A DNA stretch of 64,000 bases from a virus. Taxonomy: Duplodnaviria > Heunggongvirae > Uroviricota > Caudoviricetes. Positions 1 through 64,000 of the stretch are shown here, in pieces; within the stretch, counting starts at the first letter, position 1, and every line of letters begins with the position of its first letter. Where the stretch lies: IMG/VR virus record IMGVR_UViG_2778261268_000002; one strand, given 5' to 3'. A model generated the notes under the pieces. It did not search any database and was not told the origin of the DNA. It was given only the letters and a program-made list of their open reading frames with translations. The position numbers were made by a program, and so were the translations under genes.

Positions 1-17
1 ACCTCGGTTTACAGGAA
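1..17 (-). other. cix: Cin/Gin/Hin-type inversion crossover site (partial, cut by window edge)
   Basis: Reverse complement TTCCTGTAAACCGAGGT matches the left 17 bp of the gix/cix 26-bp consensus; inverted partner at 3664-3689. Confidence 0.6.
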
Positions 18-1025
18 ACGGTAAACAGGGCTGGTAACGCCGTGCAAAAAAATGGCGATACCTTGTCCGGTGGGCTTACTTTTGAAAATGACTCAATCCT
101 TGCCTGGATTCGAAATACTGACTGGGCGAAGATTGGATTTAAAAATGATGCCGATGGTGACACTGATTCATACATGTGGTTTGAAACAGGCGACAACGGC
201 AATGAATATTTCAAATGGAGAAGCAAACAAAGCACCACAACAAAAGACCTGATGAATCTTAAATGGGATGCTTTGTCTGTTCTTGTTAAAGCCCTTTTCA
301 GCAGTGAAGTAAAAATATCGACAGTCAATGCACTGAGGATATTTAATTCATCTTTTGGTGCCATTTTTCGCCGTTCTGAAGAATGCCTGCATATCATCCC
401 TACACGAGAGAACGAGGGAGAAAATGGTGATATAGGGCCACTACGCCCCTTTACGCTTAATCTTAGAACTGGTCGGATAAGCATGGGGCATGGTCTTGAT
501 GTTACAGGGGATATATTTGCAAACCGTTTTGCAATTAACAGTAGTACCGGCATGTGGATTCATATGCGTGACCAGAATGTTATTTTGGGACGCAATGCGG
601 TATCCACCGATGGTGCGCAGGCATTACTTCGTCAGGACCATGCTGATCGCAAATTTATGATTGGTGGGCTGGGAAATAAGCAATTTGGCATCTACATGAT
701 TAATAACTCAAGGACAGCCAATGGCACCGATGGTCAGGCGTACATGGATAATAACGGGAATTGGCTTTGCGGCTCGCAAGTTATTCCCGGCAACTATGGC
801 AATTTTGATTCCAGATATGTGAAAGATGTTCGACTTGGTTCACAGCAATATTATGGAGTGAACAACTGGCAAACATGGAATTTCCAGTGCCCTTCAGGTC
901 ATGTATTGTCTGGTATTAATGTTCAGGATACAGGTTCCAACTCTGCCGATAATATAGCGGGCGTTTATTACAGACCCGTTCAAAAGTATATAAATGGCAC
1001 CTGGTATAATGTAGCGAGCGTTTAA
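3..1025 (+). CDS. Sv': Alternative tail-fibre variable C-terminal module (5' partial; only joined to the constant part after inversion)
   Basis: ORF open to window start in frame 3; C-terminus ...[12 protein letters not shown] parallels the end of the full tail-fibre gene; reading frame through the crossover site encodes LGLQE like LGLRE in S. Confidence 0.7.
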
Positions 1026-1026
1026 T

Positions 1027-1554
1027 ATGATGCACTTAAAGAACATAAAAGCGGGTAACGCTAAAACACTGGAACAGTATGAGTTAACAAAGAAACACGG
1101 AGTTATCTGGCTTTACTCTGAGGACGGAAAAAACTGGTATGAGGAAGTGAAAAACTTTCAGCCAGACACAATAAAGATTGTTTACGATGCAAATAATATT
1201 ATTGTCGCCATCACTAAAGATGCCTCCACGCTTAACCCTGAAGGTTTTAGCGTCGTTGAGGTTCCCGATATAACAGCCAACCGCCGCGCTGATGATTCAG
1301 GAAAGTGGATGTTTAAGGATGGATCTGTAGTTAAACGGATTTATACGGCAGACGAACAGCAACAACAAGCCGAATCACAAAAGGCCGCATTGCTTTCCGA
1401 AGCTGAATCAGTCATCCAGCCGCTGGAACGCGCTGTCAGGCTGAATATGGCAACAGACGAGGAACGCACACGACTGGAAGCATGGGAACGCTATAGTGTT
1501 CTGGTCAGCCGTGTGGATACGGCAAATCCTGAATGGCCACAAAAGCCTGAATAA
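1027..1554 (+). CDS. U': Tail-fibre assembly chaperone (alternative copy)
   Basis: 175 aa; N-terminus [11 protein letters not shown]...[13 protein letters not shown] and [10 protein letters not shown]...GKWMFKDG are typical of Tfa; paralogue of 1583-2116. Confidence 0.85.
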
Positions 1555-1560
1555 AAATTA

Positions 1561-1580
1561 AGGCCCGCTATCGGGCCTTG
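1561..1580. terminator. Bidirectional stem-loop between convergent tfa genes
   Basis: AGGCCCG-CTAT-CGGGCCTT hairpin flanked by A/T runs. Confidence 0.45.
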
Positions 1581-1582
1581 TC

Positions 1583-2116
1583 TCATTCAGGTTGTTCGGG
1601 AAATGTTACTGGCAGGCTGGAGGTGTCTGTAGATTCGACTTTCTGCGCATAGAGCATCCACTCAGTTAATTTTTGTTTATTCTCGTCGGAAATGATGCCC
1701 AGCCGTAGCTGTGAGTCCCATAGCTGGGTTTTATCCCTGACAAGTTGCAACAGGCTTTGCTTTTCATTCTCTGCCTGCTGCCTCTGTTCCTCCTCGGTAT
1801 AAGTTCGCTTTATCACTACGCCATCTTTGAACATCCATTTACCCGAAATATCAGCCCGGCGATTTGCTGTAATATCAGGAACCTCAACGACGCTTGCGCC
1901 TTCTGGATTAATTGCTGAAACATCCTTTTCAATACAAATAATAACGTTGTTGTGGTCATAGACCATTTTCAACGTATCAGGCTGAAAGTTCTTTTGTTCC
2001 TCATACCAGTTTTTCCCATCCTCTGTATAAAGCCATTTGATGTTAAATTGTTTCGTTAGCTGGTATTGCTCTTTTGTTTTAGGGTTGCCAGCAGTAATAT
2101 TTTTTAAGTGCATCAT
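1583..2116 (-). CDS. U: Tail-fibre assembly chaperone
   Basis: 177 aa, about 60% identical by eye to the plus-strand copy; immediately downstream of the tail-fibre gene. Confidence 0.85.
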
Positions 2117-2118
2117 AA

Positions 2119-5037
2119 TTAAATACTCCCCGCGTTATACCACGTTCCATTAATGCAATACTGAATTGGCCTTGCCTGAGTTGTATCAATTAATTCATCA
2201 CGGTTTCCGTTAACTGAACCCGTAACGACATAACCTGACCTGTCAGACCAGCCGGGACCATTCCATGTCTGAACAGATGACAGACCGCCAAGGCGAATAC
2301 CTGTAATAAACCTTGAGTTACATTCTGCCTGCGTATATGCTCCAACATCTCCCGCAGAGGGTTTGCGGGTTGTGGTGTAAAACTCTGACCAGTCAGCTTC
2401 AAAGCCATAACCATCTCGCGCTGAACGATAATAAATACCGCCGTTCTTATAATTCACACGGAACTGAACCGCCGGGCAACTCCCCGCATTCATATTAAAG
2501 TGAAGAATCAATGTTGACGCTCCACTAATAGTCGCATTATAAACGCCGCTATTTGAGTTCCATCCAACAGCTTTGTCATTTCCAACAGTGCTTCCTGTCT
2601 GCCCTAAAGCAAATGCAGGCTGCTGATTTTTGGTACTGTAGTCACGCCGCCAGCCTGGCGCATAATCTCCACCGTGGTTTATATAAGTAAATTGTGCATT
2701 AGTAGTTCCGCCACCGCTGGAAGTGCTCGGGGTGGTTACACGGATGGTCATGGCACCTTTATTACCCATAACCTCAATAACGCAACCTGCAAGATGAATA
2801 GTTCCACAGCCAGTATCGGTAATAATTTTATTATTGCCGTATGACCATGAACATTTGCACATCCAGTATGGGTGATTGAATGCCCCTTGAGAATCCAGCC
2901 ATTCAATCAATTGTGCCGTCGTCCAGTTTCCTGCACCTGTGCTAATAGCACCATGAAAAGAGCGGCAAGCACCTATTGTTTGCGTAAATTTATCTTTGTT
3001 TGGAATATCTGCGCCGTTCTGTTTTTTCTGCAATGATCCAGCGGCTAATTCTACGGTTTGCTCAAGATTTAAATCTTCCGCCGTTAACTCAATGTTTTTA
3101 GAACCATCAAACGAGACACCGTTAATAGTACGTGCTGTCTGCAATTTAGTCGCTGTAGCCGCATTACCAGAGGTATCCTGATTCCCTTTGGCATTAACGC
3201 CGGGAACGGAATCTTTTGACGTATAGACCTGTGCCCATTCAGACCAGTTGGCAGAATCAGTATCCCGCCGCGAACGGATATGTACGGGCGCATGGGCACC
3301 GCTCGTGCCACTCCAGCCAATGAATAACTCACCTTCGCCAGCAGCGGTGGCACCTTTAAGGTGAAGCACATTGCCATAGGGGGAAGGGTAGCCATTGTTG
3401 TATGCCTCATACAGCTGAATCCCGGATGTTCCCTGTGCATTCGCCTCCAGGGCCGTTACGCGACCGCGCGATACCAGAGTATTGATATTAATGTCACCAG
3501 AACCATCGAACCTGACGCCATTAATGTTTCTGGCTGTTTTCAATTTCGTTGCGGTATCGGCGTTCCCTGTCAGCGCCCCGGTGATCCCGCCGTTGAAAGT
3601 CTGGCGTGCACTCCATGTGTTAGCCGTGCTCAACAGGGGGATCTTTTCACCGCTGGTACCGAGTTCTCTTAAACCAAGGTATTGGATAACGGCCAGTGTG
3701 CTTGTTTTAGCCAGAATATCGCGACCGACTGACGTTAAATCAGTCTGAGCTACCGTATCCTTACCAGTGAAATAAGGCAGTTTGTTTGCACCAGTCGCAA
3801 GGGCAGCGAGAGCGGTTAAAGTTGCATCCAGAGGCTGTTTGCCTGCCAGCGCATTTGTCATTGTTGTCGCAAAGTTCGGGTCATTGCCAAGTGCTGCGGC
3901 AAGCTCATTCAGGGTATCAAGAGCTTCTGGTGATGAACCAACCAATGCGGATATGGCAGCTCTTACATAAGCGGTCGTAGCAATCTGCGTGTTATTCGTA
4001 CCCTGTGCAGCGGTAGGCGCAGTAGGTATTCCCGTTAATGCAGGACTTGCTAAAGGAGCTTTAAGAGCCAGAGCATTGTTGATAGTTGTGCTGAAATTCG
4101 GGTCGTTATTGATCGCTGCAGCTATTTCTTTAAGCGTATCCAGTGTGCCTGGTGCACCGTTGATAAGTGCCGTTATAGCTGCCTTAACAAAGGCTGTATT
4201 TGCGATCTGCGTGCTATTTGTACCTTGCGCTGCCGTCGGCGCGGTTGGCGTTCCTGTCAGACTCGGGCTTTCTATTGGCGCTTTGGTATCAGCAAGATCT
4301 TTTACAGACTTAACGGCTTTAGGGGTAGCCGCCATTGTTTCGCTGTCGCTGTTAGTTTCGCTACTGAGCTGAACTAATCCCTTTTGCGTTGTGCTTGCAT
4401 CCTGCGCCGTATACTTACTTTTCGCCAGATCGTAAGCTTTTTTAACTGCCAGCGAACTTGCAGCAACATCACTTCTGCTACTGGTTACAGAGTCTGAAAT
4501 ATCAATGCCGATCGTGCGGTTGATACGCTCGGATGTATCAATCATCTCCTGGGTAATGGCAGATACACCAGCAGGGATATTCACCGTACAAACAAGCAGC
4601 TCCCCATCTCCTAACTGATATGAATCGGTATAGGTTCTGGCAATAAATTCGGCCGCATAAATATGTGACGCTGTATTAACCTGATAGGTATCTTCTCCAA
4701 GGAGGTATCTTCCCTTCAGCACAATTGCATATTTCTTGCCTGCGCTAAGTGCAAGAGAAATATCCTTACGTTGCTGAATAGTTACCTGGTAGAATTCACC
4801 AATATCCACCGACGCCGCGCCTGCGGTTTTATCACCATCCACTGAGGTGATTAACAGGTTCATCCCACCACTAGGCTTAGGTAAGAAACCGGCATAAAAT
4901 CCCGGGTCAACAATCCCTCTGAATTTTCGGTTTAGCGCGGCTGACAGATATGGTTCGTGGTATTGCACATCAGCCACCAGAGCCAACGACTCGGGTGATG
5001 GGTAAGTAACCGATGTAACAACTGTAACGTCATTCAT
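2119..5037 (-). CDS. S: Tail fibre protein (constant N-terminal part plus currently attached variable part)
   Basis: 973 aa from ATG at 5037 (RBS AAGGA upstream); Ala/Thr/Gly-rich repeats, [13 protein letters not shown] and [13 protein letters not shown] fibre motifs; the track ORF start at 5124 is an upstream in-frame extension. Confidence 0.85.
3664..3689 (+). other. cix: Inversion crossover site inside the tail-fibre gene
   Basis: TTCTCTTAAACCAAGGTATTGGATAA, 13/17 identical to the inverted site at 1-17; lies in codons ...VIQYLGLRE. Confidence 0.6.
3829..4269 (-). repeat. Internal tandem duplication (two units of about 73 codons) within the tail-fibre gene
   Basis: Protein residues about 257-329 and 330-403 repeat: SP(S/A)LTG(T/I)[23 protein letters not shown]...LDTL.E.AAA..NDPNF. 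Confidence 0.6.
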
Positions 5038-5048
5038 CAAGCATATCC

Positions 5049-5483
5049 TTATGCTGTAGTCGTGTTTATGGCCATAACTGCGGTATATGTTTTGCCTACA
5101 TACAGCGAGTCTTCCTGGACACAAATAATGGCGATTGGCTTGTTCTCGTTATCCAGAACAACCAGAGTGTTGAATGGGTAGTTTTTCCCTTCCTGCAACT
5201 GGCTTTGATCAAGGTCCATTCGGACAGTAATTATCCCACCTGAGTAGGTTGGCACGAGGTTGATGGTGCAAAATTGACTGGTCAGTTCTGCCAGATCGAA
5301 AGCCTTTGGCAGTTCTCCAATCTCATAAGTGCCATCTCCTTTCTTAGTAACCAGCGAACTGGTACCGAAAACGGCCTTGCTGATTAAAAATCGAGAGCCT
5401 TTGTTAATGGACGATTCAGCGCGCCGCTGATAGTAATAGTCCAACAACTGACTCTTATAGAGGTTTGTTGAGACGTCAGACAT
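5049..5483 (-). CDS. Tail/baseplate-associated structural protein (position of P1 R)
   Basis: 144 aa; stop 12 nt upstream of the tail-fibre start; same operon. Confidence 0.5.
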   Translation of the reverse strand: MSDVSTNLYKSQLLDYYYQRRAESSINKGSRFLISKAVFGTSSLVTKKGDGTYEIGELPKAFDLAELTSQFCTINLVPTYSGGIITVRMDLDQSQLQEGKNYPFNTLVVLDNENKPIAIICVQEDSLYVGKTYTAVMAINTTTA

Positions 5484-5561
5484 GATTTTCCCTAATCAAT
5501 GTTGTGAAGCCTCATTGTAAGATAAGTAACTTGTCACCCCGCCCTGCGGACGGGGTTATTG

Positions 5562-6401
5562 TCAGGCATCGCTATCCAGCAGCAAATCATCTGCGAGGGT
5601 GCGATCAAACGTAGGCGTTGCTTTCACAATAGTGCCGCCCGGCGTTGCAGTGATCGGAGCGCTAATCGACGTAACTCCAGTAAGCGAAGTTGTATCCGAA
5701 GTTTCAAACCAGCAGTACGCTTTTTCGGTATCAGAAATCTCGTTCAAAGTGATCATGTCGGCCTGTTCATTTACAACAACCGACAAATAGAGCGTAAGCC
5801 CATCAAACACTATATGCAGTGGCAGTAGAGGCTTTACGAACTGATTAAACTTTCTGAGAATTTCTTCTGTAATTGCAGACTGATCTATCGTGCCAGTAAT
5901 CCCCATTGTCCGGGCCAGGTCGTTTATGGGAATACTGATCATCCCTCTGGAAGTCAGAAACATCTCGCCGAATGTGCCGCCGGTAGTCTCCAGTGTGCTT
6001 TCTGGTATTAGAACCGTGCCATAGGGATGACGCTCAAGGTCCACCGGTGCATATATCGGATCCCATAAAACAGAAATACCGTTAAATTCGCGGTAAATTG
6101 TCTGGTTTATAGGGCGTTCAGTCCCCTTAAAGTGAATCTCATCAAGACGCTGTTGTAACAACATCGGAACGGAAGATGAGTTCGACGTTCTGATAGTAAA
6201 GAACTGGCCAAGTTCATTTGTCCTGGTCTCCAGATCCTCCTTGCTCATGGAGAAAATAGACTTCCGGTTGGTAATTCGCTCCAACCATGGGTCAACAAAG
6301 GTGTCCATCATTGACTGAACCAAATCAGCCAATGATTTATAGAGCAATGACTTTTGCTTAGCTGATGTAAGCCGGTTATTAAACCAGGAACGCTGCATCA
6401 C
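5562..6401 (-). CDS. Baseplate/tail structural protein
   Basis: 279 aa; start overlaps the stop of the upstream gene (ATGA), so translationally coupled within the tail operon. Confidence 0.5.
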   Translation of the reverse strand: MMQRSWFNNRLTSAKQKSLLYKSLADLVQSMMDTFVDPWLERITNRKSIFSMSKEDLETRTNELGQFFTIRTSNSSSVPMLLQQRLDEIHFKGTERPINQTIYREFNGISVLWDPIYAPVDLERHPYGTVLIPESTLETTGGTFGEMFLTSRGMISIPINDLARTMGITGTIDQSAITEEILRKFNQFVKPLLPLHIVFDGLTLYLSVVVNEQADMITLNEISDTEKAYCWFETSDTTSLTGVTSISAPITATPGGTIVKATPTFDRTLADDLLLDSDA

Positions 6402-7831
6402 TCCTCCTCATACGAAATATTAAAGGTGGAGTTTTCTGTATCCAGATAAACGAAATCGTAAAAGCCGTTGGACTCATTCCACTCGACAAATTCCAGATAA
6501 AAGTCGCGGAAATAACCCAGCGTTTCGATAAACGCCCAAACGTCTTTTTTCTTAATCAGGATGTACTTTCCAACGCGGTTCGGATCAAAAAAAGTTGAAT
6601 CGCGCCCAAATTTTGTTTCCAGTGCCGACTTCAGCTCATCGGTCACATTCTCAATGGTCAGGCTTGCCGATATCCGTCCGGTGATGGTGATCTTAAAGGG
6701 TAGTTTTCTGACCTCTTTATAAGAGAATTTCTTGTTCAGTTCATTCGGTACCTTCTTAAAGGCAGTCAGGATCATTTCTTCAAGCTCTGACTGGCTTTTA
6801 TTTGGATGCCATCCTGAAATAAATATCTTATTGATATTCTGAACATTATAAGCACCATCTAATTTCTCTTGCTGGCCTTCGCCCCATGCCTTTACCCAGG
6901 ACAGCCCCGGGATGTTACGAACCAGAAAATACGTATAGTCCCCGCCCCATACGACCTGATCATCATAGGCAAGGTAATATTGTGCACGGTTACGTGTGAT
7001 CTCCGTTGTTTCAGCATCGGTACCTGCGGTTATAGGTGTCGTTGTCTTAACTGAAATCAAATTAGCTAAATTAGCCGCAGAATCGACAGGCGTCAGGTTT
7101 TGGCCAGCAACCAGGGTTATATCGCCGTTGGTGCACCATACCTTAAGCGTAATTGTCGAGCCTTCTGGCGGTATTTGCCCAATTAGTCCATCGCCGAATC
7201 GAACCCCCAACTGCTCGGAAGGTTTATAAAACTCAACGTAGACCTGGCTTTTACTACCGGCTAACCGGAACATAGTGCTGGAAGACCACTGCGTGGTCTT
7301 ACCATCGGTCGTCACGAATACTTCCAGCTTATAGCAGACAGCAGTGAGAGCCTTTGATAACACGACTTCCAGAAATTCTTTGGCTGCCGTAACGGTATAT
7401 GTCACCTCCTGGATTTCCAACTGTGCCACTTCTACCGTACCGGTGCCGTCAACCAACCTGCATACATCCATAGTCATGTAAGGGTACTGGTCGTCAGATA
7501 TTAAAGGCATGTTTTTGGGTATTACCGCTGGGGCATCTTCACTTGTGGCAGTGATCTCAATCATCCCCGATGACGGTGTTGGCTTGGTACCAACGTAACT
7601 ATTCGTTTCTGCCGCTGCCAGGATAGAGGAACGCCGCGTCGCGGTCGATATAAAGCCTTCAGCCAGCGCCGCATCGGCATACTGAAAGCACCTGTAGACA
7701 ATCTGGGTAATAAACAATGTCAGCATCGAGACAAATTGAGAGCCGACAAACTTCGACCAGAATGAATCTTTCTCGACAAGCTCTTCAAACTCTGCACGAA
7801 TACTGTCTTTAGTCGGTGTTGTTTTACTCAT
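6398..7831 (-). CDS. Baseplate protein (baseplate-J-like by position and size)
   Basis: 477 aa; overlapping stop/start with neighbours on both sides. Confidence 0.45.
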   Translation of the reverse strand: MSKTTPTKDSIRAEFEELVEKDSFWSKFVGSQFVSMLTLFITQIVYRCFQYADAALAEGFISTATRRSSILAAAETNSYVGTKPTPSSGMIEITATSEDAPAVIPKNMPLISDDQYPYMTMDVCRLVDGTGTVEVAQLEIQEVTYTVTAAKEFLEVVLSKALTAVCYKLEVFVTTDGKTTQWSSSTMFRLAGSKSQVYVEFYKPSEQLGVRFGDGLIGQIPPEGSTITLKVWCTNGDITLVAGQNLTPVDSAANLANLISVKTTTPITAGTDAETTEITRNRAQYYLAYDDQVVWGGDYTYFLVRNIPGLSWVKAWGEGQQEKLDGAYNVQNINKIFISGWHPNKSQSELEEMILTAFKKVPNELNKKFSYKEVRKLPFKITITGRISASLTIENVTDELKSALETKFGRDSTFFDPNRVGKYILIKKKDVWAFIETLGYFRDFYLEFVEWNESNGFYDFVYLDTENSTFNISYEEE

Positions 7832-8187
7832 AGCACCACGTCCTGTGTGATAGTTATATCCCTGATACGAATGGATATTTTCAACTTATCAAAAGCATCT
7901 CCCTCGGCTACTGACAAGCCAGAAATCGGTATGTCGGGTAAATCTACCGTCAGTTTTTGCAAAAGCATTGCCTCAACCGCAATTTGAACATGTGACAAGT
8001 TGGTCGGTTCGTGTTTAAACTGCGGTAAAACATTGCCCCATGACGGATCTCCGTATACCTCACCCTGATAAGTGTTTAGCCACTCATATAAACGAGCGCC
8101 CCAGGCCTCCTCCTGGGACTCATACGTTTTTACGCCGGATAACTCCAGCGTCAGTAAAGGATCAATTTCATTATTGTTGGCCATCAA
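7828..8187 (-). CDS. Small baseplate-region protein (possibly GPW/gp25-like)
   Basis: 119 aa; coupled to the flanking baseplate genes. Confidence 0.4.
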   Translation of the reverse strand: MMANNNEIDPLLTLELSGVKTYESQEEAWGARLYEWLNTYQGEVYGDPSWGNVLPQFKHEPTNLSHVQIAVEAMLLQKLTVDLPDIPISGLSVAEGDAFDKLKISIRIRDITITQDVVL

Positions 8188-11100
8188 TCAACTCTCGCGT
8201 AGTCATTCATCAACGGATCATCAATTGACAGTGGCACCGTGCGCATAACGCCCGGTTGAGGCGTGCTGACCTTTACGACAGTTCCCTGGCCTTTCGCCGA
8301 GTCTTTAGTGTGCTCTTCAATCCTGGCAAGCAATGAGGTCATCTGCGCAAACAGCCGCTTCGTTTCACCATCAAGTGAAACGGTATTATCAGCCAACTGC
8401 ATTGTCGGCTTGGCACCGGAGCCGCCAAGGTCACTAATAACCTGTCCGTCTATCTGCATACGACCGGTTGGTTGCTGCAAATCGTTGGCGGCAGTCGTCA
8501 CCTGGGACGTGGAGGCTGGTTCAGGCGCATTATTTTTCCGCATCCCCGGCGAGTTGCGGAGTTTATCGAATAGTCCATCAATCCCCATTTGTGCGCCGAG
8601 TTGGTCAAAGTAACTTGAGTTGCTGGCCACCGGACGCGCCTCTTCAACTGGCATCGGAGTATCAACATACACATTGCCAGCTGCTGTTGCGGTCCCCTTC
8701 CCTCGTGCACGTTCTTCGAGCGTTCCCTGAACGACTTCCCGACGCATACCCCGGCCATTCATGAATTTGTTGACCAGATCGTTAACGCCAACAGCATTGC
8801 CGATTTTGTCTACCAGACCGCCTTTCTCAAACGGGCTATCACCAGGGGTAAACGCCAGGCCAGTAGACTGATCGATAACGGCGTTATCAGGTATCTTTTC
8901 GTAAATTGCTGGTGCGCTATGATCTACCTTAGAGCCATAAACGGCACCATTATTGAGCATCTGCTGATACCCTCTGACACGAGTAACATATTCGCCGGTA
9001 CCTGCGACTACTCTCCCCTTATCAACATGCCCCATACCAGCATGATAGGCAGCTATTGCACGACCCTGATCACCGTTATAACGGTTCATCAGCATACTTA
9101 GGTATCTGGCGGCACCATCAGCTGCTTTTCGTGTATCCATGGCATCAGCATCGCTGAGTCCAAGATCCTCCCTTGTACCTTTAGTGATCTGAAAAGCCCC
9201 AAGGGCAGATGAAAGTTTGTTCCCGTTTTTGTCTACTGGATTTCCAGTTCTCTGGCCTGCACTAGACTCTGCGGATGCAACTGCTGACAGAATCCCTTTT
9301 TCAAGCCCATACTTACGTTCAAGCTCATCAAAATAATCGGCATTGTCAGAAATCCATTGGTATCCGGCAGCATTTAATTTTGGCAAAGAAACATCCTTGC
9401 CATTGTTAAATCGACGTTTATCTATCTCATATGCACTTAATGCTTCCTCCTTACCTGTAGCAGACTGCCCCAAGGCAGCATCAATTGTTTGTGCTGCTTT
9501 ATTTCCTGTTTCTACGGCATTTGCATTGATAATCTGATTAGCAGTTTCTTTAACTGTTTTATTGCTATCTTTCGCCATATCCAGGGCCGCATTTATCACG
9601 CGGGCAGCAATATTAGTCTGTTTGGCATCGGATTCAGTTTTAGAATCAGATGTCCCCTGGTGGCTATTAACCGGAGCTTTTAACTCTGGAGTGATTTCTT
9701 TCGCATTAGCCTCGCCGATCGGATTGGGTATTTTTGATACAATCATTGCCGCAGGGGTATTTTTAACGGCATCAACCGCTGCATCTAATGCTTTACCTGG
9801 TAAATTTTTAACCCCATCCCAAATATTACCAGCCGCCTCTTTAATGTGTTTCCCTGGGTTCTTAATGAAATCAATTGCACTATCAATTGCATCACTGAAA
9901 ACCTGTTTCAGGTTATCGACAGTAAAGAAGTCTTTGATGGCATCCAGCTTTTCAAGCAGCTTATTAGATGTATCGCTAAACCATGCTGAAACAGCATCAC
10001 CAATCTTTGCTGTGTAATCATCGAACTTGGTAGAAATGGTGTCGCCAAGGTTAGAAATATATGTTTCTAAGTTGGTAATCCCACTATCAATGGCCAGGGC
10101 AATACTTTCCGTCGAAAATGATTGCAACATATTGCCGATATCCTCAAATCCAAGTGATTTGAGAACCTCACCAATGGCGCTGCTAATACCAGATACCAGT
10201 CCCCCCATATCAAGAACATTAGCTAACGTATAAGCGGCTTTTTGCTGGAATGATGGATCTTGCCCTGATTTAAGCCCAAACGCTCGACGTTGCGCTTCTG
10301 TATCATTCCAACCGGTTACCGCATCATAAATACCTCCAGCCACTGTGCCGACTAGGGGAATTGCGCGTAACGCCCCTTTACCAACTGCCTTTAATCCAAG
10401 TTTACCTGCTGCCCGGGCAGCCAAATCTCCGCCTTCATGGGCGAGAGTCTTCTTGCCACCACCGCGTAGCATTCCTACAAGTTTCTTTGCCCCCAGAGCG
10501 CCAAAAGCGAGTGCTCCAGCTTTTTTCAGCATGCCACGCCCCATTAACAACGACGCGACGCCACCGGCCCCCTTCCCTAACAGGCTAAATAATTTGGACA
10601 GCAAGCCGCCCTTCTTTTTCCCGGTGTTTTTGGCTATCTGATCAAGGGCGCTGAGAATCTTGTCATTGCCCTCTTTAATTTCGCTGGTCTGATCCTGAAG
10701 TTCCTGAACCGTCCGTTTTTGGGTGTTAACCTGAACGACATCGGCACTATTTTGCGATTTACGCCTAAAAAAACCTTTTCTACGGCTGTTATCGTCATTG
10801 CCACGAATCACATCGGCAATAGACTTTCTGGCACCATTAAGCGATCCACCAACTTCTTTTGATATCCCGCCAAGCTCCTTCCCTGCGGCCCACAATGGAC
10901 CAGCAACGGCATAACCTAACGCATCGACGGCACGAGTCTCTGAAGGGTTACCTATGCCTTCAGCTACTTTTGACAGTTTTTTTAATAAACCTGATTCAGC
11001 ATTTAGACGCTCATCATCCTCTTTTCGCCTGGCCTTTTCTGCTCGTTCAGCACGGGCATCTTCCGCTGCGGCCTTACTCCCTGACTTTCCAATAAAACGA

Positions 11101-11558
11101 CCACGCGCATCGCGTTGGTTTTGGCTTTTTTGCGCACCGCCTTTTTGACCGAACATTTCGCGAGCGTGTTCGGCTGCTTCGGTCCGTTGCGCCTTTACAT
11201 CCTCTGGTATAGCCTTCCTGCGTCGTTTTTTACCATTTGGTGTGGTTGATTTGGCCCGCTGTTCCTGTTGAGCAACATCTTCCTGAACTACACGAGAAAC
11301 GTCCCCTAAATTAAGCCGTTTCATTGCGTCAACAATAGGGTCTACTGATGGCGCTTTGGCCACAAAGTCAGGCCGGGAATTTTCGATTGTGTGATTTAAT
11401 GCCGACACGCTGCGAGAGACAGGATCAACAGTAGCAACTCGCCCACCTTTCAAATCTTCAACAGCTTCCCGGATACCAGCAAGCTCTTCCAGCTCTTTTG
11501 CGCTGGCGGTTTCAACTGTCCTTATAACATCGTCAATGTTGGCGTTTTTTCTTTCCAT
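8184..11558 (-). CDS. sit: Tape-measure-like injection protein with soluble lytic transglycosylase domain
   Basis: 1124 aa; Gly/Ala/Lys-rich helical central region; transglycosylase motif ...GAFQITKGTREDLGLSDADAMDTRKAADGAARYLSMLMNRYNGDQGRAIAAYHAGMG. Confidence 0.8.
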   Translation of the reverse strand: MERKNANIDDVIRTVETASAKELEELAGIREAVEDLKGGRVATVDPVSRSVSALNHTIENSRPDFVAKAPSVDPIVDAMKRLNLGDVSRVVQEDVAQQEQRAKSTTPNGKKRRRKAIPEDVKAQRTEAAEHAREMFGQKGGAQKSQNQRDARGRFIGKSGSKAAAEDARAERAEKARRKEDDERLNAESGLLKKLSKVAEGIGNPSETRAVDALGYAVAGPLWAAGKELGGISKEVGGSLNGARKSIADVIRGNDDNSRRKGFFRRKSQNSADVVQVNTQKRTVQELQDQTSEIKEGNDKILSALDQIAKNTGKKKGGLLSKLFSLLGKGAGGVASLLMGRGMLKKAGALAFGALGAKKLVGMLRGGGKKTLAHEGGDLAARAAGKLGLKAVGKGALRAIPLVGTVAGGIYDAVTGWNDTEAQRRAFGLKSGQDPSFQQKAAYTLANVLDMGGLVSGISSAIGEVLKSLGFEDIGNMLQSFSTESIALAIDSGITNLETYISNLGDTISTKFDDYTAKIGDAVSAWFSDTSNKLLEKLDAIKDFFTVDNLKQVFSDAIDSAIDFIKNPGKHIKEAAGNIWDGVKNLPGKALDAAVDAVKNTPAAMIVSKIPNPIGEANAKEITPELKAPVNSHQGTSDSKTESDAKQTNIAARVINAALDMAKDSNKTVKETANQIINANAVETGNKAAQTIDAALGQSATGKEEALSAYEIDKRRFNNGKDVSLPKLNAAGYQWISDNADYFDELERKYGLEKGILSAVASAESSAGQRTGNPVDKNGNKLSSALGAFQITKGTREDLGLSDADAMDTRKAADGAARYLSMLMNRYNGDQGRAIAAYHAGMGHVDKGRVVAGTGEYVTRVRGYQQMLNNGAVYGSKVDHSAPAIYEKIPDNAVIDQSTGLAFTPGDSPFEKGGLVDKIGNAVGVNDLVNKFMNGRGMRREVVQGTLEERARGKGTATAAGNVYVDTPMPVEEARPVASNSSYFDQLGAQMGIDGLFDKLRNSPGMRKNNAPEPASTSQVTTAANDLQQPTGRMQIDGQVISDLGGSGAKPTMQLADNTVSLDGETKRLFAQMTSLLARIEEHTKDSAKGQGTVVKVSTPQPGVMRTVPLSIDDPLMNDYARVD

Positions 11559-11639
11559 GATCTTATCGCCTACCGTTTCGGTTTAAGTTTTTCTTCCAGT
11601 TTCTCCAACAGGAAAAACGCATAGGATTCAGTGAGCCTT

Positions 11640-12521
11640 TCAGCGTCCTGAATCGGTATACCCCCATACAAAACCAGGTTGGACACTAAGGTCTGATAGC
11701 TTTTCAATCCCCACCTGTGGAATGAAGTCGGTAGCCCGAAAGGGCACCCACAGACGGGTATACGCACCCTCTGTGGACTCCTTTTTATCCTGGTTTGGGC
11801 ATTTATGCGGCGGGAGACGAAGACGCATTTCACCTTTATCGATGTAGCACGGTAAACCATGTTCGAGCTTTTCATGAGCCAGTCGGATGTGTGCCGCCAG
11901 CTTCATAAATTCAGTATCAATGGCCATCCGTTTAATCGTTTCATAACGACGCTCAGCCTGATCTTCACGAGTACCGCTAACATCGTTATAAAGCTCACAC
12001 TGATAAGCGAATTCCCAAAAACGCAAATCAACGATCGCTTCTTTGAATTCCGCGTCGTCTTCAGGTGGCAATGCTGCACGGCGCATCTCCAGCATTTCCA
12101 TTGCCCAACCATCAAGCGGCACGATACGCCATTGATAAGGCACTCCCTCTACAGACACCTCAATATCGTCAATGAAAGGTTCCACTTCCAGGACCTGGAT
12201 ATCTTCAGCCAGAGCATTCATATCGCAATCGTAATAATGCTCTTTACCGCAATGTTTACAGGTGTAGGTGAATGTCTCGACCGGTGTTTCACGGGAGCCG
12301 GTAAATATCCACCATAACGCGGTAATCCGGTCCTGCGCCGTCCATGTCAGGGGATCATGTTTCGCGGGTTCAGCCAGCAAGGCTTTTAAATATGCCGTTG
12401 TCTGTTGTTCTTGTTCCTCCGGTGTTATCGAGTTGAAACGCATCGCATCAGCAATATTTGGCTGACGGAACTGGATCAATTCAGTTGGCCGCGATGGTAG
12501 CGGGAAAAGGGGTAAAAGCAT
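11640..12521 (-). CDS. Tail morphogenesis protein (hypothetical)
   Basis: 293 aa; Cys cluster CKHCGKEHYYDC; an overlapping frame (11570-11875) has a protein-like C-terminus, so a frameshift is possible. Confidence 0.5.
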   Translation of the reverse strand: MLLPLFPLPSRPTELIQFRQPNIADAMRFNSITPEEQEQQTTAYLKALLAEPAKHDPLTWTAQDRITALWWIFTGSRETPVETFTYTCKHCGKEHYYDCDMNALAEDIQVLEVEPFIDDIEVSVEGVPYQWRIVPLDGWAMEMLEMRRAALPPEDDAEFKEAIVDLRFWEFAYQCELYNDVSGTREDQAERRYETIKRMAIDTEFMKLAAHIRLAHEKLEHGLPCYIDKGEMRLRLPPHKCPNQDKKESTEGAYTRLWVPFRATDFIPQVGIEKLSDLSVQPGFVWGYTDSGR

Positions 12522-12535
12522 CCTTGCTCCTTAAT

Positions 12536-13147
12536 TCAAAGAGAAAAACTAAAGCCCAGAAGGGAAGCCAAAGAACTTGAGGATTGGTTAAACGTGCTGT
12601 GCAATGCGAAGGTCATTGGGAATGACTTAAATTCCGTGACCTGATCCCGCGCATAGGTGACATCGCCGGTAGTAACCGGGAATACCGTCATCTCATTTTC
12701 CAGTTTGGTTAAACCGGAAGACAGCAACCGATAAATACGCACATTGAGCAAATATTTAGACGGTATGTTCACGGTGCCGTCAGGATTGATCACCCGACTT
12801 TTTGCCGTCTTAAACCAGTCCAAAACGAGGCCATCACCGGTATCCCTGACCATCATTGTTATCTGCCCAGGCGAACGCTCCGTTGGCTGAAGGATATTCC
12901 CTCCGCCGATTTTAATCGTTTCATATTCGATGCTGTAATCGTGGTAGGTAATGTCTTTGGCAAAGAAGTCTGCCCCCTCCAGCCCATCAACTTCGACAGA
13001 GAACTGCCATCCTTGCGCGAACAGCATTTTGTTCATGATGATTGACGTCAGCTTACCAACTTCCCGCTCACCAACGCCGGAGCCAAATAATGTCGTCGTT
13101 AATGCCGAAGATATATAAGACTTTACTGATGCAACATTAAGTCCCAT
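12536..13147 (-). CDS. Putative tail tube / tail structural protein
   Basis: 203 aa; position corresponds to the tail-tube gene of P1-type tail operons (from memory of gene order, not from sequence similarity). Confidence 0.4.
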   Translation of the reverse strand: MGLNVASVKSYISSALTTTLFGSGVGEREVGKLTSIIMNKMLFAQGWQFSVEVDGLEGADFFAKDITYHDYSIEYETIKIGGGNILQPTERSPGQITMMVRDTGDGLVLDWFKTAKSRVINPDGTVNIPSKYLLNVRIYRLLSSGLTKLENEMTVFPVTTGDVTYARDQVTEFKSFPMTFALHSTFNQSSSSLASLLGFSFSL

Positions 13148-13157
13148 ATCAACGACC

Positions 13158-13748
<591 letters not shown>

Positions 13749-13878
13749 TTAACCGATTCTACGAGTTGTCATTTGTTACCGGTCAGTCTACACATTTCAG
13801 ATACTACGTTAAAACAACTCAAGTGCTTCAAGTAGCACATCGTCATCAACACCCAATCCGAAGATGCGGAGATAAAAT

Positions 13879-15063
13879 TCAAGCCTTAAGAGGCTTTGTG
13901 TATGTTCGTGTAATCCAACCAGTAATAAACTCATCCCCTGATTTAACCTGCACGTAAAGCCATTGACGATCTTTCTTATCTAAAATAGCAACAATTGTGT
14001 TTTTGCCAATGCATTCAATCACTTCACTATTTAAAGAAGGACTGACATGTAATCTTACGTTATCACCAGTTATAAACCTAAAACCATTGAGATCTTCCCA
14101 CTTAATTTCTGTGTTTTCTTTAATTAATTTTTGTTTTGATATTGGTGCATCCTCATATAGGGATACAGAATATGATTCTGTCTTGTGTATTTGCGATAAG
14201 ATTTGTTCTTTTGCATAATCAGCAATAGCGCCAAGCACCACTTCTGTTAAAAGCCACATAATAATAAACTGAAGCGGGTGAGGGAGCGACTTAAATGAAT
14301 CAATGAACGTCGAACTGGATTTATTTAATCCTTTGTCTTGAACATCACTTTCGTTGTGAGATGTTTCAATAGCACCTTCGACATAAGCCTGTGCAATTGA
14401 TGAAAGACTTTGCTCCATTATTTGATGTAATGAAGCCTTTTGCGCTAGGGTATATTGTTTTAATGATTCTTTTATTTCATTGTTTAAATCTATCTTATGA
14501 CTTACATTTTGTCGCAATTCATTAAGTATTGCTTGCATGTTATTTAAACCAGCTTGCTTATTAAGCATCTCGAACTGGTTTCGTAACGGCATAGCAATTT
14601 CTGCCTGCTTCCTTAGCATTTGAATGTATTTATTTGCATCATGCGGGGGATAAACCTTGGCCTGTTTCTGTAGAATTTCAAGAAATTCACGATGCTTGCT
14701 ATTTATTCTTCTCAAGCTCGTCATGTTCGCAAGCTGTTTTTTAACAGAATCACTAAGTAACGATTGCAAATTCAATCTTGCTATTTGTTCTTGAGCTAGC
14801 CGCCCTATTCTTAACTGTTCTTGCAAGTTTGCCATATGTTCTCTATACGATGGAATGATTGCGTTTTTTTGCAGTTCTGCCAACTGTCTAACCAAATTAT
14901 TAGAAGCATATTCTGATTTTAATAAATCACTTGCCGATGTATATCCTGGCATTTTGATTTTACTTAAATTATCACGCCAGGTAATATTTGAATCTCTATT
15001 ATAGAGATCGCTTACTGAGCCAAGTGCAAGTTTTTTAATATCCTTCACTTTATTCACCGTCAT
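13879..15063 (-). CDS. Membrane-anchored coiled-coil protein with C-terminal SH3-like domain (sim-type exclusion operon)
   Basis: 394 aa, AT-rich; one hydrophobic segment FIIMWLLTEVVLGAIADY; C-terminal ...FRFITGDNVRLHVSPSLNSEVIECIG...WLYVQVKSGDEFITGWI. Confidence 0.5.
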   Translation of the reverse strand: MTVNKVKDIKKLALGSVSDLYNRDSNITWRDNLSKIKMPGYTSASDLLKSEYASNNLVRQLAELQKNAIIPSYREHMANLQEQLRIGRLAQEQIARLNLQSLLSDSVKKQLANMTSLRRINSKHREFLEILQKQAKVYPPHDANKYIQMLRKQAEIAMPLRNQFEMLNKQAGLNNMQAILNELRQNVSHKIDLNNEIKESLKQYTLAQKASLHQIMEQSLSSIAQAYVEGAIETSHNESDVQDKGLNKSSSTFIDSFKSLPHPLQFIIMWLLTEVVLGAIADYAKEQILSQIHKTESYSVSLYEDAPISKQKLIKENTEIKWEDLNGFRFITGDNVRLHVSPSLNSEVIECIGKNTIVAILDKKDRQWLYVQVKSGDEFITGWITRTYTKPLKA

Positions 15064-15556
15064 CTTGCTTTAAACATCCATCATTTTTAGCTTCCTTGTA
15101 AATACTTGAAATTCCATCAAGAGAGAATGATGTAATTCGACGCGATCCGATATATACATCCATGTTTTTTTCTTTTGTGGCTGACGCTGACTTCCAAAAA
15201 GAATACCATTCCCTACGATTTGGAGCAGTGTTTTGCGTACCAATATTAAAGCTATCCGGACCAACAATTAAGGTAATTACATCAGCTTTACGAGAAATTG
15301 TGTCGCGTGTAGAAAAATCAGCATTCTCTTTCCCTCCACTTACATACAAATTTCTTCCAGCTATATGATCTTCGGAACCTTCCCTTGCTCCAGCATCACA
15401 AGAAAAGTTAATTGTATAACCATCGTCATTGGTTGCAGAGATTTCTCTCCACCCTTGCTCACCTCCTACCGTCCAAACGGTAGAACCTGCCATTGCTGAT
15501 AATGGCAGAAAAGAGGACATTAATAAAAAGCTATACAATGACTTATATAATTTCAT
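15050..15556 (-). CDS. Secreted protein with signal peptide
   Basis: 168 aa; N-terminus MKLYKSLYSFLLMSSFLPLSAMA; 14-nt overlap with the downstream gene. Confidence 0.5.
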   Translation of the reverse strand: MKLYKSLYSFLLMSSFLPLSAMAGSTVWTVGGEQGWREISATNDDGYTINFSCDAGAREGSEDHIAGRNLYVSGGKENADFSTRDTISRKADVITLIVGPDSFNIGTQNTAPNRREWYSFWKSASATKEKNMDVYIGSRRITSFSLDGISSIYKEAKNDGCLKQDDGE

Positions 15557-15644
15557 ATTTTTATCCTTTTTGTTTTAGATATTATAGGCATAGTCCATAT
15601 TGTTAGATCCACTATGCCCAGAGAATTTAATATTATTCATTAAA

Positions 15645-16136
15645 TTATGGAGCTACACCCGGCCCCCTGGCTCGTTCTTCAAGCGTACCCTGCACGTTTT
15701 GATGGCGCATTCCTGGGGCATTTCTGATTGAGTCAATGCCATTTCTTCCAACATCTTCTTTATTAACGGCATTGCTCGCCACCAGCACACCCCAGCTAGG
15801 GATAGCAAAATCAGGAGCGGTTTCGCATGCCTTTACCATATAATCGAAAGTGCTTCGATTGATCTCATTTGCATCGGGGTTTAATAGGCGAGAATATTGG
15901 TATTTAGCATTTGCGTTGGTTGAGACTTTATACAGTTCCTGCTGCACCATCGCTTCAGAAAGTTTAAGGCGCTTCATATCTGACAGTAACTTCTTGCGCA
16001 TGGATTCGTCTTCACTGACAGCAAATCCGTAAACGTGCCCAAGGTATTTCGTATAATCGGTACAAATCTCCTTTACGCTTGATGCTGCATTAACAGTCCC
16101 AGCCATAAATAATAACGGTAGTAATAGTTTTCTCAT
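15645..16136 (-). CDS. Secreted protein with Sit-like C-terminal motif (SimC-like superinfection-exclusion candidate)
   Basis: 163 aa from ATG at 16136 (RBS AGGTGAGG); signal peptide MRKLLLPLLFMAGTVNA; C-terminal NAPGMRHQNVQGTLEERARGPG is 17/22 identical to Sit NGRGMRREVVQGTLEERARGKG. Confidence 0.55.
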   Translation of the reverse strand: MRKLLLPLLFMAGTVNAASSVKEICTDYTKYLGHVYGFAVSEDESMRKKLLSDMKRLKLSEAMVQQELYKVSTNANAKYQYSRLLNPDANEINRSTFDYMVKACETAPDFAIPSWGVLVASNAVNKEDVGRNGIDSIRNAPGMRHQNVQGTLEERARGPGVAP

Positions 16137-16232
16137 TATAACCTCACCTGCCTTATAACTCATTTAGGGTACATATTTTCGCCTTTAAAAAAAAGAGGTT
16201 ATTAGATCCAATTGTGCATTTATTAAACAAAC

Positions 16233-16249
16233 AATGCTCTAATAAATTT
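16233..16249 (+). promoter_or_regulatory. Repressor (C1-type) operator
   Basis: AATGCTCTAATAAATTT, one mismatch to the recurring ATTGCTCTAATAAATTT motif. Confidence 0.5.
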
Positions 16250-16399
16250 GTATTTTTAAGTCACGAATGCTATCTTTTCGCATCATATTGACCTTTTAAT
16301 CGTTCAGGCTTATAGTTCCGCCGTCGTAGCAAATTCTGCGACCAGGTTTGACAGCCTGAATGATTGTGCGGACAACCGCAGATTTCCGATATTGCGGTA

Positions 16400-16520
16400 T
16401 TTTTGTGTCCGTTAAACCGCGTTACGCCCAAATTATGGTGGGGCGTGATGGGGAGGCTTCGGCCTGCTGGTTTCACAATCGCCAGTCTGTCAACCCTGTC
16501 ACGTCCTGCCACCTGTTTGA
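16400..16520 (+). ncRNA. Candidate c4-type antisense regulatory RNA (boundaries approximate)
   Basis: Non-coding leader between operator and icd/ant with stable hairpins (GGCTTCGGCC, ACGCCC...GGGCGT) and segments complementary to downstream leader sequence. Confidence 0.25.
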
Positions 16521-16563
16521 CAGCGGGTAGCAGGTTGTTAAACCTGATTGTGAGGCCGTAACT

Positions 16564-16785
16564 ATGGGTAATGCCAATCCTTGCGCACGCCAAGAATTCA
16601 TCTGGCGTTTCTATTCCTGTAAAAAACACCACTATCACTTCGTTATCGCAGCAACAGAAGACGAAGCACGCTCTCAATTGCCTGACGGCCCCTGCATTTT
16701 TACTGCCCGTTTTTCAACTAACTCGCGCAATTCACTTAGTTACTGGAGCCTCCCCTTCTCTGCCGACGTTCAGGGGGGTTTATGA
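16564..16785 (+). CDS. icd: Small protein translationally coupled to ant (Icd-like, 73 aa)
   Basis: 73 aa; stop overlaps the ant start (ATGA at 16782-16785). Confidence 0.45.
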   Translation: MGNANPCARQEFIWRFYSCKKHHYHFVIAATEDEARSQLPDGPCIFTARFSTNSRNSLSYWSLPFSADVQGGL

Positions 16786-17825
16786 AAAAACCTCTCGTCA
16801 CCCGTAATGACATAGCCGAAGCGATCGCCCTGCATACTGCCTGTATGCCGACACGGGAGATCCCCGGCGCAATTGCCAACTATTTCATGATAACCAGACG
16901 TTTTTATACCCGAACAGATAAGGCTGTGATCAACAAGCTACTGATAGCCGAGATCAGGGATTATTTGATTGAACAAGGACGTCTACGTTACGCAACAGTG
17001 GCAGCAGAAATGAGAAAGGAGGCACATAGAATGACCGGTAATAATTTGAATGTTGAAAAAACAGCACCTGTTACGTCAGCTACGCCAGCACCAGCCGTGA
17101 ATATCATCCCCAACACCGGAGACACAATCGACAGCCTGACACTGTTAAAGATGGTCAATGAAGCGCGTAAGTTATGTGGGGAACCAGAGGTTCGGAACAA
17201 CAAATTCATCGAAAAAATACTCGACGAATTAGAAGGTGAGGACGGTTACACAAAAAGTGCAACCGTGCCGCCAGGTGGCGGTACGCCTATGGTTGTCATA
17301 ACCATGACCTACAAACAAGCCCTGCGAGTCGCCGCACGCGAATCAAAAGCCGTCCGCCGTTTGCTGATCGACAAACTGGAAGAATTGCAGCAGGCAAACT
17401 CCCCTGCCCCATCGATCCCCCAAACATTACCAGAAGCTCTACGCCTGGCTGCCGAGTTGGCAGAACAGAAAATGCAGCTGGAACAACAGCTGGTGGCCGC
17501 AGCCCCTAAAGTCGATTTTGCCGACCGGGTATCAGTGGCCAATGGAATCCTGATCGGGAACTTTGCAAAGGTCGTTGGACTTAAGCAAAACGCCCTTTTC
17601 TCATGGTTGCGCCAGAACGGCATTCTCATGGCTTTTGGTGCGCGCAAAAACGTACCGCGCCAACAGTACATCAACGCCGGGTATTTCACGGTGAAAGAAG
17701 TGGTGCTGGATGATGAAAATGGCTACCAGATACGGCTGACGCCCCAATTAACGGGTAAAGGCCAGCAGTGGTTAACTCGCAAGCTACTTGATGCTGGTTT
17801 GTTAAAACCAGTAGCAATAGGTTAA
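16782..17825 (+). CDS. ant: Antirepressor (KilAC-type C-terminal domain)
   Basis: 347 aa; C-terminal ...PKVDFADRVSVANGILIGNFAKVVGLKQNALFSWLRQNGIL... paralogous to the KilA C-terminus. Confidence 0.65.
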   Translation: MKKPLVTRNDIAEAIALHTACMPTREIPGAIANYFMITRRFYTRTDKAVINKLLIAEIRDYLIEQGRLRYATVAAEMRKEAHRMTGNNLNVEKTAPVTSATPAPAVNIIPNTGDTIDSLTLLKMVNEARKLCGEPEVRNNKFIEKILDELEGEDGYTKSATVPPGGGTPMVVITMTYKQALRVAARESKAVRRLLIDKLEELQQANSPAPSIPQTLPEALRLAAELAEQKMQLEQQLVAAAPKVDFADRVSVANGILIGNFAKVVGLKQNALFSWLRQNGILMAFGARKNVPRQQYINAGYFTVKEVVLDDENGYQIRLTPQLTGKGQQWLTRKLLDAGLLKPVAIG

Positions 17826-17838
17826 CAAAAGAAAAAAA

Positions 17839-17858
17839 CCTGCCAGCAAACTGGCAGG
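17839..17858 (+). terminator. Rho-independent terminator after ant
   Basis: CCTGCCAG-CAAA-CTGGCAGG followed by TTTC. Confidence 0.55.
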
Positions 17859-17903
17859 TTTCTGAGCAGATCGTCCAACCCGATCTGGATCGGGTCAGAA
17901 AAA

Positions 17904-17920
17904 TTTGCTCTAATAAATTT
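17904..17920 (+). promoter_or_regulatory. Repressor (C1-type) operator upstream of kilA-repL
   Basis: TTTGCTCTAATAAATTT. Confidence 0.55.
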
Positions 17921-17989
17921 CGTTTTCTAAGTGCAAAGAATCACCATTTCGAGCTGGTGATTGAAGGTTGATGCAAATTTGGAGAAAAA

Positions 17990-18790
17990 ATGCAACAAAC
18001 ATTCAATGCGGATATGAATATATCAAACCTTCATCAAAATGTCGATCCTTCAACCACTCTGCCCGTTATTTGTGGTGTTGAAATTACGACCGACCGCGCT
18101 GGCCGTTACAACCTTAATGCTCTACACAGAGCGAGCGGACTCGGTGCCCATAAAGCGCCAGCTCAATGGCTAAGAACGCTGTCAGCTAAACAGCTCATCG
18201 AAGAGCTTGAAAAAGAAACTATGCAGAATTGCATAGTTTCGTTCGAAGGCCGTGGCGGCGGCACTTTTGCCCATGAATTGCTCGCAGTGGAGTACGCTGG
18301 TTGGATTTCTCCCGCGTTTCGGCTGAAGGTAAACCAGACATTTATCGACTATCGAGCTGGAAGATTACAACCTGCTATTCCGAAGAGCCTCCCAGAAGCT
18401 CTCCGTTTGGCTGCCGACCTGGCAGAGCAAAAGCAACGGCTGGAGCAAAAAATGCTGATGGATGCACCTAAAGTCGAATTCGCCGAACGCGTTGCTACCG
18501 CCAGCGGGGTTCTAATCGGCAACTATGCCAAAGTGCTCGGCCTGGGCCAAAACTATCTCTTCACCTGGTTGCGTGATAACGGAATTCTGATCGCAACCGG
18601 TGAACGCAGGAACGTCCCCAAACAAGAATACATATCCCGTGGGTATTTCACCCTTAAAGAAACCGTGATCGATACAAGCAATGGAAGCAGGATTTCTTTC
18701 ACGACTCGTATAACCGGCAAAGGTCAGCAGTGGCTGATGAAGCGATTGCTTGATGCTGGTGTGCTGGTACCTGTCGCGGCAACGCGCTAA
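17990..18790 (+). CDS. kilA: KilA (KilA-N domain plus KilAC domain)
   Basis: 266 aa; N-terminal VICGVEITTDRAGRYNLNALHRASGLG; C-terminus paralogous to Ant. Confidence 0.7.
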   Translation: MQQTFNADMNISNLHQNVDPSTTLPVICGVEITTDRAGRYNLNALHRASGLGAHKAPAQWLRTLSAKQLIEELEKETMQNCIVSFEGRGGGTFAHELLAVEYAGWISPAFRLKVNQTFIDYRAGRLQPAIPKSLPEALRLAADLAEQKQRLEQKMLMDAPKVEFAERVATASGVLIGNYAKVLGLGQNYLFTWLRDNGILIATGERRNVPKQEYISRGYFTLKETVIDTSNGSRISFTTRITGKGQQWLMKRLLDAGVLVPVAATR

Positions 18791-18819
18791 CAGACGTAGT
18801 AAGAACCACCAGCATTGTA

Positions 18820-19665
18820 ATGCTGGCTAAAGTCACTTTCCTGAGCTGTATAACGATGAGCGATTTTACTTTTTCTGGCTATGAATTGGCCTGCTTTGTA
18901 ACACACTCCGGTCTATCCCGTAGCGCCGGGCATATCCTGTCGCAATGTGCAAATCTCGCGGCAACAACCAGTGAATACTTCATTCACAAGCCTCACCGCC
19001 TGATCGCGGCAGAAACTGGTTATAGCCAATCAACCGTCGTTCGTGCATTCCGTGAAGCTGTAAACAAAGGAATCCTGTCTGTAGAGATTGTTATCGGCGA
19101 TCACCGTGAACGTCGCGCTAACCTGTACCGGTTTACACCATCCTTTTTGGCCTTCGCACAACAAGCCAAAAATGCGCTGATTGAAAGCAAATTAAAGATC
19201 TCTTCAGCCGCAACCAAGGTTAAAGCTGTTCTCGCTAAGACATTGGCTTTATTTGATTTTTTATCCACACCCCCATGTCAAAATGATACCCCCTCCCCCT
19301 GTCAGGATGACGTGGCAATAAAGAATAAGAAGTCACAAATTAAAAAAACAAAAAGATCAGTTTCCGGCGGTGCCGGAACGACCAGACTCAAAAAATTGAC
19401 TTCATGGATCGCTGAGGCAAAAGCAAAGGCTGACAATCTGCGGTTATCCAAAAAACGCGCTCAAAAACATGAGTTCAAGCAGAAAGTAGAGGCGGCAGCG
19501 CGGAAATATACTTACCTGAAGAACAAGCGTTCTCCTGATATTAGCGGGATATCAAACTTCGATAATCTGCCGCATTGCATGACGGTAAACGAAGCTCTTA
19601 ATGCGGTTTTAGCCAAAAATAAAGATAACGAAAAATGGGGTATACCGGCAGGATTCAGAGGGTGA
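18820..19665 (+). CDS. repL: Lytic replication initiator (RepL-like)
   Basis: 281 aa immediately downstream of kilA; basic, helix-turn-helix-like N-terminal region; size and position as for P1 RepL. Confidence 0.55.
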   Translation: MLAKVTFLSCITMSDFTFSGYELACFVTHSGLSRSAGHILSQCANLAATTSEYFIHKPHRLIAAETGYSQSTVVRAFREAVNKGILSVEIVIGDHRERRANLYRFTPSFLAFAQQAKNALIESKLKISSAATKVKAVLAKTLALFDFLSTPPCQNDTPSPCQDDVAIKNKKSQIKKTKRSVSGGAGTTRLKKLTSWIAEAKAKADNLRLSKKRAQKHEFKQKVEAAARKYTYLKNKRSPDISGISNFDNLPHCMTVNEALNAVLAKNKDNEKWGIPAGFRG

Positions 19666-19928
19666 TAGATTGCTCTAATCTGGAGTCACCTGGCATTTTC
19701 AGTTTGAGGTCGGAGATGCAATCTGATTTTTACAGTTAGCGATCACTTTTTGCAGGGCATCGTTGAGACATATCCATATATAAAAACCCAAAGCCAGATC
19801 AAAACTTGTACTGATAAAAACACAGCTAACCATCACAACTTGTAACGTTTATAATGAGTAAAAGAGTGATACATTGCTACTTTTACATATTTTTTGACTT
19901 AATTCATGGATAGTAATGGAGATGCATA

Positions 19929-20984
19929 ATGACTTATGCTGGCACACAAACAGCAGATAACGCCGGGGATACCATGAAATCGTATGCTATTTGGAATAAT
20001 AAAGGTGGCGTAGGAAAGACCTACTTATCTTTCGCTATGGCCTGTGAATACGCAAGGCAAAATCCAGAAAAGCGTATTATTTTTGCAGATATGTGCCCGC
20101 AGGCTAACTTATCTGAAATATTGCTCGGCGGTAACGGTACTGGTGCTGCTAACCTCGCGAGCTTAATTCAACAACGAAAAACTGTCGGTGGGTACTTTGA
20201 CAGAAGAACTCGCAGCCCCCACATGCTTACCGGTTCAGAAACAAGTTTCTTAATTCATGTCTCTGAAATTAACGGGCATGTCCCTGACAATGTATTTTTG
20301 ATTGCAGGCGACCCAAGCCTGGAAGTTCAGGCGCAAGTAATCAATCAGTTAAGCAGCGTAAACTTACCAGTTGACTCATGGAAAAGCATCCACCTGTGGC
20401 TACGAGATTTGCTTGTTGCATGTGCACAACAACAAGGTATCGAAGAAACCATTTGCTTTATTGATTGCAACCCCAGTTTCTCTGCCTATACCGAACTATC
20501 ACTGATAGCAGCAAATGCAATTATAATACCTTGCTCAAGTGATGGTTCTTCGGCTCGAGCAGTGGATAACCTAAGCCAGTTGGTTTATGGCGTTGGAGTA
20601 CAAAACGATTATCGTTCTGTTAACTTTTACGATCGGTGTCAACAGTTTGGTCTAGCGGTTCCTGTCATTCATTCTCTAGTTTTTAATCGTTCGACAGAGT
20701 ATGACAAACGAGCAAGTAAAGCGTTTTCGGCAATGTTCGACGAAATCAGGGATAGAGCTGAAAATCTGCGGACGAATAAACCAACAGCGTTCCAAGGCGG
20801 AAATTTAAAAACGTTTACTGTGCCAGATAACCATTCCGTAGCTATAGTATCTTCCCATCTAGGAAGACCTCTATTTGATATAAAACCAGGCAGATATCAG
20901 ATCCATGATACTGAGCCACAAATCAATAATGAACCATTAGAAAGATATGGTGCAGCAATCGAACGTCTTGTTCAGAGTTTATAG
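19929..20984 (+). CDS. ParA/MinD-family P-loop ATPase (orphan)
   Basis: Deviant Walker A AIWNNKGGVGKT; probable start at ATG 19974; no adjacent ParB-like gene. Confidence 0.65.
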   Translation: MTYAGTQTADNAGDTMKSYAIWNNKGGVGKTYLSFAMACEYARQNPEKRIIFADMCPQANLSEILLGGNGTGAANLASLIQQRKTVGGYFDRRTRSPHMLTGSETSFLIHVSEINGHVPDNVFLIAGDPSLEVQAQVINQLSSVNLPVDSWKSIHLWLRDLLVACAQQQGIEETICFIDCNPSFSAYTELSLIAANAIIIPCSSDGSSARAVDNLSQLVYGVGVQNDYRSVNFYDRCQQFGLAVPVIHSLVFNRSTEYDKRASKAFSAMFDEIRDRAENLRTNKPTAFQGGNLKTFTVPDNHSVAIVSSHLGRPLFDIKPGRYQIHDTEPQINNEPLERYGAAIERLVQSL

Positions 20985-21010
20985 TGGCTTATCTCACTCA
21001 TAATGGCTAA

Positions 21011-21042
21011 AAAAAGGCTGCAACAGAGGTTGCAGCCTTTTT
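21011..21042. terminator. Bidirectional rho-independent terminator
   Basis: AAAAAGGCTGCAAC-AGAG-GTTGCAGCCTTTTT between convergent genes. Confidence 0.65.
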
Positions 21043-21054
21043 TATAAAATTACA

Positions 21055-21342
21055 TTAACAGACTGGTAGCGATAGTAAATTATTATTCCATCGATTGTCT
21101 GCATACGTTCTAATAAACTGCCTTCCACCATTACCAGGATTAACAACCCCAACTTCTACACGATTACCTGCATTATCTGTTACATAGAATGTATGGAGAT
21201 TATTATCAATAGCATTAATTACCTGCTCAACAGTCCATTTCCCATTGCTAGTATTAAATTGAGGACTTCCCACATGAGTAATATGCTCATGGATTGATTG
21301 CGAGCCGGAGAGGGTAATGCAAGTAATGCGTACATCAGCCAT
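21055..21342 (-). CDS. Small conserved protein (DUF3892-like)
   Basis: 95 aa from ATG at 21342 (RBS AAGGAAG); MADVRITCITLSGS...HITHVG...FYVTDNAGNRVEVGVV; AT-rich. Confidence 0.45.
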   Translation of the reverse strand: MADVRITCITLSGSQSIHEHITHVGSPQFNTSNGKWTVEQVINAIDNNLHTFYVTDNAGNRVEVGVVNPGNGGRQFIRTYADNRWNNNLLSLPVC

Positions 21343-21630
21343 ATATACTTCCTTTATTCTATAGATTATAGGAATTGCGTTGTCCAAAAAACAAACAACA
21401 CAATAACAATAAAGAAACATACACACAACAAAAACTAACGCTATTTATTGATAGATTTGCCTGATGAATGCTAGCTCTCTTTGCTGCCTAGCACTCAAAC
21501 AAATAACAGAAGAAAGCCCCAGATAACATTACGCGTCCTGCAAGACGCTTAACATTAATCTGAGGCCATATCCATGCTTAGCATATCTAGATTAACCCTC
21601 TCCCCTTTTAAGGAGCAAGGAATTTTACTG

Positions 21631-22227
21631 CTATGCCGCCTTTCCAGTTATGGATTCAGCGACAAGAACAACCCCATGCTTACTTCGATCTGGGTGTTCA
21701 CTCCATATCTCAGATTCAGGAATACTTACCCCGTCATAGCAAACACGTTCGCCGTCAAACGGGTAATACTGAGCGGCATCGGTGTCGAGGATAAACACTT
21801 TTAGCTCGGAAGAGCGACGGGCGATGTGTTGCCAAAGAGCTTTTCCACCTTCGTATTGCTCATTATCACTAAGCAAAACAACACCAGCTTTTGAGGCTAC
21901 GGTTTCGTAAACAAAAGTAGCTAAACCGACATCACGGACGGTTCCATCAACCACGATACCTTCAATCTGGGCAACATCGCTATCCTCCCAGAACTTCCTT
22001 ACCAGTACGCCTTCAAGCTGCGGGCGACGTTGAAGTTCAAGAGTAGCGACAACCTTATGGCGCATATCACCATCGATAACAGAAGGCGCAGCCTCTATTA
22101 CAGCTGCAAATGGGGTTTTGGAATCCCATATAACCTGGTAAAGCACACCCTGGATGGTAACTCCGTCCAGGATCGAAAATCGACGAGCGACAGTACCCGG
22201 GGAGTACGACATTGGAATCACAGCCAT
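21631..22227 (-). CDS. Hypothetical protein
   Basis: 198 aa from ATG at 22227 (RBS AAAGGGGGA). Confidence 0.5.
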   Translation of the reverse strand: MAVIPMSYSPGTVARRFSILDGVTIQGVLYQVIWDSKTPFAAVIEAAPSVIDGDMRHKVVATLELQRRPQLEGVLVRKFWEDSDVAQIEGIVVDGTVRDVGLATFVYETVASKAGVVLLSDNEQYEGGKALWQHIARRSSELKVFILDTDAAQYYPFDGERVCYDGVSIPESEIWSEHPDRSKHGVVLVAESITGKAA

Positions 22228-22360
22228 TTTAGAGTCCCCCTTTAACAGTACAGGCACAAACATCTACCTCAATAATTGTAGTTTATTAGAACATTAATAA
22301 TCTAACATAAAACTCCAGACAATGTTATCGATGCATGTTTATATAAAATAGTTATAAAAA

Positions 22361-22378
22361 AAGCTCCCGCAGGAGCTT
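22361..22378 (-). terminator. Stem-loop terminator downstream of the structural gene at 22399-22908
   Basis: AAGCTCC-CGCA-GGAGCTT flanked by A/T runs. Confidence 0.5.
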
Positions 22379-22398
22379 TAAAATACAAGGGATGACTC

Positions 22399-22908
22399 TT
22401 AATCCCACTCAATCCAGTTGTAAACGATACGAAGTGACGGACGCACAGCGGCAGTCACATCTTCGGTACTAAAGTCGATTGCATCACTGTAGATTTTGCA
22501 GTCCAACATTTCAATTGTTGTAGCAGCTTTTGTCACAGCGTTAACCCCGGAAGATTTGGATTCAGGGGTCGCAGCCATCGTGATATCAACATAGTCCTTC
22601 GCCGCAATGCGATCTTTAATGAACTGAAGAATATCGCCTTCGATAGTCTCCACGCACTGGACCTGGATTTCCCCAGAGTTTCGAATTGGACCGTGCTGGT
22701 TGAACTTCACACCATTCGGACCATAGTCCTCCACATCCTCGCGGGTCATTTCAGGAATTTGCGACGTGCGAACCAGTACGCTGATATCTTCATGGCCTGC
22801 AAAAGTGAGCTGGAATTCAGAAGATACCAGTCGTTCGCCTTTGGCCGCGTTGGCAGTATAGCGGCCCTTAATAAATTTACGGTTTCCCTTAGTGTTATTG
22901 TGCCCCAT
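22399..22908 (-). CDS. Putative baseplate/tail structural protein
   Basis: 169 aa; composition and size typical of tail tube or baseplate proteins; in operon with sheath and capsid genes. Confidence 0.45.
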   Translation of the reverse strand: MGHNNTKGNRKFIKGRYTANAAKGERLVSSEFQLTFAGHEDISVLVRTSQIPEMTREDVEDYGPNGVKFNQHGPIRNSGEIQVQCVETIEGDILQFIKDRIAAKDYVDITMAATPESKSSGVNAVTKAATTIEMLDCKIYSDAIDFSTEDVTAAVRPSLRIVYNWIEWD

Positions 22909-22919
22909 ATAAAATCCTT

Positions 22920-23501
22920 TTACTGGAACGCCCGAACAATATCGGAGCTGTTATATATCGAAGAACCGGTCAACTGGAGGTTGACGGTGTTTTTCAGGAA
23001 ATGCCCATTGCTGTCCCTGGGCGCATCGAGATCGAAACTTATGTCCTGGATAGCGACATCAATGATGTTGATCCGGCGACCAATGTTTAGCGTCACACGC
23101 TCCGGGATTCGACCTCCAATACTGGCATCTTTAAGTTCCGGGCTAATCATCGCTGACAATGCGGCGATAGCTCCTGAAACCTCCGTGAATGGATCAAACA
23201 AAGCGATGAAAGTTACTGGCAGCGTGAAAGTTGGCGGTGTTCCCCCCTCCCAAACCATTAAGCTGTTCCAACGGGCCACCGACGTTGTTTCAGTACCAAC
23301 CTGCGCAAAACCACTGAAGGCACCAGCAACAGACCCCATGGACATACCGGTAAACGGCGCTTCCCAATTCTGGGCCATGTTCATTGCTGCCCCCTGGCTG
23401 ATATATCCGGTAACCTGGTACTGAGAGTTCGTTAAAGTAACTTTCAGAAATGGCGATACACCGTCAGCCTGGCTGTAAACCCCATAAGGTATAGGTGCCA
23501 T
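22920..23501 (-). CDS. Hypothetical structural protein
   Basis: 193 aa; Gly/Ser/Ala/Thr-rich. Confidence 0.45.
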   Translation of the reverse strand: MAPIPYGVYSQADGVSPFLKVTLTNSQYQVTGYISQGAAMNMAQNWEAPFTGMSMGSVAGAFSGFAQVGTETTSVARWNSLMVWEGGTPPTFTLPVTFIALFDPFTEVSGAIAALSAMISPELKDASIGGRIPERVTLNIGRRINIIDVAIQDISFDLDAPRDSNGHFLKNTVNLQLTGSSIYNSSDIVRAFQ

Positions 23502-23536
23502 TCAAGTTAAAGGCCGGAGTTCTCCGGCCTCCTCCT

Positions 23537-24352
23537 TTAGCCAAGGCGCTTACGGCGCAGTTTCATTGACTTTTTGCGGGCAAGTTTTGCCGCACCCGTC
23601 TGGGCTTTTCGACGCGCTTTTTTCAGCGCCGATTTTTGAGCCGCAGTCAGACGTTTTTTACGCAGGCGTTTACGGATGAGTTTGATCTCACCGTTACGAA
23701 CAACCTTCTTAAATGCTTCAGTCAGCATTTCATCAGAAGTGCCAGCAACAACAAACGCCGCTTCCAGTTCGTCACGGTCGTCGCTATCTAAACCAGCGAT
23801 AGAGGCACCAACATCAGCAGCTGCGTCGTCGTCTTCATCGTCAGCCAGTGCTTCGATCAGGTCATCATCTACACCGCATGCTGCGAGGAAGTCAGCAACA
23901 TTTGCCCATGCTTCGTTATAGGCATCGTCCTGTTCTTCTGTAACTTCGGAGTCGTCGTCATCAGAGATACCAGCGATAGCCTGAACGAAACCATCAAGGG
24001 AGTCGAAAGTCAGATCACCGCTATCAGCCCAGGCGAAAACGGCGTCGGCCGCATCACTCAACGCATTCTGCATAGCACTTCGATTTGCAGCTTCCAGAAT
24101 CATCTGGTGCGCCTGTTCGACGGTCCATTCTTTACCGTCTTTCCCTTCCAGGATTTGCTCAGGAGCCGGGGCAGATGGAACGTTATCGTTAGTCTGTGCC
24201 GCCGGTTCCGGATTATTATTAATAACCGGATCTGTTGGCGGTTCGGCGCTTACTCGGGCAGACTCCATCAGCTGCACAGGATCAGAGTTCAAAGCGAAAC
24301 GAGACAGTCCATTCCCCAAAAATGCCCCGGATTGAAAAAAGTTTTTGCTCAT
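23537..24352 (-). CDS. Highly acidic protein with Lys/Arg-rich C-terminal tail
   Basis: 271 aa; central poly-Asp/Glu stretches (DDDDSEVTEEQDD, DDEDDDAAAD) and C-terminal RKRLRKKRL...KLRRKRLG. Confidence 0.5.
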   Translation of the reverse strand: MSKNFFQSGAFLGNGLSRFALNSDPVQLMESARVSAEPPTDPVINNNPEPAAQTNDNVPSAPAPEQILEGKDGKEWTVEQAHQMILEAANRSAMQNALSDAADAVFAWADSGDLTFDSLDGFVQAIAGISDDDDSEVTEEQDDAYNEAWANVADFLAACGVDDDLIEALADDEDDDAAADVGASIAGLDSDDRDELEAAFVVAGTSDEMLTEAFKKVVRNGEIKLIRKRLRKKRLTAAQKSALKKARRKAQTGAAKLARKKSMKLRRKRLG

Positions 24353-24361
24353 TGTATTCCC

Positions 24362-25951
24362 TTACTTAATAAGCAGCGGTACGCCCTGGATACGACGGGC
24401 TACGCCAGTCGGGCAGCAGGCCCAGACTACTTCCCATTTATCGAATTCCGCCTGCGTAACTTTCAGCACATACGGTTCTGTACCGTCAGCATCAGGATCA
24501 CGAGGAGCCACCAGAGCGCCGGAGGCGACAAAGCGATCCAAAAGTTTGGTCATCCCTTTAGTCAGACCAGCGGCAGTAATACCGTCAGGGCTATGCTTCA
24601 TCTGGCGGGCTAACTGGACAAAGAAACGGCTGATTGCATTCATCAGGGATGGGACGTGCTGGAAGTGCAGATAGTTATCCTGCGTGCAGCAAGTTAAAGC
24701 ATCGTCGATGATCATCTGGCCAGAGGTGCCAACAGATACTTTATTGAGACGGCCCTTGACCATTGCTTCTTCGTCCGGGGTATCTTCCGGATACAGCGGT
24801 TGAATTGACGCACGAGCAATGACGGCACGTTCTTCACCAGCCGGTGAGTAATGCCAACCGCCGACATCGGAGTTTTTCTTGACGCCACGAGCTTTCGCCG
24901 CATACGCCGCGCCAGACAGACCGAAGACCACGCGGGATTGGGTCCATTTGTCTTTGCAGGAGAACGGGAAATGATAGACAGCACAGCTTACATAATCGGT
25001 ACCAAGTAAACCGGTATCTTCAACAGCAGAGATCGCTTCCGTGTACGTCAATGTCGGTTTGACATCAAAGAAGCCATCAATCAGGCGATCAGAACAGATA
25101 TTACCTAACGCAGTGATCGCCGCATTGTCATAGCAACCCAGGCCGAGAACAGCGGTGTACATGTACGGCGCATTGTTCAGCACTTTCACCGCACGCAGGT
25201 AAGCAGCAGTGGAAATGTTCGACTGATCGCCGTTGGTACCGCCAGTGAACGCCAGCGATTTTTTATTTGTTACTTTCGCCGTCGAAATCAGCTCTTCATT
25301 AACAACCGCGCGCAGATATTTAGAACGGGCTTCCAGAGCCGTAGGCAGATAACACAAGCGGCCCATGTCATCTTTCGCTTCTTCCGCCAAAGACACAGTG
25401 TGTGTCTCCAGGGTCGTTACCACGCCGAGCGAAGTCGTCTGGGTCAGTTTTAAGAGGAAGCGTTCATTACCCGCGCTGTCCGCTGTTGCCGTTTCGATGG
25501 TTAACTCACGGGTAGGTGAAATACACGGATCACCATCATCAACGTAGATAGCAAAGGCTTCGCCGCTATCAAGTTCAATTTCAGAACCGTATGGCAACGC
25601 ACTGTAAGCCGGTTCGCCTGATTCATCGAACATAATAATCGGGAACTTCGCATCATCCGGAACAGCACGGACAACATAACCAGACGTTTGCTGAATAGCT
25701 TCGTACACATGGCGAATTGGTTCGAACTGTGAGCCGGAAGACGGCTTCAGCGGTTCGCCGAGAACATCTTCGTAATTGGACTCAGTAACCGCAAGAACAG
25801 TAAACGGCTTGCCACGCGCAAATACGCCAATACCAGCCCACAAGCTGCTATTTAATGCAACACCGGTAGATAACGTCGCATCGGCATTGATCGGGCTAAC
25901 AGCGACGCCGGATGCATTACCTAATGACTGTTGAATTGAATATTGAGACAT
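24362..25951 (-). CDS. Contractile tail sheath protein
   Basis: 529 aa (about 57 kDa); sheath-like composition and size; precedes tail structural genes. Confidence 0.65.
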   Translation of the reverse strand: MSQYSIQQSLGNASGVAVSPINADATLSTGVALNSSLWAGIGVFARGKPFTVLAVTESNYEDVLGEPLKPSSGSQFEPIRHVYEAIQQTSGYVVRAVPDDAKFPIIMFDESGEPAYSALPYGSEIELDSGEAFAIYVDDGDPCISPTRELTIETATADSAGNERFLLKLTQTTSLGVVTTLETHTVSLAEEAKDDMGRLCYLPTALEARSKYLRAVVNEELISTAKVTNKKSLAFTGGTNGDQSNISTAAYLRAVKVLNNAPYMYTAVLGLGCYDNAAITALGNICSDRLIDGFFDVKPTLTYTEAISAVEDTGLLGTDYVSCAVYHFPFSCKDKWTQSRVVFGLSGAAYAAKARGVKKNSDVGGWHYSPAGEERAVIARASIQPLYPEDTPDEEAMVKGRLNKVSVGTSGQMIIDDALTCCTQDNYLHFQHVPSLMNAISRFFVQLARQMKHSPDGITAAGLTKGMTKLLDRFVASGALVAPRDPDADGTEPYVLKVTQAEFDKWEVVWACCPTGVARRIQGVPLLIK

Positions 25952-26011
25952 AACTTTCCCTGTTATGCGCCCCGCACGGGGGCGCTATGTTAAACGGAGA
26001 ACTTCCCCTGA

Positions 26012-27739
26012 TTACTCAGAGTCACCGGCATCAATCGTGTCGCCGCTTATGAAGTTAAGCCCGCCTTTTTTGGCCATTGTCAGCGTTACACGAGTGAAGT
26101 AATCAGCGCCGTTGCGTGGGTGCATATCGTTGATAGCCGAACCCCACAGCGTGGTACGGTTGACCAGCGCCGGAGTGGTCGGATGCTGGAACGGGATGGC
26201 CGGGACAGCATCACCAGTCACGAAGCCTGCTTTACCCGGATTTTCATCACGGACGTAGCACAGCACATCCATCGAGCTGAACTGAATGTTCTCTGTCGTT
26301 AAGTTCTTACAAATACCAGCAGGTACTTCGTACACTTTCACGTTACCGAACAGGGTACCGATGTAGTGAACATACGGAGTCTGGATATAGTCTTCGGCTG
26401 GCTGGAAGAAATCCTTCGGCAACTGTTTGAAGAAAGATGCTGCATCAGCACCAGCAAACATCCCCATCGCACCAGAAGATTTAACGCGCTCAATAATGTC
26501 GCGATATACAGTCTGGAATTTGCCACGAATGATGGTTGCCCATACATCAAAGGACTGGTTAACCGGCAGAGCGATGTCAAAGGTGTCGGTCGCAAGAGTA
26601 CGCCAGATCATGATGCGAAGACGCAGCATATCCTGTTCATGAGACAGGTATTCCTTCAGGGTGCGGAACTGTAGGGAACCCAGGTCCAGACCAAATTCTC
26701 GCTGTGCTTCATACGCCGCCTGTACCGTGTGCTCAGCCGCGATAACGAACTGGCTTGGGAACAGGGTGTATTTCTTCATTTCGTGGTTGATCAGCGGGAT
26801 CAGCTCAGGAGCGGCTTCAATATTGATTTCCGTCTCAATTGCGATCTCAGTGCCTTTATCCGGCGCTTTGGAGAACGACAGGGCAATCTGACCAATGTTG
26901 TAGTTCAGAGAGCAGGTAACAGTGATTTGCTCACCAGCAGCATTAGTAAACGAGTGAAGTAGGCTGCCGGAACCGTTATCAACAACAGACTTAATACGGT
27001 TAACGTAGATATTAGTGCGACCTTTTCGGATTGGTACATTCTGGCCTTCGAAGTCTTCCATCTTGAAGGTTGCGGTTTTGCTGGTGCCATCGGAGCTTGC
27101 CACCAGCACATAGCGGCGGCGTAACTGGCTGTACACACCGACGGATTGCATGTCCAGAACATCACCAGCAGCATAAGAACCAAAAGAGGAACCTGCCACG
27201 TTAAAGACTTCATAGATGTCGGACTGGTCACGCGTAACCGGAATGAAGGTACACGCATCAGCGGTAGCTGCCCCCAACTGAACAGGCAGGATCATCGCGA
27301 GGAATAAAGGCAGACGCATAACACCGTCAGAAACGCTCATCATCTCTGCTGCGACGGATTCCAGCATCGCTTTATTAGTGGCATCCATGCTATTGCGGGT
27401 GGACTCAATCAGGCAGTTTTCCAGCGTCTGGTGGCAGGAGGCCAGAATTTCCGGACGCGGCATAGATTTATGTGCTGCGGCGTAGTCAGCCAGTGCACTT
27501 GCCCACGCTGTAGCGATTTGAGCGGTGGCATTATCAGAGATACCCGCAAAAACCGGGTCTTTACGTGCAGCTTCAAGGATAGATGCGGCACGCGCGGCAT
27601 CATCTTTAATGAATTGGTTATCAGTACCGAACTGCGCAGTGCTTGCCCAGCCAAGCACAGCTTTAGAGCGTTTTGCGATATCTGCAATACGATTCTGGTA
27701 TTCGCGTAAGTTACTCAATTTACTCTTCCTTAAACACAA
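26012..27739 (-). CDS. Major capsid (head) protein
   Basis: 575 aa; position directly upstream of parS as in P1 gene 23; track start is TTG, true start uncertain (alternative TTG at 27718 with RBS AGGAAG). Confidence 0.55.
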   Translation of the reverse strand: MCLRKSKLSNLREYQNRIADIAKRSKAVLGWASTAQFGTDNQFIKDDAARAASILEAARKDPVFAGISDNATAQIATAWASALADYAAAHKSMPRPEILASCHQTLENCLIESTRNSMDATNKAMLESVAAEMMSVSDGVMRLPLFLAMILPVQLGAATADACTFIPVTRDQSDIYEVFNVAGSSFGSYAAGDVLDMQSVGVYSQLRRRYVLVASSDGTSKTATFKMEDFEGQNVPIRKGRTNIYVNRIKSVVDNGSGSLLHSFTNAAGEQITVTCSLNYNIGQIALSFSKAPDKGTEIAIETEINIEAAPELIPLINHEMKKYTLFPSQFVIAAEHTVQAAYEAQREFGLDLGSLQFRTLKEYLSHEQDMLRLRIMIWRTLATDTFDIALPVNQSFDVWATIIRGKFQTVYRDIIERVKSSGAMGMFAGADAASFFKQLPKDFFQPAEDYIQTPYVHYIGTLFGNVKVYEVPAGICKNLTTENIQFSSMDVLCYVRDENPGKAGFVTGDAVPAIPFQHPTTPALVNRTTLWGSAINDMHPRNGADYFTRVTLTMAKKGGLNFISGDTIDAGDSE

Positions 27740-27855
27740 GGCACTTGTGTGAATCCCTTTTCGGAAGAGATTTTATTGAAAGTCACTTGTTGACTTTCTC
27801 GTGACAAGAAATTTTTTTATTTTTTTCGGGAGGAGGGGAGAAAGGTAAAATCCAA

Positions 27856-27941
27856 GGTGAAATCGTGGCGATTTCACCTTGAAATTTTAGAAGGATTTAC
27901 TTTAAAAACAGTAATTTAATGGTGAAATTTGAATGGCGAAA
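27856..27941. other. parS: Partition centromere parS
   Basis: GTGAAAT / TCGCCA-type ParB boxes flanking an AT-rich IHF-like core: GGTGAAATCGTGGCGATTTCACC...GGTGAAATTTGAATGGCGAA. Confidence 0.6.
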
Positions 27942-27943
27942 GT

Positions 27944-28945
27944 TTAAGGCTTCGGCTTTTTATCGAGGCTCTTTCTAAGGATATGCCCAATCATCCTGTC
28001 GAGTTCTTCCTGTAACTCTTTTGAGAGTCGATTAAACTCATAAGAAAATGCACGGCCTTTCACGCGCTTCCTTGCAAAGCGATCCTTGTCCTCAAATTTC
28101 CATAATTCAGTAACTACGGACTTATCTTTAGAACCTTTATCCGTGAGTAGTGAGGCTTCCTTTGTTATCAAGCGCAGGATTTTATTTTTAACTTCATCTT
28201 CGGCCATTTCTTCAATGGATAAGATGTCGTTTATTTCCGGGGATATGTTTTGAATAAGCTGATCAAACTCTAAATTCTTGTTCCCCATTTCGTCGCCAAC
28301 AGCACAAAGCGTTTTGTAGTCCGAAAAGGTTAATTCCGACTGCACAGGGAAAAGGGCGACTAATTCTTCCGGAGCACTCGCTGCCTGGAGAGCACGCGTG
28401 ACCTTCGCCTGAGACAGCCCTTCTTTGGCTGCAATATCCTTCTGACTCATCCCATCATTTTTCATTCGCATCAAACGCAGACCTATTTCTCGAATGCTGT
28501 GCTGCAATGCTGTCTGAACGTCTTTCGCTAAATTTTGCGCTTCCTGAACGCTGATCTCCTGATCCGTGACTAAAACCCGCAACCCTACGTTCTCTAAGAT
28601 GGCAGAAGCTCGACGCCGGGAACCATCCAAAATTTCAATTTTCCCTGTAGCCCGTCTAACACCTATTGCAGGGTAAAATTGCTGATGCTTAATAGTGCTT
28701 CGGATACTTTTTAATGATTTTGGCGTAAGAGATGCCTGGTCACGCCCGTTGTTATGCTGATCAACAAAGGTATCGCTTTCTACCTGGTTCGGAGGTATTA
28801 CCTCTTCAATAAATGTGGCCTGGCGACCAGTTGATAACTTGAATACCTGCTCGACTCGATCGCCAGAGGCTGAAGAACTATCAAATCCGCTTAATATTGA
28901 AGGATTAAGGGTTCGCCCAATTGTTGGTCTGTTTTTCTTTGACAT
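27944..28945 (-). CDS. parB: Partition protein ParB
   Basis: 333 aa; N-terminus MSKKNRPTIGRTLNPSILSGFDSSSASGDRVEQVFKL...; ParB box and HTH region; recognised as P1-type ParB. Confidence 0.9.
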   Translation of the reverse strand: MSKKNRPTIGRTLNPSILSGFDSSSASGDRVEQVFKLSTGRQATFIEEVIPPNQVESDTFVDQHNNGRDQASLTPKSLKSIRSTIKHQQFYPAIGVRRATGKIEILDGSRRRASAILENVGLRVLVTDQEISVQEAQNLAKDVQTALQHSIREIGLRLMRMKNDGMSQKDIAAKEGLSQAKVTRALQAASAPEELVALFPVQSELTFSDYKTLCAVGDEMGNKNLEFDQLIQNISPEINDILSIEEMAEDEVKNKILRLITKEASLLTDKGSKDKSVVTELWKFEDKDRFARKRVKGRAFSYEFNRLSKELQEELDRMIGHILRKSLDKKPKP

Positions 28946-28961
28946 GGGGGTTTCTTACTCC

Positions 28962-30158
28962 TCAGTTAGATCTGATAAATTCAATACGGTCAAAAACTGC
29001 TTTAGCAAAATCTTCCGCGGCAATTCGCGCGTTCTTCAATGCATCAGCACTACCAACATACGTTGCCGGGTTAGCTGAAATAACAGTGTCAAAAGACTCG
29101 CCGCAACGTTCAAAACCGTCAAGGCGAGGGAGGACGACATCGAGCATATCCCCACCGAACACTTCTTTAGCCAGGCTATGGCAATACTTATGATCTGCCT
29201 TGTTACTCAACTTGGACATAAAACCAATGTTAGTCGCAAGCTGGCACTCGCAGCCTTCATCCGAAATGAGTTTCACCAACTCAGGAAGGCGGGCAACGTA
29301 TTTAAGCGATGAGTGGAAATCGACAGTTGCTGGCGGCAGAGGTGTAAACAGTATATTGGCCGAGGCCAAAGCATTTTTCAGGAAGGCGTCAAGGTGAGGA
29401 CCACTATCAACGAGGATAAAGTCATAATCGCTCTTCAGCTTATCAATCACATTTTCTTTCAGGACAGCATGGATGTTCTGACCCGGTAGATGCTCATTGC
29501 ACAGCTCTCTCCAATCGGATGCAATAAAGGCATCGTCAATCGACGCAGGCATAACGTCAACCCCAGGTACAACAGAAGGAACAATAAACTCCTCTAACAG
29601 CTCTTCACGGCTTACATTCTGCAACATAGCCTGTGCAGATGTTGCGTTTACGATACCAATAGAGTGTTTATGGCTTAAAAACATCGTTGCTGAAGATTGC
29701 GGATCAAGGTCAATAACCAGAATCCTTAAATCTTCCATCAGAAGATGAGGGTGGGCACGCATTGCATGCGCCAGAGAAACCGTCGATACAGTTTTTGACA
29801 CACCGCCTTTAAGATTGGAGATGAAAATCACATACGCTTCGCTGTAGCGATCCCGGTATTTTGGCACTCCGCGATGTTCATATATGTCAATGATGTTCTG
29901 AATTGACATCGCATATTTCATTGAAGAGCCAGCAGGACGTTTATCGAAAACATAACCCTTTTCTTCCATTTCACTTACGGCATAGTCAACGTTCGCTCGA
30001 GTCAGTAGAGGCAATTTTGCCAGTGCCGCTTTCGCATAGACCTGGTAAAACTCGTTCGCGTGTAGCTCATCCTTTTGCAACTGTACTTGTTCAGTCAGAA
30101 CATTGAGCATTCTGTTTGCTCTTTGAGCAACCTTGTGAAGCTGGCTGGAATCACTCAT
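28962..30158 (-). CDS. parA: Partition ATPase ParA
   Basis: 398 aa; Walker A ISNLKGGVSKT; N-terminal DNA-binding extension; recognised as P1-type ParA. Confidence 0.9.
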   Translation of the reverse strand: MSDSSQLHKVAQRANRMLNVLTEQVQLQKDELHANEFYQVYAKAALAKLPLLTRANVDYAVSEMEEKGYVFDKRPAGSSMKYAMSIQNIIDIYEHRGVPKYRDRYSEAYVIFISNLKGGVSKTVSTVSLAHAMRAHPHLLMEDLRILVIDLDPQSSATMFLSHKHSIGIVNATSAQAMLQNVSREELLEEFIVPSVVPGVDVMPASIDDAFIASDWRELCNEHLPGQNIHAVLKENVIDKLKSDYDFILVDSGPHLDAFLKNALASANILFTPLPPATVDFHSSLKYVARLPELVKLISDEGCECQLATNIGFMSKLSNKADHKYCHSLAKEVFGGDMLDVVLPRLDGFERCGESFDTVISANPATYVGSADALKNARIAAEDFAKAVFDRIEFIRSN

Positions 30159-30431
30159 CGAAAGTCATCCTTTATGCTGTATTTTTGAATTTAATTAAAA
30201 ATGCTGCATAAAATAATAATGTATGCGTAGATGCTTGTACATAGCATTCCCTGCATGTTTACTCCTTTGCCAAGTGTGTCACAACATGCTTTGGCATCCT
30301 CCACGCATAAAGGACGCGGATTTCTTCTATGTTCAGGTTGTAGCCTGAATCATTTTGGTGATTTCCTGCTTCAACGGGCAGCCCGGCTTCACTCTCTATC
30401 AACTGGTGAGAACGGCTTGCCCGGCAGCTTC

Positions 30432-30716
30432 GATGTGTGCTGGAGGGAGAATAAAAGTCTAAGATGTGCGATAGAGGGAAGTCGCATTGAATTATGTGCT
30501 GTGGAGGGATCGCTGGTATCAAATATGTGTGCTGGAGGGAAAGACAGAGAATTACATGTGCACTGGAGGGAAAAACGGATGGACAGATGTGTGCTGGAGG
30601 GAAAGTCTGAGCAAACTGCGGGGCGTCCCCCTCCAGCGCACATCAAAAACGGGAAATTGGACAAGCCTTCCCGGCAGCACACATTTTTTGAATGCAGCTG
30701 CCCTCCAGCACACACT
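30432..30716. repeat. incA: incA iteron array (about 9 copies, both orientations)
   Basis: Repeats of GATGTGTGCTGGAGGGAAA and variants downstream of repA. Confidence 0.8.
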
Positions 30717-31576
30717 TATTCGGGGAGTTTCAGCTTTGGATTGCGAGAATGGACGATTACAAAACTTTCCCGGCCTTTCTTCTCAATTGAACAGTCGAGA
30801 TAGCCGATTGTTTTAAGCTGTTCTATCGCTTTCTTAATGATACGGTTTTGCTCGCCAACAGCTGACTGCAAAGCCAGGCGCTCACGGATTCGCGCGAACG
30901 ATAGCGGCAACGGGTTCTGCGGAAGGCTTTCGATGAAAGTGTAAATGGCTTGTGCAGCTTCTTTCTTCGGAAGGGCACGCAAGGCGTGGTGTTGCAACAG
31001 AACGCGATAATCAAGCTGGAACAGCTCCCACAGCTTCGAATCAGCCTCCAGCTCTATCAGATCAAGGTCAGCATCAAAACGCCCGACCTTCAGCAGACCA
31101 GTCTGATAGCCGCCTTTAGCATCTTTTCCGCGCTTAAAAGCGATACCCTTGTTACGCAAGCGTCCAAGTGATTCATGAATGGTTAAACGCAGTTTCGCAT
31201 CCAGACGTTTTGAGGGGAAACCACAGGCTTTAGCGAATTCCTGAAACGATAACTGGATGGTGTTTGAGGACAAGCCGTATTTGCTGAACGCGTAGATGAC
31301 ACCGATCCACGTTTTGAAATCAGTATCCATATCGAGTCGAGGACCGGTGATTTTAATATCATCGTAACCCTCGGCTTTAGCTATCTCCAGCTGGGAAAAC
31401 GCTTTGGTGGCATCAATCTCTTTACTTTCTCCTTTGCTCTTTGATGGCTTCGGAACGAATACCCCCAAGCGCATCAACGCTACAGGCTGGACAGTGTTGT
31501 TTGAATTAACTGTTAGTTCTTTTGCCTTACTTTCAATGTCTGCGTAAAGAATATCGGAGATAAATGATTGATTCAT
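30716..31576 (-). CDS. repA: Plasmid replication initiator RepA
   Basis: 286 aa; MNQSFISDILYADIESKAKELTV...; flanked by iteron arrays; recognised as P1-type RepA. Confidence 0.9.
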   Translation of the reverse strand: MNQSFISDILYADIESKAKELTVNSNNTVQPVALMRLGVFVPKPSKSKGESKEIDATKAFSQLEIAKAEGYDDIKITGPRLDMDTDFKTWIGVIYAFSKYGLSSNTIQLSFQEFAKACGFPSKRLDAKLRLTIHESLGRLRNKGIAFKRGKDAKGGYQTGLLKVGRFDADLDLIELEADSKLWELFQLDYRVLLQHHALRALPKKEAAQAIYTFIESLPQNPLPLSFARIRERLALQSAVGEQNRIIKKAIEQLKTIGYLDCSIEKKGRESFVIVHSRNPKLKLPE

Positions 31577-31632
31577 ATTACTTTTTCCGAATTGTGTGGA
31601 TAGTTTTTATAAGTGGTGATAACTACCCAGGC

Positions 31633-31736
31633 TTTCCCGTCAGCACACATCCTATATCCCGCCAGCACACATTAGCAACCCGTCAGCACACATTTTTATC
31701 CCTCCAGCACACATCGTTTTCCCTCCAGCACACATC
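31633..31736. repeat. incC: incC iterons within the plasmid origin (5 direct repeats)
   Basis: Five copies of TTTCCCTCCAGCACACATC-like 19-mers upstream of repA. Confidence 0.8.
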
Positions 31737-31775
31737 GCGATACACTTCTAAACCAGACGTGGCGCGGCCTGCAAC

Positions 31776-31853
31776 GATCAGGGATCTATATGGATCTAAT
31801 TGGGATCTGTATGGACCTAATTATTGGATCTACCCAGTGGATAATGTGGATAA
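31776..31853. other. oriR: Plasmid origin core: GATC cluster and tandem DnaA boxes
   Basis: Five GATC sites within 55 bp (31776-31830) followed by AGTGGATAA and TGTGGATAA DnaA boxes. Confidence 0.7.
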
Positions 31854-31893
31854 GTGAAAAACCGGCCAACATAGCCGGTTGGAAGGAAGGGTA

Positions 31894-32286
31894 TTATTCT
31901 ACGCTTTCGATAAGAAGACCATGTTCATAGCATTTAAGCTCATCGCCTTCATACAGGAACTGGTATCCAATACCACCATATTCAGGCACATTAGGGAATA
32001 ACTCATCACTTACCGAAGAACAAATCACACCAATGCAGCGATCAACGCCTTCTCGTTCTTCAGTGCTGAAAAAATCCTCTTCGGTAAGAACATGAGTGCA
32101 TTGCTCATCAGCATAGGTCGGAAATACATGCTCGATGCAATCCGGGTGTTTTAAACCAAGCTGATTGGCAAGCTCGAAAGCATGACGGTATTGTTCAGAT
32201 CCTGGCTTGCCAACAGTGATTTGCTCAATTTTGTAGATTGAAGTCGCTTTGTTGATAGTTTGCTTTACTGTTACTTTATCAGACAT
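31894..32286 (-). CDS. Hypothetical protein
   Basis: 130 aa, acidic; no recognised motif. Confidence 0.45.
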   Translation of the reverse strand: MSDKVTVKQTINKATSIYKIEQITVGKPGSEQYRHAFELANQLGLKHPDCIEHVFPTYADEQCTHVLTEEDFFSTEEREGVDRCIGVICSSVSDELFPNVPEYGGIGYQFLYEGDELKCYEHGLLIESVE

Positions 32287-32297
32287 AAAAATCCCTT

Positions 32298-32549
32298 TTA
32301 GTTACCGCTGATAGCGCGGTTGTAATCATTAACGTTGCGATTCTTCCTGTTAATCCCCATCAGCATCGTTTCTGTATCAAGGATATACGCTGGCAGATCA
32401 TCAAAATATTCACTGCTAAACTCTGGCATCCTGCACATAAACGCACTTTTGGGGGCAGGGTGGTTAACCTTTGTCGGCGTCGGCGTTAAATTCGCTGATC
32501 GACTCCCGGAGCAACCGCTGAGTGTCAGCAGGAATACGCTGGCGAACAT
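32298..32549 (-). CDS. Proline-rich lipoprotein (outer-membrane spanin-like)
   Basis: Lipobox LTLSGC then TPTPTKVNHPAPK and a single Cys; gene overlaps the 3' end of 32464-32886 in another frame. Confidence 0.5.
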   Translation of the reverse strand: MFASVFLLTLSGCSGSRSANLTPTPTKVNHPAPKSAFMCRMPEFSSEYFDDLPAYILDTETMLMGINRKNRNVNDYNRAISGN

Positions 32550-32886
32550 TACCCGCCGCAACCAGTTGTTTCTGAACTTCAGCTTTTCGTTCCATTTGCC
32601 TGTCAGCATACTTGGCTTGTTCTGATTCATTTTTCACTTCCTGGCTGTGAAAATGTTGCTCTGCTTTGTTCATCGTCTCAATGGTCTGGTTAAGATCCTT
32701 TATTGACTTATCACGTTCCTTAACAGCCTGATCAAGACTGCCAATTTTCTCGATGGCTTGCTTTAGCTGATGACGTTCCCATACAAACCCAGCACCAACA
32801 AGTGCGCAAATCAGAACAAGAACACCAGTAGCAGCAAGTTTCTCCTTCAAAGACAAAGCTGTTTTTAACGTAGAAAAGAATGACAT
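32464..32886 (-). CDS. N-terminally anchored coiled-coil protein (inner-membrane spanin-like)
   Basis: 141 aa from ATG at 32886; TM segment LAATGVLVLICALVGAGFVW then helical periplasmic region. Confidence 0.5.
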   Translation of the reverse strand: MSFFSTLKTALSLKEKLAATGVLVLICALVGAGFVWERHQLKQAIEKIGSLDQAVKERDKSIKDLNQTIETMNKAEQHFHSQEVKNESEQAKYADRQMERKAEVQKQLVAAGNVRQRIPADTQRLLRESISEFNADADKG

Positions 32887-32925
32887 GTCTTCCTCCTGAA
32901 GAAAAATTATCAATGAAGTCCTTTG

Positions 32926-33714
32926 TTACTGTGCCGCTTTGTTTAATTCATCAAGAACAGAATCAGGAACCAAAGCGGCAACTGCGCTGGCTGTGCTGGC
33001 CTTATTTGCTGATGCTTCCGCAAGCGCGGTACCGATAGCATGGTTATAAGCAGTTATGGCTACGTTGGCGCTTTCATTCGCTCGTTCATACTGCTGTTGT
33101 AACGCAGTTGTGGGCGCTGTTGTCTGGTTGAAAACAACCCCAAACTGTTCAGTTGCTACTTTCAGAGATTCAATTTGCTCTTCTGTTAGTGTTGGTGGGG
33201 GAGTGGCAGTGCCGCCGCCTGAACCAGAGCCTGACGAGCTTACTGAGCCAGTGTTAAGGGTCTGGTTAATCTCCCCCATAGCAGCGACTAAACTTGATGT
33301 ATTAAGCGCGTTAACAGCGTCCTCAAGCGATTTAGTAATATTCACATCACCAATGGCAATAGAGATCGGCAGTTCTGAAACTTCTCGCTCATTAGCACGG
33401 CAGTAAACATCCCAACCAATATCGAGTTGAAGCAGCATTGACAGATCTGCATAACCAGCCAACAGGTCCGCGTGCTTAGTTGCCAGTTCTCCAATGTTCG
33501 TTAAGCCGGTTGTAGTTGTTCTGATCGTTGAAACATAACTGGTAATAGTGTCGGGATAGACAATTGTATCCAGAATTAATCCGGTCAATTCTTCTGCAAG
33601 CAGTTTTGCTGTGTTAGCACTGTTTCGTGCCGATGTTATGGCACCAGGTGTTTTCATCCCACCAGCGGCGGCCAATTTTTTATATGCGGATAACTGGTAG
33701 TCTTTTTCCAGCAT
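32926..33714 (-). CDS. Hypothetical Ser/Gly/Thr-rich protein
   Basis: 263 aa from ATG at 33714 (RBS AGGAG); poly-Ser/Gly linker GSVSSSGSGSGGG. Confidence 0.5.
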   Translation of the reverse strand: MLEKDYQLSAYKKLAAAGGMKTPGAITSARNSANTAKLLAEELTGLILDTIVYPDTITSYVSTIRTTTTGLTNIGELATKHADLLAGYADLSMLLQLDIGWDVYCRANEREVSELPISIAIGDVNITKSLEDAVNALNTSSLVAAMGEINQTLNTGSVSSSGSGSGGGTATPPPTLTEEQIESLKVATEQFGVVFNQTTAPTTALQQQYERANESANVAITAYNHAIGTALAEASANKASTASAVAALVPDSVLDELNKAAQ

Positions 33715-33722
33715 GATATCTC

Positions 33723-34007
33723 CTAACTTACCTGAACCAGGCCGTCTCCGGACGCTACGGTAGATCCGCATGAAACAGGGTCACCAACGCATACGATCCC
33801 TTTACCATTGACGGTAAACCATGCCCTGGTTGATATAGCTTGCCCACCGTGCGTACTGTTTCCATCGGTATGCTGTGCATATTGCTTACCATCAACTAAC
33901 ACTTCGACTCCGTTGACTTTAAGTAGTGGTTCACTCTCTACAGGAGGCCTGGATGGGAATCCTCCGTGCCCCGAACAAATGCTGTCTTTTGTTGCAATAC
34001 TTGCCAC
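33723..34007 (-). CDS. PAAR-like / gp5.4-like spike-tip protein
   Basis: 94 aa; pattern VNG..V.VDG...HTDG..THGG....VNGKGIVCVGDPVSCGSTV resembles PAAR-repeat proteins. Confidence 0.4.
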   Translation of the reverse strand: MASIATKDSICSGHGGFPSRPPVESEPLLKVNGVEVLVDGKQYAQHTDGNSTHGGQAISTRAWFTVNGKGIVCVGDPVSCGSTVASGDGLVQVS

Positions 34008-34088
34008 GTCATCACCAATTATTTGCTCTGATTTTCGTTATTTTAACTCAGGTTGTTTGTGGTCTACATGGCGTTTACCTATTATAAA

Positions 34089-34105
34089 ATTGCTCTAATA
34101 AATAT
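34089..34105 (+). promoter_or_regulatory. Repressor (C1-type) operator
   Basis: ATTGCTCTAATAAATAT. Confidence 0.55.
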
Positions 34106-34176
34106 TGTTTTTTATGTCGTATTTTCGGTACCATTCAGCCATCGCCCTTCAATGGGCATTTGTTTGGAGTCGTCAG

Positions 34177-34461
34177 ATGCAGATGGAGCTAATAAGCCGC
34201 AAAGAGTTCGATAGCCGTGTAACCAGCGGTGAACTCGACAACTTGCAGGCTATCAAGGTGAAAGAAGGCTTTTGCCTCATTGGGAATCAGAGCGGAACAA
34301 ATCGCGTTTTTATGCTTCGCCGTACGGATTTGAAGCCATTTGTCTGGAAGAACGAAATTGGTCCCAGCTCATACGCTCAAACGAGGGGGGGCCACAACCT
34401 GGCCTTTTTCTACAAAGACGAGCTTTCTGTGGTTGATATTCAAGGGTTACAACATGTTTAA
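34177..34461 (+). CDS. Hypothetical protein upstream of the rdgC homologue
   Basis: Start uncertain (track ORF begins 34105). Confidence 0.4.
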
Positions 34462-35359
34462 GCACTGGAAAAACATTACTATTTATAAACTTTCTCGTGA
34501 GGCGGATCTGACCGACTTAGAAGATAAAAAGAAAATGATCCTTTTCACGCCATGCGGTAGTCAGGATATGGCCAAGTTCGGTTTTGTATCTCCATTTGGT
34601 GATAATTCCGAAGTTATCGCTATGCATGGAAATGGTTTTATCCTTGTTGAAGCAAAGCGCGAAACAAAAATTCTTCCCCCGCCGGTTATCCAGCGAGCTA
34701 TTCAAGAAAAAATTGAAAAACTTGAGCAAGAACAAGCGCGTAAACTGAAGAAAACAGAGAAGGACTCCCTGAAAGACGAAGTTCTGCATTCTCTTCTGCC
34801 ACGAGCTTTTTCAAAGTTTTCTGTTATCCAGGCGATCTACGACGGTTCAACTAAACGTATCTATATCAATGCCAGCGCGCGGCAGGCAGAGGATATGCTC
34901 GCGCTTATGCGTAAGTCTCTGGGTTCTCTTCCTGTTGTTCCCCTGAGTGTTGAAAATCCCATTGAATTAACGCTGACCGACTGGGTACGTGATGCTCGTG
35001 CTCCACAGGGATTTCAAATGGGGGATGCGGCAGAACTTAAGGCAGTGCTTGAGGATGGCGGTATCGCCCGAGTGAAAAAGCAGGATTTGGGAAGCGATGA
35101 AATTTCCACACACCTGGAAGCTGGCAAGCTCGTCACAAAGTTGGCACTCGACTGGCAGAACCGCATTAAATTTACACTGGACCATAACTTCAGCCTTACC
35201 AGCGTCAAATTTGCGGATGAATTGCTTGAGCAGAACTCTGATATTGATAGTGAAGATGTAGCGCAGCGACTGGACGCAGATTTCTTCCTGTTAACCAGTG
35301 AAATTTCGTGCCTGGTTGATGCTCTGGTAAATGCCCTGGGCGGAGAGGCTAAGCAGTGA
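34454..35359 (+). CDS. hrdC: Recombination-associated protein RdgC homologue
   Basis: 301 aa from ATG at 34454; ...[13 protein letters not shown]...KILPPPVIQ...[26 protein letters not shown]...[10 protein letters not shown]...LGGEAKQ, near-collinear with E. coli RdgC. Confidence 0.75.
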
Positions 35360-37374
35360 GAGAGCTGTGCTATGGATCTGTTTGCAGTGGAATTGAAGCC
35401 GCGAGCATTGCCTGGGAACCGTTGGGTATGCGTCCGGCGTGGTTTGCTGAGATCGAGCCTTTTCCATCTGCCGTTCTTGCGCACCGCTGGCCCCATGTCG
35501 CCAACCTTGGCGACATGACAAAACTCGCCCAAAAAGTCCAGGCAGGAGAAATTGAAGCCCCTGATATGCTCGTCGGGGGTACGCCTTGTCAGGCATTCAG
35601 TATCGCGGGCTTACGTGGTGGGCTTGATGATGAGCGCGGCGCGCTAACTTTGAAGTATGTGGAGCTTGCAAATGCAATTGACGACAAACGGGCTGAGTCC
35701 TTCCTCAAACCAGCAGTTATCGTCTGGGAAAATGTCCCAGGAGTCCTGTCATCAGCAGATAACGCGTTCGGATGTTTCCTTGCCGGATTGGCTGGAGAAG
35801 ATGCGCCATTCGAACCTGGTGATCGACCTGAATCACGAAAAAGTAATACGTTCTGGCGGTGGGATGTCAAAACCGGTTGCCATGCTCCAAAGTGGCCGCA
35901 GTGTGGTTGTATTTATGGACCGCAGCGAAAAGTGGCCTGGAGAATCCTTGATGCCCAATACTTCGGAGTGGCACAACGACGCCGACGCGTGTTTGTTGTC
36001 GCAAGTGCTCGAACAGACCTCGATCCCGCAACGGTACTTTTTGAGTTCGAAGGCGTGCGCCGGAATATTGCGCCGAGCAGAGGCGAGGGGAAGGAAACTA
36101 CCAGATATACTTCAAACATCGCTATCAGAACTTGCGATGATACAAACATAATTGCCATGGCACATGGGCAAGGAGGGGCTGAGATAAAAACCGATAATTC
36201 GGCACCAACTTTGACATGTAACCATGAAGCACCAATTGTATTGCTCGGCGACGGTAGAATGCGCCGTCTTACCCCTGTCGAATGTGAAAGGCTGCAAGGT
36301 TTTCCTGATGGGCATACGTTGATCCCGACGGAAAAGCGTAAAAAAGTTAATTCAGATGAACTGGCATATCTTCGCAATCACTATCCAGATTTAAGCGAAG
36401 AAGAGGTCGCGATGCTTGCAGCTGACGGACCGCGTTACAAAGCGATCGGCAATAGTATGGCAATACCAGTAATGTGCTGGATTGGAGATCGGATTACTAA
36501 GGCCGTATGTCGGCAGAAAGAAGGAAGTGAAACAAAAGAGCGAAAAGTTAAACCAGCGGCAGAATTCGAACGGTCCATATTCAAATGGGCTGGTGGAAAA
36601 TTTGGTGTTCTGGAACAAATCTTTCACTATTTGCCAGAAGGGAAGCGCCTGATTGAACCTTTCGTTGGTGGCGGAGCTGTCTTCATGAATGCCGGATACC
36701 AGGAAAATCTGCTAAATGATGTGAATGCTGACCTGATTAACTTTTACAAGACTCTGCAACGCGAGGCGCATTCACTTATCACTCTGGCACATCGTTTCTT
36801 CCTGGACTACAACACCCAGGAGGGATTCCTGGCAGTACGGAATGCGTTTAACAAACAAGTCTATGATGATTTACATCGCGCAGCGGCGTTTTTGTTCCTG
36901 AACCGACATTGTTTTAATGGATTGACGCGCTACAACCAGGCCGGTGAGTTCAATGTCGGTTATGGGAAGTATAAAACTCCGTATTTCCCATTACAGGAGA
37001 TGGAAGCCTTCCTCGGTGCGGAAGGGCGGTCTGAGTTTGTATGCGGTGATTTTGCAGCAGTGATTGAAGCTGCCGGAGAAGGAGATGTCATCTTTTGCGA
37101 TCCGCCGTATGAACCGCTCCCCAATACAGAGGGGTTTACGAACTATTCCGGTCATGACTTTAAGTTTGAAGAGCAAAAACGCCTGGTGTCTCTGTTGACG
37201 GATGCTCATCGCCGAGGTGCAAAGGTACTCATTACTAACAGTGGCGCGCCAAACGTCAGAGAACTTTATCAGGACAGTGGCTTCAGAGTGGAACCTCTCT
37301 TTGCCAGACGTTCTGTGTCTTGTAAGGGAGACACTCGTGGTGTTGCTCATGACGTTATGGCTATATTGCTCTAA
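35356..37374 (+). CDS. dmt: Bifunctional DNA methyltransferase (N-terminal cytosine-C5, C-terminal Dam-like adenine-N6)
   Basis: GTG start overlapping the hrdC stop; C5 motifs [27 protein letters not shown]; C-terminal WAGGK and DPPY motifs. Confidence 0.8.
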
Positions 37375-37381
37375 TAAATTT
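37365..37381 (+). promoter_or_regulatory. Repressor (C1-type) operator overlapping the dmt stop codon
   Basis: ATTGCTCTAATAAATTT followed by an inverted degenerate copy AAATTTATTAGTGTAAT. Confidence 0.55.
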
Positions 37382-37558
37382 ATTAGTGTAATATCACCTC
37401 AATGAATCGTGATTTATAGAGCGATTTAGCTGTTAGCCGCGACAGGCGCGGCGGCAAGTATGGCGGGGTAGTGACTCCTTCCCCATCATGACGCCGAGTT
37501 GCCAGGTTGACCATACGCCTAAGTGGCAACACCGAAGTGCGTTACGAGCTTCCAGTTT

Positions 37559-37584
37559 GCCCATCTTCGGGTGGGCGTTTTTTT
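37559..37584 (+). terminator. Rho-independent terminator
   Basis: GCCCATC-TTCG-GGTGGGC followed by TTTTTTT. Confidence 0.6.
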
Positions 37585-38050
37585 CAGGGTTTTCGTCATG
37601 GTTAGCGACTTTGCGGCGGTTTAGAAACTGACCATTAAAGTAAATGCAAACGATGATCTGATGATGGTAGCGGCCTAAGAAGCCAGACGCCACGGGGTAT
37701 GAGTCGTCCCCCGTCAAAAAATCGACCGCAGAGTGTCCCCGTCTGTGTATTAGGGAACGGGGAGGCACAACAGGTAAGGGCGCTGGTTCGATTAACCAGA
37801 TGAGCGAGAAGGGGTCATCTTTTTGGTCAGCGTCCTTACCTGTTACGTCCTTTTTCATTCTGCGTAACAGCAATTGCTTTTAGCAATTTGAAGATAACGT
37901 CCTACTACGGGTGTATCCCGTCATGCTGAAGGCGCTAATCACGCTGGAAGCCAGGGTTGTGCATCCCCTGTTACCGAATTGCAGCCAGGGCGCGGTGCGC
38001 CGAAAAGCATACGGAGGTGGAAGCCCTCGCCGGAGACGTACCCGGCAAGT

Positions 38051-38126
38051 GATGGTGTAGCTCAGCGGTTAGAGCGGTTGACTGTTAATCAACGGGTCGA
38101 TGGTTCAAATCCATCCACCATCGCCA
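38051..38126 (+). tRNA. tRNA-Asn (anticodon GTT)
   Basis: Cloverleaf with acceptor GATGGTG/CACCATC, anticodon loop CTGTTAA, T-loop GGTTCAAATCC, encoded CCA. Confidence 0.9.
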
Positions 38127-38128
38127 AT

Positions 38129-38204
38129 GCCGGTTTAGCTCAGTTGGTAGAGCGCCTGCCTTGTAAGCAGGATGTCAGCGGTTCGAGTCCGTTAACCGGC
38201 ACCA
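38129..38204 (+). tRNA. tRNA-Thr (anticodon TGT)
   Basis: GCCGGTTTAGCTCAGTTGGTAGAGC..., anticodon loop CTTGTAA, T-loop GGTTCGAGTCC, encoded CCA; 2 nt after tRNA-Asn. Confidence 0.9.
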
Positions 38205-38767
38205 GCACAACAGGTAAGGGCATTCTCCCTTATAGGGCTTGGCTTAAATGCATCGAGTGCTCTTACCGTTGTGATGAAGTGCAGCTCTTTGAAGCAACCA
38301 GAAGATAAGCATCTGGCTTCACAACATAAACCGCAGGAACGACCAATAAACGGTAGTCCGTATGGAGAACACCCCGTTGAGGAAGAGGCCTGGCCGGAAC
38401 CGTAACCGGCGACTGGTAATGTGTGTAAATGGAGCGAAATATGTGGGCGTTTAACGGGATACGGGTTGTAACAGCGATTATTAACGGCGAACTTAAGTAT
38501 TCACGTTTCGAGACAAATGAACGTGATGGGAAATGTATTGGTGTGCGGTTAGTAAGAGAATACGCATAACAACTACAACGTTGAGAACACTGGCGTAACG
38601 GGGTCATATCCCAATCTATGAATAAATGTTGCGTTGCAGCGTGACAACCAGTGTTCTCAACATTGTGGTGAATGCACAGGCTGATGTGCCGCAACTACAG
38701 TAGTGCGCGCTTTGCGGGGCTTGCTACAACCCTGTGTCGGAGTTCAGCACCGACCATCACAATCACT

Positions 38768-38854
38768 GGAGAGTAGGGAGCATGGTGCTCAAACGGTCTT
38801 GAAAACCGTCCCATTGCGCAAGCGATGATGGTTCGATTCCATTACTCTCCGCCA
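38768..38854 (+). tRNA. tRNA-Ser-like element (anticodon TGA; class II, possibly pseudo)
   Basis: Acceptor GGAGAGT/ACTCTCC, anticodon arm ACGGT-CTTGAAA-ACCGT, long variable arm with GCAA tetraloop, T-loop TTCGATT, CCA; D-arm is short. Confidence 0.45.
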
Positions 38855-39117
38855 GTGCAACGTTAAGAGTATTTGGCTAATTAAGCGAATGCCGGAAGCA
38901 GAACCGGATCACCAAATGCGTACAGGCGTCATCGCCGCCCAGCCAGCCAAGTGCTCTTACCATTGCGGTGAATGCGGCTATGCGCACGCGGAACAGTTAA
39001 AACAATCCTCCTTAGTGGTTAAGTCAAACATCCCGGCGTTAATTGTTAACTGGTTAACGTCACCTGGAGGCACCAGGCACCGCAGCTTTTTTATTCGTTA
39101 AATAATGGAGTGAGAGG

Positions 39118-39354
39118 ATGCAGAACAATCCGAACAAATGTCGAACGCTATGGGTGCGGTTATATATTTATGCCGTCCTCTGTTTGATTGTGTCACTGGT
39201 TCTGTATGTTTGGCTTTTGCCAAATATGATCTCATCTAACAGCACAATACTTGTATTGTTGGGAGTCCTTTTCGCGCTCATTTACCCGGCTTTCGCAGTA
39301 GTCTTTTTTCGTGAAAAAACCAGGAAATTAATTAATGAAAAAAACGTTGATTAG
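39118..39354 (+). CDS. Small integral membrane protein
   Basis: 78 aa, two hydrophobic helices; overlaps the start of the downstream lipoprotein gene. Confidence 0.5.
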   Translation: MQNNPNKCRTLWVRLYIYAVLCLIVSLVLYVWLLPNMISSNSTILVLLGVLFALIYPAFAVVFFREKTRKLINEKNVD

Positions 39355-51708: not shown

Positions 51709-52971
51709 ATGAGCACTTCAGCACAAAACCAATCAATCGAAAATGTATCTATCCCTGACGTCCTGAATGCCGGTATCCCGGCCATTATCCAGAACATCCG
51801 GGCCGCGCAACGCCGCGTTAGTTGTGATGACCTCACAGCGCGTTTTTTTGATAATGCGGTTCAGTCAGCGGAGATGCTTCACGCACAGCTTATTGATGTT
51901 TATAACGCAGAAGCTGATAGCCATAACTCCCTGGTAGATGCAGCTGAAAATATGCAGTTGGATCTCGGTCTGAAGGGTAAAGAAATTGAAGAGCTTCAGC
52001 TGCAAATTGAACATTTGAAACGCCAGCAACAGGACGCGATCGACGATGCGACGCATGACGCCAACCAGCGTGCTGATAATGCCGAACGTATAAGCATTGA
52101 GCTGGAAACAAAACTCAATGAAATGACCGCGATGGTTGAACTGCGGAACTCACAGATTTCAACGCTAAAATCTCAATATAAAGAGATCATGAAACTTGAT
52201 CCTTTTAACCTTGAGAAACGCTATAACAAAGCTAAAAGCGAGCGACAGGAACTGCGTAAGCAGGTCGCCGACCTTAACCAACAGCTCAAAAAAACTATTA
52301 AAGATGCAAGCGAAGCGCGCGTGGCATTTGCTAATAAAAAAGCAGAGGTTACCGCGCTGGTTAATGAGAATGCCAAATTTGCGACGCTCAAGAAGGAAAT
52401 GTATGGCATTACTGAGCGCCGTTTCCCTGCAAGAAAACTTCATCCGACGTTAGGGCAAATCTCCTTCTTCCCGCGCCTCCTGGCTTATGGGATCTCATCG
52501 CCTAAAGAGTTCAATAACGAGCGTCCTTATATCGTTTCTAAGCTGGACTTTGCTTATCAGTTCTGCTGCGACATGGGCTATGCCATTGATATCCGGATCA
52601 ACGAATGGTTGATGCCAAACTTCCAGCCGTTGGCCATTTTCCGCGAGTTCCAGCCGGAAGGTTGGGTAGAGTTCTTCCATGAATTGATCTGTAAAGAGAT
52701 GGAAAGCCGCCGCCCGGAACTGGTCCGTCGAGTTGAGTGGGCGCAAGAGGTTATATTGGCAGAGGCAGAGCTGCCGTTCGAACCGGAATTCATTGATGAT
52801 CTGGCAACTAAAGGGCTGCATACCCTGTTTGATGTGGTTACCCGCCGTCATGAGCAGTTGGTTGTCGAATTGGGTTTAGAGGAAACTGCGGCAAGAAGAC
52901 TTCTCGATGTTTGCTATGCACGTAGCGATGCATGGGAAAAAGAGAACGGCGGCACTATTTACGTTCGCTGA
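51709..52971 (+). CDS. Coiled-coil protein
   Basis: 420 aa; long heptad-repeat region then a globular C-terminal domain. Confidence 0.5.
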   Translation: MSTSAQNQSIENVSIPDVLNAGIPAIIQNIRAAQRRVSCDDLTARFFDNAVQSAEMLHAQLIDVYNAEADSHNSLVDAAENMQLDLGLKGKEIEELQLQIEHLKRQQQDAIDDATHDANQRADNAERISIELETKLNEMTAMVELRNSQISTLKSQYKEIMKLDPFNLEKRYNKAKSERQELRKQVADLNQQLKKTIKDASEARVAFANKKAEVTALVNENAKFATLKKEMYGITERRFPARKLHPTLGQISFFPRLLAYGISSPKEFNNERPYIVSKLDFAYQFCCDMGYAIDIRINEWLMPNFQPLAIFREFQPEGWVEFFHELICKEMESRRPELVRRVEWAQEVILAEAELPFEPEFIDDLATKGLHTLFDVVTRRHEQLVVELGLEETAARRLLDVCYARSDAWEKENGGTIYVR

Positions 52972-53044
52972 TAGTTACAGTGTCACTTTTAATGCTGGTG
53001 GAGTGCGTCCCACCAGCATTTTTTTCGTCCAATGAGGAGGGCAT

Positions 53045-53551
53045 TTGAGTATTTTCAATAAACACGCACACCAGGAACGTCCGTATATCGTCATAGTAGA
53101 TATTGATGGGACGATATCGGAGGCAACGGAAGACAGACTGCATTTACTTCCACCACCTGGCAAAGGTGCATTAACAGAGCACTGGAACGAGTTTAACCTT
53201 GCCTGTGACACTGATGCTCCCATCACTCCAGTTATTGATATGGTGCGCCAGTTGTCCAGCATTTACACGCTCTGGTTTGTAACCGGGCGCTGTGAGATAG
53301 CCAGGGATAAAACACGAGCTTGGTTGCGTAAGCACGTAACAAATGGGGCTGAGCCTTTGCTATCTATGCGTCCTGCCACCGATGACAGAAATGACGGCCC
53401 TGCAAAGATTGATCTCCTGAAGAAAATTGGTCTAAGTAAAATTGCGTTCGCGCTGGAAGATAAGATTGAAGTGGCGCGTGTTTTCAGGAGTCACGGCGTG
53501 CTTACGTTAATGGTCAGGGAGTATGAAAACGCGCTTCTCCATCAACAATAA
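53045..53551 (+). CDS. HAD-superfamily phosphatase
   Basis: Motif I VIVDIDGT near the N-terminus. Confidence 0.55.
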   Translation: MSIFNKHAHQERPYIVIVDIDGTISEATEDRLHLLPPPGKGALTEHWNEFNLACDTDAPITPVIDMVRQLSSIYTLWFVTGRCEIARDKTRAWLRKHVTNGAEPLLSMRPATDDRNDGPAKIDLLKKIGLSKIAFALEDKIEVARVFRSHGVLTLMVREYENALLHQQ

Positions 53552-53567
53552 TTGCTCTAATAAATAT
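53551..53567 (+). promoter_or_regulatory. Repressor (C1-type) operator
   Basis: ATTGCTCTAATAAATAT. Confidence 0.5.
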
Positions 53568-53745
53568 TGATTTTTAAAACAGAGAAAGTGAAAATAAAAA
53601 CATGCCGCAAGGCGCGGCATGTATCCAATCAATCACAGGAGCTGAAAATATGAACACGGCATTCAAAATCATTATGGCCGCGATCTATTTCTGGCTGTTC
53701 TCTATCACTTTTGGCGGCATCGTCGCACATGGGTAAGGGGGATGC

Positions 53746-54327
53746 ATGAAAGGCGAAGTGAAAGAGCGCGGCATGATTTTTAACGATGAGATGGTCCGGG
53801 CAATTCTTGGCGGGAATAAAACACAGACTCGCAGGATTGTTGAAGAAAAATTCTATGGACGGGCAGTGGCCGCAGAGTTGCTTGCCAAGCATTGTCCATA
53901 TGGTCAACCGGGCGATCGTATTTGGGTTCGCGAAACCTACCGGGTACATGGCAAAGCGACGGACGTCGCAACGCTGGTTTATCGCGCAAGCGTGCGTAAC
54001 TCCTGGACAGAACAAACGCACCGGGTTCCGGTCGAGGTTTGTAATAAACCAGTATCAGAAAAGTGGACGCCATCAATTCACATGCCGCGCTGGGCATCGC
54101 GCATTCTTCTGGAAATTACCAACGTGCGCGTTGAGCGGTTGAACGATATCAGCGAATGCGATGCAAGGGCTGAGGGCGCACCAACAGAATCGACCCTCAT
54201 TGGCGATAAGCATTACCCAGGTTTCCGTAGCCTATGGAAATCAATTTATGGCGAAGATAGTTGGAACGCTAATCCCTGGGTGTGGGTAATCGAGTTTGAG
54301 CGTATTCAGGGGGCAACCAGTGAGTAA
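53746..54327 (+). CDS. Conserved phage protein (ASCH/PUA-like fold suggested)
   Basis: 193 aa; MIFNDEMVRAILGGNKTQTRR. Confidence 0.4.
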   Translation: MKGEVKERGMIFNDEMVRAILGGNKTQTRRIVEEKFYGRAVAAELLAKHCPYGQPGDRIWVRETYRVHGKATDVATLVYRASVRNSWTEQTHRVPVEVCNKPVSEKWTPSIHMPRWASRILLEITNVRVERLNDISECDARAEGAPTESTLIGDKHYPGFRSLWKSIYGEDSWNANPWVWVIEFERIQGATSE

Positions 54328-54337
54328 CCGTTTTTAC

Positions 54338-54964
54338 ATGATGTGCTTGCGTGAAACTGTGGGTAATAACGCCTCATTCCATTGCCATAACGGCAATGGT
54401 TACAGTTCTGATATCGATCGCGCTCATATTTACACGCTGGAAGAAGCCCAAAAAGCCTGGAATTGTGGGCGAGATATCGATCAGCCTGTTTGTGCCGATA
54501 GTGTGGATGCAATGGCTGTGTGGCACGTTGATTGCCAGTACATCCCTACAGAAAGCCTGATTGAGTCAGATTGCACTGAGTATGTGGCCTACAAAAAAGG
54601 TAGCTGGAACGGCAACGATGTTTACTGGCTTCAACACGGTGGATTGCCAACAGATGACTTCAGTAAAGCGACCATCTTTAGCGTCGTCAACAAAAACGAA
54701 CCAGGAATAGTTTGGTTGCCATTTTCCATTGCTGATGCAGCAAAGCGCCGGACGTTCAATATCAATAACTTTAACCGCAGAACAATGGTTCAGGGCGCAG
54801 GTTTGGTCATGCCTGACTGGTTGAAAGAGCAGAACAGAAGAAAGAAGTCGCGAAGCGGGAAGGTGCGTTGGAATTGTCCGCATTGCGGAAAAATAACCTG
54901 GCAGTACAGCCCATATGATTTTGAAGGCTGTAGTGATTACAACTGTGAAGGATGGCGAGAATGA
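54338..54964 (+). CDS. Hypothetical Cys-rich protein
   Basis: Start uncertain (ATG 54338, GTG 54320 or TTG 54296); C-terminal CPHCGK...CSDYNCEGW. Confidence 0.4.
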   Translation: MMCLRETVGNNASFHCHNGNGYSSDIDRAHIYTLEEAQKAWNCGRDIDQPVCADSVDAMAVWHVDCQYIPTESLIESDCTEYVAYKKGSWNGNDVYWLQHGGLPTDDFSKATIFSVVNKNEPGIVWLPFSIADAAKRRTFNINNFNRRTMVQGAGLVMPDWLKEQNRRKKSRSGKVRWNCPHCGKITWQYSPYDFEGCSDYNCEGWRE

Positions 54965-55614
54965 CAATTGACTATCAGGTACTGCGTGAGGCGGCAGAAA
55001 AGGCAACACCAGACGAATGGGTCGCATTTATTTCGACGGATACTGGTACTTATGCGGTGCACACGCCCGGTGATGAACGATGTGAAGACGTTATCAAATG
55101 GACCGGCTTTGATGGACAGAAAAATGCAGAGAACAACGCTCGTCATGTTGCCGCGTTCAACCCAAAGGTTGCACTGGAGCTGCTTGGTGAAATTAAGTGC
55201 TTGGAGGACACAAATATTGATGCCACGTGCCGAATTTCAGAGCTTGAGACTAATCTCGCTGCGCTGGTGGCAGAGAACGCTGGGCTGAAACACGCAATGG
55301 CCGTAACTCTTGAGCATGTGTCGGTCACGGATGCAGGGCAGGCCGGAGTTGCTGCAATGATTATCAACGATGCCCTGCACCACAGCGAAACTCCAGCTAC
55401 CGATGCTTTCCTGTCTGAAGTGCGGGCGCAGGGGGTGGATGCTGCTATAGAAGCTGCAAAAAATCTGGTGGCCCAAGAATATGAGTATAAGGATTTCAAA
55501 GCGGCGCAGAGTGATTGCTGTATGCACCCTGGTTCAGACCTGGTAGGGAAGGTTGAAATGACTGAGTGGTTAGTTGACTTTGCTGCCCAGCTTCGCAAAG
55601 GAGGCAACCAGTGA
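54961..55614 (+). CDS. ead/Ea22-like protein
   Basis: MTIDYQVLREAAEKATPDEW...; ATGA overlap with the upstream stop. Confidence 0.55.
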   Translation: MTIDYQVLREAAEKATPDEWVAFISTDTGTYAVHTPGDERCEDVIKWTGFDGQKNAENNARHVAAFNPKVALELLGEIKCLEDTNIDATCRISELETNLAALVAENAGLKHAMAVTLEHVSVTDAGQAGVAAMIINDALHHSETPATDAFLSEVRAQGVDAAIEAAKNLVAQEYEYKDFKAAQSDCCMHPGSDLVGKVEMTEWLVDFAAQLRKGGNQ

Positions 55615-56363
55615 GCGAAATTAATTACCAGGCACTGCGTGAGGCGGCGGAACGTGCAATTCCAGCAATGGAACGCCTGTTAATGTTGCCAGCTGATGAT
55701 GATTTGTTAAGTGAACAGGAACTTAAAGATTACGGTGTGGATATTGATGCGCTCAACGCCTTCAAATTTCTGACCGGACCAGAAACCGTGCTGGCGCTGC
55801 TGGATGAACGGGAAAGAAACCAGCAATACATAAAACGCCGCGATCAGGAGAACGAGGATATTGCGCTAACGGTAGGGAAGCTGAGAGTTGAGCTTGAGGA
55901 AGTAAAACAACACGCTGAAGAATTATCCGAAACCAAGGCTGTTCGTAACCAATGGCGGCCAGATATTTGCCCAATAACCGGACGTGCATTTTTCATGTGG
56001 ATTGAGCATCCAACATTGGGAAATGTGCCGACATATGGTGGCCCATTAGATAGTTACACCATTCCAACAAAGGACGGTGACGGTGAGTTTTCATGTGAGC
56101 GTTACGATCATGATTTTGGCGGTTGGGTAGAAAGCGAATGTCTTGGGTTATATCTGATTGATGATAGAGAACAATGCAGGGTCTACGAACTGGAGGAACG
56201 CGTTAAGGAACTGGATGCTCGGGAAATATCGCTCCCGGAACGTAGCAGCATGCTTCATCGAACAGATTTTCACGATGATTACCAAACGGTAATGGCATAC
56301 AAAGTTTCTGAAGTCATCGCTGCAATCCGCGCCGCAGGCATTCGCATCAAAGGAGGTGAGTAA
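55611..56363 (+). CDS. ead/Ea22-like protein (second paralogue)
   Basis: GTG start; MSEINYQALREAAERAIPAMERLL... Confidence 0.55.
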   Translation: MSEINYQALREAAERAIPAMERLLMLPADDDLLSEQELKDYGVDIDALNAFKFLTGPETVLALLDERERNQQYIKRRDQENEDIALTVGKLRVELEEVKQHAEELSETKAVRNQWRPDICPITGRAFFMWIEHPTLGNVPTYGGPLDSYTIPTKDGDGEFSCERYDHDFGGWVESECLGLYLIDDREQCRVYELEERVKELDAREISLPERSSMLHRTDFHDDYQTVMAYKVSEVIAAIRAAGIRIKGGE

Positions 56364-56539
56364 TGCGTGTGGCATGTATCGGCTTGTTACCGTACCCGAC
56401 TCGTTTTTGGGCTTCTGCGCTAATTGCAAAGCCGTATGTCCTGATGGCTGACAACATCATCCCGGCACCAAAGCGCCGCCATACCGGTATTGCAGCGGCA
56501 CGACGAGCAGCAAAGAGACGCAGGAGAGCAAAGCGATGA
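56363..56539 (+). CDS. Small basic protein (58 aa)
   Basis: C-terminal RRAAKRRRRAKR; TAATG overlap upstream, ATGA overlap downstream. Confidence 0.35.
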   Translation: MRVACIGLLPYPTRFWASALIAKPYVLMADNIIPAPKRRHTGIAAARRAAKRRRRAKR

Positions 56540-56712
56540 AAAACCGTAAGGCAAAACGACTTTTTTTACAGCGACCTGTGCGTGTGGTGGAGCTGGTTAT
56601 TAGCAACCATAAGATAGCGGTACTCCATCCATTTGGTCAGGTGGCTTTTGCCGCAAAGCGTAAGCCTACTGCGTCACAGAACAGGCGGAAGAAAGGGTAC
56701 GCTGTAAGATGA
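56536..56712 (+). CDS. Small basic protein (58 aa), paralogue
   Basis: MKNRKAKRLFLQR...KPTASQNRRKKG; 5' 20 nt repeated at 56709. Confidence 0.4.
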   Translation: MKNRKAKRLFLQRPVRVVELVISNHKIAVLHPFGQVAFAAKRKPTASQNRRKKGYAVR

Positions 56713-56897
56713 AAAACCGTAAAGCAAAGATTCTGTTAGTTCGTAGAAACGCTCCTGGCGTCTGGCAGTGGGTGAGACTCAGCAACCGACGGATGGGGTT
56801 GATGAAATATTACGGGATGATGGATTGTGGTTTTTGCAAAAAGCCCAGCGCGGCGCAAAACCGCTGGAAAAACCACTTGCGCACTAAAGGAGAGTGA
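56709..56897 (+). CDS. Small basic protein (62 aa), paralogue
   Basis: MKNRKAKILLVRR...KPSAAQNRWKNH. Confidence 0.4.
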   Translation: MKNRKAKILLVRRNAPGVWQWVRLSNRRMGLMKYYGMMDCGFCKKPSAAQNRWKNHLRTKGE

Positions 56898-56898
56898 T

Positions 56899-57414
56899 AT
56901 GGCGTTAACACACCGCGAACTCTGTCAGATTGCGTATAAGTTCCTTAAGCGCAACGGGTTCAAGGTTTGTTTTCATGACCGCTTTATAGCTGTAACCAGT
57001 ACCGGAGAACAGCCAGATGCTATGGGATTCAGAAATTCAGCATCATGCCTGATAGAGGCGAAGTGTTCTCGTGCTGACTTGTTGGCAGATAGAAAAAAGC
57101 GTTTTCGTAAAAATCCATCTCTTGGAATGGGCGACTGGCGATTCTTTATTAGTGAGCCGGGAATTATTTCAGTTGAGGATTTACCACCTGGCTGGGGATT
57201 ACTTCACGTTGTTAACGGAAGAGTACGGAAAGTACATGGGTGGCCCAAGGGTAATTGCTGTTGGGGTAATCCTGACGATAAGCCATTTACTGGAAATAAG
57301 CAGGTTGAATGCGATTACATGTTATCTGCATTAAGGCGCATGGAGTTGAGAGGGCACCTTAATGAAATATATGACGGTGTAATTGTTAATAAGAAAGAAG
57401 GAAACGCGGCATGA
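56899..57414 (+). CDS. PD-(D/E)xK nuclease, Hjc-type resolvase-like
   Basis: 171 aa from ATG 56899 (RBS AAGGAGAG); ...KRNGFKVCF...GEQPDAMGF...CLIEAKCS. Confidence 0.5.
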   Translation: MALTHRELCQIAYKFLKRNGFKVCFHDRFIAVTSTGEQPDAMGFRNSASCLIEAKCSRADLLADRKKRFRKNPSLGMGDWRFFISEPGIISVEDLPPGWGLLHVVNGRVRKVHGWPKGNCCWGNPDDKPFTGNKQVECDYMLSALRRMELRGHLNEIYDGVIVNKKEGNAA

Positions 57415-58127
57415 TCACTATTACCAAAGAGCGACTACTGACAATCAAGCAGTGGCGCGAAACATACGGACCTGGTAGCAACGTTGTACTGCCAGCAGAA
57501 GAGGCGGAAGAACTGGCACGAATTGCGCTGGCATCGCTGGAAGCAGATCCAGTTGCTTATATTTTCAAACATCCGGCCGGGAAATTATTCTGGTCTTTAA
57601 CGGATGAAAGCAATAAAGAGCAAGCGGACGTTATTCCTGTTTATGCTGCCGCGCCTGCGTCGGTTGTGCCGGATAATGCATCAGAGCCTCTTGCTTATGC
57701 TTACAAAGAGCTTACGCCTGAGATTATGCGCAACCATTTAGCTGTATTCGAGCGATATGGAATAGCCCCAAACGATAGCTCTACCACAATTCAGGCACTG
57801 CGAATCGCGCTGGATGGCATAGAGCGGAGCGACGCCATGCTTCATGGTGCCGAACCTGTAAGCCAAACTTACAAGTTGAACCAGCTATCGGGCAACTCTC
57901 CGGCAACTCCGGATGGTTGGATAAGCTGTAGTGAGCGAATGCCGAATACCAAAACAGCCGTTCTTGTTGCCGTGGAGTTTGACAGGAAAGGTGACTGGCG
58001 AATGAAATGGGCTACTTACATCCCCGGGCATCCTGACGCTAATGATGGGTGGATAATTCCTGGTGCGTCGTGGAAACCGTCACACTGGATGCCGCTACCA
58101 GAACCGCCGCAGGAGGTGAATCAATGA
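57411..58127 (+). CDS. DUF551 domain protein
   Basis: C-terminal W..CSERMP...VLVAV...W...PSHWMPLPEPP. Confidence 0.6.
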   Translation: MITITKERLLTIKQWRETYGPGSNVVLPAEEAEELARIALASLEADPVAYIFKHPAGKLFWSLTDESNKEQADVIPVYAAAPASVVPDNASEPLAYAYKELTPEIMRNHLAVFERYGIAPNDSSTTIQALRIALDGIERSDAMLHGAEPVSQTYKLNQLSGNSPATPDGWISCSERMPNTKTAVLVAVEFDRKGDWRMKWATYIPGHPDANDGWIIPGASWKPSHWMPLPEPPQEVNQ

Positions 58128-58207
58128 GCTGGCCTGAAGCATTCACCACGGTAGGAATTGTGATGGCGGCAGCACTGGGTTTGTATTCAATTTGTCGCTG
58201 GTGGTAA
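58124..58207 (+). CDS. Possible 27-aa hydrophobic micro-protein
   Basis: MSWPEAFTTVGIVMAAALGLYSICRWW; ATGA-coupled to the DUF551 gene; below the ORF track length cut-off. Confidence 0.3.
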   Translation: MSWPEAFTTVGIVMAAALGLYSICRWW

Positions 58208-58443
58208 CGATGGGAAAAATAACTTTTGTAGTCGAATTTGAGGATGGCAAAGAGCCACCTGTTAGCGCCAATCTTGATGTTGCTGGTGGCAGGCTGGTTT
58301 CGGTTCTATTTGGTGATTACCGCGACGACTTCTTTCAGCCTGAAGAAGTTGATGTAGTGCGAGAAGCATTAAACGAGCTAAGTGTTGATAACGATGATGC
58401 TCATGCGGAAATCATCAAAAAAATGGAACTGCTAACTCACTAA
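58192..58443 (+). CDS. Small acidic hypothetical protein
   Basis: 83 aa. Confidence 0.4.
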   Translation: MSLVVTMGKITFVVEFEDGKEPPVSANLDVAGGRLVSVLFGDYRDDFFQPEEVDVVREALNELSVDNDDAHAEIIKKMELLTH

Positions 58444-58491
58444 ATTATCAATTATGGTGCTATCACCTACGACACCGAGAGAAAATTTATA

Positions 58492-58614
58492 ATGTCAAAA
58501 GTAAATGTTTTGATTTTTTCAGCAATTGTTTGCTTTGGTTTTACTGCCGGAGTGCAGATTTATATTGCGTGGGAAAAAATCATCAACTACGCATGGAGTT
58601 GTTTTATTAAGTGA
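58492..58614 (+). CDS. Possible 40-aa single-pass membrane peptide
   Basis: MSKVNVLIFSAIVCFGFTAGVQIYIAWEKIINYAWSCFIK in an AT-rich spacer. Confidence 0.3.
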   Translation: MSKVNVLIFSAIVCFGFTAGVQIYIAWEKIINYAWSCFIK

Positions 58615-58621
58615 GGTAAGT

Positions 58622-58915
58622 ATGTGGAGAGGTAATAGTCATGGCAAAAGCCAGATGATACTTACCGAATATAAGCTAGACCACAAAACCAATAAATCAC
58701 GCTCAGTATATTTGCTCCGGCACAATAGCCGCGTAAGAAATACCGTTCTGGAGCAAAATCTGACCGTTGAAATGGATAATTTGGGAAACTTCAAGCCAAC
58801 AATATCGCTTGATGATTTTCCGTGTGGTTTAAGCGAAAGAGAAGCAATGCTGAAATTAGCAGAATGGCTACAAAGATTAAGCATTGCTATTGAAGATAAC
58901 TGGTCTGAACCTTAA
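58622..58915 (+). CDS. Hypothetical protein
   Basis: 97 aa from ATG 58622 (RBS GAGGTAAG). Confidence 0.4.
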   Translation: MWRGNSHGKSQMILTEYKLDHKTNKSRSVYLLRHNSRVRNTVLEQNLTVEMDNLGNFKPTISLDDFPCGLSEREAMLKLAEWLQRLSIAIEDNWSEP

Positions 58916-58921
58916 ATTAAT

Positions 58922-59296
58922 ATGATGACACTAAAACATTTTCTTGACCGCCCATTATGGGCGGCAGCCGCAGGCTATGACTTTAATTATATGGATTGCA
59001 TGTCTTATACTGCCAATGCATACGACCATTCGTTCAGCCTGCTGTTTAATTCTTTAAGAATATTGCCGGAAACAGAAGTTGGAGAGCTTCATTTATGGAT
59101 ATTGGGCTTTATCGCGGCTGGAGTTGGTATTGCCGTATGGCCTTTTATTTTCTGGCTGGTGGCTGTTGTAGTGTGGTTTAAGTGCAAGACGTACCGGAAA
59201 AAGTATTTCTTAGGTGATGGAATGACTGATATTGCCAAAATGAACATTGAAAAATGGACTAAGGAATGTGAAAAGAAATGGCGCAAAAAGAAATGA
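58922..59296 (+). CDS. Membrane protein with Lys-rich C-terminal tail
   Basis: TM helix LWILGFIAAGVGIAVWPFIFWLVAVVVWF then KCKTYRKK...EKKWRKKK. Confidence 0.45.
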   Translation: MMTLKHFLDRPLWAAAAGYDFNYMDCMSYTANAYDHSFSLLFNSLRILPETEVGELHLWILGFIAAGVGIAVWPFIFWLVAVVVWFKCKTYRKKYFLGDGMTDIAKMNIEKWTKECEKKWRKKK

Positions 59297-59958
59297 CTAC
59301 TCTAACGACAGCATACTTACAGCAATTGGTATTTTTTGCAGGCGAGGCTACTTGTCATCCTGACGCAAACTATTTATTGGAATTTGAGAGGTTAGCGTCA
59401 CCCGGTATCGTTCTGGAACTGGCCCAACAGGTGCTGGCCTTGAGACAAAAAGAGCAACATGAAAGTAATACGTGTAGATTGAATTTTGAGCAGTGGCTGG
59501 AACAGCAACGCGGAAAAATCGATGTGGACTGTGGTTGTGTGTCCACTGAAACATTCATGCACTGGCTGCGGGTAGCTTACGAGGCTGGCAACTATCCGGA
59601 TATTCCGGATAGTTCGGTGCCAGCGCCAGGAAAGGGCGTCACCGGTGAACGTATCCGCATTAAGCCGCATGTTTATCGCGAACTGGTTAACCGTCTCCAC
59701 GATACAGCGATCAAGTGTGCTGGCACCCAGCAATTACGAGAAAGAATTAGCCGTGTTTTGGGCGACGTTATTACGCCAGATCATCATAAACAAGCCGAGA
59801 AAAGTGACCTGGAAAGGTGTCACCTTGAGGCGGCATTAAACATTAAGCCGGGGCATACGCTTGGCATTATCGATGCTCTGTTGGTTCATAAGATGGCCAG
59901 GGCTTTATTGCCGCTGGTGGCTGAAAAACATGAGGTGGACCATGCCAACGAAAGCTGA
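59278..59958 (+). CDS. Hypothetical protein
   Basis: 226 aa. Confidence 0.45.
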   Translation: MAQKEMTTLTTAYLQQLVFFAGEATCHPDANYLLEFERLASPGIVLELAQQVLALRQKEQHESNTCRLNFEQWLEQQRGKIDVDCGCVSTETFMHWLRVAYEAGNYPDIPDSSVPAPGKGVTGERIRIKPHVYRELVNRLHDTAIKCAGTQQLRERISRVLGDVITPDHHKQAEKSDLERCHLEAALNIKPGHTLGIIDALLVHKMARALLPLVAEKHEVDHANES

Positions 59959-60226
59959 GTTACAGGCGCGCATAGATATTCTTGAAAAAGAGAATGCGAG
60001 TCTAAAAGGAATGCTGGCGCGGGCGGAAAGGGAATTATCAGGCAAATTATTGCCAGAAGAGCTGCCACCAGCAGATATACCTGATCGAGTGTCCTGGTGG
60101 ATGAAGTATTTCCGTGCACCGTGGGAGGCGTTTTGGTGCTACGACCATCGCAGATGGTGTGATGAGCTTGATAGCAGTTTCCCCTATTTTGCGGAAGGGA
60201 ACTCTTGCCCTGAATGTAGGAGTTAA
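59942..60226 (+). CDS. Coiled-coil / CxxC protein, paralogue 1
   Basis: ...WWMKYFRAPWEAFWCYDHRRWCDELDSSFPYFAEGNSCPECRS. Confidence 0.45.
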   Translation: MPTKAELQARIDILEKENASLKGMLARAERELSGKLLPEELPPADIPDRVSWWMKYFRAPWEAFWCYDHRRWCDELDSSFPYFAEGNSCPECRS

Positions 60227-60531
60227 TGATGACCGGCGAGCTTTATTTTAAAATGGCACGGGAGCGGCGTGTGCATCTGGATCGGATATTTCATCTCCAG
60301 AAGAGAGTAGAAGAACTGGAACGTCGTCTGAACTGTTATCCTGTTGATATGGTGTCTGCAATACCGCCGATTCCAATAGAAATGCAGATCCGCCTATGGA
60401 TGGAAGAATATGGAATGCCGTGGGAGATATTTTTCTGCTTCGACCATAAACAGTGGGTAGATGAGCTGGATAATAGTTTCCCATATTTCACAGAGAACAC
60501 ATGCCCAGTATGCAGGAAGAACGGAATATGA
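60226..60531 (+). CDS. Coiled-coil / CxxC protein, paralogue 2
   Basis: ...LWMEEYGMPWEIFFCFDHKQWVDELDNSFPYFTENTCPVCRKNGI. Confidence 0.45.
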   Translation: MMTGELYFKMARERRVHLDRIFHLQKRVEELERRLNCYPVDMVSAIPPIPIEMQIRLWMEEYGMPWEIFFCFDHKQWVDELDNSFPYFTENTCPVCRKNGI

Positions 60532-61052
60532 CAAAATTTGGAAAGCTGGAAGCTCATTTGCTAACTCGTAACTACCGCCATGATATACACCCATATAGAC
60601 AGTGGATCGATGAAAGCGAAGGAGTAGTTACATTCCCTCTATACAGGTTTGATGGGATGTTGGCTGGGTATCAGACATATAGACCAGGTGCTCCTAAGCA
60701 GCATAGCAATCCGAAGATGGCCCGGTATTTCACGCGATCACACGGCAGACAATTACTTTGGGGAACCTATCTTCCTTTAAAAGATGGCCCAATATGGATA
60801 ACTGAGTCTATTTTTAAGAGCGCAGCTGTACACAATGCGGGCGGCAATTCGTGGGCGCTGTTAGGTTCGACTTTCTCCGCAGGATTACGCCGTCAACTTG
60901 CGATGCTGCCGTATGACTTTCGTGTAATAGGTGACAATGATGCGGCTGGTGAATTACTTGTGAAGTCTTTCGGAAAAGGTTTTGTGGCCCCGGATCTTGA
61001 CGAGCTACAACCACATGAAGTGTCTCATTTGATTTTTAGCCATAGCCAATAA
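60528..61052 (+). CDS. Toprim-like domain protein
   Basis: 175 aa; IWITESIFKSAAV ... RVIGDNDAAGELL (conserved Glu and DxD pattern). Confidence 0.4.
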   Translation: MTKFGKLEAHLLTRNYRHDIHPYRQWIDESEGVVTFPLYRFDGMLAGYQTYRPGAPKQHSNPKMARYFTRSHGRQLLWGTYLPLKDGPIWITESIFKSAAVHNAGGNSWALLGSTFSAGLRRQLAMLPYDFRVIGDNDAAGELLVKSFGKGFVAPDLDELQPHEVSHLIFSHSQ

Positions 61053-61067
61053 GCATCTCTCCCCTTT

Positions 61068-61088
61068 GAGGCCACAATTAGTGGCCTT
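61068..61088. terminator. Bidirectional stem-loop between convergent genes
   Basis: GAGGCCAC-AATTA-GTGGCCTT. Confidence 0.5.
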
Positions 61089-61112
61089 AAACAATGTGTT
61101 TTCTACCTCGAT

Positions 61113-61694
61113 TTAGCCTCTATTATCGTTTTGCATTTCTCTAATCCGGTTCAGAACTACTTCATGCTGGGCTTGGATAGCGGCTTTTTCGTTTTCAAGT
61201 CGGGCAATAGACATCTCTAATTCTTTGCTGTACCAGGCGAGTTGGGCCAGGTTCATCCGGTTGTGGTCGAGAGTTGGAGACACTTCGACGCGATCCCTTT
61301 CTTCCTGCTTTAATGAGAAGAGATTCATCTCATCCCTTGAGGAAAATTCAGCAACAATTTCTTGTTGATGATCCGGTCGCTGCGGCATCCTCGCCAGTAT
61401 AAATGGCGGTTCTTTTGAAAACATGAATGACGGTTTAGACCGTGTTTTGACCCATCTAGCTTGCTGTCTTTCGGCAAGTTCACAGGCTTCATCATAGTTA
61501 TCTACAAAACCAAGCACGGATGGACGGTCCCACGCGCCACCATTCAGACAATAAACAAGAATTTTCCCGTCAGGTTCTGTAACTCCATAGGGATGGTCCC
61601 ACCAGGCGTCCAGCTGGGCTTTGGAGCGTTTCTCGTTAGGAGTGCAGTCAAAATTTTTGGGCAATGCAGGATCGAGAGGAATGCGGGCAGGCAT
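61113..61694 (-). CDS. Hypothetical protein divergent from humD (possibly SOS-regulated)
   Basis: 193 aa; promoter region shared with the LexA-box-containing humD promoter. Confidence 0.45.
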   Translation of the reverse strand: MPARIPLDPALPKNFDCTPNEKRSKAQLDAWWDHPYGVTEPDGKILVYCLNGGAWDRPSVLGFVDNYDEACELAERQQARWVKTRSKPSFMFSKEPPFILARMPQRPDHQQEIVAEFSSRDEMNLFSLKQEERDRVEVSPTLDHNRMNLAQLAWYSKELEMSIARLENEKAAIQAQHEVVLNRIREMQNDNRG

Positions 61695-61828
61695 GGCTAA
61701 TTCCTTATTAATTGATTAGTAACGAGGTTACGCTGATCCAGCGGTGATGAATAGTAGCAAAGCGCACAAAGTCATCAGAGGGGTTAAGATCCATAACGCG
61801 TTTGCACCAAAGGTGTCTCTTTAATGTA

Positions 61829-61848
61829 TACTGTATAAATGAACAGTA
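61829..61848. promoter_or_regulatory. LexA (SOS) box
   Basis: TACTGTATAAATGAACAGTA = CTGT-N8-ACAG, 20 bp upstream of the humD start. Confidence 0.7.
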
Positions 61849-61867
61849 TTATTGAGGTGAAAACGCT

Positions 61868-62257
61868 ATGGGCTTCCCTTCTCCTGCGGCGGATTATGTT
61901 GAAAGCCGAATTTCTCTTGATCAGCAACTAATCAGGCATCCATCAGCAACCTACTTCATGCGGGCAGCTGATAGCCATCACCGTGAGGGAATATTGCAGG
62001 GTGCTTTGCTGGTGGTTGATTCTTCGCTTACTCCAGTTGATGGTTCGCTGCTTGTGTGCGCTATGGAGGGTGAATATCGCATAAAGAGATACCGAAAGTA
62101 TCCGCGCCAGCACCTGGAGGATTTAAGCACCGGGAAGAAAGAGGCGTTACCAGTAGATGACGATGGATGCACGGGCAGTAATGCTGTGTTTGGTGTGATC
62201 ACTCATGTCATTAATGATGCCCGAAGTGGGGAATTTGATGATTGTCCGGTGATTTAA
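61868..62257 (+). CDS. humD: UmuD-like S24 peptidase
   Basis: 129 aa; LexA/UmuD-type self-cleaving peptidase fold pattern; preceded by a LexA box. Confidence 0.75.
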   Translation: MGFPSPAADYVESRISLDQQLIRHPSATYFMRAADSHHREGILQGALLVVDSSLTPVDGSLLVCAMEGEYRIKRYRKYPRQHLEDLSTGKKEALPVDDDGCTGSNAVFGVITHVINDARSGEFDDCPVI

Positions 62258-62298
62258 GCTGCAAAGTGCTGGTGCTTTATGCCTGTGACGTTTATAAT

Positions 62299-62321
62299 TG
62301 TGTACACATAACGAGTACACG
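62299..62321 (+). promoter_or_regulatory. phd-doc operator (two GTAC-centred palindromes) overlapping the promoter
   Basis: TGTGTACACA and CGAGTACACG immediately downstream of TATAAT (62293-62298). Confidence 0.6.
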
Positions 62322-62329
62322 AGGTGTTT

Positions 62330-62551
62330 ATGCAATCCATTAACTTCCGTACCGCGCGCGGCAACCTTTCTGAAGTGCTCAACAATGTTGAAGCCGGGGA
62401 AGAGGTTGAAATCACCCGCAGAGGCCGTGAGCCAGCAGTAATTGTCAGCAAGGCTACTTTCGAAGCCTACAAAAAAGCGGCGCTGGATGCTGAATTTGCA
62501 TCCCTGTTTGACACCCTGGACTCCACCAACAAGGAACTGGTTAACCGATAA
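62330..62551 (+). CDS. phd: Antitoxin Phd
   Basis: 73 aa [41 protein letters not shown]...; RBS GAGGTG; stop overlaps doc start. Confidence 0.9.
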
Positions 62552-62931
62552 TGAGGCATATATCACCGGAAGAACTTATTGCGCTTCATGATGCGAATAT
62601 AAGCCGCTACGGCGGCCTGCCTGGCATGTCAGATCCGGGCAGGGCAGAGGCCATTATCGGGAGAGTTCAGGCCAGAGTTGCCTACGAAGAGATCACCGAC
62701 CTTTTCGAAGTCTCCGCCACCTACCTAGTGGCTACAGCGAGAGGGCATATATTCAATGATGCCAATAAGCGTACCGCGCTAAACAGCGCGCTGCTATTTC
62801 TACGCCGTAACGGGGTGCAGGTATTTGATTCACCTGAACTGGCAGACCTTACTGTAGGCGCTGCGACTGGCGAGATATCTGTATCTTCTGTCGCCGACAC
62901 GTTACGTAGATTGTATGGTTCTGCGGAGTAG
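62551..62931 (+). CDS. doc: Toxin Doc (Fic-fold kinase)
   Basis: 126 aa [25 protein letters not shown]...[19 protein letters not shown]. Confidence 0.9.
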
Positions 62932-62935
62932 ATTA

Positions 62936-63115
62936 ATGGCACGTAAATACAACAAGTTGTCCCGTGAAGCGTTAAAGATGCTTCTTGATGGCGTGAGTCG
63001 CCGCGAGGTAAAGCAATACCTGGTTGGTAAGCAAGTTGGTGTCAGGACCGCTATTGCTGTGTTATGCCGTCAGGAAATGGTTGTGCTTAAACAGAGAATG
63101 CCGGGCAGCAGATAA
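62936..63115 (+). CDS. Small basic protein downstream of doc
   Basis: 59 aa from ATG 62936 (RBS GGAG); MARKYNKLSREALKMLLDGVSRREVKQYL. Confidence 0.45.
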   Translation: MARKYNKLSREALKMLLDGVSRREVKQYLVGKQVGVRTAIAVLCRQEMVVLKQRMPGSR

Positions 63116-63142
63116 AGCCCAATCAGTGATGAAAGGTGTGAT

Positions 63143-64000
63143 GTGAAAGCCGTAATTACTCCCTTTGTACAAAAAGAGCTTGGCGTCGCCACATTCAAAG
63201 TGGATCAGGAGGTCAGAAAGCTGGTGGAGGCTGGCCGTAAATTTATTATGGAGCCGGTGCCGCGTGAGTTAATCGAGCACATGGACGACGGCCTCGTTGT
63301 TTCCGAGCAAACTATGGCAACAAATGAGGCGTTGCAGCCGTTTTTTAACAGCGATGAACTGTTTCGCCGTATTGGTGGGATTGACTCGCTGGTGGCGTGG
63401 TTGCGCAGGAAAGAGGGGCAATGCCAGGCCGCAGATCGTAGTTGGTGTGACAACCATATTGTCCACGCTGAACGAGACAATAGCGCGGTGTTGTTGTGCT
63501 GGCATCACGATAACCATTACCGGATGCGTGGTTTTAATGAGCTGAAAGAAACGCTGCATAATAATCGCGTTAACTGGATACTGGATGTCGCCCGTCAGGA
63601 AATGGGGCTTTCAGATGGCCATGATTTAAGTATTCAGGAACTGTGCTGGTGGGCTTTCATGCGCAACATGATGCACCTGATGCCGGAAGAAGTTTGCCGT
63701 ATATCAATAAATAAGATGAAAGCCGCAACGCAGGATAGCGGACCTCTGAAAGAGGCGGATATTCGCCCGTATGACGATCGCGCTACAGCATATGTTCAGA
63801 TGATGGAAGAACGCGCCGCGCCGATGCGTGCAAAAGTATGCCCTGTGGATGTTGACTCCGACCCTGGCATGGCGCATTTCAAAATACCAAAACTGCAATC
63901 GCTAAAATTACCTGAGTACATGGACTTTGTTGCTTCCCGTCCATGCTGTGGGTGTGGAGCGGCGGGAGCTGGCGCTCACATTATGCCTTATATCGTTCGT
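63143..64000 (+). CDS. Cys/His-rich hypothetical protein (3' partial; runs off window)
   Basis: GTG start after RBS AAAGG; uninterrupted ORF to the window end, not in the ORF track because it has no stop; motifs [31 protein letters not shown]. Confidence 0.5.

Follow-up and report, generated by a model that had tools for sequence, protein, structure and literature searches.

The window analyzed here (64,000 nt, the first 64 kb of the 100,712-nt draft contig NLGC01000016.1, assembly GCA_002225655.1) belongs to a phage-plasmid of the P1/P7 family, and its positions 1-3689 are, with near certainty, the C segment, a tail-fiber host-range switch of the P1 type driven by the invertase Cin. The system is already known and ordinary. 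The P1 C segment and Cin are textbook material, Cin-mediated inversion of this segment has been described (PMC6906374), and P1-like plasmids with such a switch are abundant, with 654 matching records in PLSDB. The left end of the segment is odd, and most likely reflects the path taken through the assembly graph; a real hybrid is less likely. The explanation as a whole, in which a P1-type Cin switch is combined with an assembly-path origin for positions 1-158 and with a left repeat arm that the plasmid presumably retains, is on balance probable.

The window aligns colinearly with P1, P7 and RCS47 (C segment, followed by S, R, 16, bplA and sit, and then late genes), and named members of the family have 92-99% backbone identity to this contig. 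The gene order cin, Sv’, U’, U, Sv, Sc, R is the same as in the P1 C segment, which is also found in P7, D6, RCS47, SJ46 and P1-like IncY plasmids. Annotation of P1 and P7 supplied the cin, enhancer, cixL, cixR, Sv, Sv’, U and U’ features used for comparison. An initial annotation had proposed an invertible tail-fiber host-range switch in this region, and the colinearity with P1 and P7, the exact cixR and the Pfam matches to fiber and chaperone families bear this out. Features are listed in Table 1.

Table 1. Features of the C segment and adjoining genes (window coordinates)
Feature	Position	Strand	Basis and remarks
Truncated Mu/P2-type crossover site	1..17		ACCTCGGTTTACAGGAA; the source contig starts at base 1
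P2-like/Mu-type patch at contig terminus	1..158		32 differences from the closest P1-family plasmids; 0-1 from P2-like modules
Sv’, silent alternative C-terminal fiber module	3..1025	+	ORF and translation; 340 codons, own start codon absent, stop at 1023-1025
U’, tail-fiber assembly chaperone for Sv’	1027..1554	+	Pfam Caudo_TAP, E = 8.5e-38
U, tail-fiber assembly chaperone for expressed Sv	1583..2116	-	Pfam Caudo_TAP, E = 5.6e-37
S, tail fiber, 972 aa	2119..5037	-	ORF; Pfam Phage_fiber_2 and gp37_C
Decayed Mu-type site relic, inner edge of right arm	3058..3083		10 of 26 positions match the P2-like site (hand count)
Right arm of 0.63-kb inverted repeat, P1-type C segment	3065..3687		Inverted repeats of 630-636 nt in relatives L002 and L003
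cixR, 26-bp Cin crossover site	3664..3689		TTCTCTTAAACCAAGGTATTGGATAA; identical to annotated P1 cixR
R, tail-fiber structure/assembly, preceding S in a shared late operon	5049..5483	-	ORF; P7/P1 annotation; PF26881 Phage_P1_tail_fiber_R

The segment carries alternative fiber C-termini in opposite orientations, each with its own chaperone. The two fiber modules and two convergent assembly genes that had been placed between the sites were recovered as ORFs and as Caudo_TAP matches at 1027-1554 (+) and 1583-2116 (-). Sv’ is homologous to Mu S and to the tip P1 Sv (Pfam Gp34_trimer, E = 4e-12), with alignments to Mu, SfMu and D108 starting from base 1 and the alignment to P1 from base 10. Gene S, whose coordinates coincide with those of the annotated S of p18B269LT2, is composed of a variable part, Sv (2119 to the crossover at 3676-3677), and a constant part, Sc (crossover to 5037); its exact protein was found on the source contig and a sister contig only. 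The fusion at the crossover is in frame, and translation of frame 3 from base 3 and of gene S agrees with the earlier placement of both sites within codons for Leu-Gly-Leu-(Gln/Arg)-Glu.

The cixR sequence occurs once in the window, and none would be expected in shuffled sequence. Its central dinucleotide (3676-3677) is AA on the + strand and TT in the reading of S, and its outer half-site (3678-3689; ...TTATCCAAT) lies within Sc. As in the P1 family, a 0.63-kb arm adjoins cixR. This arm encodes approximately 205 aa that are common to both fiber versions in P1-family phages, and it differs from the L002 left arm at 3681 and 3683 only. No matching inverted repeat that could serve as its partner was found in the window, nor a separate copy on the contig; the left arm is present in the relatives L002, L003 and P7. 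Matches in the relic at the inner edge of the arm were counted at the homologous position after aligning window 3000-3100 with the P2-like elements L004 and L005.

A serine invertase of approximately 190 aa had been anticipated outside the window, and this contig does encode one: cin, at 96,472-97,032, specifies a 186-aa protein with PF00239 and PF02796 (185 of 186 residues identical to P1 Cin), with the catalytic Ser at position 9 within the N-terminal motif GYVRVST. Within the window, tblastn searches for an invertase gave noise only. The enhancer, likewise anticipated outside the window, would be a 72-nt stretch within cin that is identical to the annotated P1 enhancer at 70 positions. The invertase probably does not, as had been supposed, lie immediately left of 1-17: in p18B269LT2, cin ends ~0.6 kb to the left of the equivalent of window position 1, and in the finished relatives P1, P7, p18B269LT2 and NZ_CP016549.1 the 0.63-kb arm (interrupted in P7) is found between cin/cixL and the start of Sv’. 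The cin stop codon falls in cixL, which is identical to P1 cixL, and the outer half-site on the cin side is ...CAATCCTAA. The far end of the contig reads cin-cixL-segment; it is identical to the window through 3680 and divergent from 3681 on, beyond which it runs on into cixL and cin. The two ends of the contig share these 3,680 nt in opposite orientation, a terminal inverted duplication.

It had been implied that the window start cuts a longer sequence, but the source contig itself begins at that base. The truncated site there is made up of ACC (1-3, the last 3 nt of the outer half-site), a TC core (4-5) and the inner half-site GGTTTACAGGAA (6-17). Its reverse complement equals the first 17 nt of Mu gixR exactly, and it is identical to bases 10-26 of Mu gixL (the inner 17 nt) and to the sites of L004 and L005. 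In metagenome contigs, the same 110 nt follow three different left contexts, all of which diverge exactly before ACC. Judged by its sequence, 1-17 is the inner end, still intact, of a Mu/P2-type G segment and is not the partner of cixR. The affinity to P2-like modules extends through position 158, with 0 mismatches to L005 over 1-83 and one mismatch to L004 over 1-560. Differences between the window and the sister contig, L033, are confined to 26 sites within 12-158 and one at 5382; this sister plasmid has one mismatch over 159-15,037 and a canonical P1 junction at the left. p18B269LT2 is 99.5% identical from position 54, with 0 mismatches over 159-3117, and has cin, cixL and a 630-nt arm on its left side. 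The canonical arm/Sv’ junction reads AAATCTACAGGAATTCATT. Whereas this assembly has an intact Mu-type end with core TC, finished P1-family relatives have a left arm at the Sv’ end and, at the position of 1-17, a decayed relic only, which the 0.63-kb arm and cixL separate from cin. Logan unitigs from other segments encoding an identical 340-aa Sv’ match window 12-616 or 1-337, with the same starting base, and the U/Sv halves of those segments diverge from the window.

The two crossover sites had been regarded as an inverted pair, a claim of which only part stands. Both site-type sequences are real, but they are alike at 13 of 17 positions, they represent different sub-types (Mu/P2 gix and P1 cix), and their cores, both read toward the inner half-site, are TC at 1-17 and TT at 3664-3689. 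An inverted-repeat search of the window did not report the two as a pair. Among the references, the core is TC/GA at both sites in Mu, L004 and L005, and TT/AA at both sites in P1 and L002. For Hin, changing one core base is enough to stop ligation in the inverted orientation (PMC4817059, PMC4513852). Because the cores differ, and a single core mismatch blocks ligation of the inverted state in this enzyme family, 1-17 and cixR appear to be non-cognate, and the cognate partner of cixR is predicted to be cixL (contig 97,024-97,049). Both cixR and cixL have the core AA/TT and both are identical to the P1 sites; the assembly has them at opposite ends of the duplicated segment, and their presumed true spacing is taken from relatives. 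Scanning the full 64 kb for five site variants, with up to 8 mismatches in 26, returned cixR and one chance match only. Low-frequency recombination by P1 Cin between sites with unlike cores, accompanied by local conversion, was reportedly obtained by Iida and Hiestand-Nauer (1986-87), and a mismatched pair would therefore be impaired and not absolutely dead. The central dinucleotide may serve as a quick sequence test for whether two invertase sites can be partners.

We propose that Cin, with a Fis-dependent enhancer in the 5’ part of its gene, would pair cixR with cixL, which overlaps the cin stop codon, cut both sites at the central 2 bp, and religate them after a 180-degree rotation of one half-site pair. 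The inversion would swap the module (Sv and U, or Sv’ and U’) joined in frame to Sc, behind the late promoter that precedes R and S. The window records the state in which Sv and U would be expressed. Among finished genomes, the Sv of the window adjoins cin in P1, and Sv’ adjoins cin in P7 and p18B269LT2; the inner part of the segment in the P1 reference is oriented opposite to that of the window.

The Mu G segment and Pin-type P2-like segments contain the same two fiber tips and two chaperones as the window, and identity to the window is 88% for Mu over 1-3035 and 90% for SfMu over 1-3062. Mu has the core TC/GA at both of its sites and no 0.63-kb arm, whereas the window has the arm. Mu gin lies past the other end of its segment and reads away from it; the P2-like invertase genes that were compared also read away from theirs. 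A Mu/P2-type G segment was considered and rejected for the window: in place of two gix sites with core GA/TC bounding ~3 kb, the left end (1-17) alone is intact and the right matches at 10 of 26 positions (3058-3083), and the sole invertase found, cin, reads toward the segment on a backbone that is P1 and not Mu. The P1 annotation mentions homology to p15B. The Min system of p15B resides on a P1-related backbone and has six crossover sites, with a fiber gene that is assembled by serine-invertase crossovers from a mixture of Mu-like and P1-like modules. Multiple inversion of the Min type was also rejected, with one complete and one truncated site in the whole window and two modules in place of many.

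Window 1-158 most probably derives from a co-resident P2-like prophage. Such a prophage is presumably present in this strain, and the canonical junction should be present in its reads. The prophage would share the next few hundred bases with the plasmid, and the assembler would have taken that branch and stopped at the prophage’s own flipping site. The presence of the 3,680-nt segment, inverted, at both contig ends would be explained by this path into the prophage branch. Breaks at cixL or in the repeat arm are routine in draft P1-like contigs. Draft assemblies of these elements break or fold back at the invertible segment, and termini located there are unfit to be read as gene structure; the last 158 nt of this contig are probably those of another prophage.

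It is possible, but unlikely, that the left arm was instead lost, such that the cin stop is immediately followed by the Mu-type end (core TC) and Cin flips 3.68 kb between that end and cixR, with an alternative fiber that would be without the ~205 aa specified by the arm. The contig does begin at ACC, the first base common to both possible outer half-sites, and shows both flanks joined to the other end of the segment; the plasmid has two flanks only, so the Sv’ end must reach the cin side somehow, and the fusion would be in frame and would restore the natural LGLQETV junction of P2-like fibers. However, the cores are mismatched (TC and TT; PMC4817059), the canonical junction is found in the sister plasmid, which differs at a single base over 159-15,037, and a P1 flank fused to a Mu-type end was not found in PLSDB (72,556 plasmids) or IMG/VR. 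Moreover, cin reads toward the segment and gin/pin read away, so the arrangement cannot arise from a P2-like or Mu-like donor by simple double crossover, and a mixed culture should give the assembler equal support for both ends at each flank. A real hybrid switch, with a P1-type end (cixR and arm, TT) and a Mu/P2-type end (TC) that abuts cin directly, is judged quite unlikely; it would have originated by site-specific exchange with a P2-like prophage and subsequent homologous resolution. If true, this would be a natural exchange of modules between Mu/P2 and P1 that makes a core-mismatched host-range switch, locked or rarely flipping with core conversion, and the flipped fiber would be ~205 aa shorter than any P1 fiber.

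Gene conversion from a P2-like prophage may have made the Mu-type inner half-site on the inner edge of the arm intact again, with cin-cixL-arm kept; the restored site would be a bystander, or a nested third site that needs another TC-core site. Relatives keep a relic at exactly that place (TCTACAGGAAACGG in L003), and donor sequences are common in E. coli chromosomes (a match in 703 of 5,426 genomes). Yet the arm and the P2-like constant region lack homology to the left of ACAGGAA with which to end the conversion tract, no P1-sized plasmid among the top matches listed aligns from base 1 (alignments start at 10 or 54), and the window has no TC/GA-core partner site, which leaves this reading very improbable. 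Hardly credible is a cointegrate, in which a single crossover in the shared fiber module joined the P1-like plasmid to the P2-like prophage, placing the prophage fiber constant region left of base 1 and ending the contig at the prophage’s flipping site. The stretch over which the two are identical is of sufficient length for homologous recombination, and P1-like sequence is recorded in the finished E. coli chromosomes NZ_CP015229.1 and NZ_CP178203.1. Nevertheless, 100,712 minus the duplicated 3,680 is the size of a P1-like plasmid in its free form, and the same segment forms both ends, where chromosome sequence would be expected at one end.

Other observations concern the contig termini. Base 1 of the contig coincides with the first base shared by every left context of a crossover site, a point against an assembly path; the same start would result from a real site next to cin and Sc in a culture of mixed orientation. 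Also against an assembly path, a de Bruijn contig should end in repeat-arm sequence if the canonical arm were the next graph edge, and this contig does not. The duplicated contig ends are explicable by the repeat alone, without actual inversion in the strain.

The locus at window positions 1-3689 belongs to the well-known P1-type C-segment switches and is unremarkable among them. In the P1 and P7 records, the C segment is annotated as cin (the Cin invertase gene), enhancer, cixL, Sv', U', U, Sv, cixR, Sc and R, where Sv and U are the expressed fibre tip and its chaperone, Sv' and U' the silent tip and chaperone, Sc the constant part of gene S, and cixL and cixR the 26-bp sites of Cin. The 26-mer at 3664-3689, TTCTCTTAAACCAAGGTATTGGATAA, occurs once in the window and is P1 cixR at every base. 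Given this annotation and the exact cixR, it is near certain that the locus is the host-range switch that Cin operates in the P1 family (summarised in PMC6906374), and the initial annotation was right in recognizing an invertible tail-fibre host-range switch. P7 and RCS47 match the first 6 kb at 92% over 54-6000, and P1, D6, Mu, SfMu and D108 match it in parts, as do 654 plasmids, the majority of which are non-mobilizable Escherichia plasmids. In its far part, the window is colinear with P7 and SJ46. Scanning the full 64 kb gave no further crossover sites of the kind that a Min-like multi-site system would show, and a tblastn search of the window for a gene resembling cin returned noise only.

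Features of the C segment and its neighbourhood in the window, with the site cores (read toward the inner half) and junction sequences compared
Feature	Position	Strand	Assignment or sequence
Start-less open frame, fibre fragment (Sv')	3-1025	+	Gp34_trimer domain (Pfam)
175-aa gene	1027-1554	+	Caudo_TAP tail-fibre assembly protein (Pfam)
177-aa gene	1583-2116	-	Caudo_TAP tail-fibre assembly protein (Pfam)
972-aa fibre gene	2119-5037	-	Phage_fiber_2 repeats and gp37_C end (Pfam)
R, gp16, bplA, pmgA, 1124-aa transglycosylase	from 5049	-	
Left site, window			ACC TC GGTTTACAGGAA
cixR, window			TTATCCAATACC TT GGTTTAAGAGAA
Both sites, P1 and p18B269LT2			core TT
Both sites, Mu and two P2-like elements			core TC
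Metagenome left context 1			fibre constant region ending TTATCGAAT
Metagenome left context 2			Mu-type fibre constant region ending TTATCCAAA
Metagenome left context 3			invertase side, ending TTATCTAAA
P2-type junction			constant end ...GTTATCGAAT + ACCTCGG

An exact protein look-up found the S protein in two contigs, NLGC01000016.1 (GCA_002225655.1; 100,712 nt) and a sister contig, DAKBZK010000039.1. The first 15,037 nt of NLGC01000016.1 are identical to the window, so that window base 1 is the first base of this contig. Exact look-up of the Sv' fragment returned the same contig twice: its last 3,680 nt (97,033-100,712; locus L044) repeat window 1-3680 (locus L045) exactly in reverse complement, and the two segment copies first differ at 3681 and 3683. 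In this exact terminal inverted duplication, one copy leads to Sc via cixR and the other to cin via cixL. Because the segment is present twice, the real circle would measure about 97-98 kb. A serine invertase of ~190 aa had been expected outside the window, and cin is indeed found on the same contig at 96,472-97,032; its product is identical to P1 Cin at 185 of 186 residues, the 72-nt enhancer within it is identical to that of P1 at 70/72 positions, and the contig's cixL is identical to P1 cixL. Draft P1-like contigs commonly end 0-211 nt past cin, and assemblies of P1-like plasmids break systematically at cixL or at the repeat arm, the 0.63-kb inverted repeat of the segment. Five independent draft P1-like contigs of 65-94 kb (L039-L043) all end 0-211 nt past the cin stop codon. 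An identical Cin protein is also encoded on a 2.86-Mb, chromosomal-size contig (L035; GCA_949281865.1), with darA-lyd genes to one side and lambdoid late genes (antiterminator, NinG/NinH, holin) to the other; either a piece of P1 has recombined into a lambdoid prophage there, or the contig is misassembled.

From base 54 on, the window shares 99.5% identity with the finished plasmid p18B269LT2, and 159-3117 contains no mismatch. To the left of Sv' this plasmid carries cin, then cixL overlapping the cin stop codon, then a 630-nt arm that is an inverted copy of window 3065-3687; the same layout is present in NZ_CP016549.1 and, with an interrupted repeat, in P7. The placement of the invertase immediately left of the window is thus wrong or at least unproven, since cixL and the arm separate cin from Sv' in p18B269LT2. 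At the place of window 1-17, all three relatives have ATTTAAATCTACAGGAA, a decayed relic with a counterpart on the other arm at window 3058-3083. The sister contig DAKBZK010000039.1 has a single mismatch to the window over 159-15,037, begins at window base 12, just within the inner edge of the arm, and contains the canonical junction, in which the arm lies directly beside the Sv' module (arm inner end + ACAGGAATTCATT). A search of IMG/VR for P1-like elements with the window's left end yielded near relatives (L006 and L013); GTDB representative genomes gave no match to it, and all 14 matches in JGI/ENA metagenomes occur in P2-like or Mu-like contexts. No hybrid junction of a cin or Sc outer half with the Mu-type inner half GGTTTACAGGAA was found in IMG/VR or PLSDB.

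Window 1-158 has 32 differences from p18B269LT2; its identical or near-identical counterparts are fibre modules from P2-like prophages and from 48-kb phage-plasmids. Metagenome contigs contain the same 110 nt behind three left contexts, which part from one another immediately before ACC, and one of these contigs itself starts at that ACC base. Logan unitigs of other segments encoding the identical Sv' protein also start there; they match the window without a difference over 12-616 or 1-337, and the U/Sv halves of these segments diverge from it. All outer half-sites share ACC as their first common stretch, so an assembly graph would branch exactly at this point. The first 330 nt of the window also match, at 94.5%, stretches without a listed gene in 118-454-kb plasmids from Klebsiella, Citrobacter, Enterobacter and E. 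coli, which look like a stray fibre-module fragment outside a P1 or P2 context. Further into Sv', the alignment with P2-like modules covers 1-838 and resumes from 966/981, leaving a mosaic patch at 839-980; an E. fergusonii P1-like plasmid is identical throughout. This patch is probably a swapped receptor-binding tip.

Cin/Hin-family invertases cleave their sites at the central 2 bp; after rotation by 180 degrees, the resulting 2-nt overhangs have to pair. With Hin, altering one core base in one site prevents the inverted configuration from being ligated (PMC4817059, PMC4513852). Bases 1-17 of the window are ACCTCGGTTTACAGGAA, the reverse complement of TTCCTGTAAACCGAGGT. Judged by sequence, the left end is of Mu/P2 type and the right end of P1 type, and the two window sites would not form a working pair. 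Translation confirmed that both lie within Leu-Gly-Leu-(Gln/Arg)-Glu codons, as initially annotated, whereas the pairing of 1-17 with 3664-3689 is wrong or at least unproven, with cores of TC and TT.

We consider it fairly probable that the source is a canonical P1-type plasmid, the odd left end of which was produced by the assembler following the branch of a co-resident P2-like prophage. The assembler would enter the segment from both flanks via the identical repeat arm, taking the Sv side each time, and the path would then run through U, U' and Sv'. Within the stretch common to the plasmid and the co-resident P2-like prophage, it would exit along the prophage branch and stop at the flipping site of that prophage. 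Such a path would account for the duplication at the contig ends and the foreign 158 nt, for the exact base at which the contig starts, for the canonical structure of the sister plasmid and for the lack of fusions between a P1 flank and a Mu-type end in PLSDB and IMG/VR.

Taken literally, the initial annotation describes an element in which the left arm is absent and cin abuts the Mu-type end. This would explain the start base equally well and would yield an in-frame fibre, but it requires a core-mismatched site pair as well as a complex and very recent rearrangement with respect to the sister plasmid, and it is without precedent in the collections searched. Nor could a simple double crossover build it, because cin reads toward the segment and gin and pin read away from it. 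Were an inner site restored beside an intact left arm, there would be no homology on the left to end the conversion tract. A cointegrate of the plasmid with a P2-like prophage does not fit a contig that has one and the same segment at both ends. A palindrome of two segment copies joined head to head was rejected because the core would read GA at one end of the contig and TC at the other, as was homologous replacement via cin/pin homology, given that these genes face opposite ways relative to Sv'.

Among finished genomes, the window's Sv adjoins cin in P1, and Sv' adjoins cin in P7 and p18B269LT2. L006 matches the window exactly as far as 3680 and has the order cin-cixL-arm-Sv. Its weight as evidence that a near-identical element exists in the flipped state was lowered, since a walk through the identical 630-nt arm can give the same contig without inversion. 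The right arm of the window (3065-3687) equals the left arm of p18B269LT2 except at 3681 and 3683, in the outer half-site, and has 11 clustered differences from the right arm of that plasmid, especially over 3118-3232. These arm comparisons indicate that, in addition to Cin inversion, the arms have exchanged sequence in the past, through swapping or gene conversion. The arm also contains a 78-nt direct repeat (3091-3168 and 3490-3567; 71% identical) that codes for the fibre-shaft motif TATKL.TAR.INGV.FDGS. Elsewhere in the window, the immI immunity region of P1 lies at 16310-16516, with the C4 antisense RNA at 16431-16516 and its a1/b1 target element at 16310-16362 (Rfam). ARAGORN and Rfam agree on tRNA-Asn, tRNA-Thr and a CAU-anticodon tRNA within 38051-40265, and an 87-nt tRNA-Ser(tga) at 38768-38854 was called by ARAGORN only, below the Rfam threshold.

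What the first reader, a model, noticed from the sequence alone, without database searches (positions are those of the whole stretch)
13879..16163. AT-rich three-gene envelope operon inside the tail gene block
Two signal-peptide proteins and a membrane-anchored coiled-coil protein with an SH3-like C-terminus form an overlapping operon with visibly lower GC than the flanking tail genes. Position and architecture match a superimmunity (sim-type) locus, but the functions of the second and third proteins are unexplained.
Basis: partly seen in the sequence, partly recalled or inferred. Interest (0 to 1): 0.45.

Follow-up and report, generated by a model that had tools for sequence, protein, structure and literature searches.

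The report
Envelope gene cassette in P1 sim slot
This is a swappable three-gene accessory cassette in the known variable "sim" slot of a P1-like phage-plasmid; its function is untested, but one secreted protein copies a short invariant motif of the phage's own tape-measure protein, which hints at blocking superinfecting phages.

Summary
The window is a P1-like phage-plasmid. The three minus-strand ORFs are real. They lie between the late promoter LPsit/pmgC and the C1 operator/c4-icd-ant1 region, exactly where P1 carries simC-simB-simA. This slot is a published low-GC variable region. None of the three proteins is related to SimC or SimB.

- **ORF1** is a secreted "SimA-domain" protein. P1's 52-aa SimA is a truncated stump of this gene. 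Its C-terminal tail copies a motif (N..GMR...VQGTLEERARG) that is invariant in the tape-measure/injection transglycosylase Sit.
- **ORF2** is a secreted YfjT-family protein with a confident AlphaFold model and no informative fold match.
- **ORF3** has one membrane-spanning segment, a fast-evolving helical-repeat N-domain and a conserved C-terminal SH3b domain.

Only ORF2 and ORF3 are AT-rich (35.6% GC, z = -4.1). ORF1+ORF2 is the common pair at this slot. ORF3 is an add-on that also occurs alone in other prophages.

The function is untested. My best guess (about 0.4) is exclusion of superinfecting phage at the genome-injection stage, with ORF1 acting as a decoy of the Sit motif. Overall this is an ordinary accessory cassette with one interesting new lead.

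The parts
13756..13774 (-). Late promoter LPsit of the sit-pmgB-tub-pmgC operon. It belongs to the conserved P1 backbone, and the cassette begins just upstream of it.
   Evidence: Mapped from the P1 annotation through the homology block that ends at 13777. The sequence AAATGACAA..TAGAAT compares with P1 AAATGACTA..TAGAAT.
13786..15656 (-). AT-rich block (ORF2 + ORF3) that is absent from P1, P7 and Ro157c2.
   Evidence: Homology breakpoints. GC is 35.6%, z = -4.1.
13881..13896 (-). Weak terminator-like hairpin at the ORF3 stop codon.
   Evidence: It is analogous to the hairpin plus T-run I read after simC in P1; that record does not annotate it as a terminator.
13879..15063 (-). ORF3, 394 aa: a membrane protein with one membrane-spanning segment (phrog_7086).
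14299..15063 (-). ORF3 N-domain (aa 1-255): helical, built from short L-x-K-Q-A-type repeats, variable between alleles, inferred to be cytoplasmic.
   Evidence: Alignment A2. Repeats. dN/dS 0.42-0.72. Secondary structure from a low-confidence model.
14221..14277 (-). ORF3 transmembrane segment (aa 263-281).
   Evidence: Kyte-Doolittle 1.83. Position is fixed relative to the C-terminus in all 24 homologues.
13900..14064 (-). ORF3 SH3_3 (bacterial SH3) domain (aa 334-388), inferred to be periplasmic and peptidoglycan-binding.
   Evidence: The endolysin SH3 family phrog_1794 also matches.
15050..15556 (-). ORF2, 168 aa: secreted YfjT-family protein (PF27224, phrog_3429). Signal peptide aa 1-23; conserved Cys53 and Cys161.
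   Evidence: AlphaFold pLDDT 83.7.
15575..15630 (.). Imperfect inverted repeat (core GGCATAGT/ACTATGCC) in the ORF1-ORF2 spacer. Function unknown.
15645..16136 (-). ORF1, 163 aa from the MRKLLL start (172 aa if started at 16163): secreted SimA-domain protein (phrog_3933). Signal peptide aa 1-17; invariant Cys25 and Cys104. It is a C-terminally truncated allele of the 205-246-aa family.
15657..15722 (-). Sit-like motif in the ORF1 tail (NAPGMRHQNVQGTLEERARGPG). The recombination junction with Ro157c2-type DNA lies exactly at its 3' end.
8694..8768 (-). Matching motif in the tape-measure/injection transglycosylase Sit (aa 931-955, KFMNGRGMRREVVQGTLEERARGKG). It lies about 85 aa after the SLT domain (aa 742-847).
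16233..16249 (+). C1 repressor operator (P1 Oc4/Op51) between the cassette and the divergent c4-icd-ant operon.
16310..16516 (+). a1b1 target region and C4 antisense RNA. This is the immI region and the right-hand neighbour of the cassette.
   Evidence: Rfam RF03163 and RF01695.

Best explanation
The region is the 'sim' variable slot of a P1-like phage-plasmid, filled with a cassette that differs from the one in P1. It encodes three non-structural envelope proteins. They read divergently from the c4 immunity operon and end in a weak terminator-like hairpin before the late promoter LPsit.

1. **ORF1** is a secreted SimA-domain protein. Its C-terminal tail reproduces an invariant motif of the phage's own tape-measure/injection transglycosylase Sit.
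2. **ORF2** is a secreted YfjT-family protein with two conserved cysteines (a disulfide bond is inferred).
3. **ORF3** has one membrane-spanning segment, a variable cytoplasmic helical-repeat domain and a conserved periplasmic SH3b domain. The domain type suggests peptidoglycan binding.

ORF1+ORF2 is the common gene pair of this slot and probably the ancestral one. P1's simA is a stump of the ORF1 gene. ORF3 is an independently exchanged AT-rich add-on.

The most likely function is superinfection exclusion at the genome-injection stage. Made in the lysogen, these proteins sit in the same compartment that an incoming phage's Sit enters. ORF1 would act as a decoy or competitor for whatever the Sit motif binds, or would bind Sit itself. 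ORF2 and ORF3 would assist, or act separately, at the peptidoglycan and inner membrane.

Shown here: position, homologies, motif sharing, export and membrane signals, purifying selection, modular exchange. Inferred: expression in the lysogen, periplasmic topology of the SH3 domain, any exclusion phenotype, and the decoy mechanism.

I rate identity as a sim-slot accessory cassette at about 0.9 and the injection-stage exclusion function at about 0.4.
For: - **Position.** P1, P7 and Ro157c2 share the flanks and differ only between 13778 and 15656-16234. C4 RNA and the C1 operator lie on the right, and LPsit lies on the left.
- **Literature.** simABC is one of eight low-GC variable regions of P1-like phage-plasmids (PMC9603915). 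It is non-essential for P1 growth (PMC10695390).
- **ORF1 relationships.** It is 92% identical to P1 SimA over 51 aa and 97% identical to Ro157c2 gp35 over 160 aa.
- **Census.** Among 69 IMG/VR loci with a simA-like gene, 31 carry full-length SimA-like + YfjT, 12 carry that pair + SH3, and 24 carry a stump + simB (18 of them with simC also in view; in the other 6 the locus ends first). D6-like Salmonella and Klebsiella elements hold the same pair.
- **Motif specificity.** An HMM built only from five foreign SimA-like tails hits ORF1 (4e-16) and Sit aa 931-959 (7e-12) among 506 six-frame ORFs. The next hit is at 0.049. PHROG Sit family phrog_2533 matches at E = 1.8e-5, and hhalign gives E = 7.6e-6.
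- **Motif conservation.** Motif residues are invariant in tape-measure proteins that are only 49-58% identical overall. The Sit C-terminus is about 100% conserved among P1-like alleles, while the SLT region varies.
- **Not a recent copy.** Only 37 of 51 motif nucleotides are identical between ORF1 and sit.
- **Selection.** dN/dS is 0.06-0.14 for ORF1 and 0-0.12 for ORF2, so both are functional genes.
- **Export signals.** Signal peptides and a transmembrane segment are present.
- **Precedents.** P1 SimC from this same slot is associated with superimmunity. By my own recollection of the older literature it is a processed periplasmic protein that blocks infection after adsorption. Defence proteins that engage tape-measure proteins at injection are known (SNIPE, PMC13190303).
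- **Linked variation.** D6-like prophage variants differ both near simB and in sit (PMC6799933).
Against: - No experiment bears on the function, and there is no homology to SimC, SimB or any PADLOC defence model.
- About half of SimA-like proteins keep only N..GMR.Q and lack the GTLEERARG part.
- The test for co-variation between the SimA-like and cognate tape-measure motifs is only suggestive. The cognate pairing scores 83 against a permutation mean of 79.2, and 6.7% of permutations do as well.
- ORF3 occurs alone in unrelated prophage contexts, so the three genes need not work together.
- The 35.6% GC block may be silenced by H-NS (my inference). Expression in the lysogen is not shown, and no convincing sigma-70 promoter was found by the scan.
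Confidence: 0.42

Rival explanations
1. Lysogenic conversion for the host's benefit rather than anti-phage action. On this reading the secreted and membrane proteins alter envelope properties (adhesion, invasion, serum or stress resistance, cell-wall maintenance) and are kept because they help the lysogen in the gut.
For: - Its one viral relative is labelled 'putative adhesin'.
- The family name comes from the cryptic-prophage gene yfjT of E. coli K-12, which has no assigned function.
- The P7 lipoprotein at the same slot weakly resembles TraT (E = 7e-5).
- Carriers come from human, cattle, swine and poultry isolates.
Against: - This reading does not explain why ORF1 carries a motif that is otherwise found only in the tape measure.
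- The one characterised occupant of the slot, SimC, is associated with superimmunity to phage.
Confidence: 0.22
2. The three genes form two unrelated modules with no joint operon function. ORF1+ORF2 is one unit. ORF3 is a separate self-contained module, for example a membrane sensor/effector for abortive infection or a peptidoglycan-anchored regulator of lysis or cell division, that merely landed in the same hotspot.
For: - ORF3 relatives stand alone, without a YfjT or SimA-like gene, in another phage-plasmid (L032) and at the end of a P2-like prophage after ogr (L034).
- ORF3 alleles are 53-100% identical while the adjacent ORF1 and ORF2 stay at 95% or more. Its dS is several-fold higher than that of the flanks in most allele pairs compared, which indicates allele swapping.
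- 31 of 69 loci have the ORF1+ORF2 pair without ORF3.
- A different cassette pairs a related SH3 protein with a 116-aa multi-pass membrane protein instead of a SimA-like one.
Against: - In P1-like elements, in every locus where the upstream flank was in view, the SH3 gene follows a YfjT-family gene directly, here with a 14-nt overlap that suggests translational coupling.
- ORF3 has no recognisable effector domain.
Confidence: 0.25
3. One reading: a homologue of the P1 simABC superimmunity operon that works the way SimC does.
For: Same slot, same orientation, an identical SimA N-terminus, and three exported or membrane proteins.
Against: SimC and SimB have no detectable relatives among the three proteins by BLASTP or profile comparison. 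P1 SimA is only the truncated 5' end of the ORF1 gene.
Confidence: 0.05
4. The genes encode virion or morphogenesis components of the tail, as their neighbourhood might suggest.
For: The cassette is adjacent to pmgC-tub-pmgB-sit. ORF3 aa 52-108 gives weak hits to tail-fibre-assembly families (E = 0.009-0.05).
Against: - Signal peptides and a membrane anchor put the proteins outside the cytoplasm, where tails assemble.
- The cassette lies upstream of LPsit.
- P1, P7 and Ro157c2 lack ORF3, and P1 and P7 also lack ORF2 and all but a stump (P1) or all (P7) of ORF1.
- The slot is non-essential in P1.
- The weak hits lie in a low-complexity helical region.
Confidence: 0.02

Closest known systems
P1 simC-simB-simA superimmunity operon
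   Same: Identical genomic slot and orientation, between LPsit/pmgC and the C1 operator/c4. Low GC. Exported proteins. ORF1 aa 1-51 (172-aa numbering) are 92% identical to SimA.
   Different: There is no SimC or SimB homologue. P1 SimA is a 52-aa stump, while ORF1 keeps the full conserved domain and the Sit-like tail. The phenotype is untested here.
SimA-domain + YfjT-family gene pair of other P1/D6-like phage-plasmids (e.g. Escherichia phage vB_EcoM-Ro157c2YLVW gp35/gp34). All are uncharacterised.
   Same: ORF1 is 97% identical to gp35. ORF2 is a 28%-identical homologue of gp34. Order and slot are the same. This pair is the commonest occupant of the slot among loci with a simA-like gene.
   Different: The window's ORF1 is cut right after the motif (163 against 215 aa). 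Its ORF2 is a divergent AT-rich allele, and a third gene (ORF3) has been added.
Exclusion or defence proteins that act on the tape measure or the tail lysozyme at injection: T4 Spackle (periplasmic inhibitor of gp5 lysozyme), HK97 gp15, TP-J34 Ltp, and SNIPE
   Same: They work alike only in concept. They are envelope-located proteins, encoded by a prophage or the host, that meet the injection apparatus in the periplasm or at the inner membrane. SNIPE is documented in PMC13190303. The others rest on my own knowledge of the literature.
   Different: There is no sequence or fold similarity. None of them is known to carry a copy of a tape-measure motif. A decoy mechanism would be a new variant.
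E. coli K-12 CP4-57 cryptic-prophage protein YfjT (Pfam PF27224)
   Same: Family membership of ORF2 (precomputed Pfam on the 99%-identical P0077). Small secreted protein with two conserved cysteines.
   Different: YfjT itself has no known function. The family is small: 21 clusters at E <= 0.001 among 1.84 billion representatives.
SH3b cell-wall-binding domains of phage endolysins, and single-span peptidoglycan-binding membrane proteins
   Same: The C-terminal SH3_3 domain also matches the SH3 end of an endolysin PHROG. The layout is cytoplasmic N-domain, one transmembrane segment, then an extracytoplasmic wall-binding domain.
   Different: There is no catalytic domain. The N-domain is a variable array of short helical repeats with no known relative.

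Membership tests
P1 sim (superimmunity) operon | Location between pmgC/LPsit and the C1 operator Op51/c4, transcribed divergently from c4 | tested here: met
P1 sim (superimmunity) operon | A SimC homologue (the gene tied to the phenotype) | tested here: not met
   BLASTP found none. hhalign aligns only signal-peptide or trivial stretches.
P1 sim (superimmunity) operon | A SimB homologue | tested here: not met
P1 sim (superimmunity) operon | A SimA homologue | tested here: met
   92% identity over 51 aa. P1 SimA corresponds to the N-terminus of ORF1.
P1 sim (superimmunity) operon | Exclusion of superinfecting P1 after adsorption | not testable with these tools
   Needs plating-efficiency and DNA-entry assays.
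SimA-domain protein family (phrog_3933) | Full-length match to the family profile, with the conserved Cys25/Cys104 domain | tested here: met
   phrog_3933 at E = 2.4e-113. Alignment A1.
YfjT family (Pfam PF27224) | Match to the Pfam model | tested here: met
   Precomputed PF27224 on P0077 (99% identical to ORF2) and on the slot's other alleles. The local Pfam copy lacks this model, so it could not be rerun.
Bacterial SH3 domain (Pfam PF08239 SH3_3) | Score at or above the gathering threshold | tested here: inconclusive
   The window protein scores 26.0 bits against a cut-off of 27. All 24 family members match at E <= 0.001, best 2.3e-9. PF08239 is precomputed on 99%-identical P0001.
PTP-like phytase (Pfam PF14566), for ORF1 | Score above threshold and a catalytic C-x5-R loop | tested here: not met
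   25.2 bits against a cut-off of 27. The sequence around the invariant Cys is ACETAPDF, with no Arg.
Known anti-phage defence systems (PADLOC-DB 2.0) | Match to any component model | tested here: not met
   No hit for any of the three proteins at E <= 0.1.
Periplasmic lysozyme/transglycosylase inhibitors (Ivy, MliC/PliC, PliG, T4 Spackle), for ORF2 | Shared fold with a solved inhibitor | tested here: not met
IalB (invasion-associated locus B) fold, for ORF2 | Clear structural similarity | tested here: inconclusive

The most novel reading that the evidence does not exclude
SimA-domain proteins are periplasmic mimics of an invariant tape-measure-protein segment (F.N..GMR...V.G.L.ERA.G.G). In the lysogen they would saturate the partner that the incoming Sit protein needs, or bind Sit itself, and so block genome injection by P1/D6-type phages. 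That would be superinfection exclusion by tape-measure mimicry. On this reading the classic P1 simA gene is the decayed relic of that system, and the ORF3 SH3 protein is an independently mobile envelope module layered on top.
Probability: 0.22. Interest if true: 0.65.

Novelty: new variant of a known kind. Interest (0 to 1): 0.38.

Why it matters
P1 is a workhorse phage, and its relatives are common phage-plasmids in Enterobacteriaceae that also spread resistance genes. The mechanism of its 'sim' superimmunity has never been resolved.

Two results reframe the locus. P1's simA is a stump of a larger, widely conserved secreted protein. That protein carries a copy of an invariant tape-measure motif.

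This gives a directly testable hypothesis for how these elements exclude one another. It also points to a functionally critical, so far unstudied, segment of the injection protein Sit.

If the hypothesis is wrong, the cassette is simply one more uncharacterised accessory cassette in a known hotspot.

Tried and rejected
- **ORF3 structure.** AlphaFold with 24 homologues gave pLDDT 39, so no fold search was possible.
- **Solved-structure sequence searches.** All three proteins gave only a repeat-protein artefact for the ORF3 N-domain and noise for ORF1 and ORF2.
- **tblastn of ORF3 against 50,697 phage records.** No match. The family lives in plasmid-form prophages that are filed as plasmids.
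- **Genome-contig scan for ORF3.** Only two loci, and one is probably contamination in a MAG.
- **Tandem repeats.** There is no DNA tandem repeat in the cassette. The protein self-repeat score (32) barely exceeds the shuffles (maximum 30). The repeat nature rests mainly on the family alignment and on L034.
- **Tail-fibre-assembly hits to ORF3 aa 52-108.** Rejected as similarity between low-complexity helical regions.
- **PTP-like phytase hit to ORF1.** Rejected: it is below threshold and the catalytic Arg is missing.
- **Extended ORF1-Sit homology.** The 99-aa tblastn match to another Sit allele was not supported by hhalign, which aligns only the 20-column motif.
- **Co-variation of SimA-like and cognate Sit motifs.** Suggestive only: 6.7% of permutations do as well.
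- **Promoter scan.** No convincing sigma-70 promoter upstream of ORF1; the only ORF1-side match sits at the start codon and is no better than expected by chance. Only P1's predicted PsimA position is available.
Full report
**What the window is and where the finding sits**

The window is a P1-like phage-plasmid (Punavirus). Megablast of 13600-16800 finds P1, P7, RCS47, SJ46 and others at 94-98% identity, but only over the flanks. To the left lie sit (8184-11558), pmgB, tub and pmgC (13158-13724), all on the minus strand. To the right lie the a1b1 targets and C4 antisense RNA (Rfam, 16310-16362 and 16431-16516), then ant1, kilA and repL.

Pairwise BLAST places the homology breakpoints precisely. 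The P1 backbone ends at 13777 and resumes at 15997. Ro157c2 resumes at 15657 and P7 at 16235. The P1 late promoter LPsit maps to 13756-13774, with one mismatch in its -22 box. The C1 operator Oc4/Op51 maps to 16233-16249.

The three ORFs therefore fill exactly the slot that holds simC-simB-simA in P1, upf50.0/upf50.5 in P7 and gp34/gp35 in Ro157c2. They sit at the border between the tail operon and immI, upstream of LPsit, not inside the tail block. The literature lists simABC as one of eight low-GC variable regions of P1-like phage-plasmids (PMC9603915). It also records simABC as non-essential for P1 growth (PMC10695390).

**Check of the observation**

The ORFs are at 13879-15063 (ORF3, 394 aa), 15050-15556 (ORF2, 168 aa) and 15645-16163 (ORF1). 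ORF1 most likely starts at 16136 (MRKLLL), behind a GGTGAGG ribosome-binding site, giving 163 aa.

- ORF2 and ORF3 overlap by 14 nt. ORF1 and ORF2 are 88 bp apart.
- GC content: bases 13786-15656 are 35.6% GC, the lowest 1871-bp stretch of the window (mean 47.1%, sd 2.8, z = -4.1). GC3 is 0.27 and 0.29, against 0.41-0.53 in the neighbours. ORF1 is 44.7% GC, close to the backbone.
- ORF1 and ORF2 have classical signal-peptide features (VNA|A and AMA|G). These are conserved across their families.
- ORF3 has one hydrophobic segment (aa 263-281, Kyte-Doolittle 1.83). Its position is fixed relative to the C-terminus (109-114 aa before it, 113 in 19 of 24 homologues).
- ORF3 also has a C-terminal SH3_3 domain. 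It scores 26.0 bits against a cut-off of 27, and all 24 family members match.

**ORF1**

Its first 51 aa are 92% identical to P1 SimA (52 aa). The whole protein is 97% identical over 160 aa to Ro157c2 gp35 (215 aa). It belongs to phrog_3933 and to a small family annotated 'simA domain protein', found on roughly 90-kb contigs of Escherichia, Salmonella and Klebsiella.

The family has a conserved domain (aa 17-130) with invariant Cys25 and Cys104. This is followed by N-x-x-G-M-R-H-Q. In about half of the members an x-V-x-G-T-L-E-x-R-A-R-G-x-G extension follows that.

This tail resembles Sit aa 921-957: 51% identity over 41 aa, and phrog_2533 at E = 1.8e-5. As a control I built an HMM from the tails of five foreign SimA-like proteins only and searched all 506 six-frame ORFs of the window. 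It hit ORF1 (4e-16) and Sit aa 931-959 (7e-12). The next hit was at 0.049. Profile-profile comparison agrees (E = 7.6e-6) but limits the similarity to about 20 columns.

- The motif lies about 85 aa after the SLT domain (aa 742-847).
- It sits in a C-terminal region that is close to 100% conserved among ten P1-like Sit alleles, whereas the SLT region varies at 70-86%.
- Its key residues are invariant even in D6-like tape measures that are only 49-58% identical overall.
- At the DNA level only 37 of 51 core bases match. The similarity is therefore maintained at the protein level rather than being a recent gene conversion.
- Lineage-specific matches between each SimA-like tail and its own tape measure exist (AP/AP, SR/SR, GV.P/GV.P). 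A permutation test on five lineages is only suggestive: 6.7% of permutations do as well as the cognate pairing.
- In this window the recombination junction with Ro157c2-type DNA (15657) falls exactly at the end of the motif. ORF1 is therefore a truncated allele that keeps the motif.

**ORF2**

It is 28% identical (E = 6e-24) to Ro157c2 gp34 and belongs to phrog_3429. Its 99%-identical cluster representative carries the new Pfam family PF27224 (YfjT). So do the corresponding genes in other P1/D6-like elements. The literature gives no function for YfjT.

An exhaustive HMMER search of 1.84 billion representatives found only 21 clusters at E <= 0.001. The alignment shows a signal peptide, invariant Trp28, Gly35, Gly46 and Cys53, and nearly invariant Cys161.

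**ORF3**

It belongs to phrog_7086. Only 47 clusters turned up among 5.8 billion proteins, all Enterobacteriaceae (mainly Escherichia, Citrobacter and Salmonella) where an organism is named, and mostly on 90-100-kb contigs.

The C-terminal 130 aa (transmembrane segment, linker, SH3) are highly conserved. The N-terminal 255 aa vary in length and sequence and are built from short L-x-K-Q-A-type helical repeats. One relative at the end of a P2-like prophage has about 11 perfect tandem repeats.

dN/dS is 0.42-0.72 for the N-domain and 0.05-0.32 for the C-terminal part. Its dS exceeds that of the flanking genes several-fold in most allele pairs compared, and ORF3 alleles of 53-100% identity sit next to ORF1 and ORF2 alleles of 95% or more. 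Together these indicate allele swapping.

Relatives occur alone, without a YfjT or SimA-like gene, in another phage-plasmid (L032) and in the P2-like prophage (L034). The AlphaFold model was poor (pLDDT 39), so no fold search was possible. I infer the topology (N-terminus in, SH3 out) from the absence of a signal peptide before a 260-aa N-domain and from the usual extracytoplasmic role of SH3b domains. It is not shown.

**Evolution of the slot**

Among 69 IMG/VR loci with a simA-like gene:

| Arrangement | Loci |
|---|---|
| Full-length SimA-like + YfjT | 31 |
| That pair + SH3 (this window's type) | 12 |
| P1 arrangement: simA stump + simB (simC also in view in 18; in the other 6 the locus ends first) | 24 |
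| Full-length SimA-like + SimC | 1 |
| Incomplete | 1 |

Divergent D6-like elements from Salmonella and Klebsiella also carry SimA-like + YfjT directly before pmgC. The SimA-like + YfjT pair is therefore the common state and probably the ancestral one. P1's sim operon is derived, and its simA is a relic.

The window's cassette occurs in 35 of 510 matching PLSDB plasmids. The ORF2+ORF3 block occurs in 24 of 5,426 complete E. coli genomes, and 70 of the 71 matching places are on plasmids. ORF1 and ORF2 are under purifying selection (dN/dS 0.06-0.14 and 0-0.12).

**Mechanism**

Shown here:
- three exported or membrane proteins, encoded outside the late operon in a dispensable hotspot;
- ORF1 carrying a copy of an invariant tape-measure motif.

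Established knowledge (my own): the C-terminal end of a tape measure sits at the tail tip and is the first part expelled into the periplasm. P1 SimC, from this same slot, is a processed periplasmic protein that blocks infection after adsorption. Several exclusion or defence proteins act on tape measures or tail lysozymes (T4 Spackle, HK97 gp15, TP-J34 Ltp). SNIPE is documented in PMC13190303.

Inference: the cassette acts in the lysogen's envelope on incoming P1/D6-type phages. ORF1 would compete with, or bind to, the Sit segment.

One published observation fits an interaction: D6-like variants differ both near simB and in sit (PMC6799933).

Against this reading:
- There is no phenotype data.
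- There is no homology to SimC, SimB or PADLOC models.
- Many family members carry only a partial motif.
- The ORF2 fold is uninformative.
- ORF3 is modular and independent.
- Expression is unproven.

I put about 0.9 on 'accessory envelope cassette of the sim slot, not SimC-type' and about 0.4 on 'injection-stage exclusion'.

**Comparison with known systems and verdict**

The cassette is not a member of the P1 sim operon in the sense that matters, because SimC is absent. It works, at most, like one. The components are annotated in databases as 'simA domain protein', 'hypothetical protein' and 'SH3 domain-containing protein', and none has been characterised.

The cassette is a new variant of a known kind of element: variable accessory genes, plausibly for exclusion, in the P1 sim hotspot. 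As far as the searched literature shows, two points are new. P1 simA is recognised as a stump of a conserved gene paired with yfjT. A tape-measure motif is shared with the SimA-like protein. Interest is moderate: the locus is ordinary, and the motif lead is testable.

Noticed in passing
window 8184-11558 (sit), aa 934-939 and 1002-1008: Sit carries two copies of the N-x-x-G-M-R core. The first has the VQGTLEERARG extension and the second (NSPGMRKNN) does not. Both lie in the near-invariant C-terminal quarter.
   Followed up: partly
window 15575-15630: An imperfect inverted repeat (core GGCATAGT/ACTATGCC, 16-nt spacer) lies in the 88-bp gap between ORF1 and ORF2. It could be an operator, an RNA hairpin or a module junction.
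   Followed up: no
window 13725-13771: A 17-nt inverted repeat (88% complementary) spans the LPsit -10 box and the pmgC start. It is conserved with P1, so the late leader could form a hairpin.
   Followed up: no
window 16233, 17904, 34089, 37365, 37376, 47785, 53551: Seven matches to the C1-operator consensus (2 mismatches or fewer; 0.03 expected by chance). They map the C1 regulon of this element.
   Followed up: no
L004 7077-9035 (and L005-L007, L017-L023, L033): An alternative cassette occupies the same slot: a 116-aa multi-pass membrane protein, a divergent YfjT-family protein (158 aa) and a 344-aa SH3 protein. It has no SimA-like gene.
   Followed up: partly
L034 1633-3210: A 525-aa relative of ORF3 lies at the end of a P2-like prophage, just after ogr. 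It has about 11 tandem copies of MTASSTFANAERAMKAMENA ahead of the conserved transmembrane + SH3 module.
   Followed up: partly
L003 3249-3770 (P7 upf50.5): The P7 lipoprotein that occupies the sim slot has a weak hit to the TraT surface-exclusion lipoprotein family (E = 7.2e-5, below threshold).
   Followed up: no
L015 7377-7553: One plasmid has a second YfjT-like gene fragment and about 1.2 kb of extra DNA between the SH3 gene and pmgC. This suggests repeated insertion at the slot.
   Followed up: no
E. coli genomes NZ_CP015229.1 1824265-1825178: The only chromosomal copy of the SH3 gene variant is in E. coli 06-00048. The same strain also has a plasmid copy (NZ_CP012497.1), which suggests an integrated P1-like element.
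   Followed up: no
window 19500-21900: A second, milder low-GC stretch (about 40-43% GC) lies downstream of repL. It probably corresponds to another published variable region of P1-like elements.
   Followed up: no

Follow-up and report, generated by a model that had tools for sequence, protein, structure and literature searches.

The region at positions 16100-17900 of the window, by which we mean the whole 64,000-nt stretch of viral DNA analysed here, is almost certainly the secondary-immunity operon immI, carried by a P1-like phage-plasmid (Punavirus), and most likely operates as its P1 and P7 counterparts do. It represents a known system, the classical P1/P7 immI c4 antisense RNA, described in 1990. 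Apart from RNA recognition sites that, as judged from their letters, mix P1 and P7 types, the operon is an ordinary immI operon. An earlier reading made from the sequence alone had proposed an immI-like, antisense-RNA-controlled antirepressor behind a repressor operator. This is supported by 96% identity to P1 over 1.8 kb and by matches above the gathering score to the Rfam families C4 and c4-a1b1, and the outcome is the rediscovery of a classical system, correctly read, and not a new mechanism.

Organization of the operon

The region aligns with immI of phage P1 at 96.0% identity over 1801 bases, with 100% coverage. Using the P1 annotation and this alignment, all annotated P1 immI features map one-to-one onto the window, as do those annotated in P7 (Table 1). 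Compared to the P1 operon (Op51-P51a/b-c4-icd-ant1/ant2; AF234172 / NC_005856), the genes follow in the same order, on the same strand and at the same spacing, the operator is identical, Icd and Ant1 have equal lengths, and the two genes are coupled through the same ATGA. Downstream, P1 and the window share the kilA-repL lytic replicon with Op53, and KilA is 99.3% identical to that of P1. Upstream of the operator the two differ, since P1 carries simABC where the window has three unrelated ORFs, for which Pfam returned sub-threshold matches only. The P7 operon (AF503408) has the same architecture and about 97% identity from the operator onward, with a sequence upstream of the operator that differs from the window.

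Table 1. Features of the immI region, in positions of the window, with the basis of each assignment
Feature	Position	Strand	Basis
C1 repressor operator Op51 (Oc4), AATGCTCTAATAAATTT	16233-16249	+	Identical to P1 'monovalent C1-controlled operator Oc4; former Op51'
Promoter P51a (P2c4), predicted C1-controlled	16247-16276	+	Position transferred from P1 annotation via alignment
Promoter P51b (P1c4): TTGACC, 17-nt spacer, TATAGT	16288-16316	+	Consensus scan and P1 annotation
Upstream a1/b1 element, two hairpins	16310-16368	+	Rfam c4-a1b1; exact complements of a'/b'
Hairpin and U-run: stem ACCGCA/TGCGGT, 12-nt loop, ATTTTT	16375-16404	+	Rfam isrK; predicted folds
c4 RNA, 77 nt	16437-16513	+	Boundaries from P1 misc_RNA c4
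Predicted c4 target on icd-ant mRNA, a2 and b2	16517-16555	+	Exact complements of a' and b'
icd, 73 aa, predicted cell-division inhibitor	16564-16785	+	Similarity to P1 Icd; NCBIfam NF033153
ant1, 347 aa, predicted antirepressor inactivating C1, with nested in-frame ant2	16782-17825	+	Similarity to P1 Ant1; Pfam
Terminator-like hairpin, CCTGCCAG-CAAA-CTGGCAGG-TTTCT	17839-17863	+	Read directly from the sequence

The repressor-type operator that the sequence-only reading had placed in front of the leader has the same sequence as the annotated P1 Oc4/Op51 and departs from the C1 consensus ATTGCTCTAATAAATTT by one mismatch. It is a 17-bp operator of the C1 type, as found in immI, and it overlaps the -35 region of P51a (-35 at 16247-16253, -10 TATCTT at 16271-16276), a promoter stretch that deviates from P1 at a single base (A for G at 16264). 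The second promoter, P51b, matches the consensus at 10/12 positions in an independent scan, at coordinates that are exactly those of the P1 annotation of P1c4/P51b, and is located downstream of Op51, outside the operator. In the P1 literature, P51b is constitutive and the source of c4 in the lysogen. Scanning the whole window for sites within 3 mismatches of the C1 consensus gave nine operator-like sites against 0.41 expected by chance, a number reached in 0/100 shuffles, and these many sites imply a C1-type repressor. A tblastn search with P1 C1 and Coi found no match to the c1 repressor and coi genes in the 64-kb window, and the cognate repressor is assumed to be encoded elsewhere on the element. 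About 45 kb separate immC from immI in P1, and c1 may thus fall beyond the window here.

At the protein level, Icd differs from P1 Icd at 4 residues (tblastn 94.6%) and matches the NCBIfam model phage_ICD_like with 52.3 bits for a cut-off of 25. Its stop codon overlaps the ant1 start in ATGA (16782-16785), and the 73-aa ORF that had been described as coupled to the antirepressor gene is icd. By analogy with P1, translation of icd would be required for expression of ant. Ant1 shows 22/347 ungapped residue differences from P1 Ant1 (tblastn 94.8%) and carries the Pfam ANT/KilAC domain (PF03374, E 1.3e-30). For the nested ant2, the start given in the P1 annotation corresponds in the sequence to an ATG at 17031 preceded by AAGGAGG. 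The hairpin behind ant1 is a candidate terminator at the operon end. Codon 2 of icd encodes Gly in the window and Val in all 55 other unique leaders sampled.

The c4 RNA, its target sites and the leader

Rfam C4 (RF01695) matches at 16431-16516 over the full model, with 68.4 bits for a gathering score of 45. The sequence-only reading had considered that the RNA boundaries cannot be fixed from sequence; this is superseded by homology to the mapped P1 RNA, which puts c4 at 16437-16513. The 77-nt RNA equals P1 c4 at 75/77 positions, with both differences in b', and folds with an MFE of -42 kcal/mol (z -4.58), no shuffle being as stable. The predicted fold has a 17-bp closing stem and two hairpins, the first of them capped by a UUCG tetraloop (16458-16461), and the RNA ends in a 3' ACC tail. 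The recognition segment b' (CACAATC, 16474-16480) occupies the 9-nt loop of the second hairpin and a' (CTGTCAA, 16487-16493) is the 7-nt single-stranded joint, both being unpaired in the MFE as well as the centroid structure.

Both segments have exact 7-nt complements on either side of c4. Segment a' is complementary to TTGACAG at 16348-16354 (a1) and 16517-16523 (a2), and b' to GATTGTG at 16362-16368 (b1) and 16546-16552 (b2), which accounts for the internal complementarity noted earlier from the sequence. That reading had also proposed to search for complementarity between the candidate RNA and the icd/ant ribosome-binding region, and this is where a2 and b2 are found: the duplex at b2 reaches into the icd Shine-Dalgarno sequence GAGG (16552-16555). 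The energies calculated by RNAduplex are -8.4 kcal/mol (a'/a2) and -11.5 kcal/mol (b'/b2), and the P1 GenBank annotation describes the equivalent sites as 'target site a2/b2 ... repression of icd ant translation'. The 'antisense' RNA c4 does not come from the opposite strand, being encoded on the same strand upstream of its target. Upstream of c4, a1/b1 forms a duplicate of the c4 target sites, with a1 in the loop of the second hairpin of the element and b1 just 3' of this hairpin; Rfam c4-a1b1 (RF03163) matches at 16310-16362 with 56 bits, compared to a gathering score of 46.7.

The leader between operator and icd (16250-16563) had been described as about 300 nt of non-coding sequence with stable hairpins, including a UUCG-type loop. 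Both points hold, as the leader measures 314 nt, contains no conserved ORF, and at 16290-16580 folds far better than chance (z = -5.24). When 56 unique leaders are aligned, variation is concentrated at the six a/b sites. The sample of viral contigs includes at least 115 loci whose flanks are complete; in all of them, a' and b' are matched by exact complements both before and after c4, and a1/b1 co-vary with a'/b'. A terminator consensus scan of 16100-17000 called no intrinsic terminator, and within the leader the hairpin and U-run at 16375-16404 are retained as a weak candidate only.

The historical reading of the leader as encoding a small protein repressor, the 'c4 protein', is based on real ORFs, one of 56 aa (16360-16530) and one of 65 aa (16364-16561), and a CDS is annotated over the equivalent stretch in X15639 ('c4: CDS'), RCS47 ('transcriptional regulator C4') and JL22 (gp42, 'hypothetical protein'). 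However, these ORFs over c4 are not conserved among the 56 unique relatives. The start codon of the shorter one is lost because it overlaps the variable b1 site, being ATA, AAA or ACG in 18/56, and its length varies from 17 to 77 codons, while the longer one is missing or truncated in most of them. A 1-nt indel at 16407 also puts the window and P1 in different frames. The variation in the leader tracks RNA complementarity and not codons, the structure fits an RNA family above threshold (Rfam), and P1 c4 has been shown to be an RNA, as related in papers citing Citron & Schuster (1990). We reject a protein-coding leader and regard it as effectively refuted.

Each functional step proposed for this element is transferred from P1 and P7, with c4 processing, its action in trans and the translation-transcription coupling taken from the P1 literature and GenBank annotation. 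Two promoters would produce one + strand transcript with the order leader (a1, b1), c4, (a2, b2), icd and ant1/ant2. C1 bound at Op51 would shut off the upstream P51a, and P51b, not covered by the operator, would go on producing the leader in the lysogen. The 77-nt c4 would be excised from the operon transcript, and its a' and b' would base-pair with a2 and b2 of other mRNA copies, thus covering the icd ribosome-binding site. With icd untranslated, the coupled ant1/ant2 would not be expressed, and premature transcription termination contributes as well in P1. In the lysogen lacking antirepressor, C1 would remain active and lysogeny would be maintained; with c4 insufficient or mismatched, Ant1/Ant2 would inactivate C1. 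The 3' end of c4 (...GCCACC) and its long closing stem resemble a tRNA acceptor stem, which we take to be consistent with excision, as for RNase P substrates. In P1, the 5' end of c4 is generated by RNase P, according to the passage of PMC2190699 that cites Hartmann et al. 1995, and the same mechanism is described for P1 and P7 where PMC8198154, PMC8546580 and PMC12197685 cite Citron & Schuster 1990.

The co-variation of the six sites fits intramolecular pairing equally well, and does not by itself tell whether c4 pairs with the mRNA in trans or the sites pair in cis inside the precursor. The leader could on this ground work in cis alone, by attenuation or by switching between alternative structures, with the a1/b1, a'/b' and a2/b2 sites of a single molecule pairing among themselves and no regulatory RNA diffusing. 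The good fold of the whole leader goes in the same direction, as does the translationally inactive cis structure reported for the long transcript in the IsrK study (PMC4825925). However, c4 forms a domain of its own in the whole-leader MFE fold and leaves a' and b' unpaired. Annotation and literature present P1 c4 as a 77-nt RNA that is processed, acts in trans and is an RNase P substrate, and P1/P7 heteroimmunity requires a diffusible specificity factor. In P1, c4 provided from a separate replicon was reported to repress an icd/ant reporter without its own c4. We consider a switch acting purely in cis very improbable, and retain a diffusible c4 as the preferred reading.

An IsrK-like module upstream of c4

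The a1/b1 sites and the hairpin with its U-run form an IsrK-like module (16323-16404). Rfam isrK (RF01394) matches this segment over the full model (positions 1-77) with 43 bits and an E value of 3.8e-7, below the gathering score of 50, and the match begins 7 nt past the P51b -10 hexamer, at about the expected transcript start. An outer stem pairing 16368-16374 with 16406-16412 encloses the hairpin and U-run. Changes on both strands of the outer stem and of hairpin 1 in a divergent relative (L104) leave them paired in the predicted fold. Matches above the isrK gathering score occur in two lambdoid phages, Stx2a_1447 and mEp460 (67 bits each), and in contig OR845919 (53.8 bits); in all three, C4 follows about 25 nt downstream on the same strand, with 83.6, 83.6 and 80.7 bits, respectively. 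The IsrK segment of locus L125 contains GTGGAAA and CACCAAAG, which are the exact complements of a' TTTCCAC and b' CTTTGGTG in the adjacent C4 and recur downstream, just before the antirepressor Shine-Dalgarno sequence.

These similarities suggest that the a1/b1 segment with the hairpin and U-run is homologous to the Salmonella sRNA IsrK and, given the target mimics in the lambdoid loci, that a1/b1 may have a decoy role. The link to the experimentally studied Gifsy-1 IsrK is made through the Rfam isrK model and the lambdoid homologues. In the isrK-C4-antirepressor modules of Stx2a_1447, mEp460 and, presumably, Gifsy-1 (IsrK by Rfam seed), and in the cA 'secondary immunity repressor' region of N15, the layout is shared with the window: a target-mimic RNA (a1, b1), then C4 (b', a'), then a2/b2 over the Shine-Dalgarno sequence of the antirepressor operon. 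The lambdoid modules differ in that their a/b sequences (GTGGAAA, CACCAAAG) are entirely different, C4 acts directly on the antirepressor's own ribosome-binding site without icd, there is a strong terminator (U7 run) behind a1b1, and the module sits in the lambdoid immunity region without a C1-type operator.

By this homology, the first ~82 nt of the P51b transcript (16323-16404) might be released as an IsrK-type RNA that acts in trans as a decoy, titrating c4 and favouring the antirepressor. Such a decoy would add a layer to the c4 mechanism without excluding it, and immI would be a three-RNA switch of decoy, antisense RNA and mRNA. In Gifsy-1, the short isoform of IsrK ends at a Rho-independent terminator and activates in trans the translation of a small ORF that is AUGA-coupled to the antirepressor (PMC4825925), and in L104 the hairpin is followed by U7. 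In the window, the isrK score stays under the gathering score, the hairpin (16375-16398) encloses a loop of 12 nt, and the U-run behind it is interrupted (AUUUUUGUGU). The terminator consensus scan does not call this structure, and the detailed annotation of P1 lists no terminator there. The conserved outer stem around the U-run suggests instead a structural role in the read-through RNA, and since efficient termination there would starve c4 production, the terminator would be leaky at best. We consider release of such a decoy possible but rather unlikely. If true, it would unify the Salmonella/lambdoid IsrK and P1 c4 systems, which are treated separately in the literature searched; a full-text search of limited coverage found no paper joining IsrK, bacteriophage P1 and antisense. 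The homology offers a testable function for a1/b1, sites that are still 'putative' in the P1 annotation.

Mosaic a and b sites and their predicted specificity

In the window, a', a1 and a2 are of the P1 type and b', b1 and b2 of the P7 type. P1 has the same a sites and carries b' CACTAAC with b1/b2 GTTAGTG, compared to CACAATC with GATTGTG in the window, whereas P7 has identical b sites and carries a' CTGCTAA with a1/a2 TTAGCAG in place of CTGTCAA with TTGACAG. The window is thus neither P1-type nor P7-type at both a and b. When c4 of the window is paired by RNAduplex with the P1 target, the energies are -8.4 kcal/mol at a and -5.0 kcal/mol at b2; with the P7 target they are -3.3 and -11.5 kcal/mol. 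As compared with P1 and P7, it fully matches its own target only (-8.4 and -11.5 kcal/mol), from which we infer a third immI specificity that would be at least partly heteroimmune to both phages. The b2/Shine-Dalgarno pairing retained with the P7 target could give partial cross-immunity.

This a(P1)/b(P7) allele is common, as it is present in Escherichia phage JL22 (ON018986.2) and in 53 P1-like plasmids among 575 PLSDB matches, with 99.3-99.6% identity to the window over 16300-16570. In the sample of viral contigs, 12 combinations of a' and b' alleles were observed, from 2 a-alleles and 7 b-alleles, and in each combination the three copies of a site match. It may be that a and b assort almost freely, giving many mutually heteroimmune immI types, and that a1/b1 adds an IsrK-type decoy to a combinatorial three-RNA system; we offer this combined proposal as a tentative one, with the odds against it. 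If it is true, the a(P1)/b(P7) type of the window would not be fully silenced by c4 of P1 or P7. A full-text literature search of limited coverage found no paper describing further immI specificities. Many P1-like phage-plasmids carry resistance genes, and the natural repertoire of a/b alleles would predict which of them can coexist or superinfect one another.

Records of P1-like phage-plasmids usually lack c4 or show it wrongly as a protein. The RNA is unannotated in JL22 and the 53 plasmids, JL22 having the hypothetical protein gp42 over c4, and in records of lambdoid phages the antirepressor CDSs are extended across isrK-C4.

Identity of the operon and its c4 RNA

Alignment of 16100-17900 with immI, the secondary-immunity operon of phage P1 (AF234172 48007-49806), revealed 96.0% identity over the full length, and P7 shares about 97% identity with the same stretch from the operator onward. 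Base-by-base transfer of the P1 and P7 annotation through a three-way alignment gave the feature coordinates in the table. The Icd, Ant1, and KilA proteins are 94.6%, 94.8%, and 99.3% identical to those of P1, and the family scans are concordant (Icd-like NF033153; ANT/KilAC PF03374). All testable defining features of the P1/P7 immI operon were found in the window element, which is an allelic variant of this family and most likely works like these systems. The system is already known at textbook level, and the variant itself is already in public records, where it is unannotated.

Features of the immI region (window coordinates; comparison loci carry an L number)
Feature	Coordinates	Remarks
C1 operator Op51/Oc4	16233-16249	17-mer same as P1's
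Promoter P51a (P2c4)	16247-16276	overlaps the operator
Promoter P51b (P1c4)	16288-16316	TTGACC-17-TATAGT; independent match in consensus scan
a1 / b1	16348-54 / 16362-68	
c4 RNA	16437-16513	77 nt
a2 / b2	16517-23 / 16546-52	b2 enters the icd SD GAGG (16552-55)
icd	16564-16785	73 aa
ant1	16782-17825	overlaps icd by ATGA
ant2	start 17031	in frame, AAGGAGG ahead of start
Op53, kilA, repL	from 17904	lytic replicon, downstream
JL22 "gp42 hypothetical protein"	L123 3062-3232; 16360-16530	over c4 RNA
isrK-C4 regions	L125 1437-1700; L126 1437-1625; L127 514-709	

The sequence-only reading had correctly proposed an immI-like antisense RNA controlling an antirepressor. The Rfam C4 model (RF01695) scores 68.4 bits at 16431-16516 (gathering score 45), and c4-a1b1 (RF03163) scores 56 bits at 16310-16362 (gathering score 46.7). 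The stable hairpins it described are borne out by folding, with a z-score of -5.24 for the whole leader and of -4.58 for the 77-nt c4 (-42 kcal/mol; 0 of 200 shuffles equally stable), and the UUCG loop lies at 16458-61. In the predicted c4 fold, the recognition sequences b' and a' are both unpaired, in a 9-nt loop and a 7-nt joint. Its remaining elements also held: the internal complementarity is that of a'/b' to a1/b1 and, at the icd ribosome-binding region, to a2/b2, the 73-aa ORF coupled to the antirepressor gene is icd, and the repressor-type operator is Op51. The c4 RNA is "antisense" by base-pairing only, as it is encoded upstream of its target on the same strand.

The mechanism is the one established for P1/P7, as given in GenBank annotations and summarized in PMC8198154, PMC8546580, PMC12197685, and PMC2190699. 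By analogy, the repressor C1 would shut P51a at Op51 and leader transcription from P51b would continue; c4 would be cut from the P51b transcript, with its 5' end made by RNase P. Pairing of a'/b' with a2/b2 would block the icd ribosome-binding site and, because ant expression depends on icd translation, no antirepressor would be made and C1 would remain active. Work from the Schuster laboratory is a further source for this mechanism.

Nine sites resembling the C1 consensus are present in the window, against 0.41 expected. Besides Op51, they lie within 17904-17920, 34089-34105, 37365-37392, 47785-47801, 51409-51474, and 53551-53567. One of these eight is Op53, before kilA-repL, and 37365-37392 holds an overlapping inverted pair resembling a bivalent operator. 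A tblastn search of the 64-kb window gave no match to c1 or coi. Ant1 and KilA share a C-terminal KilAC (ANT) domain (17409-17816 and 18188-18778; 51-65% amino-acid identity), so that two adjacent C1-controlled operons carry paralogous domains.

Specificity of the window allele and covariation among relatives

The a', a1, and a2 sites of the window are of P1 type (CTGTCAA/TTGACAG), and b', b1, and b2 are of P7 type (CACAATC/GATTGTG). The element thus differs from P1 specificity in its b sites and from P7 specificity in its a sites. Predicted duplex energies for the a and b2 sites are -8.4 and -11.5 kcal/mol on its own target, -8.4 and -5.0 on that of P1, and -3.3 and -11.5 on that of P7, so that window c4 is predicted to retain just the a-site pairing with P1 and just the b-site pairing with P7. 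From these energies, we infer that the window allele probably has a distinct immI specificity. One matched site may give partial cross-immunity, and the distinction from P7 is the less certain of the two, since there b2 lies over the SD.

A scan of viral contigs with the c4 stems fixed and the b' loop and a' joint left free returned at least 120 stretches; the count of the stretches listed, with the loci of the window, P1, P7, and JL22 included, is 123 matches. Among these listed matches, there are at least two a' and seven b' alleles in at least 12 combinations (window 16348-16552; comparison loci L003-L122). In at least 115 loci with complete flanks, and in every case, the locus's own a' and b' are exactly complemented both upstream (a1, b1) and downstream (a2, b2). 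This three-way covariation supports the pairing model strongly and independently, and shows that a1/b1, which are just "putative" in the P1 record, are constrained in the same way as the functional target. When the 56 unique leaders are aligned, most of the variation is found at these six short sites and some in the 5' flank near the promoter, and the remainder is nearly invariant. At icd codon 2 (16567-16569), the window has GGT (Gly), and the 55 other unique leaders, as well as P1, P7, and JL22, all have GTT (Val).

The window allele is not rare. It is carried by JL22 (ON018986.2; 99.3% identity) and, with its a(P1)/b(P7) combination, by 12 of the 123 viral-contig matches listed. Among the 575 PLSDB plasmids that match, 53 reach at least 99% identity over 16300-16570 and therefore share the allele, since any other would cost at least six mismatches. 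Owing to the interleaved order of the sites in the DNA (a1-b1 ... b'-a'-a2 ... b2), no single crossover makes such a mosaic. To arise, a P1/P7 recombinant requires either multiple exchanges in a span of about 200 bp or six substitutions made in concert, and both routes point to selection for novel specificities.

A divergent IMG/VR contig (L104), whose c4 stems fit the scan pattern, carries a new b allele, CTTGAAC. In its leader, hairpin 1 is altered on both strands and is still predicted to pair, and the third hairpin is followed by a U7 run, which makes this contig useful material for structure and terminator tests.

The a1/b1 element and IsrK

The a1/b1 leader segment is a homologue of IsrK, a Salmonella sRNA. 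The full Rfam model (isrK, RF01394) matches 16323-16404 with 43 bits (E 3.8e-7), slightly below the gathering score of 50. This segment begins at about the expected P51b transcription start and comprises the a1/b1 hairpins and a hairpin followed by AUUUUU. Scores above the threshold were obtained for the lambdoid phages Stx2a_1447 (67 bits) and mEp460 (67 bits) and for one further contig (53.8 bits); in all three, isrK is followed on the same strand, after about 25 nt, by a strong C4 match. The IsrK segment of Stx2a_1447 carries GTGGAAA and CACCAAAG, the exact complements of a' and b' of the adjoining C4, both repeated downstream directly before the antirepressor SD. IsrK is therefore the counterpart of a1b1 in a C4 module; Rfam places isrK outside the C4 clan, and a 2025 review has IsrK and c4 as separate entries. 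In the experimental study of Gifsy-1 (PMC4825925), IsrK in its short, terminated form acts in trans to activate translation of a small ORF AUGA-coupled to an antirepressor; that paper mentions neither C4 nor P1.

Both this activity and the exact complements beside the lambdoid C4 would fit a1/b1 acting in P1-type immI as a c4 decoy, an added layer of control. Such a role is nevertheless doubtful in the window, where the loop of the hairpin is 12 nt long, the U-run is short and lies within a conserved outer stem, and no terminator is called by the scan; the P1 annotation, too, has no terminator at the corresponding place. A literature search outside the original c4, P1-genome, and D6 papers found no account of the range of recognition alleles or of homology to IsrK. 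The points of residual interest are the combinatorial specificity alleles and the a1b1-IsrK decoy hypothesis.

Annotation over c4 and the region upstream of the operator

Proteins from the ORFs 16360-16530 and 16364-16561 over c4 were rejected, as start codons are lost or lengths changed among relatives. Since these overlapping ORFs are not conserved, the CDS over c4 in X15639, RCS47, and JL22 are artefacts; in X15639 and RCS47, the label is "c4 CDS/transcriptional regulator C4". The "antirepressor/Rha" CDS of Stx2a_1447 and mEp460 runs too far upstream, through isrK and C4 (L125, Stx2a_1447, 1077-2228), and the true start is likely the ATG just after b2-GAGG, at about L125 1680.

Upstream of Op51, P1 has simABC and P7 has upf50.0/upf50.5, whereas the window has three different minus-strand ORFs of 394, 168, and 172 aa (13879-16163). 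Pfam gave only sub-threshold matches for the three (SH3_3, PTPlike_phytase), and the N-terminus of the 172-aa ORF resembles a signal peptide. This stretch next to immI has the look of a hot-spot for cargo or superinfection exclusion.

What the first reader, a model, noticed from the sequence alone, without database searches (positions are those of the whole stretch)
19929..21426. Orphan ParA-like ATPase convergent with a DUF3892-like gene, separate from the parAB system
A second deviant-Walker-A ATPase sits 8 kb from the true partition operon with no ParB-like partner or obvious centromere repeats. It converges on a small DUF3892-like gene across a strong bidirectional terminator, and both flanks are AT-rich. 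Its role (replication-linked positioning, or something unrelated to partition) is open.
Basis: partly seen in the sequence, partly recalled or inferred. Interest (0 to 1): 0.45.

Follow-up and report, generated by a model that had tools for sequence, protein, structure and literature searches.

The report
Solo ParA-like cargo gene in P1
The second "ParA" of this P1-type phage-plasmid is not a spare partition motor: it is a solitary, widely travelled ATPase gene that, with an unrelated small DUF3892 gene, fills a known cargo hotspot, and it is a good candidate for a new conflict or phage-exclusion gene, although nobody has tested its function.

Summary
A 351-aa ParA/MinD-class ATPase (19929-20984, +) converges on a 95-aa DUF3892 gene (21055-21342, -) across a perfect 15-bp bidirectional terminator. 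The real P1 parA/parB lie 7-8 kb away.

The two genes form a 1751-bp cassette (19757-21507) in the repL-proximal "variable region 5" of P1-like phage-plasmids. Other alleles at this site carry P7 RapA/RapB (PADLOC candidate defence system PDC-M04) or a Hok toxin.

They are not a conserved pair. None of 83 other ParA-like loci has a DUF3892 gene, a recurrent ParB or any conserved partner.

The ParA-like protein belongs to a compact family that keeps about 57% identity across phyla. It recurs:
- directly downstream of the cI repressor in six temperate-phage contexts, the position of rexAB in lambda;
- as a passenger of IS1/IS1595 insertion sequences, including three identical IR-bounded copies in one genome;
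- on 3.5-5 kb ColE1-type plasmids.

None of these settings needs partition. The catalytic Walker A' aspartate is an invariant cysteine.

Most likely it is an autonomous accessory conflict or exclusion gene. The function and the mechanism are inferred, not shown.

The parts
19757..21507 (.). 1751-bp cargo cassette holding both genes, their AT-rich upstream regions and the shared terminator. It replaces 260 bp of phage vB_EcoM-673R5.
   Evidence: Flanks are 97-99% identical to P1-like phages up to 19756 and from 21508. The cassette is present whole in 40 PLSDB plasmids and 38 of 5426 complete E. coli genomes, always on P1-like plasmids.
19929..20984 (+). Solo ParA/MinD-class ATPase, 351 aa. The family core starts at Met16 (19974). 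Motifs are KGGVGKT, DMCPQAN (Cys in place of the catalytic Asp), IDCNPSFS and PCSSDGSSARA.
   Evidence: Pfam and PHROG matches. Family alignments A1 and A6. AF2 model with pLDDT 87.9, whose best PDB matches are Soj, ParA and McdA at E about 1e-11. Profile alignment to PDB ParA proteins.
19850..19855 (+). Candidate -10 hexamer (TATAAT) for the ParA-like gene, inside the cassette. It is preceded by two imperfect direct repeats of about 31 nt (19780-19810 and 19814-19844).
   Evidence: Read directly from the sequence. Repeat families D10 and D16. The consensus scan did not call it because the -35 is poor. Inferred, not shown.
21010..21043 (.). Bidirectional intrinsic terminator shared by the two convergent genes.
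   Evidence: 15-bp perfect inverted repeat with a 4-nt loop, flanked by an A-run and a T-run. dG -25.3 kcal/mol, z -5.3.
21055..21342 (-). Solo DUF3892 gene, 95 aa, with invariant Cys8, His23 and Cys95 and an HEHITHVG motif. It has its own SD (21348-21354) and a TATAAT -10 (21365-21370 on the + strand).
19669..19679 (+). Core half (ATTGCTCTAAT) of a C1 repressor operator just after the repL stop codon. Its 3' half differs from the consensus. The breakpoint with P7 lies at 19679/19680.
   Evidence: The P7 record annotates Op(rap) at this place. Alignment. The site is not found at 3 or fewer mismatches to the 17-mer consensus, whereas 9 other operators are.
18820..19665 (+). repL, the lytic replication initiator. 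It is the left anchor of the hotspot and is context only.
   Evidence: Annotated RepL in P1 and P7 records at 98-99% identity.
27944..30158 (-). The true P1 partition operon: parB 27944-28945 and parA 28962-30158. Context only, not part of the feature.
   Evidence: PDB matches to 3EZ2 (E 1e-264) and to 2NTZ/1ZX4.

Best explanation
The region holds two unrelated, independently transcribed accessory genes ('morons'). They were dropped as one 1.75-kb cassette into the hypervariable repL-rlf-pmgF hotspot of a P1-like phage-plasmid.

The ParA-like gene does not partition the plasmid and does not work with DUF3892. It belongs to a compact, highly conserved family of solitary ParA/MinD-fold ATPases. 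The family moves horizontally on insertion sequences, temperate phages and small plasmids.

Its most likely role is a self-contained conflict function expressed in the carrier cell: exclusion of, or defence against, incoming phage or other foreign DNA.

Proposed mechanism, which is inferred. The protein binds ATP and forms the sandwich dimer typical of the class, since the signature Lys, P-loop Lys and Walker B Asp are all invariant. The water-activating Asp of Walker A' is an invariant Cys, so the ATP dimer would be long-lived or conditionally hydrolysed. In that state it would bind a universal target, most plausibly DNA, and block replication, segregation or packaging of an invader or of the infected cell.

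DUF3892 is a separate small conflict-associated protein, possibly a metal-binding sensor.

What is shown: the anatomy, the cassette boundaries, the lack of any partner, the distribution, the positional recurrence and the motif change. What is inferred: expression in the lysogen, the defence role and the mechanism.
For: (1) Hotspot. The cassette is a clean replacement between conserved flanks. The site is the published variable region 5 of P1-like phage-plasmids (PMC9603915). Other alleles carry P7 RapA/RapB, which match PADLOC candidate defence PDC-M04A/B at E 1e-95 and 5e-52, or a Hok/Gef toxin.

(2) Solo gene. In 83 loci from bacteria and archaea, clustering of all ORFs within 5 kb finds no conserved neighbour except transposases. 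There is no DUF3892 hit (phmmer and profile HMM) and only one weak ParB-like hit.

(3) rexAB-like position. The gene lies directly downstream of cI on the same strand in six contexts: a Serratia prophage, where 32-nt inverted OR/OL-like repeats bracket cI plus the ParA-like gene; two further enteric prophages; Pseudomonas phage phi297, 71% identical; Klebsiella phage ST11-VIM1phi8.2, 35% identical; and a Salmonella Infantis element.

(4) Mobility without any need for partition. It is a passenger of IS1595 and IS1-like elements in about 20 of 83 loci. One genome has three identical 2272-bp copies bounded by 23-nt terminal inverted repeats. It is cargo of 3.5-5 kb ColRNAI plasmids. The ORF GC is below the locus GC in 82 of 89 loci.

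(5) Family traits. About 57% identity across phyla and mean column identity of 65%. An invariant D-x-C-P-Q aligns with the D-x-D-P-Q of Soj, of P1 ParA and of 3PG5. No domain fusions were found.

(6) DUF3892 proteins have been linked to defence operons, by Burroughs & Aravind 2020 as cited in bioRxiv 10.1101/2022.04.27.489752. Here they sit in a phage satellite, an ICE island and a DUF2188 operon.
Against: No experiment exists for any family member. The only published comment found is that phi297 has a parA without a parB (PMC3564109).

Neither protein matches any of the 5027 PADLOC v2.0 models.

Immediate neighbours in environmental genomes are mostly housekeeping genes. Only about 6% have defence-type hits, which is weak enrichment at best.

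Expression in the lysogen is not shown. The promoter calls are weak, and a C1 half-operator lies upstream.

The effect of the Asp-to-Cys change on hydrolysis is inferred from mutants of other ParA/MinD proteins.

Position next to cI and in hotspots is also compatible with other lysogenic-conversion functions.
Confidence: 0.5

Rival explanations
1. The ParA-like ATPase and DUF3892 form a two-gene system, with DUF3892 as sensor or adaptor and the ATPase as motor or effector.
For: They are always together within P1-like plasmids: 40 PLSDB records and 38 E. coli genomes carry the whole cassette, and none carries half of it. They share one terminator.
Against: The genes are convergent, not operonic. 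No DUF3892 gene lies within 5 kb of the ParA-like gene in 83 loci, nor next to the 90%, 85%, 71% and 70% identical relatives. DUF3892 homologues have other partners (FRG, DUF2188) or stand alone. Co-occurrence at 99-100% identity reflects one recent acquisition, not selection for the pair.
Confidence: 0.07
2. It is a second partition or positioning ATPase for the plasmid, or for lytic replication complexes. It would use the host nucleoid and an unrecognised adaptor, or the P1 ParB.
For: It has the ParA/MinD fold with the signature lysine. It lies next to repL in a region historically named 'replication-linked'. phi297 authors and phage-plasmid surveys read such genes as partition markers.
Against: There is no ParB, adaptor or centromere repeats. 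Only about 6% of P1-like plasmids carry it. The family occurs in integrated prophages, in chromosomal IS copies and on multicopy ColE1-type plasmids, none of which need partition. The catalytic Asp needed for the ParA cycle is Cys. It has no N-terminal HTH like type Ia ParA and shares only Walker A similarity with P1 ParA.
Confidence: 0.05
3. It is a mobility accessory factor: an ATP-dependent DNA-binding protein that helps IS1/IS1595-type transposases choose or avoid targets, analogous to MuB, TnsC or IstB. The P1 and prophage copies would be leftovers.
For: It is tightly adjacent to IS1595 or IS1-like transposases in about 20 of 83 loci, within the terminal inverted repeats. One element has three identical copies.
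Against: About three quarters of the loci have no transposase, including all phage, P1 and ColE1 contexts, yet the protein stays intact and highly conserved. No IS ends flank the window copy. Its orientation relative to the transposase varies. To my knowledge no ParA-fold transposition ATPase is known.
Confidence: 0.1
4. It modulates host physiology or acts as an anti-defence or addiction factor. For example it could mimic or titrate host ParA/MinD partners, acting on division, DnaA or chromosome segregation to favour carriage of the element.
For: Soj/MinD-class proteins regulate replication initiation and division (established knowledge). A lysogen-expressed position and IS passenger status fit any host-benefit or addiction gene.
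Against: The family spans bacteria and archaea at about 50-57% identity. That argues for a universal target rather than lineage-specific host proteins. No antitoxin-like partner is conserved. There is no direct evidence either way.
Confidence: 0.18

Closest known systems
Chromosomal/plasmid ParA (Soj, type Ib ParA, McdA) of the ParA/MinD P-loop class
   Same: Same fold: Foldseek E about 1e-11 and TM 0.5-0.57 to Soj, ParA 8RAY and McdA. It has the deviant Walker A with signature Lys, a Walker B IDCxPS, and a C-terminal P-x-N/H-S...G-x-P-L segment that parallels Soj's IPRNVRLSEAPSHGKPI (the Soj sequence is from my own knowledge).
   Different: About 17% identity and about 80 extra residues. The catalytic Asp of Walker A' is an invariant Cys. 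There is no ParB, McdB or other adaptor gene and no centromere. It is encoded in IS elements, integrated prophages and multicopy plasmids.
P1 ParA (type Ia), encoded in the same window at 28962-30158
   Same: Both are deviant Walker A ATPases carried on the same replicon.
   Different: Only a 69-aa Walker A stretch aligns, at 30% identity. P1 ParA has an N-terminal regulatory/HTH region, the motif VIDLDPQ, and adjacent parB and parS. The orphan has none of these.
Lambda rexAB and other immunity-region exclusion genes
   Same: Same genomic position: directly downstream of cI on the same strand, inside the immunity region, in six temperate-phage contexts.
   Different: No sequence or fold relation. 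It is a single gene. An exclusion phenotype has not been tested. The window copy is not next to a repressor gene but in a P1 cargo hotspot.
DIP2308 of Corynebacterium diphtheriae (PDB 3PG5), an uncharacterised 361-aa ParA-like protein
   Same: Similar length and the best sequence match among solved structures (E 1.8e-08 over residues 16-217). It also has long inserts.
   Different: It keeps the catalytic Asp (VDCDPQCN). Identity is only about 20%, and its function is also unknown.
DUF3892 (PF13031) proteins of predicted conflict systems
   Same: The 95-aa gene is a full-length single-domain member. The literature links the domain to defence operons and to Min-Wnt effector fusions.
   Different: Here it is solitary, without the HTH/peptidase, DUF2188 or effector partners. 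No solved structure resembles the model.

Membership tests
ParA/MinD (SIMIBI) P-loop ATPase superfamily | Deviant Walker A KGGxxGK[ST] with an N-terminal signature lysine | tested here: met
   NNKGGVGKT is invariant in 19 and in 10 aligned members. Pfam AAA_31 at 5.9e-15.
ParA/MinD (SIMIBI) P-loop ATPase superfamily | ParA/MinD three-dimensional fold | tested here: met
   AF2 model with pLDDT 87.9. Foldseek probability 1.00 to Soj, ParA, McdA and MinD.
ParABS-type partition ATPase (type Ia/Ib ParA) | Catalytic Asp in Walker A' (D-x-D-P-Q; Soj D40/D44, MinD D40) | tested here: not met
   The motif is D-M-C-P-Q, and the Cys is invariant across both branches of the family. The role of the Asp comes from established knowledge of Soj/MinD mutants.
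ParABS-type partition ATPase (type Ia/Ib ParA) | Cognate adaptor (ParB, ParG or similar) encoded adjacent, usually in the same operon | tested here: not met
   None in the window. There is no recurrent neighbour in 83 loci and only one weak ParB-like hit. None in phi297, as the authors also state.
ParABS-type partition ATPase (type Ia/Ib ParA) | Centromere-like repeats next to the operon | tested here: not met
   Only short two-copy matches in 19650-21620, apart from two imperfect direct repeats of about 31 nt at 19780-19844.
ParABS-type partition ATPase (type Ia/Ib ParA) | Carried by low-copy replicons that need active segregation | tested here: not met
   The family occurs in chromosomal IS copies, integrated lambdoid prophages and 3.5-5 kb ColRNAI plasmids.
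ParABS-type partition ATPase (type Ia/Ib ParA) | ATP-dependent dimerisation, non-specific DNA binding and adaptor-stimulated ATPase | not testable with these tools
   Needs biochemistry.
DUF3892 (Pfam PF13031) | Full-length match above the gathering score | tested here: met
   57.7 bits against a cutoff of 22.3, covering profile positions 1-71 of 71. PHROG 8224 at 1e-37.
Known or candidate anti-phage defence systems (PADLOC-DB v2.0) | Match to any of the 5027 protein models | tested here: not met
   No hit at E <= 0.1 for the ParA-like, DUF3892 or adjacent 210-aa protein.
P1-like phage-plasmid variable region 5 (rlfA-rlfB-pmgF site) cargo | Lies between conserved repL and the bplB/pmgG backbone, with alternative contents in related elements | tested here: met
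   Breakpoints at 19756/19757 and 21507/21508. Alternative alleles occur in P1, P7 and 673R5. Published description in PMC9603915.
Passenger gene of an IS1/IS1595-family transporter IS | Adjacent transposase, with terminal inverted repeats enclosing both genes | tested here: not met
   Met for relatives (L075-077, L018, L021, L023, L037, L069). Not met for the window copy, which has no transposase and no flanking IRs.
Intrinsic (rho-independent) bidirectional terminator | GC-rich hairpin flanked by an A-run upstream and a T-run downstream | tested here: met
   AAAAAAGGCTGCAAC-AGAG-GTTGCAGCCTTTTTT, dG -25.3 kcal/mol, z -5.3. The simple scanner did not list it. Termination itself was not tested.

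The most novel reading that the evidence does not exclude
The ParA-like gene is the founding member of a new single-gene immune or exclusion system built on a ParA/MinD ATPase. Its catalytic aspartate is replaced by cysteine. The system is spread across bacteria and archaea by insertion sequences, temperate phages (in the rexAB position), phage-plasmids and small plasmids. It acts as an ATP-locked or redox-gated dimer on foreign, or on the cell's own, DNA.
Probability: 0.3. Interest if true: 0.75.

Novelty: new variant of a known kind. Interest (0 to 1): 0.55.

Why it matters
Three reasons.

1. If the ParA-like protein is an exclusion or defence factor, it would add the ParA/MinD fold to the list of immune ATPases. 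So far this fold is known for positioning cargo. It would be a one-gene system small enough to ride inside insertion sequences.

2. It gives a cheap, direct test. The gene is 1 kb and sits in E. coli plasmids that are already in strain collections.

3. There is a practical consequence. Orphan ParA genes of this family are currently read as partition markers. That reading can misclassify integrative phages such as phi297 as phage-plasmids, and it suggests partition functions that are probably not there.

The analysis also shows that the repL-proximal hotspot of P1-like elements carries conflict cargo (PDC-M04-like RapAB, Hok, this cassette). That is useful when mining phage-plasmids for new systems.

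Tried and rejected
- PADLOC, NCBIfam and PHROGs gave only generic ParA labels or nothing.
- The PDB sequence search and Foldseek found only canonical ParA, Soj, McdA and MinD plus the uncharacterised 3PG5.
- The afdb50 fold library was unavailable.
- Longer family members were checked for domain fusions and none was informative.
- I looked for a conserved partner by clustering all ORFs within 5 kb in 83 loci. Only antisense artefacts and transposases recur.
- I looked for IS ends or long repeats around the window copy and found none.
- Rfam in the cassette gave only sub-threshold hits (terminator look-alikes and a sok remnant).
- The second 'ATTGCT' motif at 19867-19879 is not a credible C1 operator; it matches 7 of 11 core positions by my own count.
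- Literature searches for DUF3892, ISNwi1, the WP accessions, phi297, and ParA plus defence found no functional study.
- A defence-island argument from immediate neighbours is weak, because most neighbours are housekeeping genes.
Full report
**What the window is.** It is a P1-type phage-plasmid.
- The c4 antisense RNA and its targets lie at 16310-16516.
- icd/ant, kilA (17990-18790) and repL (18820-19665) match P1 and P7 records at 98-99% identity.
- parB (27944-28945, -) and parA (28962-30158, -) are near-identical to the solved P1 proteins: 3EZ2 at E 1e-264, and 2NTZ/1ZX4.
- The region of the finding is 100% identical to plasmid NZ_CP077443.1 of E. coli O111:H8 SF4-1.

**Check of the observation.**
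- ORF 19929-20984 (+) encodes a 351-aa protein with NNKGGVGKT. It matches Pfam AAA_31 (5.9e-15), CbiA, and PHROG 164, 'ParA-like partition protein'.
- It converges on a DUF3892 gene (PF13031, 57.7 bits against a cutoff of 22.3). The real extent of that gene is 21055-21342 (-). All 112 homologues are about 89-99 aa and start MADV/MxDV. The ATG is preceded by AAGGAAG. The 123-aa GTG-started ORF that ends at 21426 is an over-extension.
- Between the genes lies AAAAAAGGCTGCAAC-AGAG-GTTGCAGCCTTTTTT (21010-21043). It has dG -25.3 kcal/mol and z -5.3, and none of 200 shuffles folds as well. With an A-run on one side and a T-run on the other, it can terminate in both directions.
- Both upstream regions are AT-rich: GC 0.30-0.35 against 0.43 in the ORF.
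- The start of the ParA-like gene is ambiguous. The family core begins at Met16 (19974). The ATG at 19929 has a GGAG 7 nt upstream, and that arrangement is conserved in the 85% and 90% identical relatives.

**The two genes are one cargo cassette in a known hotspot.**
- Compared with phage vB_EcoM-673R5, the window is collinear at 97-99% identity up to 19756 and again from 21508. In between, 1751 bp replace 260 bp.
- P7 diverges from 19680 and carries rapA, rapB and upf52.1 at this site. A P1 isolate (MH422554) carries a hok-family toxin, MokW/Hok.
- This is 'variable region 5 (rlfA, rlfB, pmgF)' of P1-like phage-plasmids, one of eight described low-GC variable regions (PMC9603915).
- The cassette is present whole in 40 of 661 matching PLSDB plasmids and in 38 of 5426 complete E. 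coli genomes, always on P1-like plasmids and never as half a cassette.
- P7 RapA and RapB match the PADLOC candidate defence system PDC-M04 (A: 1e-95; B: 5e-52). The alternative contents of this site are therefore conflict genes.

**The ParA-like gene is a solitary gene from a distinctive family.**
- A search of 5.8 billion proteins found 4521 relatives. The top 120 are mostly 333-360 aa and 55-60% identical, although they come from Desulfovibrio, Halomonas, Acidiferrobacter, Patescibacteria and others.
- An exhaustive profile search of 1.84 billion 50%-identity representatives found only 164 clusters at E <= 1e-30. The family is compact and well separated from ordinary ParA.
- The 19-sequence alignment has 65% mean column identity. 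Invariant motifs are KGGVGK, DMCPQAN, GDPSLE, DCNPSF, PCxxDGSSARA, NRST, ASKAF and PDxHS.
- A 35-40% identical branch keeps the same hallmarks.
- A scan of one genome per species found 344 species with the gene. They include Archaea (Hodarchaeota, Methanoperedenaceae, Micrarchaeota) and the distribution is patchy. The ORF GC is lower than the locus GC in 82 of 89 loci, median -7.9 points. This is the signature of horizontal transfer.
- I clustered all ORFs within 5 kb in 83 loci. Nothing recurs except antisense artefacts and transposases.
- Neither a single-sequence search nor a profile HMM finds a DUF3892 gene in any locus. P1 ParB gives one weak hit.
- The 150 immediately flanking genes are mostly unrelated housekeeping genes. 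IS1595 or IS1 transposases are the only repeated family. A few defence genes appear: GmrSD, NsnA, PD-T4-2, ShosA and restriction-modification genes.
- Longer family members carry no additional Pfam domain.

**Where the gene recurs.** Three settings stand out, and none needs a partition ATPase.
1. *Temperate phages.* The gene lies directly downstream of the cI repressor on the same strand, opposite cro. This holds in six contexts:
   - a Serratia prophage, 85% identical, where 32-nt inverted repeats at the cro/cI intergenic region and downstream of the ParA-like gene bracket [cI + ParA-like] as OR and OL do;
   - two further enteric prophages, about 70% identical; one reads Cro | S24-peptidase cI | 194 aa | ParA-like;
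   - Pseudomonas phage phi297, 71% identical;
   - Klebsiella phage ST11-VIM1phi8.2, 35% identical;
   - a Salmonella Infantis element.

   In lambda this is the position of rexA and rexB (established knowledge).
2. *Insertion sequences.* About 20 of 83 loci have an IS1595-family or IS1-like transposase abutting the gene. IS-type terminal inverted repeats enclose both genes in several loci. One Vicinamibacterales genome has three 2272-bp copies, 99.96-100% identical, bounded by 23-nt terminal inverted repeats. That element is an active IS with this gene as its passenger.
3. *Small plasmids.* The 35-40% branch is cargo on 3.5-5 kb ColRNAI (ColE1-type) plasmids of Klebsiella, Enterobacter and E. 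coli, and on an 8.5-kb Acinetobacter plasmid.

**Structure and catalytic site.**
- The AF2 model (pLDDT 87.9, pTM 0.89) has a ParA/MinD fold. Its best PDB matches are Soj, ParA 8RAY and McdA, at E about 1e-11, TM 0.5-0.57 and about 17% identity.
- The protein has about 80 extra residues, in a conserved insert between Walker A' and the GDPSLE segment and at the C-terminus.
- Profile alignments place the family's VDMCPQAN against VDLDPQG (mycobacterial ParA-like), VDCDPQCN (3PG5) and VIDLDPQ (P1 ParA). The second Asp of D-x-D-P-Q is the residue whose mutation blocks hydrolysis and locks the ATP dimer in Soj and MinD (established knowledge). Here it is an invariant Cys.
- The signature Lys, P-loop Lys, first Asp and Walker B Asp are all kept.
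- I infer that ATP binding and dimerisation are retained, but that hydrolysis is slow, partner-dependent or thiol-gated. This has not been tested.

**DUF3892.**
- The 95-aa protein is a single-domain member. Its relatives are solo 89-99 aa proteins with invariant Cys8, His23 (ITHVG) and C-terminal Cys95, and a near-invariant HEH. This suggests a metal site (my inference).
- Homologues lie in quite different conflict-type settings: as a lone opposite-strand gene in a phage-satellite-like element (AlpA, HDPD, capsid, primase); upstream of an FRG-domain gene in an ICE island; and upstream of DUF2188.
- The literature links DUF3892 to defence operons and to Min-Wnt effector fusions.

**Interpretation.**
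- The simplest reading is that the cassette joins two independent accessory genes, each with its own AT-rich promoter region and a shared terminator.
- The ParA-like gene is not a partition ATPase for this plasmid. It fails four defining features of ParABS ATPases: the catalytic Asp, an adaptor gene, a centromere and a low-copy replicon context.
- Three observations point to a self-contained conflict function: its repeated rexAB-like placement in temperate phages of several genera; its placement here in a hotspot whose other alleles are a candidate defence pair and a Hok toxin; and its success as an IS passenger. Exclusion of, or defence against, incoming phage or DNA is the most probable form.
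- Conservation across bacteria and archaea argues for a universal target such as DNA.
- I put about 0.5 on 'autonomous conflict/exclusion cargo'. The specific ATP-locked DNA-binding mechanism deserves much less.

**Rivals.**
- A two-gene system with DUF3892 (0.07).
- A cryptic partition or positioning role (0.05).
- A transposition helper (0.10).
- A host-physiology, addiction or anti-defence factor (0.18).

**What is known.** No experimental work on any member was found. The phi297 authors noted a parA without a parB and speculated about unstable lysogeny (PMC3564109). A phage-plasmid census counted such ParA genes as plasmid traits (PMC7969092). Neither protein matches PADLOC v2.0.

**Verdict.** The pairing with DUF3892 is incidental. 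The ATPase belongs to an uncharacterised, mobile, solo ParA-fold family that is a credible and easily tested candidate for a new conflict gene.

Noticed in passing
window 21508-21597 (weak Rfam sok hit 21466-21635): Remnant of a hok/mok/sok locus leader. It is 95.6% identical to the region upstream of MokW/Hok in P1 isolate MH422554 and matches hok loci in most E. coli chromosomes. The toxin ORF itself is gone: similarity ends at 21597, where the 210-aa gene begins. The Rfam sok score is 23.7 bits, below the gathering score of 59.
   Followed up: partly
window 21631-22263 (-): A 210-aa ORF of unknown function (PHROG 7522, E 4e-147; no Pfam, NCBIfam or PADLOC hit). It belongs to the same variable region. 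It is present in phage vB_EcoM-673R5 but absent from P7 and P1 MH422554.
   Followed up: partly
L003 (phage P7) 5235-6403: P7 RapA and RapB, annotated as 'putative replication associated proteins', match the PADLOC candidate defence system PDC-M04A/B (E 1e-95 and 5e-52). RapA is a DUF3800 protein. The 'replication-linked' naming of this P1/P7 region is therefore probably misleading.
   Followed up: partly
L075, L076, L077 positions 7883-10154 (Vicinamibacterales MAG OZ250139.1): Three copies (99.96-100% identical) of a 2272-bp IS1595-family element. Each has 23-nt terminal inverted repeats (GGGGATTATAAATATTACTTGAC...) and carries the ParA-like gene as a passenger, convergent with the transposase. 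IS1-like elements with GGTAGTGGGCCAGTTTGA ends carry the same passenger in L018, L021, L045 and L069.
   Followed up: partly
window 19780-19810 and 19814-19844: Two imperfect direct repeats of about 31 nt (about 71% identical by my count, 34-bp spacing). They lie just upstream of a perfect TATAAT (19850-19855) in front of the ParA-like gene. They could be a regulator-binding site or chance.
   Followed up: no
window 19669-19679: Only the conserved 5' half (ATTGCTCTAAT) of a C1 operator survives directly after the repL stop codon; P7 annotates a full Op(rap) there. The P7/window breakpoint lies inside it, so the operator may be a recombination boundary. Nine full C1 operators elsewhere in the window match the 17-mer at 3 or fewer mismatches, against 0.4 expected by chance.
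   Followed up: partly
window 21055-21342 (-) and alignment A5: The solo DUF3892 subfamily has invariant Cys8, His23 and C-terminal Cys95 plus a near-invariant HEH motif. This suggests a metal-binding site that the literature I read does not mention.
   Followed up: no
L107 (Pseudomonas phage phi297) 4959-6011; PMC7969092: Orphan ParA genes of this family are counted as plasmid-partition traits in phage-plasmid surveys. In phi297 the gene sits in the immunity region next to cI, so it is probably not evidence of a plasmid lifestyle.
   Followed up: partly
L109/L110 (3.5-5 kb ColRNAI plasmids of Klebsiella): Tiny multicopy plasmids whose cargo is a ParA-like gene of the distant branch plus DUF2251, DUF6530 and an 85-aa ORF convergent with it. 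All are uncharacterised.
   Followed up: no
window 38051-38201 and 40190-40262: Three tRNA genes (Rfam 65-75 bits), as expected for P1-type phages. They are unrelated to the finding.
   Followed up: no

What the first reader, a model, noticed from the sequence alone, without database searches (positions are those of the whole stretch)
23537..24352. Strongly acidic protein with a poly-basic tail among structural genes
Poly-Asp/Glu stretches followed by a Lys/Arg-rich C-terminus resemble DNA-mimic or injected internal proteins (anti-restriction candidates) as much as a scaffold.
Basis: inference. Interest (0 to 1): 0.4.

Follow-up and report, generated by a model that had tools for sequence, protein, structure and literature searches.

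The report
Protease-cut head core protein of P1
This acidic protein with a basic tail is gene 21 of a P1-type phage. It is catalogued as a tail or baseplate protein, but its sequence indicates a head-interior (scaffold-type) protein that the head-maturation protease cuts up, as happens to the core proteins of phage T4.

Summary
Window 23537-24352 (- strand) encodes a 271-aa protein, 97% identical to phage P1 gp21. Residues 101-214 hold 36 D/E and 1 K/R. Residues 215-271 hold 26 K/R and 1 E.

GenBank calls the protein "baseplate or tail tube". It is missing from the P1 virion proteome and from the whole-virion cryo-EM models.

My reading is that gp21 is a prohead-interior (core or scaffold-type) protein and a substrate of the head-maturation protease Pro.

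- It carries five hydrophobic-hydrophobic-Glu|Ser/Ala/Gly motifs (0.32 expected). This is the pattern of the proven capsid-protein cut (AMLE|S). Three sites are conserved, including one exactly at the acidic/basic junction (E212|A213).
- Across about 110 distinct related phages, the residue before the cut changes in step in the capsid protein and in the gp21 homologue. The changes are E, D, once A and once S, in at least five lineages. The sheath shows no such switch.
- The layout resembles T4 gp68, but homology is only weakly supported.
- The tail phenotype may reflect polarity on pmgG and bplB, or a mis-assigned cistron.
- Nothing supports a DNA mimic or anti-restriction role. Whether the freed 59-aa basic peptide stays with the DNA is open.

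This is a re-annotation and a new member of a known kind.

The parts
23537..24352 (-). Gene 21 (gp21), 271 aa plus stop. Proposed prohead core protein and protease substrate.
   Evidence: The ORF is listed. It is 97.5-99.5% identical in DNA to P1-family phages and 97% identical in protein to P1 gp21. It matches PHROG 1053 of unknown function and has no Pfam or NCBIfam hit.
24263..24352 (-). Residues 1-30, a predicted N-terminal propeptide that ends at the cut site QLME|S.
   Evidence: The LMES motif lies at aa 28-31. An N-terminal site of the same type is conserved across the family. AF2 predicts the region to be disordered.
24092..24262 (-). Residues 31-87, a Pro/Asn-rich disordered linker that ends at the conserved cut site MILE|A. 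It also holds ILE|G at aa 67-70, which is not conserved.
   Evidence: pLDDT is below 50 for residues 26-72. The motifs are listed. Conservation of phi-phi-E|A at this column is shown.
23717..24091 (-). Residues 88-212, the acidic helical domain (125 aa, net charge -35). It holds a non-conserved LIE|A at aa 165-168.
23714..23725 (-). Junction cut site L-T-E|A (aa 210-213). Cleavage is predicted between E212 and A213.
   Evidence: E212 is conserved in at least 90% of sequences. The residue at this position matches the residue before the cut in the capsid protein of the same phage in about 110 distinct loci.
23540..23716 (-). Residues 213-271, the basic module (59 aa, 6.8 kDa, +25, pI 12). It is a predicted beta-hairpin followed by a helical hairpin.
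   Evidence: It is the most conserved part of the family, with invariant G221, Q239, K244, A246, K249 and K261. AF2 predicts helices at 237-250 and 253-269 with pLDDT 76-89. The same module occurs in Bacillus and Listeria phages and twice in some proteins. The largest tryptic peptide is 7 aa.
26012..27718 (-). Gene 23, the major capsid protein. Its N-terminal 120 aa are removed at AMLE|S (codons at 27356-27367).
   Evidence: The cut between E120 and S121 was shown by Edman sequencing (PMC9024508). All three strict motifs of gp23 lie in residues 1-120. This is the reference site for the co-variation test.
24362..25951 (-). Gene 22, the tail sheath, which lies upstream. It served as a negative control for the motif.
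   Evidence: It matches PHROG 1036 tail sheath. It has one strict motif in 529 aa. Sheath homologues show no E/D switch.
22399..23501 (-). pmgG (22920-23501, tube-linking protein) and bplB (22399-22908, tail tube). They lie downstream in the same operon and are the likely source of the tail-less phenotype attributed to gene 21.
   Evidence: PHROG matches are. Their roles come from cryo-EM (PMC12810830 and PMC10304247). No promoter is annotated between genes 23 and bplB in the P1 record. CRISPRi polarity is noted in PMC10695390.
23509..23532 (-). A 10-bp GC-rich RNA hairpin in the 35-nt gap between gene 21 and pmgG.
   Evidence: The fold has -24.8 kcal/mol and a z-score of -2.96. Its function is unknown.

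Best explanation
gp21 is a component of the interior (core or scaffold) of the P1 prohead, not a tail or baseplate protein. It is made late from the same transcript as the capsid and sheath proteins and is built into the prohead.

There the maturation protease Pro cuts it at hydrophobic-hydrophobic-Glu|Ser/Ala sites. The predicted cuts are after E30 and/or E87, which removes a disordered N-terminal part, and after E212, which separates the acidic helical domain (residues 88-212, charge -35) from the 59-residue basic module (charge +25).

What is shown here: the motifs, their conservation, and their co-variation with the capsid protein's experimentally known cut site.

What is inferred:
- That Pro cuts gp21 at all, that this happens inside the prohead, and at which of these sites.
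- That the basic module anchors the protein to an acidic partner. Candidates are the capsid inner surface, the capsid N-terminal domain, other copies' acidic domains, or later the DNA.
- That cutting the junction dissolves this electrostatic network so the core can leave and make room for DNA, as with the T4 core proteins gp22, gp67 and gp68.

The tail-less phenotype behind the "baseplate or tail tube" label is best explained in one of two ways. Amber mutations in gene 21 may be polar on the downstream essential tail genes pmgG and bplB. Alternatively, the old genetic cistron may have been assigned to the wrong ORF.
For: 1. Motif enrichment. The strict motif [LIMFV][LIMFVT]E[SAG] occurs 5 times in gp21, against 0.32 expected from 20,000 composition-preserving shuffles, none of which reached 5. 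gp21 has the highest motif density of the 60 ORFs of at least 150 aa in the window.

2. The motif marks known or likely Pro substrates.
- All 3 copies in gp23 lie in the N-terminal 120 aa that are removed. They include the Edman-proven AMLE|S cut (PMC9024508).
- DarA has LLE|A at residues 66-69, and the cryo-EM model of DarA starts at residue 70.
- Pro itself has 7 copies.
- Tail proteins have few: gp22 has 1, PmgG 0 and BplB 0.

3. Positional conservation. An N-terminal site and the junction site are conserved across the family, and E212 is near-invariant.

4. Co-variation. In about 110 non-identical loci, the residue before the cut is the same in the capsid protein and at the gp21-homologue junction.
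- The pairs are 45 E/E, about 60 D/D, one A/A (L188: LMLA|S in both proteins) and one S/S (L225: MLLS|S in both).
- The one seeming mismatch, L197, has an E site 15 residues upstream in its capsid protein.
- On a capsid-protein tree the changes fall in at least five separate lineages.

5. Motif switching. In E-type phages the homologues carry on average 2.9 E-motifs and 0.44 D-motifs. In D-type phages they carry 0.19 and 1.78. The capsid N-terminal domain switches in the same way. The mature capsid region and the sheath do not.

6. Gene context elsewhere. In Bacillus phage HSE3 and metagenomic locus L006 the same basic module lies in the head/neck gene block: S77 protease, T4-type capsid gene, gp13-like neck gene. 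It is flanked on both sides by phi-x-E| sites.

7. Similar layout to the T4 core protein gp68: an acidic half, then PLNE|F, then a basic half ending in GL. hhalign gives 68-76% probability and E of about 3e-5. T4 gp68 has about 240 copies in the prohead core and 0 in the mature head (PMC9026906).

8. gp21 is absent from the virion proteome and from the cryo-EM models. This is expected for a core protein that is removed.
Against: - The GenBank record labels gene 21 "baseplate or tail tube". This label rests on amber mutants studied by electron microscopy (Walker and Walker 1983, cited in PMC10695390). I could not read that paper or the P1 genome paper. I therefore do not know whether the amber alleles were sequenced in this ORF.
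- In P1-type phages the gene lies between the sheath gene and tube-like genes, not beside the protease.
- No experiment shows that gp21 is cleaved or that it is present in proheads.
- P1 Pro does not match the T4 protease family S77 by HMM. Its relation to HK97 gp4 is reported only from HHpred.
- Homology to T4 gp68 is weak. HMMER gives 3.8 bits, and 27 of 2000 composition-preserving shuffles score as well. D-type homologues do not align with gp68. gp21 does not hit the gp68 PHROG.
- Two recent papers hold that the capsid protein's own N-terminal domain serves as the scaffold in P1.
Confidence: 0.7

Rival explanations
1. Tail assembly factor, the current annotation taken at face value. On this reading gp21 is a non-virion chaperone needed to build the baseplate or to polymerise the very long tail tube. 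For example, it might hold the tube protein or the tape measure through its charged blocks.
For: The record's note reads "baseplate or tail tube". Amber mutants have been reported. The gene is conserved between the sheath gene and the tube-linking and tube genes, even in distant relatives. The protein is absent from the virion, as a chaperone would be. The tube lumen is negatively charged, so it could in principle bind a basic tail.
Against: - This reading does not explain the enrichment, positional conservation and E/D/A/S co-variation of the head-protease motif with the capsid cut site. The sheath, a true tail protein, shows none of this.
- In Bacillus-phage relatives the module lies in the head/neck block, six genes upstream of the sheath.
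- The tail-less phenotype can arise from polarity on pmgG and bplB, both essential tail genes in the same operon.
- PmgB already occupies the position typical of a tape-measure chaperone.
Confidence: 0.12
2. DNA mimic or injected anti-restriction protein. On this reading the acidic domain imitates DNA to block restriction enzymes after it is ejected with the genome.
For: The domain has a high density of negative charge and folds as a helical unit. P1 does package and eject anti-restriction proteins.
Against: - gp21 was not detected in virions by LC-MS/MS.
- The acidic sequence is the less conserved part of the protein, and the basic module is the best conserved.
- The family is a syntenic core gene of the structural module, not a variable accessory gene.
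[quoted passage not shown] Gene 21 itself was not tested.
Confidence: 0.05

Closest known systems
T4 gp68, a prohead core protein (PF26830, PHROG 1049 "head scaffolding protein")
   Same: Both have an acidic N-terminal part, then a phi-x-E site (PLNE|F in gp68, MLTE|A here), then a strongly basic C-terminal part. The elements of that basic part line up: V-x-x-x-G-E-I, then A-x-Q-x-x-x-L-x-K-A-[KR]-R, then a run of K/R ending in G-L. gp68 sits in the prohead core at about 240 copies and is absent from the mature head, which matches the absence of gp21 from P1 virions. The T4 protease cuts after Glu in L/I-x-E.
   Different: gp21 is twice as long. It has a long disordered N-terminus and a 125-aa folded acidic domain that gp68 lacks. 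gp68 has an extra insertion of about 14 residues in its basic part. The gp68 gene lies between the portal and protease genes, whereas gene 21 lies between the sheath and tube-like genes. Sequence relatedness is marginal: hhalign gives 68-76%, HMMER gives 3.8 bits with 27 of 2000 shuffles as good, and there is no cross-hit between PHROG 1053 and PHROG 1049.
T4 gp22 and gp67, the acidic scaffolding core proteins that the prohead protease cuts into fragments
   Same: They are acidic, helical, made late, carry several protease sites and are largely removed from the head.
   Different: There is no detectable sequence relation (hhalign probability 0.9% against gp22). gp22 and gp67 have no basic module.
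Scaffolding proteins with a basic C-terminal helix-turn-helix that binds the coat protein, such as P22 gp8 (from my own knowledge, not tested here)
   Same: Both have an elongated helical acidic body and a small basic C-terminal helical hairpin, which AF2 predicts at residues 237-269.
   Different: P22 scaffold exits intact and is recycled, whereas this protein carries protease sites. No sequence or fold match was found. The basic module is much more conserved between distant phages than a coat-binding domain would be expected to be.
T4 internal proteins IPI-III and P1 DarA/DarB, packaged proteins that are ejected with the DNA
   Same: They are head-interior proteins. DarA and the T4 IPs lose an N-terminal piece to the prohead protease.
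   Different: Those proteins keep their main body in the virion, and DarA and DarB were detected there by LC-MS/MS. gp21 was not detected, and its conserved cut at the domain junction is more like a core protein.

Membership tests
Substrates of the prohead maturation protease (prohead core or internal proteins) | Carries the protease's recognition motif, the same motif as at the proven capsid-protein cut, more often than chance would give. | tested here: met
   gp21 has 5 strict motifs against 0.32 expected, and 0 of 20,000 shuffles reached 5. It has the highest density in the window. The motif equals the gp23 E120|S121 site and predicts the start of the DarA model.
Substrates of the prohead maturation protease (prohead core or internal proteins) | The site residues co-evolve with the cut site of the capsid protein in the same phage. 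| tested here: met
   The pairs are 45 E/E, about 60 D/D, 1 A/A and 1 S/S, with no true mismatch, across at least five independent lineages. The E/D motif counts switch in gp21 homologues and in the capsid N-terminal domain, but not in the sheath.
Substrates of the prohead maturation protease (prohead core or internal proteins) | The protein is physically present in proheads and is cleaved there. | not testable with these tools
   This needs prohead purification with Western blotting or mass spectrometry. The published virion proteome neither shows nor excludes it.
T4 gp68 family (PF26830 / PHROG 1049) | A significant profile match to the family. | tested here: inconclusive
   gp21 has no PHROG 1049 hit, and gp68 has no PHROG 1053 hit. 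hhalign gives 73-76% for A2 against gp68 and 68% for A6, but 3.7% for A5. HMMER gives 3.8 bits, with 27 of 2000 shuffles as good. PF26830 is not in the local Pfam copy.
T4 gp68 family (PF26830 / PHROG 1049) | The layout is acidic N-part, then a phi-x-E site, then a basic C-part ending in G-L. | tested here: met
   
T4 gp68 family (PF26830 / PHROG 1049) | The gene lies in the head-core cluster, between the portal and protease genes. | tested here: not met
   In P1-type phages the gene follows the sheath gene. In HSE3 and L006 it follows the capsid and gp13-like neck genes.
Tail tube or baseplate structural proteins (the current label) | The protein is present in the virion tail or baseplate. 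| tested here: not met
   It is not among the 23 proteins found by LC-MS/MS. It is not among the proteins modelled or named in the tail and baseplate cryo-EM studies. This rests on literature, not on my own measurement.
Tail tube or baseplate structural proteins (the current label) | A tube-like or baseplate fold, or a match to such a family. | tested here: not met
DNA-mimic anti-restriction proteins (Ocr/ArdA type) | A fold that resembles a known DNA mimic. | tested here: not met
DNA-mimic anti-restriction proteins (Ocr/ArdA type) | Protects incoming DNA from restriction. | not testable with these tools
   This needs plating assays on restricting hosts.

The most novel reading that the evidence does not exclude
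On this reading the functional end-product is the 59-residue basic module, not the whole protein. The prohead protease excises it: from the C-terminus in P1-type phages, from between two cut sites in Bacillus-phage relatives, and twice over in some proteins.

The module would then stay in the head as a small, folded, protamine-like DNA-binding peptide and enter the cell with the genome. There it could aid DNA condensation or protect the incoming linear DNA. The acidic domain would act as a built-in neutralising pro-piece, in effect an intramolecular DNA stand-in, until packaging.

Trypsin-based proteomics cannot see such a peptide, because its largest tryptic fragment is 7 residues.

The reading would explain why the module is far better conserved between E. 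coli, Xanthomonas, Bacillus and Listeria phages than the rest of the protein.
Probability: 0.2. Interest if true: 0.65.

Novelty: new member of a known kind. Interest (0 to 1): 0.45.

Why it matters
P1 is a classic model phage and the prototype of a very large group of phage-plasmids. Two recent structural and proteomic papers state that P1 has no separate scaffolding protein. Databases propagate "tail tube protein" for this gene into thousands of records.

If gp21 is a protease-processed core protein, three things follow:
- The P1 head-assembly model needs a new component.
- A long-standing gene label is wrong.
- A family of about 600 sequence clusters gains a function.

The co-variation between the capsid cut site and candidate substrates is also a general, cheap way to find head-interior proteins in uncharacterised phages. 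It additionally reveals phages whose protease seems to have shifted from Glu to Asp, Ala or Ser specificity.

Tried and rejected
- Family libraries. Pfam, NCBIfam and a PDB sequence-profile search on gp21 gave nothing.
- Tail assembly chaperone. I first favoured this reading, because of the annotation, the position among tail genes and the absence from virions. I dropped it once the protease-motif co-variation appeared.
- Source papers. I could not obtain Lobocka 2004 or Walker and Walker 1983. The basis for assigning the genetic cistron 21 to this ORF is therefore unchecked.
- tblastn with a consensus basic module against phage genomes. The low-complexity filter masked the query and the search was uninformative.
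- First scan for related loci. It returned 80 near-identical P1 copies. I had to repeat it with alignments of distant members, and one of those alignments was too divergent to use.
- P1 Pro and family S77. Pro does not match this family by HMM, so the parallel with the T4 protease rests on the shared Glu-specific motif, not on family membership.
- Shared capsid-targeting signal. The DarB N-terminus shows no similarity to gp21 and no cut motif.
- Homology to T4 gp22. Rejected, with hhalign probability 0.9%.

Full report
**What is there**

The finding's coordinates, 23537-24352, are exactly one minus-strand ORF of 271 codons plus the stop. The window is a P1-type phage or phage-plasmid. The ORF is 97.5-99.5% identical in DNA to 19 P1-family records, and its product is 97% identical to P1 gp21. 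The P1 record notes gene 21 as "baseplate or tail tube".

The neighbouring genes on the same strand are:
- gene 23, major capsid protein (26012-27718);
- gene 22, tail sheath (24362-25951);
- this gene;
- pmgG (22920-23501);
- bplB (22399-22908).

The record annotates a late promoter upstream of gene 23 and no promoter between gene 23 and the end of bplB.

- Residues 101-214 contain 36 Asp/Glu and one Lys/Arg.
- Residues 215-271 contain 26 Lys/Arg and one Glu.
- The probability of this K/R clustering is 1.6e-14.
- The layout is conserved in a family of 594 clusters at 50% identity.
- The basic tail, not the acidic part, is the best-conserved region. G221, Q239, K244, A246, K249 and K261 are invariant.
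- AlphaFold2 with a 68-sequence alignment predicts three parts: a disordered N-terminus (1-72), a confident helical acidic domain (78-205, pLDDT about 90), and a basic helical hairpin (237-269, pLDDT 76-89).
- No family library or structure library gave a meaningful match. PHROG 1053 has "unknown function".

**What the literature says**

- The 2022 LC-MS/MS proteome of purified P1 virions lists 23 proteins, and gp21 is not among them. The same paper states that no scaffolding protein has been identified in P1. It also shows by Edman sequencing that the capsid protein gp23 is cut between E120 and S121 (PMC9024508).
- The 2023 and 2026 cryo-EM studies name or model the proteins of the tail, neck, baseplate and head. 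gp21 does not appear in them. BplB is the tail tube, PmgG is the tube-linking ring and Tub is the tube initiator (PMC10304247, PMC12810830).
- A genome-wide CRISPRi screen scored gene 21 as essential. The authors stress that such knock-downs are polar on downstream genes. For gene 21 they list only "amber mutant reported", citing Walker and Walker 1983 (PMC10695390).
- I could not read the 1983 paper or the 2004 P1 genome paper.

**The key result: protease motifs**

The proven gp23 cut is A-M-L-E|S. gp21 contains five copies of the strict pattern [LIMFV][LIMFVT]E[SAG]:
- LME|S at residues 28-31;
- ILE|G at 67-70;
- ILE|A at 85-88;
- LIE|A at 165-168;
- LTE|A at 210-213.

Shuffling predicts 0.32 copies, and none of 20,000 shuffles reached five. 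This is the highest motif density among the 60 ORFs of at least 150 aa in the window.

The same pattern marks regions known or likely to be cut by the head protease:
- All three copies in gp23 lie in the 120 residues that are removed.
- DarA has LLE|A at 66-69, and the cryo-EM model of DarA begins at residue 70.
- The protease Pro itself has seven copies.
- The tail proteins gp22, PmgG and BplB have one, none and none.

Across the family, the conserved sites are one or two N-terminal ones and the one at the acidic/basic junction.

**Co-variation**

I collected about 160 related loci from viral contigs with three different query alignments. In each I located the capsid-protein homologue and the gp21 homologue.

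The residue before the capsid protein's aligned cut site and the residue before the gp21-homologue junction are the same in about 110 non-identical loci. There are 45 Glu/Glu pairs and about 60 Asp/Asp pairs. The parser's six "mismatches" were alignment or regex slips that resolve on inspection.

Two loci are especially telling:
- In L188 every site in both proteins reads LMLA|S or LMLA|A.
- In L225 every site reads LLS|S.

L197 has an Asp site aligned in its capsid protein but also an IFE|S site 15 residues upstream, which matches its Glu-type gp21 homologue.

On a neighbour-joining tree of the mature capsid region, the non-Glu states fall in at least five separate places.

Counting motifs gives the same picture:

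| Phage type | Mean E-motifs in gp21 homologues | Mean D-motifs in gp21 homologues |
|---|---|---|
| Glu-type | 2.9 | 0.44 |
| Asp-type | 0.19 | 1.78 |

The capsid N-terminal domain switches in the same way. The mature capsid region and the sheath do not switch, and their motif density is about ten times lower.

I take this as strong evidence that gp21-family proteins are cut by the same protease that matures the capsid protein. That protease acts inside the prohead.

**Relatives outside the P1 group**

- The basic module recurs, at up to 65% identity over 34 residues, in Bacillus phage vB_BceM-HSE3 gp066, Bacillus phage SP-15, Listeria phage LIS04 and metagenomic locus L006.
- In those genomes the gene lies in the head/neck block: S77-family protease fused to a coiled coil, T4-type capsid gene, gp13-like neck gene.
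- There the module is flanked on both sides by phi-x-E| sites, for example LDE|A ... RLGE|S in HSE3.
- Some proteins carry the module twice.
- In distant P1-type relatives the gene order is capsid, small gene, sheath, gp21, PmgG, BplB, PmgC, Tub, PmgB, tape measure. Head, neck and tail genes are therefore interleaved in this lineage, and position next to the sheath gene says little about function.

**Comparison with T4**

The T4 prohead protease cuts after Glu in the short motif L/I-x-E. It cuts the core proteins gp22, gp67 and gp68 into fragments that mostly leave the head (PMC9026906, PMC9958956).

A T4-type gp68 (141 aa) has the same layout as gp21. It has an acidic half, then PLNE|F, then a basic half whose elements line up with the gp21 module and which ends in G-L.

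- hhalign gives 73-76% probability (E about 3e-5) for the P1-type alignment and 68% for an intermediate one, but only 3.7% for the Asp-type alignment.
- A HMMER profile of the module scores gp68 at 3.8 bits, and 27 of 2000 composition-preserving shuffles score as well.

I therefore treat gp68 as the closest functional counterpart and a possible, unproven, remote homologue. gp68 is present at about 240 copies in the prohead core and is absent from mature heads. This matches the absence of gp21 from P1 virions.

**Reconciling the tail phenotype**

pmgG and bplB lie directly downstream in the same operon. Both are essential tail components. An amber mutation in gene 21 could lower their expression by transcriptional polarity. 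Alternatively, the genetic cistron "21" may in fact correspond to one of them. Either would give heads without tails. This is inference, and sequencing the old alleles together with a non-polar deletion would settle it.

**Mechanism**

Shown: the charge blocks, the predicted fold, the motifs, their conservation and their co-variation.

Inferred:
- gp21 is built into the prohead.
- Pro removes the disordered N-terminal part and separates the acidic domain (13 kDa, charge -35) from the basic module (6.8 kDa, charge +25).
- Separation dissolves an electrostatic network that held the protein to an acidic partner or to other copies of itself, which clears the head for DNA.

Whether the basic peptide then leaves or stays with the DNA is open. 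Its largest tryptic peptide is seven residues, and most other fragments would be semi-tryptic, so the published proteome could not have detected them. The unusually high conservation of the module between distant phages argues for a conserved partner such as DNA. I rate this retained-peptide reading at about 0.2.

The "scaffold" alternative is supported. The "DNA mimic or anti-restriction" idea has no support from fold, conservation pattern, genomic behaviour or proteomics. The "injected" idea survives only for the basic peptide.

**Verdict**

This is a real, well-conserved feature. Its current tail-protein label is probably wrong. It is best read as a protease-processed prohead core protein, a new member of a known kind. 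It is of moderate interest to phage-assembly specialists and useful as a correction for a widely propagated annotation.

Noticed in passing
window 23509-23532 (- strand): A stable 10-bp GC-rich RNA hairpin (-24.8 kcal/mol, z -2.96) followed by UUUAACUU fills most of the 35-nt gap between the gene 21 stop and the pmgG start. It could be an attenuator or an mRNA-stability element that sets different expression levels for genes 23-22-21 and for pmgG-bplB. A terminator-like site follows bplB at 22379-22360.
   Followed up: partly
window 21055-22263 (- strand): Downstream of bplB the window differs from reference P1, which has pmgF and then rlfB there. The window has a 210-aa ORF (21631-22263, PHROG 7522, unknown function, no Pfam hit) and a DUF3892 protein (21055-21342). 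This looks like a variable cargo spot.
   Followed up: partly
L173:15-1034 (P1 pro): The P1 head protease Pro carries seven phi-phi-E-[SAG] motifs. Its C-terminal half gives only weak coiled-coil-type Pfam hits. This suggests self-processing and perhaps a scaffold-like tail, as in the protease/coiled-coil fusions of HSE3 and L006. RefSeq labels this protein "tail fiber protein", which looks wrong.
   Followed up: partly
L174:4605-6524 (P1 darA) and L172:1813-3522 (P1 prt): The motif LLE|A at DarA residues 66-69 predicts the unknown DarA processing site, and the cryo-EM model starts at residue 70. The portal has ILES at residues 557-560, inside the C-terminal segment (534-569) that is invisible by cryo-EM, so it may be trimmed as well.
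   Followed up: partly
L188 and L225 (viral contigs): In these two phages every predicted cut site has Ala (LMLA|S/A) or Ser (LLS|S) before the cut instead of Glu or Asp. This holds in both the capsid protein and the gp21 homologue, and implies a shift in the specificity of the head protease.
   Followed up: partly
P0182, P0216 (L006:5703-6941), P0227, P0186 (L010:4081-5334): Some family members carry two basic modules, each preceded by a cut motif. P0216 begins with a Cys-rich stretch that looks like a zinc ribbon. P0186 has a long N-terminal array of repeated xTVLD|NAE units, which looks like a string of protease sites.
   Followed up: no
L002:5924-6235, L004:5823-6371, L009:7740-8129, L010:1842-2357, L007:6493-7152: Distant P1-type relatives have a small gene (103-220 aa, no family match) between the capsid and sheath genes. 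P1 and this window lack it. It might be another head accessory or core component.
   Followed up: no
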